Positions 1 to 64,000 of a stretch of DNA of 64,000 bases are shown one piece after another. The notes below the pieces were generated by a model. It ran no database searches. It had not been told where the DNA came from and saw nothing but the letters and a program-made list of their open reading frames with translations. The position numbers and the translations under genes are program-made. Source of the stretch: Chiloscyllium plagiosum (taxonomy: Eukaryota); assembly GCF_004010195.1 (NCBI RefSeq), contig NC_057758.1, positions 5,904,150-5,968,149 on the forward strand, in the 5' to 3' direction. The first letter of the stretch is position 1; each line of letters opens with the position of its first letter.

Positions 1-300
1 GACATGCACGCGAATTCCTAGAAGCATGGCATTCCAGCCTGAATTATATTAACAAACACATTGATTTGGATCCCACTTACCACCAACTGCGAAAAAGAAC
101 CGGAAGTGACATCACCATATGAAATGACGCCACCACAGGACATAGCATCACCAACCCAAGGGAACTCAACATATAGATAGAAATCGAGCTACACCACCAG
201 TGCTTCGTCCGGAGGCTCACTGATGATGTTACCTCATATGGTGGTGAATCATCTGAAAATGAAACTTCCATCTCAGCCACCAAACCTACATCCACAGATC
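1..300 (+). mobile_element. Penelope-like element 3' end (C-terminus of the GIY-YIG ORF plus terminal repeat with decayed hammerhead core)
   Basis: Frame from nt 3 reads HAREFLEAWHSSLNYINKHIDLDPTYHQLRK, typical of the PLE ORF C-terminus. CTGATGATGTTACC at ~220 matches the terminal repeat seen at 54439. Confidence 0.7.
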
Positions 301-799
301 AATAATGATTAATTGTGAACAGTTAATTCGATAGGACAACGACCAAATGAATAAAGTGGAAGTGTATATAAGAAGCAGGCAGAATGCGAAAACAGCTTAT
401 TTTGACAGAAGGATGGCTGTGTGATACAACTGCATGTTACTGTGGGAATTGTCCTGCTTTGCCATTACACAGAGCCTCTTTTTACAATGGAATGTCCGGG
501 AATTTAGTTTGTGACTTGCTGATTGCTCACAATGAATTGTCACCTCCCATCTGTTGATAATGCGGCATTAAGCGATAGAAATATCATTAAACGCTTATGG
601 GTAGTGATTTGATTAAATTTTGTTCAGAGATGCAATTTACTCTGAAGATGGCATGGCACAAAAAAGCTTTTACCATTCTTTAGACCAAATCTCAAATATG
701 TGCGGGTCTTCCTGCATTTGGACATTGAGTCGTTCAGCAAAAATGTGCTAATAAAAAGCTCTGTGGTTCACCAGCGGTTCTGACTTCACTTGCGAAATG

Positions 800-1440
800 A
801 AACCACTCAGGCTTGGCTGATGCCCATAAATATTCCATTCTGTAATGACTCGAAAGATCAACACTGAATGATAAATTCCAAGGCGGAGTTGTGCTATCTT
901 TGCAAATATCTGCTACATAACATTTTATCCCAATTGACATTCGCCGGATCTTTTGATGTGGAGTTTGTGCGGTGCTCCCTCAATGCTGATCCCAGATACT
1001 GTGGAGCCACCACAGTATTGACTCTTTCTACAATGCGACATTCCCTCAGTACTGACCCTCCGACAGTGTAGTCCTCTTTGAGGAAATCCTGCCTGGATGG
1101 CGCTCGATGAGCACTGACTCTCCATGCGTGTGAGACTCCCTGAGCAATGACCATCCAAGAACATCCGCTCCGAAAGGACTGACCCGCCGACAATGCAGGG
1201 AGCCCTCAACACCAAGCCCCAGATTGAACATTCCCCTCCTGCGGTAACAGATTGAAGTGTGATGGTCCCTCAATAGCGACGCTATGACAATAAGTGCCTC
1301 ATCTTGTATGGAACACGCGATTCTTCCTCAGCACTGACGCACTGACAACATCCTTTAGCTTGTGTTTGACCATGTGGTGGTATCATTCTTCTTTAGGACT
1401 ATCTGCGGGAATGCAGTGATCCCTCAGTACTGACCGAGAT
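800..1440 (-). mobile_element. Decayed Deu-domain (SacSINE1-like) SINE with degenerate tandem copies of CCCTCAGTACTGACCCTCCGACAGTG
   Basis: Repeated ccctcagtactgacc / ctgacccgccgaca motifs at ~1043, ~1180, ~1326 and ~1421. Confidence 0.45.
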
Positions 1441-4400
1441 TATGAAACGTAGCTTTGTAATTAGCTTCGAGCACTTTATACACGACGTTTCTCATATTGG
1501 ACAGAATTTGAAAATGATTGCTCCTCAGAGATAAGTGTTAGGAGCCTAGCATTTTCTGATTTAAATAAACGATTTGGAGATGTGTGAGAGGGCAAAATTT
1601 CGAAATTTTGAAATGATAATGAGCAAAAGGCGAATCGTGAATTATGACTATGCAGCTGAGAGACATTGGTAAATTGTTCAAATAGGCAGAGACCTGGCGG
1701 ATTAATTTAAATGCAGAGAAATGTGAGGTAATGTACTTTGCTGGAAAAAAGATGGAGATACAAACATGCTCAAAGTTACAAATTTGAGGGCAGTACAGGA
1801 CCAGAGGGACCTCGCCTTTCGTGAACATCGTTCCATAAAGATGGCCCAGTAGTTTGGAACTGTTAGCATGACGGATTAAAATATCACTGCATTCCTTTTT
1901 CTCACTGTACGGATTTTTATTTTTTGTTTCTCTCGGAGCACATGGCGATTAGCTCAACCCTTATTTCTACCAGCTGATGAATGAGAAAGAAAACAGCAAC
2001 AATTTAACGAAAGGAGTTCGAGGTAGTCTTCAAGGTTAAGGCTGCTGACTGGCATGCTCAGGGGGTACTTCTGTTCCAATGATCCTGCAATGCAGTGAGG
2101 TAGAAATTCAGGACCAGAACTCAGAGTTTAATTCCCACCTTAGTCAGTAATGGTGAGTGACATTTGGTGACGGATCCACAAATAACTTGAGAAAGAAGAT
2201 GGTAACAAGGATTTATCATTTCTCTATTCACAACTGGCACAGTCAGTTGCCTGGCCCTTTAGCACGCTGAAGGTGGAGGCAATGCCCACCGTAGCTGAGT
2301 TATAATTAAACAATGAACCTTCTGTTTGTACATGTAGTACCCACTCTCGAAGTCCTGTGCCTCACATTCAAACTGGGTAGTGATCGGTGTTGGCTGGTAA
2401 TAACATTTATTTTGCTATTCATGTTATTGTAGGTCACAGAGGGCTTCAGTGCTGGTAGACACAAGCAACTAAGTATGACGGTAGGAGATGAGCATATACT
2501 GCAATGTGAAAAGAGAATGCAAAGAATGCTGGAAAAAAATATCTAAGCTGGTCTGGCAGCGTCCCAGGTGAAAGAGAAAAACGTCACATTTCTAGTTCCA
2601 TTTCGGAAGTAATTCTCACGAAAGACAGGTTAGCATGAAACGTGAATGCTGGTTTTTATCTCTCTTGATCTCTCTCCATAGATTCTCCCAGAGCTGCCCA
2701 GTTTCTCCATTGGCGTTTGCTTCACATTTCCAAAATATTTACCAAAAATATCCAGTCTTTAGTGTATTGGTATATGCAAGGAATTGATTAAAATGGAAGG
2801 GATGGAGAAAGAATGAGGCTGCTATTCCATAATGCTGGCCTACGTTAATAGGCTTTATTACATCTTCGTTTCATTAGCCCTTCTGTACCTCTGAAATCAG
2901 TCGCTACCGGAAAGCACTTCTAGACATGTCTGCTCCTCAGGATCTGGAGTTCCTGAACATGATGAGAGCTTTCGTAAGTGGATTTGCTCTCAGCAGTCAC
3001 ATTTCATGCTGAATTCCTCCTATCGTCGTTCCTGCTGTACTTCAAACCACACTTGACATGGCTCTGTGCTCTTGAGTTCAATATCTGAATATTTATCATT
3101 GACTAATCAAATTTCTTTTCTGTGTTTAATATGTGAGCAATAGCAGGATGTTTTGTTGTTTTCTGTTTCTGTCTATAAGATCGCAAGAGGCAGAGGGAGA
3201 ATGAGGCCATTCAGCCGATCGAGTGTTCTCCAACGTTGAAATAGGTGGTGTTTGATCTGATCATTCTTAACACTACTTCCTTTTCTTTACCCAAGATTCT
3301 TAGTCCCCGTATTAATTGAACACCGACTTAAATGAACCAGCTGCATTGTCTTCTGCGGTAATGAACACCGCACTCACCTCTAACTGAAGAAATCCATCCA
3401 CATCTCTCTCTCAAATGAATAACTTATTTACACGAAGATGATACCCTCTAACCCAAACTCCCCTCAAAGGGCAAACAACCTCTGCACTTTTACATTGCCA
3501 AGTCCATTAGGAATATTGTGCGTTTCAAGTCTAAACTCCAATGACACCAGGCTGAACACTATTCAACCTCATCTCATTTGACAGTCCCTCTCCACCTGGG
3601 ATCATCCCAAGTGAACCTTCTTTGTTCTGCCTCCATGCCAGTGTCTGGATGGCATGTACTTCATTGTTACGTGGCAGGGCTTTGGTCTCTACATAACGGG
3701 CGGCGGAGGAGAGTCAATTTGAAGGAGAGTGCCCCACACTCCTGCCACTCCGTGTAGCTTAGGTCACTATGACTGACTGTTTCAGAAGTAAAGTTATGTG
3801 CATCATTGAAGGGTGCATTCAAGAGGAAGAATGGACGGTTATGAGGGTTAACTATGCAGGCAGGACTGGGAGGGGAAGGCAGGAGAATGATTCAAGGGAA
3901 TCGAACTGGAATGCGGGCACAACTGGCCAATCCACCTCTATCTATGGCACAAGATTCTGTCATTCTAAATATAATTCTCTCTCTTATCCTATGTTTACCC
4001 TTAAACTGTGGCAATGACAACAGAAGCACCAGACTGAGAGTGTGTGCAGAGAATTAGGTTGATGCAACGGGAAGTGCATCAAACGCTCGTGAGATCCCAC
4101 TGGGGAAAGTGACCAGCAAGAAACTGCGCTTGCAGCGAAATGCAGTTTCTCCTCGATTGTGTCGCTGCCAATGAGATGCTCGAACTCAGTTTTCTGTATT
4201 GGTGTGAATTAAACTCCTTGGATTCATCGTAAATTCTGTTCTATTTTCATATCTCATGGAGAAACTCACATATTCACACAGCAACGGAAGATGCTCTTCA
4301 GCCCATCACGTCCTTATTCTGAAATGATGACCATCTGGTCAGATTCTCCCACAAGTGAAAACAACCTCTCTGCATGGACCTTATCAAGTCTCCTCAGAGT

Positions 4401-4814
4401 CTTGCATTTTTCAATAAGGATTCATCTCATTCACCTAACCGCTATTCAGCATAGGCCCAAACCAACTTAACCTTTCCACTTGTAGCTTTCAAGTCCCTCA
4501 GAATCTTTCATGTTTCAATAAAGTGCTGTCTTATTCTTAAAAACTCCAATGAGTTCAGGCCCAAATGCAACTCATCTTCGTAAGAGGAGACAGAGATCCA
4601 ATCTTGTGATCTGGTTGGCGCCCGTCATGAGGTCGGAAGTGCTGGTGTTCGCCAATTATTGTACGATGTTCAGCACCATCCCTGACTCCTCAGTTACTGA
4701 AGCAGTCCATATTCAACGCAAAACAATCTGGACAGTACACAGGCTTGAGCTGACAGGTGGCAAGAGAAAATCGCCGTGCACAAATGCCAGGAAATAAGCT
4801 CCTCCAATAAGAAA

Positions 4815-5040
4815 GAAAGTGAGGAATGCAGATACTGGAGATCAGAGTCAAGTAGTGTAATCATGGAAAAGCATAGCATATGAGGCCGCAAACGAAGAAC
4901 AGAAATGTCCGACGTTTCAGGCATAAGTCCTTCATCAGGAATGTCTCATTCAAGATCAAGATTTTTTCCTTGAACATTGACGCTCCTACTTCTCTGAAGC
5001 TGCTTGACCTGCTGTAATTTTCCAGTGCCACACTTCTGAT
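4815..5040. mobile_element. Penelope-derived fold-back mini-element with hammerhead core (- strand, 4911-4938), inserted in an L2-like fragment
   Basis: Minus strand reads CTGATGA-AGGACTTATGCCT-GAAACGTC. The left arm (gatactggagatcagagtc...ggaaaagc) is mirrored by gacctgctgtaattttccagtgccacacttctgatc. Confidence 0.65.
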
Positions 5041-8000
5041 CTTCAATCAGAGACAATGTAATCACTGCTCCTTGAAATTCAATGTTGAACTTCCAACATT
5101 ATTTGTTATTTTTGGTATTTTGTTGTAAGAAAGACATTCGTAATGAACTTTCAATTATATTTCCTTACTTGTCTTCTTTATATATAAGATGTTGTAATTA
5201 GATACCGCTGGATCTAAGATGGCGCTGGAAATTGTGACATTATACACTTCTCACTTTGCTTCTCTATGAACACGCTTGGCAACAAATTCCAATTATAAAT
5301 CGCGTATACTTTCTAATTCTAGTTTCCCCCAACTGCGTTTGGGGAAGTGAGCTCATCAGACTCACAATCCTCTGAAAGAAGCAGTAATTTCTCATCTCAG
5401 TTTTTAAACTACATCTATTGACTCTGTATCTTGGTTGAAACTAAACCACGAAAAAGGAATCATCTGTTCAATGTCCACTTTATCAGTTCCCTTTGTACTA
5501 AAAGTATCTCAAACAGATTACGACTCATTCTTCTGAACTCCATCATGAGGTTCTATTTCAAGCCCAAACTACTTACACTCCTTTAATTACAGCCTTCCCA
5601 AGTGTGGAAGCAACCTGGTGAGTCGCCTCTGAACTGTGTCCAGTGCCACTACATCTTTCCTCTAAAAAACTAACCGAACTTGGACACACAACTCCAACTG
5701 TGGTCTCAAGAAGTATTTATAATTGTAATGACAATTTTGTCTTTATATAAATCAGTCTGTTTGCAGTAAAAGCCAGGATTCAATTTTCCTTTCTTATTAT
5801 ATTCTGCATTATGTCACAGTGGTTCAGGAGGCCCGCAATTCAAGGACCCCAGGTACTTCTTAGGAATCACTAACTGAACGAAATTAAACAGGACGAGTCC
5901 ATGGAGGAGTTCGAAATCATATATAGTTATATGTCAGCGAGGGGCACCATGAAGGTGTGAAATAAGAAGTGACAAAGAAGGCATCCTATCGGGGCGAGGT
6001 GTGTAGGAGTTTCATACTTGGAGTAAACCATTAAAGAAGATGTTAAACTGCATAGACCCAATTTCAGAAAAGGTACAAACATGAGAGTGACACCTTTGCG
6101 TCTGGAAGGGTTTTGGATCATCACACAAGCATGATGGTACGACACATAGCCGCCAGTATCTGATATAGAATCAGGATAGACCTAAGAGACAGAATGAAGG
6201 TTCCTGCATAAGTTCCGACTCATAAAGTTGAATCTCTTGTTCCTCAGATCTACATGACCTGCTGCGCCTTTATCCAGCAACATGTTTTACAGATTTACAG
6301 ACAGAATCGCTTGATACTGCTTCAACGAAAGATTCTGTAGGTTGCTAATTGGGTATGACCTGAGCTTTAATGCAGTGCGATTCAAGCTTTCCTGCATCGT
6401 CATCAATGATGGTCTGTAAGAGTACCAGGAAGCCAAAGAGAGGAGGCAGTGTGTTTCTCAAACTCCACTCTGAACGCGTCGGAGTCTTAGTGACTGCTGT
6501 GGCGAGACAAACTATCCATATGTGAACAGAAAGAGATTTCTGCCATCGATAAATTGTCGTGTATGTAAGGGAATTGTTCTAACTAAACTGACAGCGAAAC
6601 CGAGAGGACGGACACTTCTGTTAAACATTCACCTCTGAAGAGGAACAGCCTTGCTTCTAGTCTCCATCCTGTCTGCCACTCTTCAGTGAGCTGCGGGAAC
6701 TGAGGTGGCCTTGGGCATTGTCCAACACGTCACTCTCTTTTGGTGGGGACTGTAGTCAAACTCTTTGATATTCAACGTCAAAATTTCTTCAAATTGGTTC
6801 TTCAAACAGTACAGTGTACATTGTGCAGCAGGTGCACAATGAGCAAAGACAAACAAATCCTTAAAAAAGCCATAAACATCTACTAGGTCTAGAGCTGCTT
6901 CAGCTCTTTGGAATTTTAGTTTTGGCTGGAGGAGCTCAATTTAAGTAAAGCAGTTCATTGCATTTTGGTAAGCCAAGTTAGGGCAGGAACTACATTGGTG
7001 GTGGGACATCTGGGGGTTGTTGTTGAACAGGGTCAGGGATACAGTTCCTTGAAAATTATGTTACTGATAGACGGGGTGGTGATGAAAGTGTTTGACACGC
7101 GTTCACTTTAACATGCAGAGCGTGGAATTAATCCCTTTTCTTTGTTAATGGTTAGTAAATGCGGATTGGCCGCTGACTTCATAAAAAGAGTACCCGTGAT
7201 CCAGTCAGCTCATTGTGACTTTGAGGAGCTCACAGAGAAAATGCAAAGAGCAATGTTTATTCTCCTGTGTTTTCTGATTCTGGCTGAGCCGATGATTGCT
7301 TCTGGTTCCGTGGTTGCGAGGCCTTTAAAACCAGGTGTGTGCTTATATCAATAGGCTTATGGAAGAGCAGGTAAAGGCCATTCATTTCTTCAAAACCTAC
7401 GCCCTTTCATATCGATGACTGTAACATGGATATGACGGGCAGATTAGTAACAAATTGGATTCTATCAAACCAGTGCGAGGGGATGCATTTGGGGAGGCCC
7501 ATCAAATCAAGATAACAGAGAAAGATTGTGAGGCCCCTGGGAAAGCACTGATGATCACAAGGAAACTGGTCTCCATATTCAGTGACTTCATAAGATATCC
7601 GGACAAGCAGATCAAGTCTTTAAGAAGGTTCATATGATAAATGCCTTTATTAGCTGCACTGCGACCTTCAAGAAACGTGATGCTGAAACAGCATAAATAA
7701 TTGCTCAGTCTGGAGTGATTAAATCGTGTGTGGTTCGAGAATATACATCATATAAAATTTGTAATTTTACTGAAGAGGGTGTCGAGCGGTTGTGGGGATT
7801 TGTCTGAATATTGCCTGGACTGGGTATTGGATCGCGTATTGACAGACTCGGCTTTTTTTCCTTTTAGAGAAGGAGATTTAGAAGGGACGTGATCGAGATG
7901 TGCAAATTTATGCGAGGCAGAGATAGGGTAGACAGGAAAAATGCTTTACTCCTTCATTGGTGGAACAATGAATAGGAAGCATAAGATATAGGTAACAGGC

Positions 8001-9085
8001 AGCAAGTTTAAAGGAGATGTGAGGAAAAAAGCTTTCATTCAGAGAGTGGAGGGGTCAGAAAATCACTGCGTCTACGTTTGGGAGAGATAAAACCCTCAGG
8101 ACATAAAGAAGGATTCAGATGTGCATTTGTGAAGCAAACTCATGTAACGAAAGTGGCCAAGTGCCGGAAAATTAGAGTTGAATAGTGATGCAGTTGGGAC
8201 GATGTGTTGGGCCAAAAGGCCTTTTCCTTTGCTGTTGATCTCTGGACATTACTAACACGGCAGTGGGAAAAGTATTTTACACAATTCGGAGAGAAATAAC
8301 AACCTGTCGCTTGGAAAGACACAGATTCACGGCCTGGGAGGCGTCGATTGTGGGGTGGTGATGGGGTTGTTGTAGGTGGGGTATGAAAGCTGCATTGTTT
8401 CGCTCAGAGACGATGGTGCCTAACTCCCGAAACCGACTATGTCAGGTCAGTTAGATAAGCTTTGAAAAGATGACATGCTGGATTTTTCTTATTGTGTTCT
8501 TCCCTGGACGAGGTTGTAGTCGAGAAAGTAAGGAATCAAAACTGAGTTCTGTTAAGATGTTGTTGTGGAATTCTGGTTAGTACATTACAGGGAGAGCATC
8601 ATTGGTCTAGAGAGAGTCCAGAAGAGATGCACACAAATTGAATTTCATTCTGAATGGGGAACTCTGGAAACTGCAACAATGCACACCGGGTCCTGGAATG
8701 TTGAGCTAGAATGGGAGACTTTATCTTTCGACCAGCACAGAGGTTTTGGGATGAAAGTTCTCTCTGCTTGTGCCGTTGCTTTACTGTAATCCAATTCTTC
8801 TCTTCTCCTTACCCCTGGGTAGCAGGACAAAGGAAATATTGCAAAGCGTTCTGATTTGCATGTATATCAGTGATAGAAGGCATCAGGATTGGTCGTCTCG
8901 ATGGCTGCATCAATAATGTCTCACTTTCTGTTGCCCAGGTTTGAACTCCTTTTGTGAAACGTACAACGCAGTGTGCAGAGAAAATCACTGTTGTCCAGGA
9001 GAAGTTCGCTTCACTGTGTTTTGCCCCAACGATTTCATTTGCTGTAAGAAGTAATGAGTGAGACATTGAGAATTGTCCCAAATTT

Positions 9086-9585
9086 NNNNNNNNNNNNNNN
9101 NNNNNNNNNNNNNNNNNNNNNNNNNNNNNNNNNNNNNNNNNNNNNNNNNNNNNNNNNNNNNNNNNNNNNNNNNNNNNNNNNNNNNNNNNNNNNNNNNNNN
9201 NNNNNNNNNNNNNNNNNNNNNNNNNNNNNNNNNNNNNNNNNNNNNNNNNNNNNNNNNNNNNNNNNNNNNNNNNNNNNNNNNNNNNNNNNNNNNNNNNNNN
9301 NNNNNNNNNNNNNNNNNNNNNNNNNNNNNNNNNNNNNNNNNNNNNNNNNNNNNNNNNNNNNNNNNNNNNNNNNNNNNNNNNNNNNNNNNNNNNNNNNNNN
9401 NNNNNNNNNNNNNNNNNNNNNNNNNNNNNNNNNNNNNNNNNNNNNNNNNNNNNNNNNNNNNNNNNNNNNNNNNNNNNNNNNNNNNNNNNNNNNNNNNNNN
9501 NNNNNNNNNNNNNNNNNNNNNNNNNNNNNNNNNNNNNNNNNNNNNNNNNNNNNNNNNNNNNNNNNNNNNNNNNNNNNNNNNNNNN
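9086..9585. other. Assembly gap (500 N)
   Basis: Run of N. Confidence 0.99.
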
Positions 9586-10414
9586 ACAGTGCACAGCAAG
9601 AGGATGGAGTTCATACCGGGAGCTGAAGTGGAGGGCTTTGATCTTCTTAATGTGTTTCACAGTGAGGCTGGCTCCTCAATACTGACTGCTCTTAGTTGCT
9701 TTTCCTTTTAATTATCATGAGAGATTAGAGTTATAGACACATCGAGTCCTACAGCACGGAGACAAGCCCTTTGGCCCAAACTGGTCCATGCCGACCAAAA
9801 TCTCCATCCACATTAACACCATTTCCCTGCACTTGGCCCATATCCTTCTAATTCTTTCCTATCCATGTGTTTGTCCAAATGCCTTTTAAATGTTGTTAAT
9901 GTACCTGCCTCAACCACTTCCACTGGCAGCTCATTCCATGTGCATACCACCTTCTGTGTAAAAAAAGTGTCCCTCAGGTTCCCTTTTATTCTTTCTCCTC
10001 TAACCTTAAACTAATGCCCTCTAGTCCTCGATTCCCCAACCTTGGGAAAAAGACCGATTGCATTCTCCTACCCATGCTTCTCATGATCTTATACAGTTCT
10101 AGAAGGTCACCCCCTCAGTCTCCTAAGCTTGAAAGAAAAAAGTCTTAGCTTGTCCAACATCTTCCTACAACTCAGACCATCGAGTCCAGGCAACATCCTT
10201 GTAAGTTTCTTTTGCACTCTTTCCAGTTTAATAACATCCTTCCTTTAGTAAGGTGACCAAAACTGAACACAATGCTTCAAATATAGCCTCAAAAACGTCC
10301 TGTGTAAATGCAACATAACTTCCCAACATCTATACTCAATGCCCTGACTGATGAAGGGTAGTGTGCCCAAAAGCCTTCTTCACTGCCCTGTGATTCCACT
10401 TTCAGAGAACTGTG

Positions 10415-10727
10415 GCTTAGTTGGGTGGCACAGTGGCTCAGTGGTGAGCACTGCTACCTCACAGTGCAAGGGACCTCGGTTCGATTCCCACCTTGGGTGA
10501 CTGTCTGTGTGGAGTTTACACATTCTCCCTCTGTGGGTTTCCTCCCACAGTCCAAAGATGTGTAGGTTAGGTGAATTGGCTATGCTAAATTGCCCATAGT
10601 GTTAGGTGCATTAGTCAGGTATAAATGTAGGGGGATAGGTCTGGCTGGGTTACTTTTTAGAGGGTCAGTGTAGACTAGTTGGGCCGAAGGGCCTGTTTCC
10701 ATACTGTAGAGAATCTAATCTAAAAAA
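10415..10727 (+). mobile_element. HE1-like tRNA-derived (V-)SINE, full length
   Basis: tRNA-like head with A box (TGGCTCAGTGG) and B box (GGTTCGATTCC), V-domain GGTTTCCTCCCACAGTCCAAAGA, TCTAA tail, 7-bp TSD AACTGTG at 10408-10414 and 10728-10734. Confidence 0.9.
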
Positions 10728-13700
10728 AACTGTGAACCCGAACTCCAAAATCTCTCTGTTCCATTACACTCCTTAAGGCCCTACCATTCACCATGAAATT
10801 CCTACCTTGATTTGACTTTCCAAAATGCAAGACCTCACCTTTATCTGTATTAGACTCCATTTGCCATTTCTCGGTCCACTTCCCCAGCTGATCAAGGTCC
10901 TGCTGCAATTTCTGATAACCTTCCTCACTGTCCACGATACCGCCTATTTTAGTGTCATCTGCAAACTTATTAATGATTCTCACCCAAATCATTGATATAG
11001 ATAATAAACAGTAATGGTCCCAGCACCGAGCCCTAAGGCACTCCACTACTCACAGGCCTCCAGTCTGACAAGCATCCTTCCACTATTACCCTCTGCTTCC
11101 TACCATCAAGCCAACTGTGTATCCAGTTTGCCAGCTCATCTCAGACTCCATACGATCTAACCTTCCAATGCAGTCTACCACATGGAAACTTATCAAAGGC
11201 CTCACTGAAATCCATGTAGACTACATCTACCACCCTACTCTCATCAAAATTCCTGGTCACTTCATAAAAGAACTCTAATAAATTTGTGAGGCATGATCTT
11301 CCACTCTCAAAGCCATGCTGACTACTCCTAATCAAACCCTATCTTTCCAAATGTATGTATATCTTATCCCTCAGAATCTTCTCAAGTAGCTTACCTACCA
11401 CAGATGTTAAGCTTACTGTCTATAGTTCCCAGACTTTTATTTTGCAGTCCTTCTTGAATGAGGGCACAACATTCACTACCCTCCAATCTTCCAGGATTTT
11501 ACCTGTGGTTAACGATGATGCAAAAATATCAACCATGCCCCCCTCAATTTCTTCTCTAGCCCTCTTGCAGTGTCATGGATATACCTGGTCAAGACCAGGA
11601 TATTTATCCAACTTCATGCATTCTAATACATCCAATACCTCCTCTATTGTGATATGGACTGTCCCCAAGATATTGCCACTAACTTCCCCAAGTTCCTAAG
11701 TCTTCATGTCTTTTTCCATGGTAAACACAGAGGAGAAATATTAATTGAGAACCTCGCCCATCTTCGATGGATCTACACATACATGTCCACTTTGGTCCTT
11801 GAGAGACCCTATTCTCTCTCTCATTATTCTTTTTCCTTTAATACACTTAAAGTACCTCTTTATCCATCTGATAGTCTCAGCCAAGGCCCCCTTTTCACCC
11901 TCCTGATTTCCTTCTTCACTAGACTCCTGTATTTCCTGTATGCCTCCAGGGATTCCCTTGATCTCAGCTGCCAGTAGCTGATCCATGCCTCCTTCTTTAT
12001 TCTGGTCAAAGCCTCAAACCCTGTCATCCAGGATTCCCTAATCCTGCTAACCTGTCCATTCACCCTCACAGGAGCATACAGACCTTGAACTCTAGCTATT
12101 TCACTTTTAAAGGCCTCCCACTTGCCCAAGGTCCCTTTACCTGCAAACAAACTATTCCAATCAACAAGCTCCTGTCTAATTCCAACAAAATTCACCTTGA
12201 CCTAATTTAGAACTTGAACTTATGACCAGTTTTGTCCCTCTCCATAACTATTTTAAAATTAATAGAATGATGGTCCTCTTGCAGGGTGTGGGAGTTAAGG
12301 GTCACCACGGGTGTCCTTGCTGTTTTCACCTGTAAGAAGTGCACCCAACACCAGTTCCTCACAGACCACGTTAGGGAACTGGAGCTGGAGCTGAAGAATT
12401 TCGGATCACTCGGGAGTGATAGGAGATTCAATTGTTACAGGAACAGATTGGAGATTTTGTGGTCTTGAGCGAGACCCCCGCATGGTATGGTGCCTCCCAG
12501 GTGCCAGGGTCAGGGATGTCTCTGATCAAGTCTACAGGATTGTTAAGGGGGAGGGAGAACAGTTAGAAGTCGTTGTACACATCAGTACCAATGACATAGG
12601 TAGGGAAAGGGATGAGGATCTGAAAAGAGAATATAGGTCATTAGGTTGGAAGCTAGAAGGCAGGACAAGCAGACTAGTAATCTTAGGATTGCTACCGGTA
12701 CCACATGCTAGTGAGGCTAGGTACAGACAGCGAGTGCAGATGAGCATGTTGCTGCAGAGCTGGTGTGGAAGGGAGGGCTTCATTTATGAGGATCATTGGG
12801 ATACCTTCTGGGGAAGGTGGGACCTGTACCATTGGTGCCCCACCACCTGAACTGGAGGGGCACAAATATCCTGGCAGGAGGTTTGTTAGAGCTCTTCAGA
12901 AGGGTTTAAACTAGATTGGCAGGGGGGTCAGAAACTAGGCTATGGATCAGATGATGGAGTAGTTAGCGAACATCCAGATACAGCATATAGAGAGTCTGTG
13001 AGGAGGGAGAGACAGTTGATGGGACAAGGTGCAGTAAGTGTGATGGGTTGAATTGTGTCTATTTTAATTCAAGAAGTGTCAGGAATAAGAGTGACAAACT
13101 CAGAGCATGGATCAGTACTTGGGGCTATAATGTTGTGTCCATTACAAAGACTTGGATATCACAGTGGCAGGAATGGTTGTTGGATGTATCAGGGTTTAAA
13201 TGTTTCAAAAGGAAGAGGGGTGGAGGTCAAAGTGATGGAGGAGTGACATTGTTAATCAGGGATAGTATCACAGCTGCAGAAAGGGAGATCGTCAAGGAAG
13301 GTTTGTCTACAGAGTCAGTATGGGTGGAATTCAGGAACAGGAAAGTTGCAGTCACTTTACTGAGAGTTTTCTACAGACCCCCCAAAGCAACCACGACATG
13401 GAGGAGAAGATTGGGAGGCAGATTTGGAAAAGGTGCACAAGTCACAGGGTTATTGTCATGGGTACCTTTAACTTCCCTCATACTGACTGGAACATCCTTA
13501 GTTCAAACAGTTTGGATGGAGCAGTTTTTGTCAAGTGTGTCCAGGAAGTGTTCCTGATGCAATATGCTGATAGGAGGGGAGGCCATTTTGGATTTGGTGC
13601 TTGCAATGAACCATGTTAGGTATCAGATCTCTCTGTGGGACAGCATTTTGGTGATAGTGATCACAACTCACTGACCTTGACTGTAGTCATGGAGAGGAAT

Positions 13701-14999
13701 AGGAACAGATGATATAGGAAAGTGTTTAATTGAGGAAAGGGAATTAGAATGCTATTAGGCAGGAACTGGGGACGCTAAATTGGGAATAGATATTCTCAGG
13801 GAAATTCATGACAGAAATGTGGGGGCTGTTTAGGAAGCACTTGTTGATACTGCTGGAGAGGTTTGTCCTGCTGAGGCAAGGAAGGGCTGGGAGGTTGAAG
13901 GAACCATGGATGAAAATGGATGTGGAACATATAATCAAGAGGAAGAAGAAAGCTTACTTAAGGCTGAGGAGACAAGGAGCGGACAAGGCTTTAGAGGGTT
14001 ACAAGGTAGTCAGGAAGAAACTGAAGAATGGAATTAGGAGAGCTGGAATGGGGCAGGAAAGAGCTTTAGTGGGTAGGATTAAGGAAAACCCTAAGGTGCT
14101 CTACACTTACATGAGGAACAAGAGGATGGCCAGAGTGAAGGTAGGGATGACCAGGGATAGTGGAGGGAACTTGCACCTGGAGTCAAAGGATGTAGGGGAG
14201 GTCCTTAATGAATACTTTGCTCCAGTATTCATTACTGAGAGGGACCTTGTCGTTTCTGAGGACAGCGTGAAACAGACTAAAATACTAGAACTGGTTGATG
14301 TTAGGAAGGAGGATGTACTGAAAAGTTTGAAAAACATAAGGATAGACAAATTCCCTGGGCCAGACAGGAGATAATCTAGGTTACTACGGGAAGTGAAGGT
14401 AGAGATTGCTGCACCTTTGGCGATGATCTTTGCATCCTCACTGTCCACTGGAGTCATGCCAGATGTTTGGAGGGTGGCAAATGTTATTCCACTCTTCAAG
14501 AAAGGTAATAGGGATAATCCTAGGAATTACAGACCAGTCAGTCTTACGTCAGTAGTGGGCAAAGTATTGGGGAGGCTTCTGAGAGACAGGATTTATGATT
14601 ACTTGGAAAAGCATAGTTTGATTAGAGATAGTCAGCATAGCTTTGTAAGGAGCAGGTCATGCCTCACAAACCCTATTGAATTCTTTGAGGGCGCAACAAA
14701 ACACATTGATGAAGATAGAGCAGTGGATGTGGTGTACATGGATGTTAGCAAGGTATTTGATTAGGTTCCCCATGATAGGCTCATTCAAAATGTAAGGAGG
14801 TAGGGATATAGGGAAATCTGGCTGTCTGGATACAAAATTGGCTCACCCATAGAAGACAGAGGGTGATAGTAGATGGAAAATATTCAGCCTGGAGCTCGGT
14901 GACTGGTGGTGTTACACAGGGATCTATTCTGGGGCCTCTGCTCTTTGTGATTTTGATAAGTACTTGGATTAGAAAGTGGAAGGGTGTGTTATAAAGTTT

Positions 15000-15398
15000 A
15001 GGCAAAGGTGAGGACTGCAGATGCTGGAAACCAGAGGTTAGATCAGAGTGGTGCTGGAAAAGCACAGCAGGTCAGGCAGCATCCGAGGAGCAGGAAAATT
15101 GACGTTTTGGGCAAAAGACCTTCATCAGGAATGGAGGCAGGGAGCTTCTGGGGTGGAGAGATAAATGGGAGAGGTGTGGGGCTGGGGAGAAGGTAGCAAA
15201 GAGTACAATAGGTGAATGGAGGTGGGGATGGAGTTGATAGGTCAGAGAGGAGGGTGGGGGATGGTAGCAAATAATACAGTAGGTGAATGGGGGTGGGGAT
15301 GGAGGTGATAAGTCAAAGGGGAGGGTGGAACTTCCCACCTCTCAGCTCCACCCTCGCCTCTGACCTATCAACTCCATCCCCACCCCCATTCACCTACC
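15000..15398 (-). mobile_element. Penelope-derived insertion with internal inversion and mutated hammerhead core (15101-15128)
   Basis: Minus strand CTGATGA-AGGTCTTTTGCCC-AAAACGTC. 14-bp TSD GTGTTA(T/G)AAAGTTT at 14986-14999 and 15399-15412. 15330-15398 is an inverted copy of ~15205-15260. Confidence 0.8.
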
Positions 15399-15977
15399 GT
15401 GTTAGAAAGTTTGTCAATAACACAAAGGTTAGTGGAGTGGTGGATAGTGTGGAGGGCTGTTATAGTTTGCAAAAGGACATTGACAGAATACAGAACTGAG
15501 TTGATAAGTGGCAGATGGAGTTTAACCTGGAAAAGTGTGAAACGATTCATTTTGGAAGGTCAAATTTGAATGCAGATTACAGGGTTAAAGGCAGAATTCT
15601 TTGCAGTGTGGAGGAACAGAGGGATCTTGGGGTCCACATCCATAGATCTCTCAAAGTTGCCACCCAAGTTGATAGGGTTTTTAAGAAGGCATATGGTGTG
15701 TTGGCTTTCATTAACAGGAGGATTGAGTTTAAGAGCTGCGAGGTTATGCTGCAGCTCAATAAAGCCCTGGTTAAACCACACTTGGAATATTGCGTTAAGT
15801 TCTGGTTGCTTCATTATAGGAAAAATATGGAAGCTTTCAAGAGTGTGCAGAGGAGATTTACCAGGATGCTGCCTGGACTGGAGGGCATGTTTTATGAAGA
15901 AAGGTTGAGGGAGTTCGGGCTTTCTCATTGGAGTGAAGAAGGATGAGAGGTGACTTGATAGAGGCGTACAAGATGAT

Positions 15978-16134
15978 AGCTTAAAAATGTGTTGCTGGAA
16001 AAACGCAGCAGGTCAGGCAGCATCAAAGGAGAAGGAGAATCGACGTTTCGAGCATAAGCCCTTCTTCAGGAATCTTCAAGCCCAACACATTTTTAAGCTC
16101 TGATCTCCAGCATCTGCAGTCCTCACTTTCTCCA
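15978..16134. mobile_element. Penelope-derived mini-element with intact hammerhead core (- strand, 16042-16069)
   Basis: Minus strand CTGAAGA-A-GGGC-TTAT-GCTC-GAAACGTC. Perfect 13-bp TSD CGTACAAGATGAT at 15965-15977 and 16135-16147. Inverted pair AGCTTAAAAATGTGTTG / CAACACATTTTTAAGCT. Confidence 0.85.
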
Positions 16135-17879
16135 CGTACAAGATGATGACAGGCATAGATAGAGTGGATAGCCAGAACCTTTTTCCCAGGGCAGAAAGTG
16201 CATAATTTTAAGGTGGTTGGAGGAAGGTTTAGGGGAGATGTCAGAGTTAAATTCTTTACACAGAGAATGGTGGGGGCGTGGAATGCACTGCCAGCGGTGG
16301 TAGTAGAGTCAGATACATTAGGGACATTTAAGCAACTCTTGAATACGTAAATGGAGGATAATACAATGTAGAGTATATAGGTTAGTCTGATCTTATAATA
16401 TGATAAAAGGCCAGCACAGCATTGAGAGCTGAAGGGTCCATATTGTGCTGGACAGTTCTATGTTCTATGTTCTGTGTTCTATGGTCACTGGTCCCAAAGT
16501 GCTCCCCCAATGACACCTCCATCAACTGTCCTGCCCTATTTCCCAAGAGTATGTCATGTTTTGCCCCCTCCCCTGGCAGAGACTCAATACACTGTTTGAG
16601 GAAACGTTCCTGAATGCACTTAACAAATTCCAGCCCATCTAAGCTCTTAACGTTCTGGCAGTCCCAGTCTATGTTAGGAAAATTGAAATCCCTTACTATG
16701 ACAACCCTTTGCTCATGCAGGTCTCTCCATCTCCCTGCATATTTGTTCATCTAATTCCCATTGACTTTTTGGGAGCCTGTAGTTCAACCCCAATAAGGTC
16801 ACCATGCCCTTCTGATTTCTTAGCTCCATTCACAAAGCCTCACTGGATGACCCTTCAGTTATTTATTTTCTGACTACTGCCATGATACTCACCTTAATCA
16901 AAAATGCAACTCCCCCTCCCCTTCTTCCATCACCTCTGTGCTGCCAGTCCTGTCCCTCCCTGAACAATGTTTCTCTAATGGCTATAATATCCCAGTCCCA
17001 CATACCTATCCATGCCCTGTGTCATTGGCCTTACCTGTCAGCCCTCTTGCATTGAAATAAATGCAATTTAATTCAACAGGTATTCCTTGCTCCCTGCCAC
17101 ATTCCTGCCTGATCTGTCTCTTCAACTTACTATTTCTGATTACTCTATCTCCTTTGAGCCTCGCACTTGCCTCCCTGCTGTTGAGGCTCCCACCCACCTG
17201 CTAATCTACTTTAAACCCTCCCTTGTAGCACTAGACTCTGACCACAGCAGAAAGCCCCAGTGTAAAAAATAACTGCAAAGTCTGTCAGAGCGCAAGGTTG
17301 CAACTTCACCAAGAGAGGAAGTGAAAGAAAGAGCTCGGAGCAGCTGGACGTTTGTTACTGAGACGAGAAAAAACTGTGAACCGTCTGCACTCCCTGGAAT
17401 CTGACAGCACAGGAGGATGGCCATTCAGTCCATCATGGCTGTGAATGACCCAAATAGTCCCACTGCCCCTCTCTCTTCACATCACCAAGCAGGTCTTTCC
17501 TTCTCAACTCGAATTCCAATTCCCTCTTATTGACCTGGGTCCACAGCACAAGACTCCCCTAACCTGGGCTCCCAATTAACATCTCATTCACTCATTGGGA
17601 AACAAACTGCCTGGCCTGGGAAATGGAGCTCAGGACACTGAACAGTCCCTCCCCCCCTGCTGAGGTACACTTCATGCTGGGGGTCAGTTTCACGGAGTCT
17701 GAAAGTACATTCCAAATTCACCCAAATTCCCATTCTGTGTGTGGAATGCTCAAGCCTGTCTTCAAGATATCCCATGGCAGGAGCCATCACCATTCTGTTC
17801 AATTCTGTCCCACTGTTCTAAGTTCGATAGACTTTGAACAAATCCAGCAAGTTAAAAATGTGAACTATGAAGCACTGTG

Positions 17880-19855
17880 GGACAACAAAAGCAGCACAAT
17901 TGTACTTCAGTACAAAGTGCAACATCATGGCCCATTGTAATCCCCCATCTACAAATTATCATCAAGCCAGGGGATCAACCCTGGTTCAGTGGAGAGTACA
18001 GGAGGGCATGTCAGGAGCAGCACCAGCCATACCTGAAGATGAGTTGTCAATCTGGTGAAGTTACCAAATAGGACCACTTGCTAAACAACACATGCTGCAA
18101 GTTTATAGACCAAGCTAAGCAATCCCAAACCAATGGATCAGATCTAAGCTCTGTTGTCCTGCCACATTATGAATGGTGGTGGACAATCAAACAATTCAGT
18201 GAAGGAGGAGGCTCCACAAATATACCCATCTTCACTGACGGAGGAGCCCAACACATCCAGAGCAAAAGGTAAGACAGAAGCATTCACAACAATCTTCTGC
18301 CAGAAATGCTAAGTGGTTGATCCGTCTCGGCCTTCTCCAGTGGTCCCCAGATATCAGTGTTCAACCAATTTGATTCATTCCATGTGATGTCAAGAAATGA
18401 TTGATAGCACTGGATACTGCAAAGGCTACATGCCCTGACAAAATTTCAGCAATAGCACTGAAAATATGTGCTCCACAAACAGCCACTCCCTGAGCCAAAC
18501 TGTTCCAACAACATTGGCATGGACCCAGCAATGTGGAAGTTTGCTCAGGTAGTCCCTGTATATAAAAAGCCCGATAAATCCCACCTGGCATATCAGTCTG
18601 CTCTCGATCATCAGCAAATTGATGGAAGTTGTCATCAACAGTGCTATCAAGCAGCATCTGCTGAGCAATAGCCTGCTCAGTGACACACAGTTTGGATTCC
18701 ATCAGGGGCCACTCAGTTCCTGACCTCCTTACAAGTTTGATCCATCATGGACAAGAGAGCTGAATTCCAGGTGAGGTGAGAGTGACAACCCTTGACATCA
18801 AGGTCGTAATCGACTGAATGTGGCATCAAGGAGCCCTGATATACCTGACACATAGGAAGATGGTCATAGTTGTTGGAGGTCAGTCACTTTACCTCCAGGA
18901 TATTTCTGCAGGAGTTCCTCAGGCTCCTGTCCTCAGCCCAACTATCTTCAGTTGCTTTATCAATGACCTTCCCTCCATCATATGTTCACAAGTGGGAATG
19001 TTTGTCAATGATTGCACAGCATTCAGCACCATTTGCAAACCCTCAGATACTGAAGCAGTCCATGTACAAAAACAGCAAGACCTGGACAATATCCCGACTT
19101 GAGCTGATGTGTGGCAAGGAACATTCACACCGTAAAAAGGCCAAATAGTGGCTCTCGCCATCAAGACAGAATTTAGCCATCATCACTTGAAATTTAATGG
19201 CCTTACTGTCACTGAATTTCTCACTACCAACATCTTAATTGTTAATAGAAACACAAATGAGCTCACCAAATCGTTAGAATGGCTTCATGAGAAGGTCAGA
19301 GGCTCATCTCCTGACTCCCCAAAGCCTATCCTCTATCTACAAGGAACAAGTCAGGCATGGAATACTCCCCACTTGCCTGGATAAGTGCAACCCCAATAAC
19401 ATTCAAGAAGCTTGACACCATCCAGTGCAAAGCAACCTGCTTTATTTGCACCACAAATATCCATTCCATCCACCAGCAACACTCTGTATCAGCAGTGTGG
19501 ACCATCGACAAGATGCACTGCAGAAGTATATCAAAGCTCCTTAGATAGCACCTTCCAAACCCATGACCACTTCTATCTAGAGAGACAAGGGCAGCAGATA
19601 CTTTGGAACAGCACCACCTGAAAGTTTCCCTCCAAGCTATTGACCACCGTGACTTGGAAATATATCGGTGTTCCTTCACTGTCGCTGGGTCAAAATCTTG
19701 GAAATCCCTCCCTCAGGGCATTGTGGGTCTACATGCAGAACATGGACTGCAGCAGTGCAAAAAGACAGCTCATCACCATCTTCTCAAGGGCATTTCAGGG
19801 TGGGGATAAATACTAGCCCAGATAGCAACACACACATCCCATGTATTAATTTAAA
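17880..19855 (+). mobile_element. L2/CR1-group LINE of a second family, 5'-truncated RT remnant
   Basis: WKFAQVVPVYKK, GVPQAPVLSPTIFSCFINDLP, MEYSPLAW...LDTIQCKA, KSWKSLP. 3' tail GGGATAAATACTAGCC...CACATCCCATG. Confidence 0.8.
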
Positions 19856-20449
19856 GGATTTATTAAAATACAAGCAACAAGATTGGGAAATGGAAATCAG
19901 GGTTCTAAGCATTCCCTCTGCCATCCTGAGGTCTATGTTTACTGGTTTCTATTTGAATGTCCAGTGGGAAACAGTGATCATGGTGAGTGTGGGGCTCAGT
20001 TCCTTTCTGTTGTTTCTTATTGTCCAGCCCTTATCCCAGGAAAATACCCTGACATAGAGCCTGATCGTGGAAGGTGAAGGAGAGGGGAAGGGATTGGGTC
20101 ATGTTGTAAATGGAGAGGATGGGTCAGTGGGTCAGAGCCTGTCCTTTCCCTCCAGCTCACACTGATGGCCTGAGGATCTCCTCTCTCTCCTGGGCCTGCA
20201 TGGAATGAGCTTTGTGTCCAAACCAGTCCCCAGTGAGAATAGGCCAACAGCACAGAACCGCCCTTCATTTGACAAGAATCTGCCTGTCTTCCTGAGAGAT
20301 CAAACTCTGGTCAATGTGAGAAATGAGGCCTCACTCCAGGAGATGACATGCTTCTGGGGTCAGGGGTTAACATCAGTTAGAGGGGCTGAGCAGAGGGAGA
20401 TTTACCTTGCATTTAACTATTGCCATTAACAACACTGTGGGAAGGAGCG

Positions 20450-20975
20450 CGACAGAAAGAGATAGATAGAGAGAGAGAGACAGGCAGACAGAAAGAGATG
20501 GATGGAGAATGTGTGTGAGACAAGTGGGGTGGAGGAGCATCTGAAAAAGAGTGAGATTGGGGGAGGGGGTGAGAGAGAGGGTAGGGTTCAGTGTGATCGA
20601 GAGAGACGGACAGACAGACAGGAGCAGGAGATGAGACAGAATGACACAGAAGGAGAGAAAACTGTGAATGAAGGGATATAAAGAGGGAGAAAGAGAGAAA
20701 GTAGGAGGAATAGAAAGGGACTGATACTCAAGTGGAGGCTTTTAACTGGAGCGAGAGAAGGAGCGAGTGAGGAAAATGGAGTGAGAGATGGAGAAATGGA
20801 AACAGACTGAGGGAGAGTGAGAAAGTTGGAGAGACTAACTATGAGACAGAATGAGAGAGAGAGAGAATACGAGAGAAACTGAGAAAGGGTGAGAGAGAAA
20901 GAGGTGGTAGATGTGAGACAGCAAGAGAGGGAGAGAGACAGAGAGAGAGAAAGAGAGAGACAAAGGGAGAGACAG
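20450..20975. repeat. Degenerate (GA)n purine-rich simple repeat
   Basis: Long GAGA/GACA tract. Confidence 0.9.
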
Positions 20976-20979
20976 GTTC

Positions 20980-21890
20980 TGGTTACCACACTTTCAGCAG
21001 GATGTGATTGAAAGTGAGAAGGTGTGGAAGAGATTTCCCAGGTTGCAGCCTGGCCTAGAGGGTCTGAGCTATGAGGAAAGATTAGAAAGACTGGGGTTGT
21101 TTTCCTTGGAGCAGTGAAGGATGAGAGGGGACATGATAGAGGGGTATAAGATTATGAGGGGTAGAGGTAGAGTGGATAGGAAGGCACTATTTCCACATGT
21201 GGAGGGGTCAGTAACCAAAGGCACAGATTGAAGTTAATAGACATGGACATATAGAAACCTAGAACAAGTGTAGGCCATTCAGCCCTTTTGAGTCTGCTCT
21301 GTCATTCAGTATGATCATGGCTGATTCTCTCTCTCAAAGCCATATTCCTGCTTTCTCCCCATTCCCCTTGATCCTGATAAAACGTCTTTTTTTCTTGAAT
21401 ATATTCAATGTCCTGTCCTCCACAGCCTTCTGTGTGAGAGAATTCCACAGATTGACCATCCTCTGAGTGAAGAAATGTTTCCTCATCTCAGTCCTAAATG
21501 GTCTATCCCATTTCCCACGAGACTGTGTCCCCTGGTTCCAGACTCCCCAACCAGGGGAAACCTCCTCTCTACATCGAGTCAGTCCAGCCCTGTTGGAATC
21601 ATATACATTTCAATCCTTGCAAACCTCAGTGAATCCAAGCCCAGTTGAGGAATGAGGCTGAGAGGAAAATTGAGAAGAAATGTTTTCATCCAGAGGGTGG
21701 TGGGAGTCTGGAACTCACCGCCTGAAAGGCTGGTTGACTCACAAACTCTCGGAACATTGAAGGAATATTTAGGTATTCACTTGTCTTGCTGTAGCCTCCA
21801 GGGCTATGGATCAAGAGCTGGAGAATGAGATTAGTGTCATCAGTTCATTGTTGACCAGCACAGAAGCAATGAGTCAAATGGTCTTATTCA
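20980..21890 (+). mobile_element. CR1 3' fragment with an opposite-strand CR1 3' fragment nested at ~21240-21650
   Basis: GAGCTATGAGGAAAGATTAG...GGGGTTGTTTTCCTTGGAGC on +; GTAGGCCATTCAGCCC...CTGAGTGAAGAAATG on the opposite strand. Confidence 0.7.
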
Positions 21891-21982
21891 GTTTGTTCAC
21901 TTCAATGACTGTCTGAGACAGAGAGAGAGAGAGAGAGAAGAGGAAGTGTGAGGGACTGACGTGGCTCTCTCTGCCTGATGCC

Positions 21983-21990
21983 ATTTACAT
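21983..21990 (+). promoter_or_regulatory. Ig light-chain promoter octamer, variant ATTTACAT (consensus ATTTGCAT)
   Basis: 7/8 match in light-chain orientation, 40 bp upstream of TATAAA and ~100 bp upstream of the ATG. Confidence 0.7.
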
Positions 21991-22030
21991 ACTGAGGAAC
22001 ACCCAGTCAGACTCTCACAGGCTGCAGCTT

Positions 22031-22036
22031 TATAAA
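22031..22036 (+). promoter_or_regulatory. TATA box of the V-kappa promoter
   Basis: TATAAA starting 60 bp upstream of the leader ATG. Confidence 0.75.
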
Positions 22037-22090
22037 GCAGAGCCAAGTGAAGGGAGAGTTTATCAGGAACCAGGGACAGGAGCACACACC

Positions 22091-22139
22091 ATGATTTCAC
22101 ACATCCAGCTGATCTGGCCCCTGGCATTCTGTGTTGCAG
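22091..22139 (+). CDS. IGKV: Ig kappa (type III/NS4-like) light chain leader exon
   Basis: ACC-ATG context; MISHIQLIWPLAFCVA(G); phase-1 GT donor at 22140; splices in frame to the AG acceptor at 22324-22325. Confidence 0.92.
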
Positions 22140-22325
22140 GTACAAATCTCTCTCCTTCCACCTTGAATCTTTAGCTGCTCTCCATTTCACTCCAATTCTA
22201 CTGACTTGTGATTGAAGGAAAAATGCTGAAACCAGAGGAATGCTCAGTGTCTCCAACAATCTCTCATTTGACAGGCTCTTTCTGTGACAGTTCTGACTTC
22301 ACTGTGTTTCTCTCTGACCCCTCAG

Positions 22326-22624
22326 GTATCAGTGGGGACATCATCATGAGCCAGTCTCCCCCGGTGCTGTCAGTGAGACTGGGACAGACTGCAACCATCA
22401 CCTGTACGGCCAGTCAAAATATTGATGATGATCTTTCCTGGTACCAGCAGCGAGAAGGTCAGAAGCCCAGTCTCCTAATCTATGGTGCAACAACTCGATT
22501 CACAGGAGTCTCTGAGCGATTCACCGGCAGTGGATACGATATAGAATTCACCCTGACAATCAGTAATGTACAGGAATTGGATGTTGGTGACTATTATTGT
22601 ATGCAAGATGAAGCCTACCCTCTA
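22326..22624 (+). CDS. IGKV: Ig kappa light chain V segment (germline, unrearranged, open frame)
   Basis: GISG/DIIMSQSPPVLSVRLGQTATITC-TASQNIDDDLS-WYQQREGQKPSLLIY-GATTRFT-GVSERFTGSG...FTLTISNVQELDVGDYYC-MQDEAYPL. Both Cys and the Trp are conserved; followed directly by a 12-RSS. Confidence 0.96.
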
Positions 22625-22652
22625 CACAGTGATACAGAGCCATACAAAAACC
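22625..22652 (+). other. V recombination signal sequence, 12-bp spacer (kappa configuration)
   Basis: CACAGTG-atacagagccat-ACAAAAACC; heptamer and nonamer are both consensus. Confidence 0.98.
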
Positions 22653-22964
22653 TGAGTAGACAGAGGATCATCTCCTGCATTTACACATACCACAGTTACA
22701 TAAAATATATAATAATAGACACACAGTCCCACCTCCTGTACTGACAAATTCATAGCTTATATATAAATGAAACTGAACAAATTATCCCATGCTGGGATTG
22801 TCACGGTCCACTACACACTCCAGTCCCTGTGGTGTCCACCGTTCACTGACGGCCTCAAGTTTCCCTCTTCCACTCCATGGCTACATGGGAAGAGCAGCTG
22901 CAAGATTTAACATCGAAAAATAAATTTCACAAACTGCACAAGCTCAGCTGGAAACAACTTAGTG

Positions 22965-23137
22965 TGAGAGAGATAGAGAGAAGAGAGAGAAAGAATGAGA
23001 GAAAAGGAGAGAAAGAAAGACATGAGCGAAACAGAGAGACAGTGAGAGACAACAAAGAGACAAGGAGAAGGTGAGAATGGTTGAGACAGACAGAGAGAGG
23101 GAGAGGGTGAGAGAAACAGACAGAAGCAGAGAGCAGA
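22965..23137. repeat. GA-rich simple repeat in the V-J interval, abutting the J nonamer
   Basis: GAGA/GACA tract. Confidence 0.85.
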
Positions 23138-23176
23138 GGTTTTTGTGCAGCCTCTGCACTGGGAGCTCTCACTGTG
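23138..23176 (-). other. J recombination signal sequence, 23-bp spacer
   Basis: On +: GGTTTTTGT-(23 nt)-CACTGTG; both elements consensus. Confidence 0.98.
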
Positions 23177-23211
23177 GTACACGTTCGGTAAAGGAACCAA
23201 GCTCAGACTGA
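23177..23211 (+). CDS. IGKJ: Ig kappa J segment
   Basis: YTFGKGTKLRL with FGxG motif; phase-1 GTAAGT donor at 23212. Confidence 0.97.
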
Positions 23212-23649
23212 GTAAGTAAAGCTCAATCCTCTGTTATTAACCCTGTCAAACATAATTTCTAAAACACAAATGTTGAATTGTTGAAGGTGTTAGTGGGGAG
23301 CTGCAGTGAATGAAATAGTTGATTGAGGAGCACTGTGTCTAACAGGGTGTCCAGCTGTATTTCTTTAGTTCTGTTGCTCCCTTTAAAAAAACAAGATATA
23401 AGTCAGTCAGTTTTACTCACCGTGTGGAGGAGCTCTGTCCATTTGCAGCCTGTGGTCCCATTCCTGCAGCATGGAGTGAAATCAGTGAGTAGCCTCCTGC
23501 CAGTCTCAGTGTGACGGACACAGGCAGAGTTTGATGTGAGCTCTGGCTCCCTGTCCTAGTCTCTGATCTCACTGACCTCAGCAGCAGCAGCAGCAGCACA
23601 GTGAGACACCGAGCTCCCACCTCCCCCAGCTTTAACTCTGCTTAATTAC

Positions 23650-24140
23650 ACAATCACAGAATTGTTACAGCATATAAGGAGGCCATTCTGCCCATCTTGT
23701 CTGCACTGGCTCTCTGAATGCGCAATTCACTGAGTGTCATTCTCCTGCCTTCTCCCTGTCACCCTGCACATTGATCCTTTTCAAATAACATTCTCATTCC
23801 CTTCAGAATGTTTCAATTGAAGCTGCCTCCACCACACTCTCAGGCAGTGCATTCCACACCTTAACCACTCACTGGCTGAAAATGTTTTTCCTTATTTGAC
23901 TTTTGCTTCTTTTACCAATCACTTCCAATCTGTGGCCTCTTGCTCTCAATCCTTTCATGAATGGGAACATTTTTTCCCCGTTTGCTCTGATCAAACCCGT
24001 CCTGATTTTGAATTCCTCGAACAAATCCCCTCTCAGCCATCTCTTCTCCAGTCTATCTTCATAACGGAGGTTTCTCATTCCTGGAACAATCTTTGGAAAT
24101 GTTTTCTACCCTCGCTACAAAACATTGACATCCTCCTGAA
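23650..24140 (-). mobile_element. CR1 3' fragment in the J-C intron
   Basis: Minus ORF MRNLRYEDRLEKR...RGDLFEEFKI...TRGH-like. Confidence 0.75.
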
Positions 24141-24224
24141 TTATTTACATTATCTCACCCCATCAGGATTTCACAAACCTCTATCTGGTCACTCCTCAGC
24201 TTCCTGTACTTCAGGGTCCAGCCT

Positions 24225-25360
24225 CTCATAGTCATTGAGTTGTATAGCACTGAAATAGACCCTTCGGTCCAATTCGTCTGTGCCGACCAGATATCCTAAA
24301 CTGATCGAGTCCCCTTTGCCAGTATTTGGCCCATATCCCTCAAAATGCTTCCTATTCATGTGTACATCCAAATGTCTTTTAAATGCTGTAATTTTATGCG
24401 CCACATTCACTTCCTCTGGCAGCTTGTTCTATATATGCAGCACCCTCTGCATGAAAATGTTACTCCTCGGTACCCTTTTGAATCTTCCGCTCTCCTCTTA
24501 AACCTATGCCTCCAGATTTGGACTCGCCCGTCTTAGGGAAAAGACCTTAGCTGTTTACCCTTTCTGTGCCCCTCGTGGTTTTTTAAATCTCTGTAAGGTC
24601 ACCTCTGAGCCCCAGACCATTCAGTCTCTCCCTCTTGCTCAAACCTTCCACTCCTGGTAAAATCCTTGTAAATATTTTCTGCACCCTTTCCTGTTTAATA
24701 ACATCCTTCCTGTGTATCCGAACTGCTAGGACTCTGTTCGACAACACTCCCCAGGGCCTTACTATTAATCCCCAGGGCCCTACCATTAATCCCCAGGGTC
24801 CTACCATTAATCCACAGGCCCTACCATTAACTGTGTAAATCCTGCCTTTCCAAAATGCAACATCTTGCACTTATCTAAATTGAACACCATCTGTCACTCC
24901 TCAGCCATTGGCCGAACTGATCAAGGTCCTGCTGTACTGTGAGATAATCTTCTTCATTATCCACTTCACCACCAATTTTGATGTAATCTGCAAACTTACT
25001 AAATTTACCTACTATATTCACATCAAGATCATTTATTTAAATCATGAAAATAGTGGACCCAGCACCGATATTTATGGCACATCACTGGTCACAGACTTCC
25101 AGTCCAAAACGCAGCCCTCTACCACCACTCTTTGTCTCCTACCTCAAGTCAATTTTTTATCCAAATGACTAGCTCAACCTGGAACTCATGTGACCTAACC
25201 TTCCTACTCATTCTACCATGGCTAACCTTGTCAAATGCTTTGTTAAAATCCAGGTGGACAATGTCAATTGCTCTGCCTTCATCAATCTTCTTTGTTTCCT
25301 CTTCAAAAAAACTCAATCAAGTTAGTGAGACATGATTTCCAATCCACAAAGCCACATTGA
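24225..25360 (-). mobile_element. CR1 RT/3' fragment containing a 4x 21-bp tandem expansion (~24749-24831)
   Basis: ERVQKIFTRILPGVEGLS..ERL, FKRHLDVHMN; repeat unit CCCCAGGGCCCTACCATTAAT. Confidence 0.85.
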
Positions 25361-26049
25361 CTATCCCTTTGGGTACTCCAGTTTCCTCCCACAGTCCAAA
25401 GATGTCTAAGTTAGATGGATTGGTCATGCTAAATTGCCCAAAGTGGACAGGAATGTGCAGGTTAAGTGAATTAGCCATCTTTAAGGGGACCTATTCACTC
25501 CCTAGTTACACTTTTGCCCTTTTCTTATTTACAATATTTCGACCACTTCTGTCTCAAAACAGCCAGGAATTGAGTGCCATTCCTCAAATATACCTCGACT
25601 GTCCCTGAACTACGATCTCTATTATTCACTTCAGGACTTTGCTGCAACCTTTAACCCCAGTTCATTCACACTGATGTGTTCTTACCCAACGGAAGTCTGT
25701 GTTTTCCCAAGTGAATCATTTCGAATCTGGATTGTCCTTTTTTCCTTTTCCATGGTCACCCTCAACCTTATGATACAATGATTACTCTTCCCTTAATGTC
25801 CTCTCACTGACACTTGATCTACTTGGGCCTCCTCATTCCCAAGATCCAGGTATAACAGAGCCTCCTTTCTCATTGGACTGGAAACACACGGCTGGAGAAA
25901 GTTCACCTGAGCACCCTCTCACAACACTGGCCCCTCTCTGCCCCCCTTCACAATGATACTATCCAGTCTATGAGGATAATTAAAGCTCTTCCCCTCCCCA
26001 CCCCCCCAGCCACCCTATTTATAACAACTCTACGTAGTGATTTGACAGA

Positions 26050-27100
26050 CCCTGTAAATTCCTTGCAGATTTGTTCTTCTACATCCTTTTCACTTGATGG
26101 TGATCTTTGGACTGCACTGAGGATTCTGTGAACCTTGGTGTTTCTCTCTGATATTCCCCCCTGGCTACCACAGCCCTACCAAGTCAGTTTAAACTCTTTC
26201 CAAAGCTGCAACAAATCACCCCACAAGGAACTCAGTCCCAGCTCTGTTCAGGAGCATCCCATTCAGTCTGTACAGGTAACATCTCACCCACAGCCAGGCC
26301 CAATGCCCTAAGAATCTAAAGCCCTCCCTGCTCGACCCTCTTTTCAACCTCTTATTCATCCGTCTTATCTTCCTGTTTCTATTCTCACTTATTTGGGGCA
26401 CTGGGAGTAATGTGCACATGCCTACTTTTCAGCTCCTGCTCTGAACTCCCTCCCGACCTCCCTAAATTCTGACTGCAGGACTACATCCCTTTTCTCCCTC
26501 TGTCACTGGGACCGATGTGGACCACGACTGCTGCCTGTTCCCCATCTCCCCTCAGGGTGCTCTGCAGCTGTTCAGTGACATCCTTGACCCTGGCACCAGG
26601 GAGACAACACACCATCCTGGATTCCCATCTGCAGCTGCAGAAACACTTATCGATTGCACTCACTCTCAAATCTCCTTTCACTATCGCTCTTCCAGTCTTC
26701 CTTGTGCCCCCCTGTACAGCTGAGCCCTCCCCATGGTGCCAGGGACTTGGCTCTGGCTGCACTCCCCAGATGAACCATCATTCTCACCAGGATTCTGAAC
26801 TGAATCCTGGTTGGACAGTGGGATGCACTCAGGGGATTCCTGTACTAGCTGCCTGGTCCTTTTGGACTGTCTGCTGCTCCCCCATTCCCTTTCTCCTTGC
26901 ATACTCTGAAGCTGCAGAGTGACCACATCTAGAAACGTGCTCTCCACGGAGCTCTCAACCTCACGGACACTCCGCACTGACACCAGCTGCTGCTCAAGCT
27001 TCAAAACCCGGAGCTCCAACTGCTGTCACTGACCGTCCTACTCTCATGGTCTTCTAGGATCCCCGGAAGCATCCTGAAGTTCCCATATGGAACACACTGG
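26050..27100 (-). mobile_element. CR1 ORF1 (esterase) remnant
   Basis: LELRVLKLEQQL, CCLPGARVKDV, VVVHIG, EGFRFLGHW. Confidence 0.85.
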
Positions 27101-27219
27101 CTCCACTCCCTGGTTACCTCTTGGCAAAGTTCTGATGACAAATAGCTACAGCAGGGCTCACAGTCCCGTGCTTTCAGTATCCCAGGATTTGGAAAACTGA
27201 AAGACAATTGGCCCTTAAT

Positions 27220-29400
27220 TAGAACAGAATCAAGCCATTCAGCCCATCGAATCTATTCTGCTATTCCATTATGGCTGTGATATTTTTCAAGCTCATTCTC
27301 CTGCCTCCCTCCACAGCCTTCAAACCCATTACCAATCAAGAACCTATCTCTCTCTGTTTTGAATTCACTCAACAACGTGACCTCCACAGCCCTCTGTGGC
27401 AATGAGATGCATAGATTTTGCACCTTTTGGCTGTAGAGATTCCTCATCACCTCAGTTCAAAAGAGTCATTCTCTGACCCTCGCATACTTGTCTCTGCAAC
27501 GAGTGGAAACATTTTCTCCACATCCACACTATCCAGGCCTCACAGTATTCTGAAAGTTTCAATCAGATAGCCCTTCACTCTTCTAAACACCACAGAGTAC
27601 AGCCCTAGAGTGCACAAACAGTCCTCATATGACATGCCCTTCATCTCTGAGATCATTCAGACTTTTCTACTTCCCCAGCACATTTTCCTTAGTAACGTCC
27701 ACTACACTCACCTCTCCCCCACTGTCATTTAGGCTGTCCCTGATTTCTCTTATCAGCCATAGTTGTCTCATAATCCCCTTGGTATGTATGTTTGTCCTTG
27801 GGCTGAATTTCTGCTGTCCCTTCCAAATGATCCCCCAAAATCTCCTGCCATTGCTTCCCTGCTAGACTCCCCTTCCAATCAACTCTGACCAGCTCCCCCT
27901 TCATGTCTTTGTATTTATCTCTATTCAAATGCAATACAATTACATCTGATTCCAGCTTCTCCCTCTCATACTGCAGGGTGAATTCTGTCACAATACGGTC
28001 ACTGCCTCTGAGGGGGACCTTCACATTAAGATCCTCAATCAAGTCTGCCTCATTACACAAGACCAAATCCAGAATTGCCTACTCCCCTGAGGGCTCTACC
28101 AGAAGTTGTTCCAAAAAACAATCATCTTGTAGATGTTACATGAATTGCATTTCTGGCGATTGACTACCAAACTGGTTTTCCCGTCCACCTGCATATTGAA
28201 GTCCCCCATTCATATTGCAATGAGGCCTTTCTTACAGGCCTTTTCCATCTCTGGTTTATTTTCTTCCCCACATCCTGATTACTGCTCATGTGCCTGGACA
28301 TTACTCCCATCAGGGTCTTTTTCTCTTGTGCTTGCTCAACTCTACCCGTACAGATTGTATGATTTCTGACTCTATGTTACTTCTTGCTGTCTCTGCTGAT
28401 GGAAATCAGTCCTTCATATCCACTCTCCAGGCCCTCCCTCATTTTACACACCTCAATCAAATCTCCCCTCAGCCTGTTCTGTTCGAACGAAAACAGTTCC
28501 AGCCAATCCAATCATTGCTCAAAGCTAAAACTCACTATTCCTGATAAAATCTTCAAAAATCCCCCGTTTCTTTTCTATTGGGATCACATCCTTCTTGACC
28601 CACACATTGTCCGTGCACTCTCACCTTACAGGGGTCACGGGGTCATTAGGAGCAGTGACCCTGGGTAACCCTGGGACACTGAGTGTCTTTGCAGCCTCAC
28701 CCTTGACCTCAGCCCAGTTGTTGCAGCAAGGTTTGAAATGTAATCTAGAATCTTCTACACAGACACTGAACGTAACTCCTTCCTGAAATGTTTGGATCTA
28801 AGTCTGCTCCAAGGTTTGTGTATAAAGTTCTTCTGATCTGTGGGTTTTTAAAAGAGGTATTGAGCTCCATCCCACTTTCCAACTCTTGCTCCATAGCTCT
28901 GGAGGTTTCAATGTTTCAAGTGAATATCCAAGTGTTTTTTCAATGTGATGAGGGTTTCTGCCTCTCCCACCCTTTCAGACAGTGAGTCCCAGATCCCACC
29001 AGCCTCTGGGTGAAAGCAATTGCTCCTCAAACCCTGCCCCCAGTTCATTTTAATCTCGCCTGATTATTGCCCTCTGTGCTGATGGAAATCAGTCCTTCCT
29101 ACCCATTCTATATAAGTCCCTCATCATTTTAAGCACCTTAATCAAATCTCCCTTCAAACCAATCATTCCTCAAACTCCTGCTTTGTGACAAAACCCTCCT
29201 CTGTCCCCGTCTCTATTGGGATCACATCCTTCCTGTAATGTGTTGACCAGAACCGTACACAGTTCTCTCACTGTGCTCTAACTGGGATTTTATACATTTC
29301 CAGATTAAACAAACTCCTTGCTTTCACTGTCAACCAAAAATGGAAAATACCCATCTGCTTTGTGATCACCTTATCCCCCCTTCATACATCTCATCTGGAG
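27220..29400 (-). mobile_element. Cluster of decayed CR1 fragments
   Basis: SQKVQNLCISLPQRAVE; VLCNEADLIEDLNVKVPLRGSD; two related 3' fragments at ~28390 and ~29075. Confidence 0.65.
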
Positions 29401-29785
29401 CCAGAGAGGATCACAAAATGATGTTCACAGTCTCTGCATTTCTCCATCCCTACTCTCAATCTCACTGAGTTCTGATCACTGTCAATGAAATGATCCCCCA
29501 TTGATAGCCCTTCCAGCTGCACACATTCATTCCCTAAACAATAGTCCAAAACTGTCCCTTCTCTTTCACCATCACCATCTCAGGAGCAATTAGGGATGGG
29601 CAATAAATGCTGACCCTGCCAGTGACACTCACATCTCAAAAAGCAATTTCAAAAATGTCTGTTCTTTTGTTGGGGTTGTTAGGTATTGAGTGCAAAACTT
29701 CAAGCAAATTGTTTGTTAGTTAAAGTTCATAAAATTGAAATCCCTTTGAATGGCAGGGATTAAAATTGTTTCTCTTGTCTTTCAG

Positions 29786-30114
29786 GCCGTGAGAACTCTC
29801 AGCCCAAGCTGACCCTGCTGCCCCCCTCCCCAGAGCAGGTCAATGCCAAGGGCACTGCCACCCTGGTGTGCCTTGCCAATCACTTCTATCCCGATGAGCT
29901 GGAGGTGCAGTGGAAGAAGGACGGTGCAGTCATTTCGGACGGGGTTCAGACCAGCAGCTACCTGCGAGCTTCGGACAGCACCTACAGTGTCAGCAGCCTG
30001 CTGACCCTCTCTGGGTCTGCATGGGAGTCCAACGCTCGCTTCTCCTGTGCCCTCACACATGTGACCCTCCCCTCTCCCCTCAGCAAGAGCATCAGGAGAT
30101 CAGAATGTGTGTAG
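29786..30114 (+). CDS. IGKC: Ig kappa (type III/NS4-like) light chain constant exon
   Basis: Polypyrimidine-TTCAG acceptor whose phase matches J. (S)RENSQPKLTLLPPSPEQVNAKGTATLVCLANHFYPDELEVQWKKDG...DSTYSVSSLLTLS...FSCALTH...SKSIRRSECV*; penultimate Cys for the H-L bond. Confidence 0.97.
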
Positions 30115-30270
30115 AGTGTTTGAGACAGTCCACAGAGGAGACACAACTTTAAATAGAACAGGGCTGAGCTGGCAGGACAAAGATCATTGTCAGCACTGAA
30201 TTTCAACTCTCTTCCTTCTCAGGACTGGCTCAGAGACATTTCTGAGGTTCAGGGGTTTGTGCAGGTAACT

Positions 30271-30422
30271 GGGACAGTATACAGGGAGATTTACTCTGGA
30301 TCTAATCTCATGATGCATATCCCTGACATGGGAGTATTTCTTGGGGATAGTGTAGAGGCAGCTTTACTCTGTATCTAACCCCATGCTGTCCTTGTCCTGG
30401 GAGTGTTTGATTGGGACAGTGT
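30271..30422 (+). repeat. About 2 copies of a ~72-bp tandem unit (GGGACAGTGTAGAGGGAGCTTTACTCTGTATCTAACC-type) in the presumptive 3' UTR
   Basis: Unit starts at ~30271, ~30344 and ~30413. Confidence 0.7.
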
Positions 30423-30713
30423 TGACTTGTGATACCAAGTAAAATCTCTCGAAGATGCTGAAGACTGTCAGCTGCACAAAACAATGTGAACCTCCGAAGT
30501 CTCTGCTTCAGTAAACCAGATCTCCTTCCTGCTCAGCCACCAGTTCCAATTTAAGGTTTTGTCACTGTGTAAAGGGACAGTATTCTCATGTTACTGAGAA
30601 AATCTCCACAAGTGTTTTCCTCAAGCTCCATTGTGGCTGTGAATTTGTGCAGCTACCTCTGTCTGGGCTGTTAATTGCAGTCTGTTTTTTATCAATGTCA
30701 ATCTGAAAAAGGG

Positions 30714-30719
30714 AATAAA
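30714..30719 (+). terminator. Candidate polyadenylation signal for the light-chain mRNA
   Basis: First AATAAA I can find after the C stop codon (600 bp downstream), followed by GT-rich sequence. Confidence 0.4.
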
Positions 30720-31309
30720 GGTGAAGAAGATTCAGTTGGTGTCTTGTGAGTACTTTGGAAATGACCATCAGCCACTCAGTTATTTGGCAGGATTTCAGCA
30801 AATGATTGTTTTGATTGGCTGCCTGGCCGGTCAATCAATGACACATCGGCTGAAGGTTGGGCTGAGAGCCAATCATCAATCATTTTCAAATGATCCCTTT
30901 GGTCTGGAATTTGTTGAGTTTACAAGATTCTAAACAGAACAGAAACTAAAAGCTGCTGTGACCACAATCATTGCAATCTGAGGCATCACTCTTCACTCCG
31001 TTGGTCCAGGCCCAGCTGGTGGGATCGCACTCTGCCCTCTCTGCTGTCCAACACTGAAATCAGCTTCGGCCAATCTCAGATGTTAGTAGCTGCAGTCGTA
31101 ATGTTCATTTCTCCCAGCTGAGCCTGTTACTCACAATGGGAACTCAAAACTGAACTGAGTAAGGCCTTCGTTCAGAGAGGATCAGTCAGGATCTTATATC
31201 ATACATGAATGACCCTGTTGGAAGTGACTAATACCCAATGTTGTCTGGAGGTGTGACTGTCAGTGAGGTGTGACTGTTAGTAATGCTGTCTGCAGATGCA
31301 TGTCTCTGA

Positions 31310-32232
31310 GTGCCGCAGATGACACCAAAATTGAAGGTGTAGTGGACAGCGAAGAGGGTTACCTCAGATTACAACAGGATCAGGACCAGATAGGCCAATC
31401 GGCTGAGAAGTGGCAGCTGGAGTTTAATTCAGATAAATGAGAGGTGCTGCATTTTGGGAAAGGAAATCTTAGCAGGATTTATACACTTAATGGTAAGGTC
31501 CTAGGGAGTGTTGCTGAACAAAGAGACCTTGGAGTGCAGGTTCATAGCTCCTTGAAAGTGGGTCGCAGGTAGATAGGATAGTGAAGAAGGTGTTTGGTAT
31601 GCTTTCCTTTATTGGTCAGAGTATTGAGTACAGGAGTTGGGAGGTCATGTTGCGGCTGTACAGGATATTGGTTGGGCCACTGTTGGAATATTGCATGCAA
31701 TTCTGATCTCCTTCCTATCGGAAAGGCGTTGTGAAACCTGAAAGGGTTCCGAAAAGATTTACAAGGATGTTGCCAGGGTTGGAAGATTTGAGCTATAGGG
31801 AGAGGCTGAACAGGCTGGGGCTGTTTTTCCTGGAGCGTCGGAGGCTGAGGGGTGACCTTATAGAGGTTTACAAAATTATGAGGGGCATGGATAGGGTAAG
31901 TAGGTAAAGTCTTTTCCCTGTGGTCGGGGCGTCCAGAGTTACAGGGCATAGGTTTAGGGTGAGAGGTGAAATATATAAAAGAGAGCTAATGGGCAACTTT
32001 TTCGCGCAGACAGTGGTACGTGTATGGAATGAGCTGCCAGAGGAAGTGGTGGAGGCTGGTAAAAATGTAACATTTAAGAGGCATTTGGATGGGTATATGA
32101 ATAGGAAGGGTTTGGAGGGATATGGGCCGGGTGCTGGCAGGTGGGACTAGATTAGGTTGGGATATCTGGTCAGCATGGACGGGTTGGACCGAAAGGTCTG
32201 TTTCCATGCTGCACATCTCTATGACTCTATAA
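31310..32232 (+). mobile_element. CR1 LINE 3' part, well preserved
   Basis: GCAGATGACACCAAAATTG (ADDTKI), RVWNELPEEVVEAG, FKRHLDGYMNRKG, CTCTATGACTCTAT tail. Confidence 0.92.
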
Positions 32233-32649
32233 CAGTTCCCTCGTTAATGTCTGTGGATGTGTGCCGCAGCTTTGCAGCATGCCATCCCCCCTTGAGTTCG
32301 ATTTCCGTGTGAAACCTTGACAGAGGTGATGATTTCAGATTTGTTTTGAAGAGGGGAAGGGAGGTGATGTGTTGTGATCATATCCTAGGCCCCATTCCCA
32401 TATTCCAGTTAAACCTGGATTAAGAGGATGCTGTGGTCAGTGATTCCATAACTGAGATTTATACAAGCACTTACTATTGACCCCAATTCTGTACAGAATG
32501 TTGACATCAATCGAATGGTTTGAAGTGAATGGGAAAGAATTGGGATCTTCCTTTACATCTAGCTGTAGGGTCTGTGGTGTGGTGTGATCACAGGACACAG
32601 GCAGACCAACAAATGTAAGTTAGTTCACTGTTGAAAATGCAATTGTTAC

Positions 32650-33165
32650 AATTTCTTTAAATTCATTTGTGGGACTTGGGGAATGCTGGCTGGCCAGCAT
32701 TGATAGCCCATCTCTATTTGCTCTTGAGAAGGTGGTGGTGAATCGCTGCAGTCCATTTGCTGTGGGTTGACCCACAGTACCGTGAGTGAGGGAATTCCAG
32801 GATTTTGACCCAATGACTGTGAAGGGTTGATGCCAGGTGGTCCATCCAGTTTCATTCCTTTGTTGTAACTTTCTAGCAATTGATACAACTGAGTGGCTTG
32901 CTAGGCCATTTCAGGGGGCAGCTGAGAGTCAACCACATTGCTGTGGCTCTGGAGTCACACATAGGCCAGACCAGGTAAGGAGGGCAGATTTCCTTCCCTT
33001 AAGGACATTAGTGAACCAGATGGGTTTTTCTGATAATTATTTAACTCTTAATTCCAGATATTATTTTATTGAACTCGAATTCCACCATCTGCCATAGTGG
33101 GATTCAAAACCAGAAAATTATTCTGAGTTTCTGGATTAATAGCCAAGTGATAATATCACCTCCCC
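32650..33165 (-). mobile_element. tRNA-derived SINE with L2-like 3' tail
   Basis: The tail is complementary to the L2-like end at ~19800, with a B-box-like GGTTTTGAATCCC on -. Related copies lie on + at ~42930-43250 and ~56960-57290. Confidence 0.6.
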
Positions 33166-33587
33166 AGTAAATATAAGATGTCCCCCAGAGATGTCTCCTC
33201 CAGGGTGAACAACTGGGGGCAGCTGGGCATTACAGTTAAATAACACCAACAAAAGGAACCTGTTCACTGGGACAACACACTGCTACAAGTTAAGCATACA
33301 ATTTTCCCAAATGTTAACTACATTTAATATCGAACCTGTTCGAAAATTAAAGAAACAAGGTACAGGCAGATCATTTTTTCTGTGTGTATTGTACAAATCA
33401 AGTCCTTTAGCTGATCCAAAGTAAACTGAATCACTTAAAACTGTATCCCAACTTCTGGATTCCCCCACAAGAGGAAACACCCCCTTGGTATTCATCTGTC
33501 ACATCCCTTCAGGGTCTCAGTTAGTCCAGCAGTATCTGTGGAGAGAAAAACAGAGTTAGAGCTACCCCCCATGTCAGGTTCTCCTCA

Positions 33588-33824
<237 letters not shown>

Positions 33825-33943
33825 TCAGGGGGCTGGGGAGGAGGGGACAACTTCTCGCTCTGGAGATAGAACTGCATTCAATTGCCCAGCTTCTAGCCAC
33901 CCTGTCAATGAGCACACCCTGCAGTCTAACTGATCAAACACAT

Positions 33944-34140
33944 GATGTGGAGGTGTCAGTATTCGCCTGTGTTTGATGAAAGTTAAAAATCTATGACACA
34001 TTGATCTTTTAGTATAAATTCTGTGTCCTAGGATCCTGCTCCACTAGTTCCCTGACAAAGGAGCAGTGCTCCGAAAGCTTGTACTTTCAAATAAACCTGT
34101 TGGATTATAACCTGGTGTTGTGTGATTTTTAACTTTGATA
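33944..34140. mobile_element. Penelope-derived fold-back remnant (third family) with decayed hammerhead core at 34052-34080
   Basis: CTGACAA-A-GGAGC-AGT-GCTCC-GAAAGCTT; inverted arms AAAGTTAAAAATC / GATTTTTAACTTT. Confidence 0.6.
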
Positions 34141-34179
34141 ACACACAGGCCTTTCTGTTGGGATATATAGCATGACCAG

Positions 34180-34560
34180 CCTGGGCTCTCTGCTTCCAAC
34201 CAGAATGTTGTAGGTTCAAGTCCCGTGTCAGAGATTTGAGAATGGTGTTGAACTCTGACAGTGTGGCGTACACAGTGAGGGGAATGCGGCACTGTCACAC
34301 AGACTGATTTTTGGATGACATTAATCCTGCAGGCCCCCTGCCCTCTCAGACGAGTGGGAATCTTGTCCTGGGATAATTTGGAAGGGTAGAGAAGGTCTCC
34401 ACTTGCTGAGTGTCAGTTGCTTCCCCAGTCCAACCCCCAGCCCCCGTACCTTTCCCATGTTACAACCGTGGCGATATTTCAAAAAGACTGAAGCTGCTGA
34501 AAACCAATTTTGTGACACCCGGAAGTTGTGAAAGTGCTACACAAATGCAAGGTTGTCTTT
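34180..34560 (+). mobile_element. Deu-domain (SacSINE1-like) SINE
   Basis: B box GGTTCAAGTCC; Deu-like GAGGGGAATGCGGCACTGTC...TTTTGGATGA; tail GTGAAAGTGCTACACAAATGCAAG. Confidence 0.6.
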
Positions 34561-34608
34561 CGATTTGGGATTTTGGATCAGAGGGTGAAGAGCAGTGATA
34601 TCCCTTAC

Positions 34609-34660
34609 CTGATCCAGATCACTTCTGAAGTGCTCTTGCAGCTCATAAAGTCATGAGCCA
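34609..34660 (-). pseudogene. RABGAP1L: Remnant of the preceding RABGAP1L-like exon (frameshifted, 5' part lost)
   Basis: Minus strand AHDFMSCK-(8 nt, -1 shift)-RSDLDQ|GTAAG, versus recalled AHELVTSKIALRNDLDQ. Order and phase (0) fit the 33615-33725 exon. Confidence 0.65.
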
Positions 34661-37180
34661 CTCTGTTCCCATCCCCTTCCCCTGTCACAGAGTCTGGGAA
34701 CCAGTTGTGAAGTAACTCTCTGAACCTTGAATGTGCCTTCAAGGTTGCATTGCCCCTTTGCCCCTCACAACATACCTCCCTTGTTTAAAATCAAGAATGA
34801 ATCATTAATCTCTGGGAGAACGTCCTCCTTGGCAACATTGAGACTGGTGACCACCTCCTTGGTGGGCTTTGAGTGTGAAGGTCAATAACACTCTCATTGG
34901 GACTTAATCTGGGTTGTCTCCAGTTAGTTTGCGTTTTTGTTTCAGGCCCAGGCAGGACTGACCAACCTTTGACCCCGTGATCTAACTGTGATGAAGGGTG
35001 GGCTGTGCCAGGCTTCAACACACTGGTCTGTATAATGAAGCAGGGATTGTCCATTTCACAAAAGAGTGAAAGAAACGAACAAACTGGGTGGGTATTCACG
35101 CCCATCCCGATCCTGAGAGGGGAGAGAGAAGCAATAACATCACCAGACAGAAAGGATACTCCCAGAGAGGGAGAGAGAGCATTAAAAGTGAGACCCCTCA
35201 AAGAATGGGGACAGAATCAGCAACACTCCCCAGAGCGAGAGAGAAGACAGTAGCGGTGACATCACCTGGGGAGGGAAAGGGGACTGTAACTACGATGCTC
35301 CCCAAAGTGGGAGAGGGGACAGGAACAGTGACACTCCTCAGGGTGGGGAGGTCAGGAATTGCTTATTCCCCATTTTCTCACTGTGCTGTGACGTATGTTC
35401 CTGGGAAATTAGATTGTTTATATTTTCACAGTTGACGAGGTGATTCTCTAACAAGTATTCCAATTCCATATTTCCTATCACAGCAGATCCACTGAAGATC
35501 ACATTTTCATTTGGAGGTTGCCCAGGTTTCTGTCCAGGCTGATGCAGCATGATCTACCAGTGCCGCTCCTATTGGGCTAAACCATCACACACCAGGGAAT
35601 CTGACGGGCACTTTCTCTTTGTGCTGGCAAAGGGAGGGATTTGCTTTTACTGCAACGGTGGCCAAAGAAATGAGTCAGTGGAGGTAGTTCCAGCTGAACA
35701 TAATGTTCTGATGTTCATGATGGGATTAATCTCGACAGTTCCCACATACCTTTACACCGACAGTGGAACAGGAAGTCACCACACAGTGGTCTCCTGGCTC
35801 ACACTGAGACACCAAGTTGATGGTATAACTGCAGAGAGCAAAACAATGGCTTGGACTCACTGAACAACCAGAGGCTTCAGCCAACAACTGGGTCACAGGC
35901 AAATGGAGGGTTGTGTAAACTCTCAGTATCTCAGGGAACAAACACAACTACTGAGCTACAAAACCGAACAGGAGATTTTTATTACAGATTAGCAATCCAA
36001 AAATCAATTCCAAACACAATATTTATATAACCTGGGAGAAATCTCATTTTCAAACAGCATTCCAAACAGGATAGTAAGATGAGAATTCAAACAGCCACTC
36101 AGCCCGTCACTCAGTGTTGAAGACGCACTGTCCTCATTTGCAAACCTCTTAATAATACGTAAGGGGAGAGAAATATTGAAAACCGTATTACCACGAGTGA
36201 GTGTCCATTAAAAATGGGAGCCTTGATGTTAAATGATCCCAGCCATGAACAACACTGATGCATTTACATCATCAGCTTCTTAAACAATATCAAAAAATCT
36301 GTGGTCTAGAAAGAGAAAAAAGGACAATGTGTAGATTGTTGAACAGGCCCCTACACCTGGGCCTGAGGCAGGAGCCCAAGCTCCAACACACTGGCCTCAC
36401 TTCACACCAACCTTCACACAGTGTGGGGTCATGAACTCAAGCCATCAATTCCTCTGGGACCGGGACGGAGTGAGGGAACAGTGAAACAGATGCCCTCTAG
36501 TAGCTGGAGAATGCTTGCCCTTCTGTTGAAGAGCATGGATAAAATCCCTTTCCATTCCTCAATGAAAGGTATAAACAGAAAAAAACAACGAAGACACCCC
36601 AGAACTGTCCCCACCAGACACTGCCGGTACAGGGACAGCACCGGGTGATACACAGAGCAAAGGCACGCTCTGCTCTTTCAAAACAGAAAATAAAGCTGCC
36701 TTGACTTTATTGAGCAAAAATAAAGATGTTATTACTCGGGAGAAAATCAAATAAACAAACAAAAAAAATGCTCTCCCTTGACTCCGTCCCCACCAACCTG
36801 TTTTGGGCAGGGACCAGAAGGAACTAAAACAAAAATAAACGCGAGAGAAATCAAAAACAAATAAACAAACAAAGAACCAACTAACTGAGTAAATCACCTC
36901 TGCTCTATGCCCATCCATCACTCCTGGGGCAGGGACAACAATGCTTTAACATCCAGCACGTTTCCCTGCTCATTTCAACTCAAGATAAAATTCCCCTCAC
37001 ACCGATCCCCATCAAGTGCATCTGAGACAGGAGCAGTGCGGGGCTAAAATACAAACCTTCGTGCTTTTTCCAAGGGGAAACTCCCCTTCCATTCACACCC
37101 AAACAGACTAGCAGCAATCCAATGCATTCCAGTGGGAATGAGTTATCAGTTGGTTCAGTCTGGGTCCCCAGTCAGTCAGG

Positions 37181-37680
37181 NNNNNNNNNNNNNNNNNNNN
37201 NNNNNNNNNNNNNNNNNNNNNNNNNNNNNNNNNNNNNNNNNNNNNNNNNNNNNNNNNNNNNNNNNNNNNNNNNNNNNNNNNNNNNNNNNNNNNNNNNNNN
37301 NNNNNNNNNNNNNNNNNNNNNNNNNNNNNNNNNNNNNNNNNNNNNNNNNNNNNNNNNNNNNNNNNNNNNNNNNNNNNNNNNNNNNNNNNNNNNNNNNNNN
37401 NNNNNNNNNNNNNNNNNNNNNNNNNNNNNNNNNNNNNNNNNNNNNNNNNNNNNNNNNNNNNNNNNNNNNNNNNNNNNNNNNNNNNNNNNNNNNNNNNNNN
37501 NNNNNNNNNNNNNNNNNNNNNNNNNNNNNNNNNNNNNNNNNNNNNNNNNNNNNNNNNNNNNNNNNNNNNNNNNNNNNNNNNNNNNNNNNNNNNNNNNNNN
37601 NNNNNNNNNNNNNNNNNNNNNNNNNNNNNNNNNNNNNNNNNNNNNNNNNNNNNNNNNNNNNNNNNNNNNNNNNNNNNNNN
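37181..37680. other. Assembly gap (500 N)
   Basis: Run of N. Confidence 0.99.
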
Positions 37681-37772
37681 GGTTCAGACGATATGGAACA
37701 AATACTGGAAAAGAGGATTAGATTAAATCACAATGTCTGGTTGCATGGAATATTTGGCTTGTTTCCATGCTG

Positions 37773-38007
37773 GGTAAAAACAAGGACTGCAGATCCTGGG
37801 AACCAGATTCCAGATTAGAGTGGTGCTGGAAAAGCACAGCAGTTCAGGCAGCATCCGAGGAGCAGGAAAATCGCCGTTTCGGGCAAAGGCCTTTCATTGG
37901 GAATAGAGCCAGAGTACCTGCAGGGTGGAGAGATATCTCTCCACCCTGCAGGGACTCTGACTCTCTTGCTGATGAAGGGCTTTAGTCCAAAACGTCGATT
38001 TTCCTAA
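37773..38007. mobile_element. Penelope-derived fold-back element with a perfect 36-bp central palindrome and two mutated hammerhead cores
   Basis: Palindrome CCTGCAGGGTGGAGAGAT|ATCTCTCCACCCTGCAGG at 37917-37952; CTGATGAAGGGCTTTAGTCCAAAACGTC at 37969-37996; 10-bp TSD TTCCATGCTG at 37763-37772 and 38008-38017. Confidence 0.85.
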
Positions 38008-38444
38008 TTCCATGCTGTACAGCCGTAAGCTTCATTGATTTAATTGATTAAGGCCTCTGTGTAATCTTCTCTGTTCACTATATAACCAATCTTGGTCTCA
38101 TGTGCAAACCAAATAACGGCGCCTTCTAAATTCTCATCTGTATCATTTATTGAATGACAAACAAAAATGGATCCAGCACAGATCCCTGTGGAAACGCGCT
38201 GATCAAAAGCCTCCATTCTGAAAAACAGCCCTCCTTGGCAATATTATCTGAAGCCAGTCGACATACACTCGCATGCCCACACACATTCATGCACACGCAC
38301 GTGCACACACGCACACGTTCATGCAAGGAGAAGGCAGATTAGGGTGTAAAAGATGGGAGCCAGGATTGAATAGCAGAGTGGTGTCGATGGGCCAAATCGC
38401 ATAATACTGCTCAAATTTCATACTTCCTATGGCATGTATAAATT

Positions 38445-38730
38445 TGTGTGTGCTTGCGTTTGTGTGTCTATGTCTGTTTGTATTTGTATTTTTGTGTTTG
38501 TGTATATATTTTAATATGTCTATGTGCTTGGGTGTATCTGTGAGTGTGCTTTGGGTATGTTTGCATGTGCATGTGTGTGTGTCTCTCTCTGCATGTGTCT
38601 GCGAGTGTGTTTGTGTGCGTGTGGTTGCATGCACATGTGTTTGTGTGTGTGTTTATTTGTGTGTCTGTGTGAGTTTGACTGAGACTGTCTGTCCGTATTT
38701 GTGTGTGTGTCTCTGTTTTCGTGTGTTTCT
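38445..38730. repeat. Degenerate (TG)n simple repeat
   Basis: TGTG tract. Confidence 0.9.
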
Positions 38731-39149
38731 CAGTGTTTTCAGAAATGGGAATATCAATGCACATAACTGCAATTTTCAACCTGTTTGTCATTCATCTTTG
38801 CATCATCGTATAAATAACTTTGTTCAGCTCATAAACGTGTTATTTTAAAATATTAAGGGAATCTGTCCGACTTGTTGCTAAAACTGACCGTAATAAAGTC
38901 TGACACCAAGATCATCGGCCATATTACCATTGTATGGGAAACGCCCAACTGCCTGGTCTATCTCCTACCCAAGATGTCTCAGTCAAAATGCAAATGGCCC
39001 GGCTGGAGAAAGGGGTAAATCCTGACCTCCCCGTGTCAAACAAGGTAGCTAAAGGGACAAAGGTGTTAGTAACGGATCATTTTGGCTAAGTGACCACACA
39101 TCTATTCGTTTGAAAACAGTTATGCAAAACAATAGGCCTGGTCCACAAG

Positions 39150-41880
39150 TTAAAGATCAAAATTGCCCTGGCCCCAATACAGATGTTATTAGTCAAAAGC
39201 TTTCAAAGTTTGATTTGTGGAAGCTATTTGCAGGAACAGAGATATCAGGCAAACTGGAAGCTTTCAAAAGGGAGATAAAAGGGAGATAAAATGAGAGTTC
39301 AGGGTCACCATGTTCCTGTTCGTCTGAAGGACAATGATGCCTCAGGCGACTGACTGTGTGGAGTTCTCCCCGTGTCTGCGTGGGTTTCCTCCGGGTGCTC
39401 CGGTTTCCTCCCACAGTCCAAAGATGTGCAGGTCAGGTGAATTGACCATGCTAAATTGCCCGAAGTGTTAGGTAAGGGGTAAATGTAGGGGTATGGGTGG
39501 ATTGCGCTTCGGCGGGGCGGTGTGGACTTGTTGGGCCGAAGGGTCTGTTTCCACACTGTAAGTAAGTAATCTAATCTAATCTAATCTAATCTAATATAAT
39601 TAGGAAACAAAAGATGACTGAGCATATTGAGGCTCTGGTCAAGAAAAAGAAGCCAGCTGGATTAAATAACTCCCTTGAAGAAAATTGCGTGTGTAATAAT
39701 TCACTTAAGAGAGAAATCAGGAGTTTCAACAGTGGGCCTGAGAAAGCCTTGGCCGATAAGGCTCAGGAAAATCCAAAGATATTCTACAAATATATTAACA
39801 ACAGAAGATTAGCTAGAGGCAGAGTATAACCCCTTAAAGACCAACGGAACCATCAATGTGTGGAACCACAGGATATGGATGAGATCCTAAACGACGTTTT
39901 CACGTCAGAGCTTGAAGTGGAGAAAGACTGGGGAATTCAGAGAATTAAACAGTGATATCAACAAAAGAGTTCGCTTTACAGAACAGGAGATGCTGGAGGT
40001 TTTTGTTTAAAAGAAATGCATAAAATGTCGACAAATCCCTGGGAAATTATCAAGTTACATTGGCGGAAATTAGTTATGAAATTGTGGGGCCACTTAACGA
40101 GATATTTCTATCACTGACAGCCACGGGTGATGAGCGGGAAGTCTGGGGGATGGCGAATTGTGAATTTAAGAAAGGCAGCGCGGGTAATTCAGGGATCTCA
40201 AGACCAATTAGCTTAACGTCAGTGGCGCAGATTTAGTTGGAAGCGATTCTGCGGGATAGGAGTTACATGCATTTGGAGAGGCAAGGATTGTCGAGATTTT
40301 GCCATCACAGCTTTGTGCACACAATGTGGTACCTCACAAACTTTATGGAGTATGCTGAAGAGGTGGCAAAAATGGAGATGAAGGCAGAACAGCGCAATTT
40401 GTCCATACTGACTTTAGAAAGTCCTTGGACAGGGTTTAGCAAGTTACACCGGTTAGCAAGTTTATATCACCTGGGATCAGGGAGAGCAAGCCACTTGGTT
40501 TCAAAATTGGCTTGACAGTAGGAGACAGAGCGTGGTGGCTGACAGTTGTTTTTCAGACTGCAGTTCTGCGACAAGTTGCATCATACACATGAACGATTTG
40601 TTTCAGACATAGCAGGCATTGTTAGTAAGTCTGTGGATATCAAAATTATTGCTATAGTGGACAGTGAATACAGTGATCAAAGGGTATCTTGATCATCCGG
40701 GCCAGTAGTCCAAGCAATGGAAGATGGAGTTTAATTCTGATTTTGGAGTTTATTAAGACAAACCAGAGAAGACTAACATAGTTAGTGGTCGGGCCCTCGG
40801 CAGTGTTGTCGAGCGGCGAGAGATCAAAAGGTACAGTTACGTTTTCCGTTGCAAATGGCATGACAGGTGGACAGGGCAGTGAAAGCAGCATTTGGCACAC
40901 TTGCCCTCATGGGTCAGTGCATTGAGTGCATATGTTAACACCTCATGAGACGGCTGTACCAGACATTGTTGGGTCGCCATTTGGAGCACAGCATAGAATT
41001 CTGATCACCTGCTTTGGGAATTGTTTTCTGAAACTGCAAAAGGAAAAATGATGGACATATATGTTACCGATATTGGAGAATGTGACTGACAAAGACAGAC
41101 TGGATAAACTGGAAAGCAAAACGGGAGAATAAGAAAGCTATGAAAGTGAACCTAAGGAGAATCCAAAGGGATTCTACAGATACAAATACATAAAAGCAAC
41201 TGGAGAGATAACATCGCTCCTGAAAGATCAACAAGGCCATCCATGTTTGTAAACTCAAGAAATGGGCGAGATTCTAAATGAATATTTCATGTCACAACGT
41301 ACTGTGGGTAAAGACAAGGAAACGAAGGGAAATAAATAGTGATGGTTTGAAAAAGGATTCCCATGATAGAAGAGCTGATGCTGGAGGTCTTATAAACCAA
41401 GGTACAGAAGACCTTACTTCCTGAACAATTGCATCTCAGAACTTTGTGGCAAAGTAGCGGCAGGGACCTGAGCAGAGATATTTGTATTACTATCCTTCAC
41501 ATTTCCATTGGGCATATAAATATGCCCTTATAAAGGCTTTTAAAACCATGAAGGCTATATATGAGGTGAATAACCAAGTCTCTACTCCAGCGTATGGGAG
41601 TCAATAACTCGATGGAACAAATATGAGGTGCGAGAGGCAAAAAAAACTTAGACATAGGATCGAAGGAGAACACTTTTCCACACAGAGGATATCGCACGCA
41701 CAATGTGCTGCTGGCGAAGTGGTAGAGAAAACTAAACTTGCAACATGTAAAATACACATGGAGTGGAGTAGGACTGAAGGGATGCGGGTCAAACATAGAC
41801 AAATACAACCTGTTCAGGAAATATGATCAGCATGATGAGTTGGAGCGAAGTGTTTGCTTCCGTGCAGCATAACTGTCTAC
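39150..41880 (+). mobile_element. Heavily decayed CR1 ORF2 fragments
   Basis: QENPKIFYKYINNRR, EAILRDRSYMHLERQGL. Confidence 0.8.
39338..39596 (+). mobile_element. 5'-truncated HE1-like SINE
   Basis: V-domain GTGGGTTTCCTCCGGGTGCTCCGGTTTCCTCCCACAGTCCAAAGA; (AATCT)n tail. Confidence 0.88.
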
Positions 41881-43614
41881 AGAAATTGGAGGAGGAGATT
41901 ACCTACATAAGGCATGTTGTCGACAACGAAGCAAGTGACAGTGGAAGGGACACTAGTATGGACTGTGTTTCGTGTCAAATATGTGGAGGGACTATCGATA
42001 AGGGAGGAGATTACAAGGACCAGGAACGGTTCCAGGAGTTATGCATTATTGAAGACACTGGTGCACGAGACATGCCATAGATGAGGGGTTGGAGAAGGAA
42101 CACAGAACGGATATATCCCAGGCAGCATTACCACCCTCTCTTGCGAGGCCTGCTTTCACCTGTGTTGTACTGATGCTCAATTACACATCACAGGTCTGGA
42201 TTCATAACTGTCAAGTCCCTATGCTGTCTTAGCACAACAAAATTTCAAGTAGGGTCGGTGATTGAGCCTGGTGTTTGTCTGTACTGTGCTACCCCCTCCA
42301 GCACTGCATTTACGTCACGTCTTAGCCAATGTTTGGAGCCCTCTGATTGTTCTCAGCTCTGTGCAGTGTGAATGATCTTAAGTCAATGCAGGATTTATTG
42401 AAGGCTGCAGATCCCTCTACCCTTTGTCTCCCTGGCTGACCAACCATCTTCAAAGAGGTGATGGAGGACACACCGAGAAGTCCACTGTGTCAAGAACTTC
42501 GTGCGAACTTACTGGGCACAGAGAAATATACAGAATGAGAAATTAGACTGATGCAGTCAATGTTACACACGGAGAATGGGACTGAGTACCGCAAAAGTAG
42601 GGAAAATGCCAGTTTTCATCCCTGGCCTGTGCTGCCTTGCCTCTCTGGATTGGAGAATTACGTTGGCTCAGGAGCTGGAGTCTCTGAAAGAAAGAATGAA
42701 ACACTGATGAAGGCAGCAATTAGACACACACAGGGAGGGATATCACATGGACAGATACGGAGTGATATCAAAAGATTTCACGATGATTTCAGAATCAACC
42801 AGTTGTGCAGGATGAACGGGGTTTCCTTCATGGTACAGTGGGATCAGTGTTCATGGATGAGAAATCTCTGAGCAGGCGAAATGATGGCCGAGCGCTCTTG
42901 CCGCTGGAGCATTTATGTAAAACCTCAGATAAAGTTGAGGGAACGCAGGTTTGAATCCCACTATCAGAAATGGTGGAATTTGATATCAACTTTTTCTAAA
43001 AAAAAAATTAACCAATCATAACACGTCGAAAACCATTTATGATATTTACAAAAAATTGCATCTGATGCACACTTGTCCTTTTTTGAGGAACATCTGCCAT
43101 TCTCACTTGGTCTGCAAGACATGCCCACTGTTAAGTGTTTGCCTCTCAATTCCCTGTGAAATGGTCGAGGTAGCTATTAAATTCAAGGTCAGCTCGGACT
43201 GGACAATAAGGACTTGTCAGCCAGAGACACCCACATGCGATGCGTGACTTAAAAATACTCCATAGGATGGCCCCCTGGAACTGTGCAGAGACCAGTGTCA
43301 TGGCCAATTGTGTCGGAGAGTTTATGGATCGGTCTTCATACTGAGAGAGCGGATGTAGGGAGAGGGTTTAGATGAAAATAGTTTTCCAAATCCAAGGAGA
43401 AATGGTGAACCATTGGAATAGCATGGGGGTTTAGTTAAAGAGAAGCAGAAAGGATTAGGAATGAACGGAGTTTAACTCAAAAAGTAGATCAGTTAATAGG
43501 TCTGTGACAGGTAATTGTGGGATGGAGTATTTTTTAATGGACAAAGTGTCTGCAGAAAGGAAGATAGATTTGTGACAGAGAAATAAATGAGACTTATTGG
43601 TCTAACCGTTTGGT

Positions 43615-44200
43615 CTAACCTGTCCTGTATAGAGAGCTGCTGTAAATCCTCAGCGCTCTGACACTCAATCCGCCAGCTAAAGAAAGCCAACATGACATAC
43701 ACCTTCGAAACAATGTTATTAACCTGGCTGGCAACTTTGAGGGATCTATGGAAATGGACACCAAATCACTCTCTTCCTCCACACAACCAGGAATCTTCCC
43801 TTTATCCCTGTAATCTGTATTCAAAGTCGACCTTGCAATATAAATCACTTCACACGTTTCCAGATTGAACTTCATCTGCCTCTTCTCAAGTCAGTTCTGC
43901 ATCCTGTCAACTCTCCTTTATAACCTACAATAACCCTCCAGACTATCCACCGCTCCACCAACTTTTGTATCATCATAAAACTTACTAGCCCACTCTTCCG
44001 TATCCACATCCAAATCATTTATAGAAATCACAAAGATCAGAGGTCCAAGAACCGATCACTACAGAAAACTAGTGGTCAGCGAGCTCCAGGCTAAGTGCTT
44101 GCCATCTACTACCACTCTCTGTTTTCTATACGTCAGCCGATTCTGTATCTAGACAGCCGTATTTCCCTGAATTTCATTCCTCCGTACTTTTTAATGAGTA
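43615..44200 (-). mobile_element. CR1 RT fragment
   Basis: MKFNLETCEVIYIARS..., DDTK-like. Confidence 0.8.
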
Positions 44201-44714
44201 ACGTGTTTTGTTTCATCCTGAAAGAGTCCTACATACAGCCATGGACATTGATAAAACGAGCTTAAGGGTATAGAGAGGACTGCAGTGCTTTGCAGAGATA
44301 CTGAAAGATAGAATCTACTGGAGAAGATTAGAGATTAGGATGTTTGGATTTGGAGAAGCTGACAGAGATAATGAGCTTTCTGTAGAACTGGGGAGTATAC
44401 AGACAGAGGAAAGATCTAAAGGATAGTTTAGAGATCACGAAGGCAATCTGGGCCAGGATGATGAAGCCTGGGAACACTTGTGCTGTCGCAGTGAGGACCA
44501 GTGCAGCAGATGTGAAAGCAGGTCCTTCAAAAGCTGGAGGCAATTAAACCTAGAATGTTGCTGTTCCTTGCTCAGCACTATAGCGATGCCTTGTCTTCCG
44601 GGTCTTAATAAAGAGGTCCACTAATTCCTCTCTGTGCTGTTCAATCTGAGTGGTCGGACCGGCTGCAGGATTTACTGACGGCTCCCGATCTCACTACCCA
44701 TCTCTCTCTCTGGC

Positions 44715-47700
44715 TGGTATGGACTGGTGAGTATTGTAGGGATAGAGAGGGTGGTATGAAGTGGAGAACGTTACAAAGATAGGGAGACTGGCTGCAACTG
44801 CAGAATATTACCGATATAGGGAAGGTGTTATGGACTGGAGAATATTACAGGAATAGGAAGTGTGGTATGACCGGAGAATGTCACAGTGATAGTGAGTGTG
44901 GTATGGACTGGAGATTGTTGTGGAGTGAAATGATTTTATGCACTGGAAAATATTTCAGAGAGACTGACGTTCATGCATGAAGGAAGACAAAGATGGCGCG
45001 GCTTGTTGTGACTAGTGGAAGTTACAGTCATCGAGGGAACTGTGGAATATCAGAGTCGCTTATGACATTAGAATGGGCGACAGTGAGAAGAGCCAAAACT
45101 CTGATGCCGGGAAAGCACAGCAGGTCAGGCAGCATCCAAAGACCATGAGAATCGACTTTTCGGACAAAACCCAACGTAAGGAATGAAGCAGTGAGCCGAG
45201 GTGGCAATAACAAAGAAAGGGAGGGTGTGGGGCTGTCAGGAAGGGAGCGCAGAGGGCAAATGGTAAATGAATATGGGGTAATGATGATTGGTCGGAGAGG
45301 AGGGTGGAACAGATAGGGGGAGAGGAAGAATGGACAGGTCAGACAGGTAAGACAGGTCTTGAGGACTGTGCCGAGTTGAAAGGTTGGAACTGGGATTCAG
45401 TGGGTGGGTGGGATTGAAATGACGAAATTCGTGAAATTTACATTGATGTCATGGGGTTTGAGGGTCCCGAGGCAGAAGATGAGGTGTCCCTCCTCCAGGT
45501 GTCGAATGGTTAGGGAGTGGTGATGGAGGAGGTCCAGGATGTCCTTGGCGGAGTGGCAGGGGATGTTGAAGTGAGTGGAGCTCTGCATAGATATAAGTAG
45601 GATATAATGGCCGCAAATATGTCACGTTGATGGGGAGGTATACAGTAACTGAAGGAGTTACACAGGTAAGAGGCTCTCAGTGTTAGAATAGGTTAAACAC
45701 AATGGTAGTGTTATAGGGACTGGAGGAGATTACACAGATAGGGATGGATTTAGAGTCTAAAGCATGTTAAGTAATAGGGAGGATGCAATGGTGAGACAAG
45801 GCTTCAGCAAGTTTGAGGACGTGGGAATGAAGCAGGTTACAAAGATAGCGATAGCTGCAGAGTCCAGCAGGGATGACCCAGGCAAGGATTTTTCAGTGAC
45901 TGGGGCTATTGATAGCGATATTGTGAAAACTAGTAGCGGGCAGAGTTCACAGAGATAGGCAGGAATGTAGAGGATACAAGTTATTACAGAATTGAGTGGG
46001 GTTTAACCAATTGGAATGTGTACGCAGGCAGGTGAGTGTGAAGAGACTGCAGCATCTCAGCATCAAATGAGCCTGGAAGCCGTCATAAATTTGGTGATGT
46101 TTGAAATCACTGAAGGCATTTAGACAGAGCGAGAAAGGAATCAGGTCTGGTGGAGCCTCCACAGATCAGGAGGATTGTGCAGACTTGACAAAATGTAAGT
46201 AGTGTTGGTGAGACAGTTAGTTGTTACAGATATAGCAAGAGCTGTAGGAATTTGCAGTCCTTGGGAAGGTTGTGGTATTCAGAGGGCGTTCCGCAGATAG
46301 GTTTGTTTGTTGAACAGGTATAACCTTCCGGAGACAGGGTGTTCACCGACACAGGAAGCAATATAGGGACTGGACGACACAGAGATTGTGATGGTTGCAG
46401 GAGAAACTAGGAATTAGGACAATTGTGGACGGTGTAGGAATTCACAGAAATGAGGCGGATTTTAAGAGTGTGTGAAACTTTCTGAAATAAGGAGTTGTGT
46501 GACATTCCCAGTAATTAGTGGTTTGCAGTCCTGTCCAGATTTGGGCAAGGTTCACAATTAAGGACGGACAGAGCAACAGGAAGTGGTTACAGAAACAGGG
46601 ATTGATATCGACTTGGACACTTGGTTCAACTGCCCGCTGAGTGTCATCAGCATAACCGTTAATCTTATGAAAATGAACGGATTCCCAGAGGAATTGTTAT
46701 GGTGGATACTGAAAAGATGATTCCTTCCTCTTCTGAGAGAGACAAGCAAGGAGACTCAATTTGACAAAAAAGACTTCCCATATGCAATGGAAAAAAGGGC
46801 AGTTCTTTTTTTCAGTGACCCAAATCTTCTTCAAGTTTGTTTCTATACAACACTCATGAATGTTACAGGATAACAAAGAACAAGGTCATTGGGACTGCAG
46901 GAAATAGCAGAGGAAGGCCAGCGTGCAAGGGCTGGAGAGGTTGGAGAGTGTGCAGATGTTCAACAGCAGAAGAGGTTTACAGTAACAGTGTCCTGTCGGG
47001 ACTGCAGAACGGAACAGGGTCACTTAATGAGAGGTCGACAACACAATTAATCAGAGGTAGACATGGCAATGGGCCAGACACAACTAGAAGATCCCAAGAG
47101 CTCTCTCTGTCATTTCCTCAGTGAGCTGCTCTTTCTGAATGTGGGGCCAAGCCCCACAAACACCATGCGGTTTCTCAGCTCCTGTATTCAGGGCCCAGTG
47201 CACGAACCTCTGAACCAGTTAGTGCGATACCATAGGAAAGTTATTTACACTGTTACAGACTGCACACAAACACCCCATCCATGTTTCGTTCACATGATGA
47301 CTAACTCTTCACAGCAAAAACAGTCAGGATCCAGATTCCCTTCTTCTGAAATCCTCTGAATGATAGTATACAGAAATAGATGGAATTCACAAAACCTCAC
47401 TGTATGAGTAAGGCTTAATGTGAAAGGTTTCATTCTCTCTAATTGGAAACCAATTCCTGCATCTCACAAATCTGCCACTTAAAAATAACGAAAAAGTGAA
47501 GAATATGCCATTCGAAGTCTTGGATGGCGTGAGCTCTGGTCAGTCATGCAGATCTGGAGGTCACATGAGCAGAGCCAGGTCAGTGTCAGGTACACAGACA
47601 GAATGGGTAATAGATTCACACCTGAACTTAAATCTAGTAGCCTGGAAATCTCAAGATGTGGTCATCCATTCGAGTGAAAAACTCCAGAAAGAGAACTTTC

Positions 47701-49800
47701 AGATCTCAGATTTGTGGAGTTACAGCCACAAACTGTTGTGTTGTTGAAACCCATGGTCGAATGAGAAAAATACTCATGAGCGTCGGGAGAATGTTACACA
47801 GATAGGTAGGCTTGTAGAAACTGGACCGGGAGAGTCACAGGCATTGGAGTTGGTTGTAAAGATCGGGGTGCTGCAAGGACCTGAGAGGATGACACAGATA
47901 GTGAGAATTGTAGGATCCACACATATTGCCATTGTTATTGAGATTGGAAGAGGTTACACCGATCGGTCACGTTGTAGGAGATGTGGGAGGTAGGGAGGTT
48001 TGGATGGGTTGCAGCAATTGACAGACAGAGTAAGCAGGATATATTTAGTGCTAGTTGTGTGGCTTTAGATAGTTGAAGGATACTTTTTGGCTGAGGAAGA
48101 GATCACATAGATAGGGACTGCTCAGGAGTATGGTAGATTTTTCATTGATAATGTGATCTGATGTGTCTGGAGAAGATTTCATAGAAAATTAAACATGTGG
48201 AGAATCGAAGGCAAATACACAGGTATGACCAATCCTTTTGGCAGAAAGTTCTTCCAGGGATTGGGACTGCAAATGGGAGTTTACGTGGAGCGGCAAGGCT
48301 GTGTTTACTGGAGAAGTTTCCACTTGCAAAGACAATGTTCGGGATTGAAGAAGTTGACAGAGGTAGCAACTGATCTATGGATTAGAGCAGGTGACAAACA
48401 GAAGATTATCGGAACTGGAGGAGATTGCAGCCTGAGACTGTGCTGTAGTGTTGAGAAGAGGTTATCGTGATACTGCAAAGATGAGGGGAAGTTACAGTGA
48501 AATAGTGCTATCGAGGTGGACTGCGAAAATGACAGTCAAAGGGATTTTCTACAATCCCAAAGAGTTTACACAAATATATGAATGTTTCTCGGAGTTGCAG
48601 GGAGCCATTGTGATAGGTAATGCTGTAAAGAATGCCAAAGTAACTTTCTTTCTTCATTTCTCTATTCGGTTCAAAGGATTGTAGGGAGGTACTCTGTACC
48701 TAAGATGACGCCGTGTGTTGGTGACATTTTTGCTCTGTACCTTATCTTGGAACTGAGTAATCAGTGCCTACATAACTTTGCAAATCAGATGGCGCTATCT
48801 GGGGTGAGTTAAAATCTTTTCACTCCACTCATTTCAGTACACTTGACAAGAAAAGTAATTCATTCATTCATTCGAAAGTTACAGTCATATGGAGAATCCT
48901 CAGGAGAGAATGAAGTGACGTGTGGAGGGTTGTAAGAGCTGGAGAAGCTTACATAAGCAAGCGGTGTATAACTCACTGTTTACAGACTTAAGCAGAATGG
49001 TGGGTAACAAGCAAGGTTCAAGAGATAAGGATGGTTTACTGTAGGATGGTACAATGACACAGAACATTGCAAAGACTGGATAAGTTAATAAAATTCACAA
49101 GGCTATCGGAACAGGAGGAAGATACAGTCAGGGTATGGTATAGGAACGGAAGCATGTTATATCGAAAAGTGTATTCGAGGGACTGGAGAAAGTTACAGTA
49201 ATAGGGAGGGCGGTAAAGGCTCACGTCGATTACAAAGACAGGGACAGTTGTGGAGATGAAATTAAGTTCGCAATATTAGGGTTTCAAACTCTTCAGACTC
49301 GCCAAAGTTACAGAGAGATGGACAGGAACATGTCACAGTTATCAATAGGACTTTACGTATTGAGGGACGGTTTTACTGACTGCAGAAGTTTGCAGATTTA
49401 AGATGTCTATCAGTAATGGGAGGAGTCAACAAAGACACAGAAATCACAGAGACTGGGCGAGTTGACAGATCAAGGGAAGAGTCAAATGGCTTCATAATGT
49501 TCCACAAAGGGAGGATTGGCAGGAAAGGCTGCAGGGACTGGAGGTATTGCTAAAGCTTATGAGGTTTATCGGGCTGGTAGAAAGTCAGAGGGAGTCAGGT
49601 GCTGTAGGACAGAATGGTGGAGTGCTTCAGGGACTGGAGAAGTTTAGAGAGATAGCGTATGCCGTAGAGTCTGGAGGAAGGTGCAAAGTTAGAGAGATTG
49701 GTAAGTGTTGGAGGGTGTTACAGATATAGTTTGGGCTGTAGATATTGACCATGGTGATAGATATAAGGATTAGTTGTTACTTTGGAGATAATTCTGTCAG
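44715..49800 (+). repeat. Long, highly degenerate purine-rich minisatellite (~35-40 bp unit, GGACTGGAGGAGRTTACAGAGATAGGGAGG-like), interrupted
   Basis: Recurring ggactggag...ttacag(a)gatagg motif at 44720-44960, 45650-46570, 46860-47060 and 47790-49790, and again at 55870-56110 and 60230-60560. Confidence 0.65.
45085..45585 (-). mobile_element. Penelope-like element 3' part (GIY-YIG C-terminus plus terminal repeat)
   Basis: Minus ORF HFNIPCHS...RHLEEGHLIFCLGTLKPHDINVNFTNF; same terminal repeat as at 15008 (GGAAAGCACAGCAGGTCAGGCAGCATCC). Confidence 0.8.
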
Positions 49801-51018
49801 TTTCAAGGGCACTGAGGAAAGAGATAAGGATTGTGCAGAAGTTAAGTTTCTAAATTTGGGGCAGATCACTTAACATTGCACTGTCATTATCACTGGACAT
49901 TACCATGATCATTAGACAAGATCTGACAAACAAAAATTTGGAGGAACTATCTTTAGTTGAGTCGAAAATCGCTAAATTAGAGTATTTTAAAGTAATAATG
50001 AGAATTCAAGGCAAGTGTGTGCCGTGAAGAGTAAATGACAAAGGCAGCAAATCCACCTAATACTGATCAAGCGATATCGTGAGTTTGATCGAGATAATAA
50101 CATGCAATAATAACAGGAGAAGACCTTCAATAGTATAAAGAGTGCAAGGGGGTCCTTACAATTAAGGAGTAAACAATAACCATGACATATCCTTGGCAGA
50201 TACTATTTAGGAAAAGCCATTTAGAATTCTATGAGTATAGTGGATTAGCAGCTAAAGAATGGGGCTTGTTAGAGACCAAAGTGGCAATCCTTGCATGGAG
50301 CCAGGGTAAGCAGGTGAGATCTTGAATGAATTCTTCTCATCTGCATTCACACAGGAGAAAGATACTGTAGCCGTGGATTTCTGTTCAAATGATGAGGTAC
50401 TATAACATGTGAAGTTTAAAAATGCGATGGCATTAAATGTTTCCGCAGGCATAAGGATCTATAGATCTCCAGTGCTCAATGAAATGTGTTCCAGGCAGCA
50501 TGGGGAGTTAAAGGGCCCTGGTGGATATATTTAAAAATTTGCTGGTCACAGGTGGACTGCAGAATGACTGGAGAAGAGCGAATCTGGTTCCTTTGTTCAC
50601 CAAGGCAGCAGGGATGACCACGTAATTACAGTACAGGCAGTATGACGTCAGTGAGAGGGAAATTATTGGAAATAATTATGACGGACAGAAGGAATTAAAA
50701 TTCAAAAAGGGCGGAATCAATTAGGGATAGTCAGCATGGTTTTGATAGAGTGTGATCCTGTCTGATGACTTCAGTCGAATATTTTTGAAATGTTGATGAA
50801 CAATATTGATGACGGCAGTGCAGATGATGTGGTTTACATTAAAGACTTTGACAAGGTCTCACAATGAAGGCTGGTCGAAAAGGGAAGAGCCCATGGGATG
50901 CAAGGCATGTTAGCAAATTGGATCCAAAATTGATGGAGGGTTGTTTTTGTGATTGGAAGCCTTTCACCAACGGGTGTACCAGAGGGAGCTGTGCAGGAAC
51001 TATTGTTCTTGAAGATCT

Positions 51019-51160
51019 GAAGATCCTGAAGAAGGGCCTGTGCCCGAAACGTCGCGAATCTCCTGTTCCCTGGATGCTGCCTGACCTGCTGTGCTGTGCT
51101 GTTCCAGCAATAAAGTTTCAACTTTGATCTCCAGCATCTGCAGACCTCACTTTCTCCTCC
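51019..51160 (+). mobile_element. Penelope-derived mini-element with intact hammerhead core (51026-51053)
   Basis: CTGAAGA-A-GGGC-CTGT-GCCC-GAAACGTC; perfect 13-bp TSD TTCTTGAAGATCT at 51006-51018 and 51161-51173. Confidence 0.87.
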
Positions 51161-54100
51161 TTCTTGAAGATCTACATTAATGACTTGGATTTGAAAGCAG
51201 ATGGTATTATTTGTAGGTTTGCAGATGATATGGAAGGTGAGGGCTTTGTCCACAGTGAGGGGAATGGGCTCAGGTTACAGTCTGATGTCGATCAGATGAT
51301 AAACTGAGAATAGTGGCAGGTGTAGTTTACTACGGATCAGTGTGAGGTAATACCTCGGAAGATCTTATCAGTGAAGAACATACTTAATGAATTGAAGAAT
51401 GAAGAGAACTTGACGTACAAGTCCATAAATTTCTGAAGAAGCCTGCACAAGCTGACAAGGTGGGGAATAAATCAGAACTGGGAGAGGAAGGGAGCCCTAC
51501 TTCATGGTGGGGAGTGTTGCTAGAGCTACTTGAGAGGGTTTAACCTAATCTGGCAAGAGTGCAGGATTTTAAACACTCATACGGCCTGAAAGACGGTTAA
51601 CGTTGGTCCACAAGTTAAATAGAGCAATTTAAATAGACAAGGCAGTAAAGAGCACAGCCGGCAATGAGGAAAAACTGAATTAATAACCTGCATTTATTTC
51701 AAAGGAAGAGGCCTGACATCTAAGGCAGATAACTCAGGTCATGAATGGGAACATGGGATTGGGATATTGTCGGTATTACAGAAACACAGTGAGGGAAGGG
51801 CAGGACTGGCAGGTGAATGCTCGACGTCACTGATGCAACAGGAATGGCTGATAAGAAGGCAAGAGAGGAGAATTGTTGGTGATTTTGACTGGGGAATCAT
51901 CACAAAAACTAGTTATTCGTGCAGGATCGCCCAGTTAATCTGTAGTAGTGGATTTGAGAAATATGAATGCTTCGACACATTGATGTAATTGTACTGCAGG
52001 TCCCCAATAGTCAGTGGGAGATTTGAAGCAAATACATCGGGAGATTTCAGATATCTGTAATAATGATAGGGTTGGAATGGTTGAGGACTTTAACTTTCTA
52101 TTTTAACTGGGACTGCTATGCAGTTAGTTGAGAGCAATCTGTTGAATGTATTCAAGGAAAGTTTCTCAATCAATGTGTAAATGGCACATCTGGAGAAAGG
52201 GGTAAAACCTGACCTCCCCTTGCGAAAAGAGGTAGAGAGAGGCACTAAAGTATTCGTGGAGGAACACTTTGGCAAAGTGAGCACAATTCTTTTAGTTTGA
52301 AAATAGTTATGGAAAAGGACAGGCCTAGTCGACAAGTAATGTTATAAACTGTGGCAAGGCCAATCTTGATTGCATTGGGCAAGAACTTTCTAAAGTTGAT
52401 TGGTGAGTTTTCCAGGTAAAAGCAAGTCTAGCAAGTGGGAATACTATAAAAGTGAGATAAAATGAGCGTTTATGTCCATCATGTTCCTGTTGTGTGCAGG
52501 ACAATGCTGATAGAAAATTTGGGGAAAAATCTGGCTGACTATTGAGGCTCTGGTAAAGATACAGGAGGCAGATTTCAGGTGTAGCCAACTATATCAAGTG
52601 AATTCCTTGAGCAGCATATGGGCATAAGAATGCATCTTTAATGGAAACCAGGAAGGCAAAACGGGAAATGAAAATAGCTTTAGCAAAGAAAGTTACGGAG
52701 AATTGCAAGTGATTCTACAAGCGTATTAAGGGCACAAGAGTTAAAAGGGGCAAAATAAGGGGCCAAACCATCAATGAGGTCATCGATATGTGGAACATCA
52801 AGAGTTGGGTAAGATCCGAAGCAAATATTTCATTTCAGAACTTCCTGTGGAAAAAGACTGAGAACTCACGGAATGGAACAGTGGTGGCAATTACTGGAAT
52901 ATTGTTTGCAATTTTGATCTGCCTTTGACAGTTGAAAGCTTTGAGAAAATATTTGCCAGGACGTTGCCAGGGTTAGAGTGTTTGAGCGTCAGGGAGAAAT
53001 TGAATACGCTGGGGTTGTTCTCCCTGGAGCATCAGGGGTTCAGTGATGACCTCATAGACGTTTATAACATCATGGGGGAACATGGAAAACGAAACTAGAC
53101 AAGTTTTTTTTCCGCAGTATATTTGCTTCCAAAATGAGAGGGCATATGGTTCAGATGTTCGGGGATAAAAAAATGGTCTTGCAAAAACGCTTTAACGCGC
53201 AGGGTGATGCATGTATGGAATGAGCAGTGACAGGGAGTGTCAGAGACTGTTACAATTGTACTATTCAAAAGGCATCGGAATGGGTGTGTGAATAGAAAGG
53301 ATTTAAAGGCAGATTTGCCAAATACTGAAAAATGGGACTTCATTTATCACGGTTATCTGGTCAGCATGGACGAGTTGGTTCGGAGGGTCTTTCTTTTTGT
53401 ACTGTATATCTCCAAGACATTATGTCTGGAAAACAGATCACATTACAAAAGAGGCGATGATCTTGGTGTTAAAACACAAAATGGAGATATGTCCACAGAA
53501 CATGATCAAGTGTATCTCAGGACATTGCGAGAATTTCAGCAGGAAATTGCAGGGACCCTCGCAGATATATTTCGAATATTGAGAGCCATATGTGATGTGC
53601 TGGAATACGGGAGGCTAGCACATTGGACATGAAAGGAAATGGATATTGATGTATTGGGTGAAAAAGGCTGAAAAACTGCAAATGGAGTTCAATATGGGTG
53701 AACCTGAGGTAATGTATTTTCGTACAACAAACAGGGATAGAGCTTATATTATTAATGGTAGGGTCTTTGGTAGTGTTACAGAACAGGTGAGCTCAGGATT
53801 CGGGTGCATACGTCTTTGAAGTTTGCATCACATACAGACAATTTGGTTAGAATGTATGTGTGGCACGCTCGCCTCCATTGGGGGATTTCAAATGGGGACT
53901 CACATTTTTAAGATTAGAGGAGAGATATTTATTTTAAAATAAGACACAAAGGGCAAATTGTTACGCAAAGGATTGCTTATGTGTGGATCAGGACACAATG
54001 AAGGCAGAGCAGCAGATGTCCTGACTTCAGCAAGGCTTTGATGAGGTTTAGCATGGCACACTCGTCAGTAAGGTAAGATCACATTCGGTCTGGTAGAGTT

Positions 54101-54308
54101 GGCCAAATGGACACACAATTAAATTGACGTTGGAGACAGAAGGTGTTGAGAGAGAGGTTTGTTGTTATGATTGAATTCCTGCGGCCAGCAGTGTGCCGAA
54201 ATTATCGATGCTGGCACCATTGGTGGACATCATCCAGAGAAACAAGTTTGGTGACCATGTAACAGCCACTATAAGTTAAATGGTGAATGCCAAAATTAGT
54301 GGCATAGT

Positions 54309-54512
54309 CGCAAGGTTTGTAGCTCAGGTTGAGGTTTAGGGTGTAGGTTTGCTTGCTGAGCTGTAGTTTTGATATCCAGACGTTTCATTACCTGGCTAGG
54401 TAACATCATCAGTGACGACCGTCACTTGGAATTCGCCACTGATGATGTTACCTAGCCAGGTAATGAAACGTCTGGATATCAAAACAACAGCTCAGCGAGC
54501 AAACCTATACCT
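54309..54512. mobile_element. Penelope-derived hairpin element: 79-bp inverted arms, each with an intact hammerhead core
   Basis: Arms at 54340-54418 and 54433-54511; core CTGATGA-T-GTTACC-TAGCCA-GGTAAT-GAAACGTC on both strands; 13-bp TSD TTAGTGGCATAGT at 54296-54308 and 54513-54525. Confidence 0.9.
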
Positions 54513-55159
54513 TTAGTGGCATAGTGCCAGTGAGTACAATTATTGAAGGGACTCTTGATCAACTTGGACAGTGGGCCAAGAAATGAAAGATGGAGTTTAA
54601 TTCAGATGTTAGATTTGTTAAGAGAAACCAGGGAGGTCTAACACAGTTAAATGTAGATCCTGCGTAGTGTCGTCAAACAGAGAGAGATCAAGGGGTGTGG
54701 TTGCATTGCTACTTAGAAGTGGAATCACAGGTGGACAGAGTAAGTGAATGCAGCATTTTGCACGATTACCCTTATGGGTCAGAGCAGAGCGTACATGAGT
54801 TGGAGATATTTGTAACATTGTCCTCAATATTTCCTTAGGCAGAGGAGGCTACGGGGTGACCTTCGAAAGATTTATGAAACCATGCCGTTGTGGGGTAAGT
54901 CAGGTGAATTGCTAAGTGTAGTCGAACCCAAAACTAGGGATATATTATGAGGTGAGACAGCAAAGAATTAAAATGGAAGCTGATGGGCAATGTTATCCAC
55001 AGAGGATGAATCATAGATGGTATGAACTGCCAGAGGAAATGGGTAGAAACAAAAACAATTGCAGCATGCAAAAGGCATGAGTGCAGGAACATGGAGAGGA
55101 ACAGGTTGGAAGGGGTATACGTCAAAAGGAGGCAAATGCGCCTCCTACGCTTATGAAAG

Positions 55160-55805
55160 ACTTATGAAAGCTGAAGAAAACATGCAGTGTGTCAGGTTTC
55201 ATTGGTAGTGGGATTGAGTTCCGGAATCGCAATATCATGCTGCAACTATACAAAACGCTGGTACGGCCACACTTGGAATATTGTATATATTTCTGGTCGC
55301 CACATTACAGAAAGAATGTGGAAGCATTGGAAATGGTGCAGAGGAGATTTACCAGGATGTTGCCTGGTCTGGAGGGAAGGTCTTTTGAGGAAAGACTGAG
55401 AGACTTGTGTCTGTTCTCATTGAAAAGAAGAAGGGTTAGTGGGGAGTTGATAGAGACATACAAGATGATCAGAGGATTAGATAGGGTAGACAGGGAAATA
55501 TGTTTTCCCTACGATGATGACGTCAGCTTGTACCAGAGGACACAACTACAAATTGAGGGGTAATAGTTTTAAGACAGACGTCAGAGGCAAGTTCTTTATG
55601 CAGAGAGTCGTAAGGGCGTGGAATGCCCTACCTGCTAAGCTAGTCAATTCAGCCACATTAGGGAGATTTAAACAACCAACAGGTAAGCACATGGACGATT
55701 TTGGGATAGTGTAAGTGGACGAGCTGAGAATAGTTTACAGGTCGGCGCAACATTGTGGGGCGAAGGGCCTGTTCTGCGCTGTATTGCTCTATGTTCTATG
55801 TTCTA
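55160..55805 (+). mobile_element. Younger CR1 3' fragment
   Basis: MLQLYKTLVRPHLEYCIYFWSPHYRK..LEMVQRRFTRMLPG; TRGHNYKL; (TTCTATG)n tail. Confidence 0.92.
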
Positions 55806-58799
55806 AAGTTTGTTAGCGTGGATGACGTGGGCCGAATGGTCTGGTTCCGTGCTACATGACTCTATGTCTCCAGTTATCAGAGGAGAAGACTACTGAGATG
55901 AGGATGTTGTAGAAATTGAAGAAGTTTCACCGACGGTCGTGTGGATTGGAGGATGTTTCAAATATGTGGAGGGATTGTCGAGATGGAAGTAGATTACAGG
56001 AACAGGAACTCTTATAGGTGTTAGAATGATTGAATACACCTATTCACAAGACATGTCATAAGTACAGTGATGGAGAGGGAACACAGTATAGGAAGATCCC
56101 AGGCAGTTTACCAAACTATCGTGGAAGTCCTACTTTGAGCTCTGTTGTACTGATCCTCACTAATACAGCACAGGCCTGGATTGATAACTGTGAGCTCCCT
56201 CTGTTGTCTTAGTACAATAGACTTCAAGTAGGGTTAGTGATTGAGCCTGGTATTTTTTCAACTGTACACCTCCTCCAGCACTGTTTTTTATGTCAAGTCT
56301 GTTAGTCATTGTTTGTATCCCTCATATTGCTCTGTGGTCTGTGCACTGTAAGTGATTTCACCTCGCTGCAGGACTTATTTAAATGTCTAGATCTTCCTAC
56401 CCATTGTCTATCTGGCTGAACAACCATCTTCAATGTGGTGACGAGGGAGACACCCAGCAGTTGCAAAAGAATTGATTCAGGATCTTACTGACTACAGCGC
56501 AAATCGAGGGCCGTAGTGCCTGTTCTGCGCTGTATTTTTCTATGTTCTATGTTCTTTGTTCTACCTGTGGGAGACAGTAAAATAGACAAAATCTGAAATT
56601 AAACTGATGACGTGAGGGTTACACATGGAGAATGACACTGAATCCCGGAGTGACCTGGAGAGTCCATGTCTCCATCCTTGGCCTGTGCAGCCTCGTTTCT
56701 GCATTGTAGTGTTCTGTTGGCTCAGGGGCTGGGTAGCTGTAACAGCGAGAGGCGCTGTCAGTGGCAGCAATTAGATCAACATAGTGATGAACATCACATG
56801 GAGGGTGACTGAGTGATATCAAAACAGTGCAGTAAAACTTCAGTATTAAATAATTGTGCGGGATGAAGTGGGTTTTGATTCAGGGTGCACTGGGATGAGC
56901 AGATTGTGAGCAGGCGAAATGGTGGCCTAGTCGTATTATCACCATACAATTTACACAAAAACTCAGTTGATTCGAATCCCACTATTACAAGTGGTCTATA
57001 GTGAATTAGATGCTTCGGAAAGAAAATGTAATTAAAAATCTGCAAATGAGTATTAAACAACTGCTGATGTTAAAAAATCCATCTGTCGCAATCTTGCCCT
57101 TTATGCAAGGCCATCTGCCATCCTCACCTGCTCTGGGCATCATGATATATCTCCACAACAACAGCAATGTGGTTGCCTCTGAACCGACTATTGAAAGGGC
57201 TCAGCAAGCCACTCCATTCAAGTGCAACTAGAAGTAGGTAAGAAATGCTGTCCAACCAGAGACACCCAAATCCCACGAATGAATAAAAAAAATTCCATTG
57301 GCTTGGCACCACTGGAACAGTGCACAGACCAGTGTCCTGGTCAATCGTGTCATTAAGTTTGTGGACAGGGCTTTTAATTGACCGAGAGATTGCAAGGACA
57401 GTGTTCAGCTGAAAGGAGCTTTCCAAATCTAAAGTGGAAAGGTGATGCTTTGGAACAGCATGAGGATGTGAATGAAGACAAACAGGAAATTCTGGTCAAA
57501 AGAAATGTTTCATCGTTTTTTTTTGGAATGGAAAAATATCTCAATGAATTGTGACATTGAGATAAATGAGATTTAATCACCAGAGAGACGTGCTTACACG
57601 ATTAACAAAAAATGGAACATTAATATTCAAAGGTACGCTCAGGCAGAATAAGAAAGCAGGATGGGTAACAATGAAAGTAATGGATAACAAAGCCATTACA
57701 GAAAAAGCATTTCACACATTCTATGCAGCTGAATCAATATCAATGCATATTTTGGTAAATACGTGTCAAAAGTACAAGTAGCTGAACAGTTCTAGGGCGA
57801 CAAACGGCAGTTTTATGATTATCACTGAATTGAAGAGGAATTACTTAGTATTTGTAACAAAGCCAGTGTGATAATTTTATGAGACTTCAATGGTCATATT
57901 ATCTTAGATACTCAACTTGGCAAGACTGATATTCGGAAAGGAGTTCAGAGAACTGTTTTGTCAGTATCTCTTTGAATAACACATTGTGCAATTTGGTTCG
58001 GGACGTAACTATCTCAGGTCGCCCTTTCTGCGATGAAGCTGAGTGAGTAAGCCGTGCCACATCGGGAGATCCTCCGGGAAATTGTGATATAATGAAATTC
58101 AAATCAGTTCCGAAGTTAAAATGACTAGAGGAAGGACAAGCTAAATTGGAACAGAAACATAAATAGTTTCCTGTAAGTGAACTGTGGAATACATTTGAAG
58201 AACCAAAACATGAGCAAAAAGACATGCTATTGAAACAGTAAAAAATACAGCAAAAAATTCACGTCTGACCCTCACTTAGGACAGAAACGATCCGGTTAAA
58301 ATCAGAGAGATTCAGAACGCTTCTGAAGACAAAACGATCAGTTTTAAAGAACATTTCTCGTTTATTAACAGACAATGGGCTACCAAAATATGGAAGTCAT
58401 GGTAAAGGGGATTGCAATATGTCTCCGAGCAGGAGGAGTGTAGTCACAAGTCGACACATTGTCAAACTTTAAGGAGATGATAGAAACAGGGAGGGTTCAC
58501 TGTGCTGGAAGTGGTGAGTCGACATTTGAAGTGGCAGGGGCCTCAATTATGTTTTTAAAAAGTACGATTTTCTGCAGCTTGAGGTATTTGCAGAGGAAAC
58601 ATGTCCACATCCATTCTTAGGGTGAGGGTACAAGTGGATGGGCGATCAAACTTTGCTCACCGGTACTTGCCCAGAGGCGGCTCAGTATCACCAATATTGC
58701 CGTGAGATGGGCGTTACATTTTGGCCAAACCAGGAAAAAATACCGACTGTCCTTCAATAATGGATATCAGAGAAAGAGTTAAGTATTTTTCCAGATAAT

Positions 58800-59730
58800 C
58801 AACAATGCGTTGTGAGTAGTCTCAACAATGTCCTGCACAGTTCCAATATGACAAACCAACACTTATTGTCTATTATCAGACCAATGAAGGCAAGTGTGCC
58901 AAATGCTTTCGCCACCTCTCTGTCTGCCTGTGACGCCACTGTTAACAAACTATATGCCTGCAGCCTAAGCTTCTGTGTCTGACAACAGTAGGCAGAGTCC
59001 TAGCACTGAAGATTGAAGTCATGCCATGTTTCTTTCCGATCAGAACGCAGCACCTTAAACTAATCTCAATAAATGTCTGTCTGCTATTCCTGAGACCACC
59101 TGCCCAACTGATCAACATCACGTTGGACTTTTAAATAATCTCCATCACTGTCCAAAATTCCACCAACTTTAGTATTACCCACAAACTTACTGATCCTGCC
59201 TCCAATATTCTCATCCAACTCATTTCTATAAATAACAAACAACATTGTTCCAGCACTCATCCTTGTGGCACACCACTGGTCATGGGTCTCTGATCAGAAC
59301 AATAAACCTCTCCCACCACTCTCTGTTTTCTATCGTCAAGCCAATGTTGTATTCGGTTGGTGAGATTTCCATGGATGCAGTGTGATTGACGATCCAAACA
59401 TAACTGCCAGGGATTGAGCAATTTCTTCCCTAGCTTCCCACAATGTCCTGGGACACACCTGATGTGGACCTGAGTTGTTATCTGTCTAAATTCATTGCAA
59501 ACCGTCCAGCACCTCATGTTCTCTAATACGAACTCTTTTAAAGACATCAGTATTTTTTTCCCGAGGTGCCCGAACTTCCATGTCTTTCTCCACAACAAAC
59601 ACTGACATGAAACGGTTTTGTTTACGATCTCATCCATTTCCATTAGTTCCACACACACACTGTCTGGTTGATATGTAGTGGGCCATACTCTCTCCGTACT
59701 GGCTCTTCAGTCTTTGTTGTACCTTATCCA
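58800..59730 (-). mobile_element. Decayed CR1 fragment
   Basis: IQHWLDDRKQRVV...TSGVPQG. Confidence 0.8.
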
Positions 59731-60689
59731 AAGACTTCTGAAAAGTGAAATCAGCCATTTCATCCCACCTCCACTCCCCTCTCCCACATTTATTTAATAT
59801 ACAATTTATAACCACAGCAAATAATCAAATCTAACATATTCATCGAGATCTTTCTCTTCTAGAAAATGAGTGTTCAATTGTTTCCAATGGTCCAGTTATT
59901 GCTGAATGCATTACACTTAATATTACATTGCAGCACTTTCACAGCTTACTGCCAGGCCTTGGGGACAATGACCGAAGTAGGGACGTCGATTGAGAATTAA
60001 TGAAGTTACTAATATCGAGTGTACAGAGTTAGCAAGTTTTATTCACCGGTCATTGTTAACGAGAGTCAATCTCAGTGGCTGGAAGTGGTGACAGCAATTA
60101 AGGGGACGCATATACATCTATGGATTGCTTTACTGGCTGCAGAAGGTGACAGAATAATGAAGGAGAATACTGACAGTTGGGAGTTAGCCATAGTGACTAT
60201 TTTAGTGATGGAACTTTGTCACAGAAAATATTGCAGAGATTTGGCGAGGTGACACACGCAGGGAGATTTCAAGTGGCTTCACGATGTTGCACAAAGGAAT
60301 GGTTGGCAGGGAAGTGTCTCGGAACTGGATGGTTTTAAACAGACAGATATGTTTGCAGAGATGATACAAGATTAGAGGGAGTGAGGAGGTGTAGGACAGT
60401 ATGGAGGAGTGCTATGACGACTTGAGAAGTTTACAGTGATATCATGTGCAGTAGAGCCTGGAGAAAAATGCACAGATGGAGAGGTTGTTGAGGGCTGGAG
60501 GTTGTTACAGAGACAGGGTGAGTTGTAGTAACTGAAGAAGTTTTAGACAGTTTAGCTGAGACTTGGAAGGCCGAAGGGCCTGTTCCTGGGCTGTCTTTGT
60601 TCTTTTTACTAATATTCACGAAATATCTTTGGCAGATAATGTTATGGAGCCTCAGCCGGAAATGGGGTTCATGTCGCACTGCAGGTGAC

Positions 60690-60819
60690 NNNNNNNNNNN
60701 NNNNNNNNNNNNNNNNNNNNNNNNNNNNNNNNNNNNNNNNNNNNNNNNNNNNNNNNNNNNNNNNNNNNNNNNNNNNNNNNNNNNNNNNNNNNNNNNNNNN
60801 NNNNNNNNNNNNNNNNNNN
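60690..60819. other. Assembly gap (130 N)
   Basis: Run of N. Confidence 0.99.
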
Positions 60820-61116
60820 CCTCAGGCACACACGCATATGTCTCTCTTTTCACGCCCCCACCGCACCCCGTCACGTGCATACACACAGAATCAAGTCTAT
60901 GGAGTGAATTTTCATTCATAGAATCGCAATTGCAGGTACATTTTATTTTCTTGAATACTTACACAATCTGCAGGCAGTCAATGCACGCAGTCAGTACATG
61001 TAACATTTCATAAATTCAGACTTTGAAAGTAGAACTAAACTGGCTCAAGATTGGGGTACAACCCTCTAACCTCAAACCATAAATGCAATGTTTGAGCTGA
61101 GATGTCACTTCATAAT

Positions 61117-61365
61117 GTCGATTGGGATCTGAGGATTAAAAACTGCTCCCAGTGTGGCCTGCTCAAAGTAGGTTGAGACTTCTTTATTACATAGTGCACA
61201 CAGTGTGTTTTGCTCAATATAGATTGGTGCATGCAGATTTCACGGTGTGCTCAATGTGGGCTGCTCAATGTAGATTGAGAACTCAGGAATACATAGTGCT
61301 CCACTGTGCTTTGTCAAATGTAGATTGGGACCTGAGGAGTGCACACTGCTCCCAGTGTTGTCTCC
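61117..61365 (+). repeat. Degenerate 51-bp minisatellite, about 5 copies
   Basis: GTAGATTG-like unit starts at 61117, 61168, 61219, 61270 and 61320. Confidence 0.8.
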
Positions 61366-61981
61366 CCAAAGGAGAGCACAGAAGTGCACAGAGCTGTTCG
61401 TGGGACTATCAAAGATAGAGAAAACGCAGAAGGGTAGACATTCTCTCAGTGTCCTCGACACAAGTCACATGAGTGGATAAAAAGGGATTAACACAAATCG
61501 AACAGTTGTTGAATAAATTATAATATCTCAAATAATTTGTTGTGTGAAAGTATCTATCAAAGATGATTTTCACACTGAATCATTGGAATAGAGATTAGGA
61601 GCAACAGACCAAATGCTCTCCTGAAGTTGTACGAATCAGGGGCAGGTTTCAAAGAGGAGAGGGAGATGAATAGGGCAACGGCGGAATAGTTACAGATTAC
61701 ATCTCTGGATGCTGAAGGCATGCCTCAAATTGTGAATTGAGACAAATCTGGGATTGGGCAGGATTCGAAATTTTTGAAGCTCGGGGTATCAGGGAGAATG
61801 TTGGAGCTGAAAGAAACGGAGATAAGGAGAAACGTCTTCAGCCAGAGAGTACTGACCCAATGGAATTCATTGCCACAGAAGGCTGTGGATGCCATGCCCC
61901 TGAATATTGATATGAAGTGGAAGATAGCTGCTGTCCCTTTTAAGAGTGATTTTCATTTTGTACTTAGAGCTTACAAGCACA

Positions 61982-63276
61982 TGTCTTATGATAAACTAAC
62001 AGCTCCAGTAGCAAGTTGGAAATATGTAACATTTTGGTGTGAAATAAACACCTGAGTTGATCGCTGTTTTATCAATAATACGAATTTAACCAATCAGATT
62101 AAATCTTTCGGCCGAATACGAAAATCCAATCGAGTTTGCATTTATTGTTTTGTCAGCATTGAAGTAATGAGACGATGCAGTTTTGTGGAATAAAAAAATG
62201 CAAGCAGTTTGAAAGTCAGTCAGAGCATCTGTCATTTGAAACACTACTTATTAAAGGTACCTTTCCATGTGAAACATATTCACAGTTATAGACAGATAAC
62301 GACCCAAGGAAAACGTCTTGCCAAAGGAAGAAAGACAACAAAGACGACAGCCTCTGTATGGTTTTGTAATTAAGTTGTTGTAATTTTAATCAGTGTTTCA
62401 TTGGAACAGTATATTATGATAGAGTTGGACGCAGATAAAAGGCACTCAAGGGATGGAGGTGCGATAAGAGTTGCGCATAGTTGTTGTTTTCCTGGTCACT
62501 TCTAAAGTTAATAATTACGTTCATATAACTTTCTGAAAATGGTGGAATTTGGGAGGTTTGTGGCACTCATTTTTTAACAGATTACGAGGGGAGGTGGGCA
62601 TTTCTGTGCGTTTGGTTTAATTAACAGAAGGTTTCACCGCCATGCCATAACAGTTTGTGGGTTTGGGTCCGTGGCTTAGACAGGTGTTGACATATCTAGT
62701 CTGAGATTTGGACAGCTTTGAACATATTTGGGAAACTAAAAATCCCAGCAGATTTAAACGATTGTCGATTAGGTTCCTCGATGTATAAATAAAACGTAGG
62801 TGAATTGTTTTAGTTGTGGTTAGTTAAATTAAAGGTAGCGAAATGGATCCTAAGATTACCAAAGGTGTTCTACGTTTTGGAGATGATTCCCAAATTTGCC
62901 AAGAAAGTTTAGAAAGACAGAAGAAAGCCATACTTTTATAATTAGGCCTTAGGTTAGAATTGAGGCGAACCAGGGACAAAAAGAAAGGTAAATATGCAAT
63001 GGAGTTAATCAGTCACTTACTTGTATTAGGGAAATAGGCAAGTGCAGTTACGTTTGAAAAGTTTAAGTTACAATTGAGGCGAATGGCCTCACAAGATAAA
63101 GAAACAGAGAAAGAGAGAAAAAAAGAGAAAGAGAGAGAAGAGCAAAAGAGAATAGAGAGAGCGGAGAAAGAAAGACAGAGAAGGTTATTAGCTGATCAAA
63201 GAGAAAGATAGAAGGAAGAGAGGGAGTGGGAAAGAGAATTTGGACTTCAGAAGTTGAGAATTAGTCAGGAAAGACA
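61982..63276 (+). mobile_element. Gypsy (Gmr1-like) LTR retrotransposon remnant: putative 5' LTR, degenerate PBS and start of gag
   Basis: Putative LTR end CATAACA at 62652, then GTTTGTGGGTTTGGGTCCG. From ATG 62843 one frame with 3 stops: MDPKITK...KKAILL*LGLRLEL...SHL...EKFKLQL...EKEREE...EREFGLQKL. The LTR start is uncertain. Confidence 0.6.
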
Positions 63277-63776
63277 NNNNNNNNNNNNNNNNNNNNNNNN
63301 NNNNNNNNNNNNNNNNNNNNNNNNNNNNNNNNNNNNNNNNNNNNNNNNNNNNNNNNNNNNNNNNNNNNNNNNNNNNNNNNNNNNNNNNNNNNNNNNNNNN
63401 NNNNNNNNNNNNNNNNNNNNNNNNNNNNNNNNNNNNNNNNNNNNNNNNNNNNNNNNNNNNNNNNNNNNNNNNNNNNNNNNNNNNNNNNNNNNNNNNNNNN
63501 NNNNNNNNNNNNNNNNNNNNNNNNNNNNNNNNNNNNNNNNNNNNNNNNNNNNNNNNNNNNNNNNNNNNNNNNNNNNNNNNNNNNNNNNNNNNNNNNNNNN
63601 NNNNNNNNNNNNNNNNNNNNNNNNNNNNNNNNNNNNNNNNNNNNNNNNNNNNNNNNNNNNNNNNNNNNNNNNNNNNNNNNNNNNNNNNNNNNNNNNNNNN
63701 NNNNNNNNNNNNNNNNNNNNNNNNNNNNNNNNNNNNNNNNNNNNNNNNNNNNNNNNNNNNNNNNNNNNNNNNNNNN
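63277..63776. other. Assembly gap (500 N)
   Basis: Run of N. Confidence 0.99.
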
Positions 63777-64000
63777 AGCATAACTGTGCACATACAAACA
63801 GACATGCACACACACGTACTCATACATAAAGAGACACACACAGACAGACAAATATTGTGTCTCAATATGTTGTCAGGGAAGACGCCGATTCTTTTAATAA
63901 ACTCAAGTGATTTTTTACAAAAGAAAACATGGCTTTGATTTGCACTTTTGATCTACGTCATCGCTTGATGATCAGACAGGCACACAGAAAGGCTTAGATC

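Follow-up and report, generated by a model that had tools for sequence, protein, structure and literature searches.

The endonuclease-bearing (EN+) Penelope-like elements (PLEs) and the hammerhead ribozymes that PLEs carry are the closest described systems, and the following data were found in the available portions of the literature. Arkhipova et al. (2013; PMC3846280) described two inverted repeats, one of which has a 31-bp tail, together with a target-site duplication (TSD), and Craig et al. (2021; PMC8557442) gave a length of 30–40 bp for the PLE tail. In metazoan PLEs, Cervera and De la Pena (2014; PMC4209133) reported dual hammerheads lying near one another (~100–700 bp) on opposite strands. 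According to Frangieh et al. (2024; PMC11167929), the PLE protein of the lizard Anolis cuts and extends both strands, two internal start sites in an AC-rich stem-loop, 111–118 nt into the ORF, bracket the tail, the start codon is placed at stem II, and mutation of the hammerhead left insertion unaffected.

In the current study, a 204-base hairpin at 54309–54512 of the window (the whole stretch of 64,000 nucleotides that was analyzed) was compared with these systems. Very probably, one insertion event placed two 5'-truncated ends of an abundant PLE here in head-to-head orientation, the likely cause being that its reverse transcriptase (RT) began copying at both cut target strands; the hammerheads that it contains are predicted to be passengers with no activity. 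The layout itself is already known, since the literature contains both inverted repeats that have a tail and a TSD and hammerheads paired on opposite strands, and the element is ordinary in this respect.

The two arms (54340–54418 and 54433–54511, 79 nt each) are 75/79 complementary with 14 nt between them, which agrees with the near-perfect inverted arms and spacer of the original prediction, but the arms proved to be asymmetric: the minus arm alone carries a 31-nt extension (54309–54339), and the gap from TSD to arm is 31 nt on the left and 1 nt on the right. The minus copy of the PLE terminal repeat (54340–54420, minus strand) reaches only 8 nt past the hammerhead core before its 5' truncation, and the family extends past 54420 in 14 reads. 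The plus copy (54422–54512, plus strand) reaches 17 nt past the core on its 5' side and lacks a tail, its last base being ambiguous with the target; family sequence upstream of 54422 was found in 22, 50, and 32 contigs of the DNA runs and in 14 reads. The inversion junction, 54420/54422 with a single G at 54421 that is assigned to neither copy, is located inside a 6-bp palindrome (AGTGAC/GTCACT, 54411–54426). The 14-nt spacer consists of 2 nt of the minus arm, the single G, and 11 nt of family sequence, so that 81 nt are common to the two arms, 6 of them mismatched; because the family runs on past both 54422 and 54420 in other copies, the spacer is arm and family sequence rather than a designed loop. 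The folded element RNA has a minimum free energy of −147.3 kcal/mol (z −22), and none of 200 shuffles was equally stable.

The TSD copies at 54296–54308 and 54513–54525 are identical at 13/13 positions, and a 13-mer repeat appeared in 0 of 300 random window draws with the same search geometry, draws near N being left out. DNA evidence came from contigs and reads of three sequencing runs, one of a related species (organism B, run X9) and two of organism A, and these were aligned, along with RNA run X21, to 53950–54900 at 85% likeness; the four runs were taken from 24 that were listed. One X9 contig (contig 17) spans both flanks and lacks exactly 217 nt, and 13 letters can be assigned to either side of the gap; this is the empty site with one copy of the TSD. 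Between the X9 flanks and the window there are 72 differences in 652 positions (11% between species). No empty-site joint was listed in the two organism-A runs, whose contigs drop rare variants. The perfect 13-bp TSD that had been claimed for this element is thus established by the repeat itself and by the empty site. An assembly artefact was rejected by the same two observations, and a contig of run X2 is identical over 53950–54337, reaching 29 letters past the left junction, just under the 31-letter rule. A MITE of a DNA transposon was rejected on the asymmetry of the ends.

The element breaks a decayed LINE RT region at 54020–54800 (plus strand, limits approximate), which we take to belong to a CR1-like clade, as named from motifs. 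The flanks join across the insertion point in an alignment (71% over 360 nt) to another of the window's LINE copies, and a peptide from a LINE RT region in the window has a match in the right flank, supporting insertion into an older LINE. Elsewhere, the window holds an immunoglobulin light-chain-like cluster (22205–22652, 23138, and 29764–30114), which comprises a V exon whose 12-spacer recombination signal is at 22625, a recombination signal of the 23-spacer type at 23138, and a C1-set exon. To judge by these immunoglobulin V and C1 domains, the DNA is probably that of a shark.

The family of the arms is clearly a very abundant PLE family, with a summed depth of 1e5 to 6.5e5 on the arms, which is not a copy number, as opposed to 7–17 on the left flank. 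The 31-nt extension (54309–54339, minus strand) corresponds to the PLE tail, ends at the outer family terminus with loose ends before 54312, and forms the 3' strand of an AC-rich stem-loop (−7.6 kcal/mol; 47/63 nt are A or C). Near 54312, at least 129, 67, and 113 contigs of the three DNA runs and 50 RNA reads leave the family into heterogeneous AT-rich sequence. At the inner 3' terminus, 37 X9 contigs leave at 54335, not at 54340, this being one of the three DNA runs among the rows listed, and the two family 3' termini are ~25–31 nt apart. Both arms carry the same base at 54367/54484, where 94–99% of the family depth is G, and this shared non-family base suggests that the arms likely derive from one source element, or that conversion occurred later.

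In-frame ATGs at 54442 and 54445 sit at stem II, and the tail end follows 98–101 nt onward in the AC-rich hairpin. By comparison with PMC11167929, these ATGs are likely the start of the PLE ORF. No protein relative, which is weak evidence, and no Pfam family was found for the element's own 41-residue frame, and no full-length parent element was recovered. A diverged relative of the terminal repeat, cut by the window edge, is located at 1–296 (plus strand) and is a sister subfamily of the element's arms; it contains the C-terminus of a GIY-YIG endonuclease (3–119), a TATA-like box at 172, and a decayed hammerhead at 220, and its positions 217–293 show 75% identity to the arm over 77 nt. The peptide from 3–119 matched 40 proteins at E ≤ 0.001, some of its best matches being spurious ones to unrelated TPR proteins; among the 27 that were domain-scanned, GIY-YIG was found at E ≤ 0.01 in 6, and one protein (P0018) had both RVT_1 and GIY-YIG above the cut-off. 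Through this 75%-identical relative, the terminal repeat is tied, indirectly, to an ORF for GIY-YIG endonuclease and RT. The traits of EN+ PLE insertions present at the locus are the 31-nt tail at one end, the adjacent inverted 5'-truncated copy, and the TSD with an empty allele. Taken with the family termini and the GIY-YIG-linked relative, tail and TSD support the PLE origin proposed earlier.

Regarding the ribozymes, CTGATGA occurs at 54439 (plus) and 54412 (minus), followed in both arms by an extra T, stem II (GTTACC/GGTAAT), and GAAAC-GTC, so the sequence does carry a hammerhead core on each strand, as had been described. The plus copy (54436–54475) has a stem I of 3 bp (CCA/TGG), an extra U, a stem II of 6 bp, and an ACGU palindrome without loop 3; C17 is 54472, after which cleavage is predicted. 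The stem I sequence and the cut site are as originally given, the cleavage itself being a prediction. In the minus copy (54376–54415), stem I is weakened to U-G/C-G/A-U, and the predicted cut lies between 54379 and 54378. Every feature of the core in the available portion of the PMC4209133 descriptor is present (CUGANGA/GAAA/NUH, the extra nucleotide after A9, and the palindromic helix III), and this fit supports the assignment to minimal type I hammerheads with a palindromic ACGT helix III. The helices measure 6–7 bp (helix II) and 3 bp (helix I) with a G-U closing pair, as against ~7–8 bp, 4–5 bp, and G10.1-C11.1 in the descriptor.

The stem II closing pair is thus G-U and not the usual G-C, and among 112 distinct comparison motifs fetched by a core-only pattern, G-U was found in 15 and G-C in 97. 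Stem II of at least 4 bp was present in 60 of these motifs (shuffled mean 7.5, maximum 17) and stem I of at least 3 bp in 42 (shuffled mean 5.7, maximum 14); since both counts exceed those of the shuffles, the motif class is structured. The covariance-model search proposed earlier did not bear the assignment out, as Rfam hammerhead families gave no match at E ≤ 10 in 53000–56000 or 54425–54512. Rfam miRNA matches scored 22–35 bits against gathering scores of 70–90, and a miRNA identity was rejected, as scores this far below gathering reflect the hairpin alone. Around the hammerhead, the arms share a 49-bp core free of mismatches (54366–54414/54437–54485; post hoc p 0.02–0.09), which could reflect arm-to-arm conversion or constraint. 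At 5359 of the window (minus strand), another CTGATGA...GAAAC match has a longer middle segment, falls outside the hammerhead families here, and may be due to chance.

As far as the available portions of these sources describe, the locus is comparable with EN+ PLE insertions having inverted pLTRs, tail, and TSD (PMC3846280, PMC8557442) in its head-to-head 5'-truncated copies, its 31-nt tail at one end, a TSD within 8–14 bp, and its short junction palindrome, but differs in that the copies are only ~90–110 nt with no ORF body between the arms. With the hammerheads of PMC4209133, it shares the core, the extra nucleotide between 9 and 10.1, the palindromic 15.2–16.2, the long helix II, and the short helix I, whereas its closing pair is G10.1-U11.1 instead of G-C, helix I has just 3 bp, and the two cores lie 26 nt apart, under the ~100–700 bp spacing. 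The Poseidon element of Anolis (PAc; PMC11167929) is similar by description, with an ATG at the start of stem II, an AC-rich stem-loop ~100 nt downstream, and two termini that define the tail; the available portion of its main text contains no analysis of short fold-back copies. Non-LTR retrozymes (bioRxiv 10.64898/2026.07.22.740005), as far as the accessible portion of that preprint goes, are likewise non-coding and PLE-derived with a type I hammerhead, but they are head-to-tail tandems with at least two ribozymes on the same strand, while the element here is inverted with one ribozyme per strand.

Concerning the formation of the inversion, synthesis likely began at each cut end, because the 3' ends of both copies face outward to the TSD. 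A trans-acting PLE protein would make a 13-nt staggered cut, after which the top-strand end may prime at the outer start site and so acquire a tail, and the bottom-strand end may use the inner one and acquire none; both cDNAs would stop after ~90–110 nt and be joined via a few bases of fold-back or microhomology. Each arm would contain a hammerhead only because it is long enough to reach the motif. Priming on two strands is thus the likely route, as judged from the anatomy of the element and the lizard biochemistry in vitro.

The alternative that survives best keeps the same PLE identity and supposes that one cDNA (or else an antisense template) was copied from itself after folding back on the junction palindrome. 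Self-priming from junction palindromes was proposed in the available portion of Arkhipova et al. (PMC3846280), and the 6-bp palindrome at the junction and the non-family base shared by both arms are what it would leave. However, the plus arm has 9–11 nt of family sequence missing from the minus arm, so that pure self-copying needs a second contact with the template, and the two ends coincide or nearly coincide with two termini found throughout the family, which two start sites would predict. We regard self-priming as unlikely, though deserving of serious consideration.

Within two-strand priming, the 5' end of the plus arm allows a further reading. The arm opens with TCACT (54422–54426), an initiator-like word that is quoted for a rotifer PLE in the available portion of PMC3846280, and this word lies ~30 nt after the TATA-like box seen in longer copies and in the relative. 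Three family junctions resume at 54422–54424, two of them at 54424 and, of these, one with a single extra G, although these counts are very small and a junction lying further upstream is not placeable on this reference. Tentatively, and with the odds rather against it, the plus arm may represent the full length of a short capped RNA from a terminal-repeat promoter; PLE RT, having started internally, would then run off the 5' end, much as retroviral strong-stop DNA is made, and hairpins would be built when a protein dimer does this at the two cut strands. The extra G at the junction is what a copied cap would leave, and may be a hint in this direction. In a narrow open-licence literature search, neither of the two papers returned used the term 'strong-stop'.

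Under the preferred reading of a two-ended insertion, the ribozymes are probably inactive, and the folding predictions agree with this. In both full read-through transcripts, the nine hammerhead pairs had a probability of 0 to eight decimals, while in isolated arms stem II reached 0.87–0.94 and stem I 0.38–0.45 or 0.01. As the antisense arm is made first, each transcript has one sense ribozyme, and loop 3 is absent, neither a monomer nor a cis dimer would form; as helix III lacks a loop, activity would need two copies of the same strand. When two copies were cofolded without constraint, a different duplex was obtained and not the dimeric hammerhead. These predictions support the earlier proposal that a transcript of either strand holds a ribozyme and its own antisense and would be self-silenced, the pairing probability being ~0. 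Such predicted self-silencing in a read-through transcript follows from the geometry alone, and no selection is needed.

It could also be supposed that the hairpin was co-opted, either to supply dsRNA or small RNA or as a self-silenced ribozyme under regulation. Its transcription would yield a duplex of 80 bp, the arms are identical over their central 49 bp, and the PLE family is present in RNA, with 189 reads in run X21. This run is single-cell poly(A) RNA, of which ~2% was read, and is weak for short or unadenylated RNA. Against co-option, all 189 reads fit only partly (2/189 at ≥99% likeness), 0 reads fell on the unique left flank in ~2% of this one poly(A) run, the miRNA matches are far below the gathering scores, and the element is absent in the related species, lies in a decayed LINE, and keeps no promoter. 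We consider co-option very unlikely. The family's TATA-like box upstream is lacking from this copy, which is likely dead. The arms differ at 6/81 positions (95% interval 2.7–16%), as compared with 11% between species (72/652), and this divergence indicates that the insertion is not very young. It is lineage-specific and probably not recent, and the original prediction of a young unit is not upheld.

The least probable of the readings, and one that we can hardly credit, is that the 204-bp hairpin is a mobile non-autonomous unit, either a palindromic retrozyme or MITE-like, which is transcribed and reinserted whole: its clean TSD, near-symmetric arms, identical ribozyme cores, and one X9 junction at a depth of 59.5 (3.5 times the flank depth of 16.8, with unknown letters between) would suit such a unit, but its ends are asymmetric, unlike the TIRs of transposases, there are no tandem arrays as in retrozymes, and the other head-to-head junctions counted for the family differ from its own. 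At least 11 other head-to-head junctions of the PLE family were found, and all differ, whereas copies with the exact 54420/54422 junction map collinearly and hence fall outside this count. They were 54336>54487, 54336>54490, 54353>54424, 54353>54489, 54357>54422, 54361>54424, 54361>54489, 54362>54488 (in two inserts), 54362/54420, and 54378>54480; left out were 54380/54467, whose opposite strands read as a deletion of 2 nt placed across the two arms, and 54331>54395, both ends of which fall in one arm. Some come from the sister subfamily, with blurred breakpoints, and 10 of the 11 have a depth of 3.3–12.4, near single copy. The 54420/54422 junction was bridged by 0 among the 24 pieces listed of 9892, and the TSD is the sole direct repeat in 53800–55000. 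In most of the other junctions, the arms are too short for a hammerhead on both, and many fold-backs have one hammerhead or none. The varied junctions argue against a self-propagating hairpin family, and the earlier idea of a separate, young unit having a role of its own is not supported, the breakpoints being unique among the at least 11 junctions and the family extending past both of its own.

Three further TSD-bounded fold-backs in the window belong to a different hammerhead family and have different centers, two of them with a single hammerhead. The first, of a second hammerhead family (15978–16134), has a 13-bp TSD, a hammerhead on the minus arm only, and a plus arm of ~19 nt followed by a ~35-nt tail. 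A longer one of the same second family (~15000–15398) has a 14-bp TSD with one mismatch and one hammerhead. In the third (37773–38007), which is flanked by a 10-bp TSD, both of the two hammerheads are decayed, and the one-sided extension, at ~91 nt, exceeds the usual tail length. A solo hammerhead-headed insertion with a 13-bp TSD was also observed at 51019–51160; it starts ~7 nt upstream of the core, near the start of the copy at 16069.

In unrelated metagenome contigs, fold-backs accounted for 17 of 120 hammerhead loci (15 of the 95 where the upstream DNA suffices). Four of the 15 inspected (L041, L049, L077, and L079) had a TSD of 10–14 bp and a one-sided extension of 28–35 nt, and the other 11 had no repeat, only 7-mers, or repeats offset on both sides. 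The family-specific pattern gave 0 loci in the metagenome contigs and 0 in viral contigs. In one locus (L120:287–633), the fold-back center encodes a peptide like an endonuclease C-terminus, resembling PLE endonucleases by eye.

By itself, the locus matters little, as one of very many PLE stubs in the genome. It is, at the same time, a clean teaching example, with an empty site, TSD, tail, and both ribozyme copies in one place. Analyzed in bulk, such junctions could separate two-strand priming from self-priming in PLE integration. If the strong-stop reading were true, the many junctions of this genome would be a direct record of an unresolved step of PLE integration.
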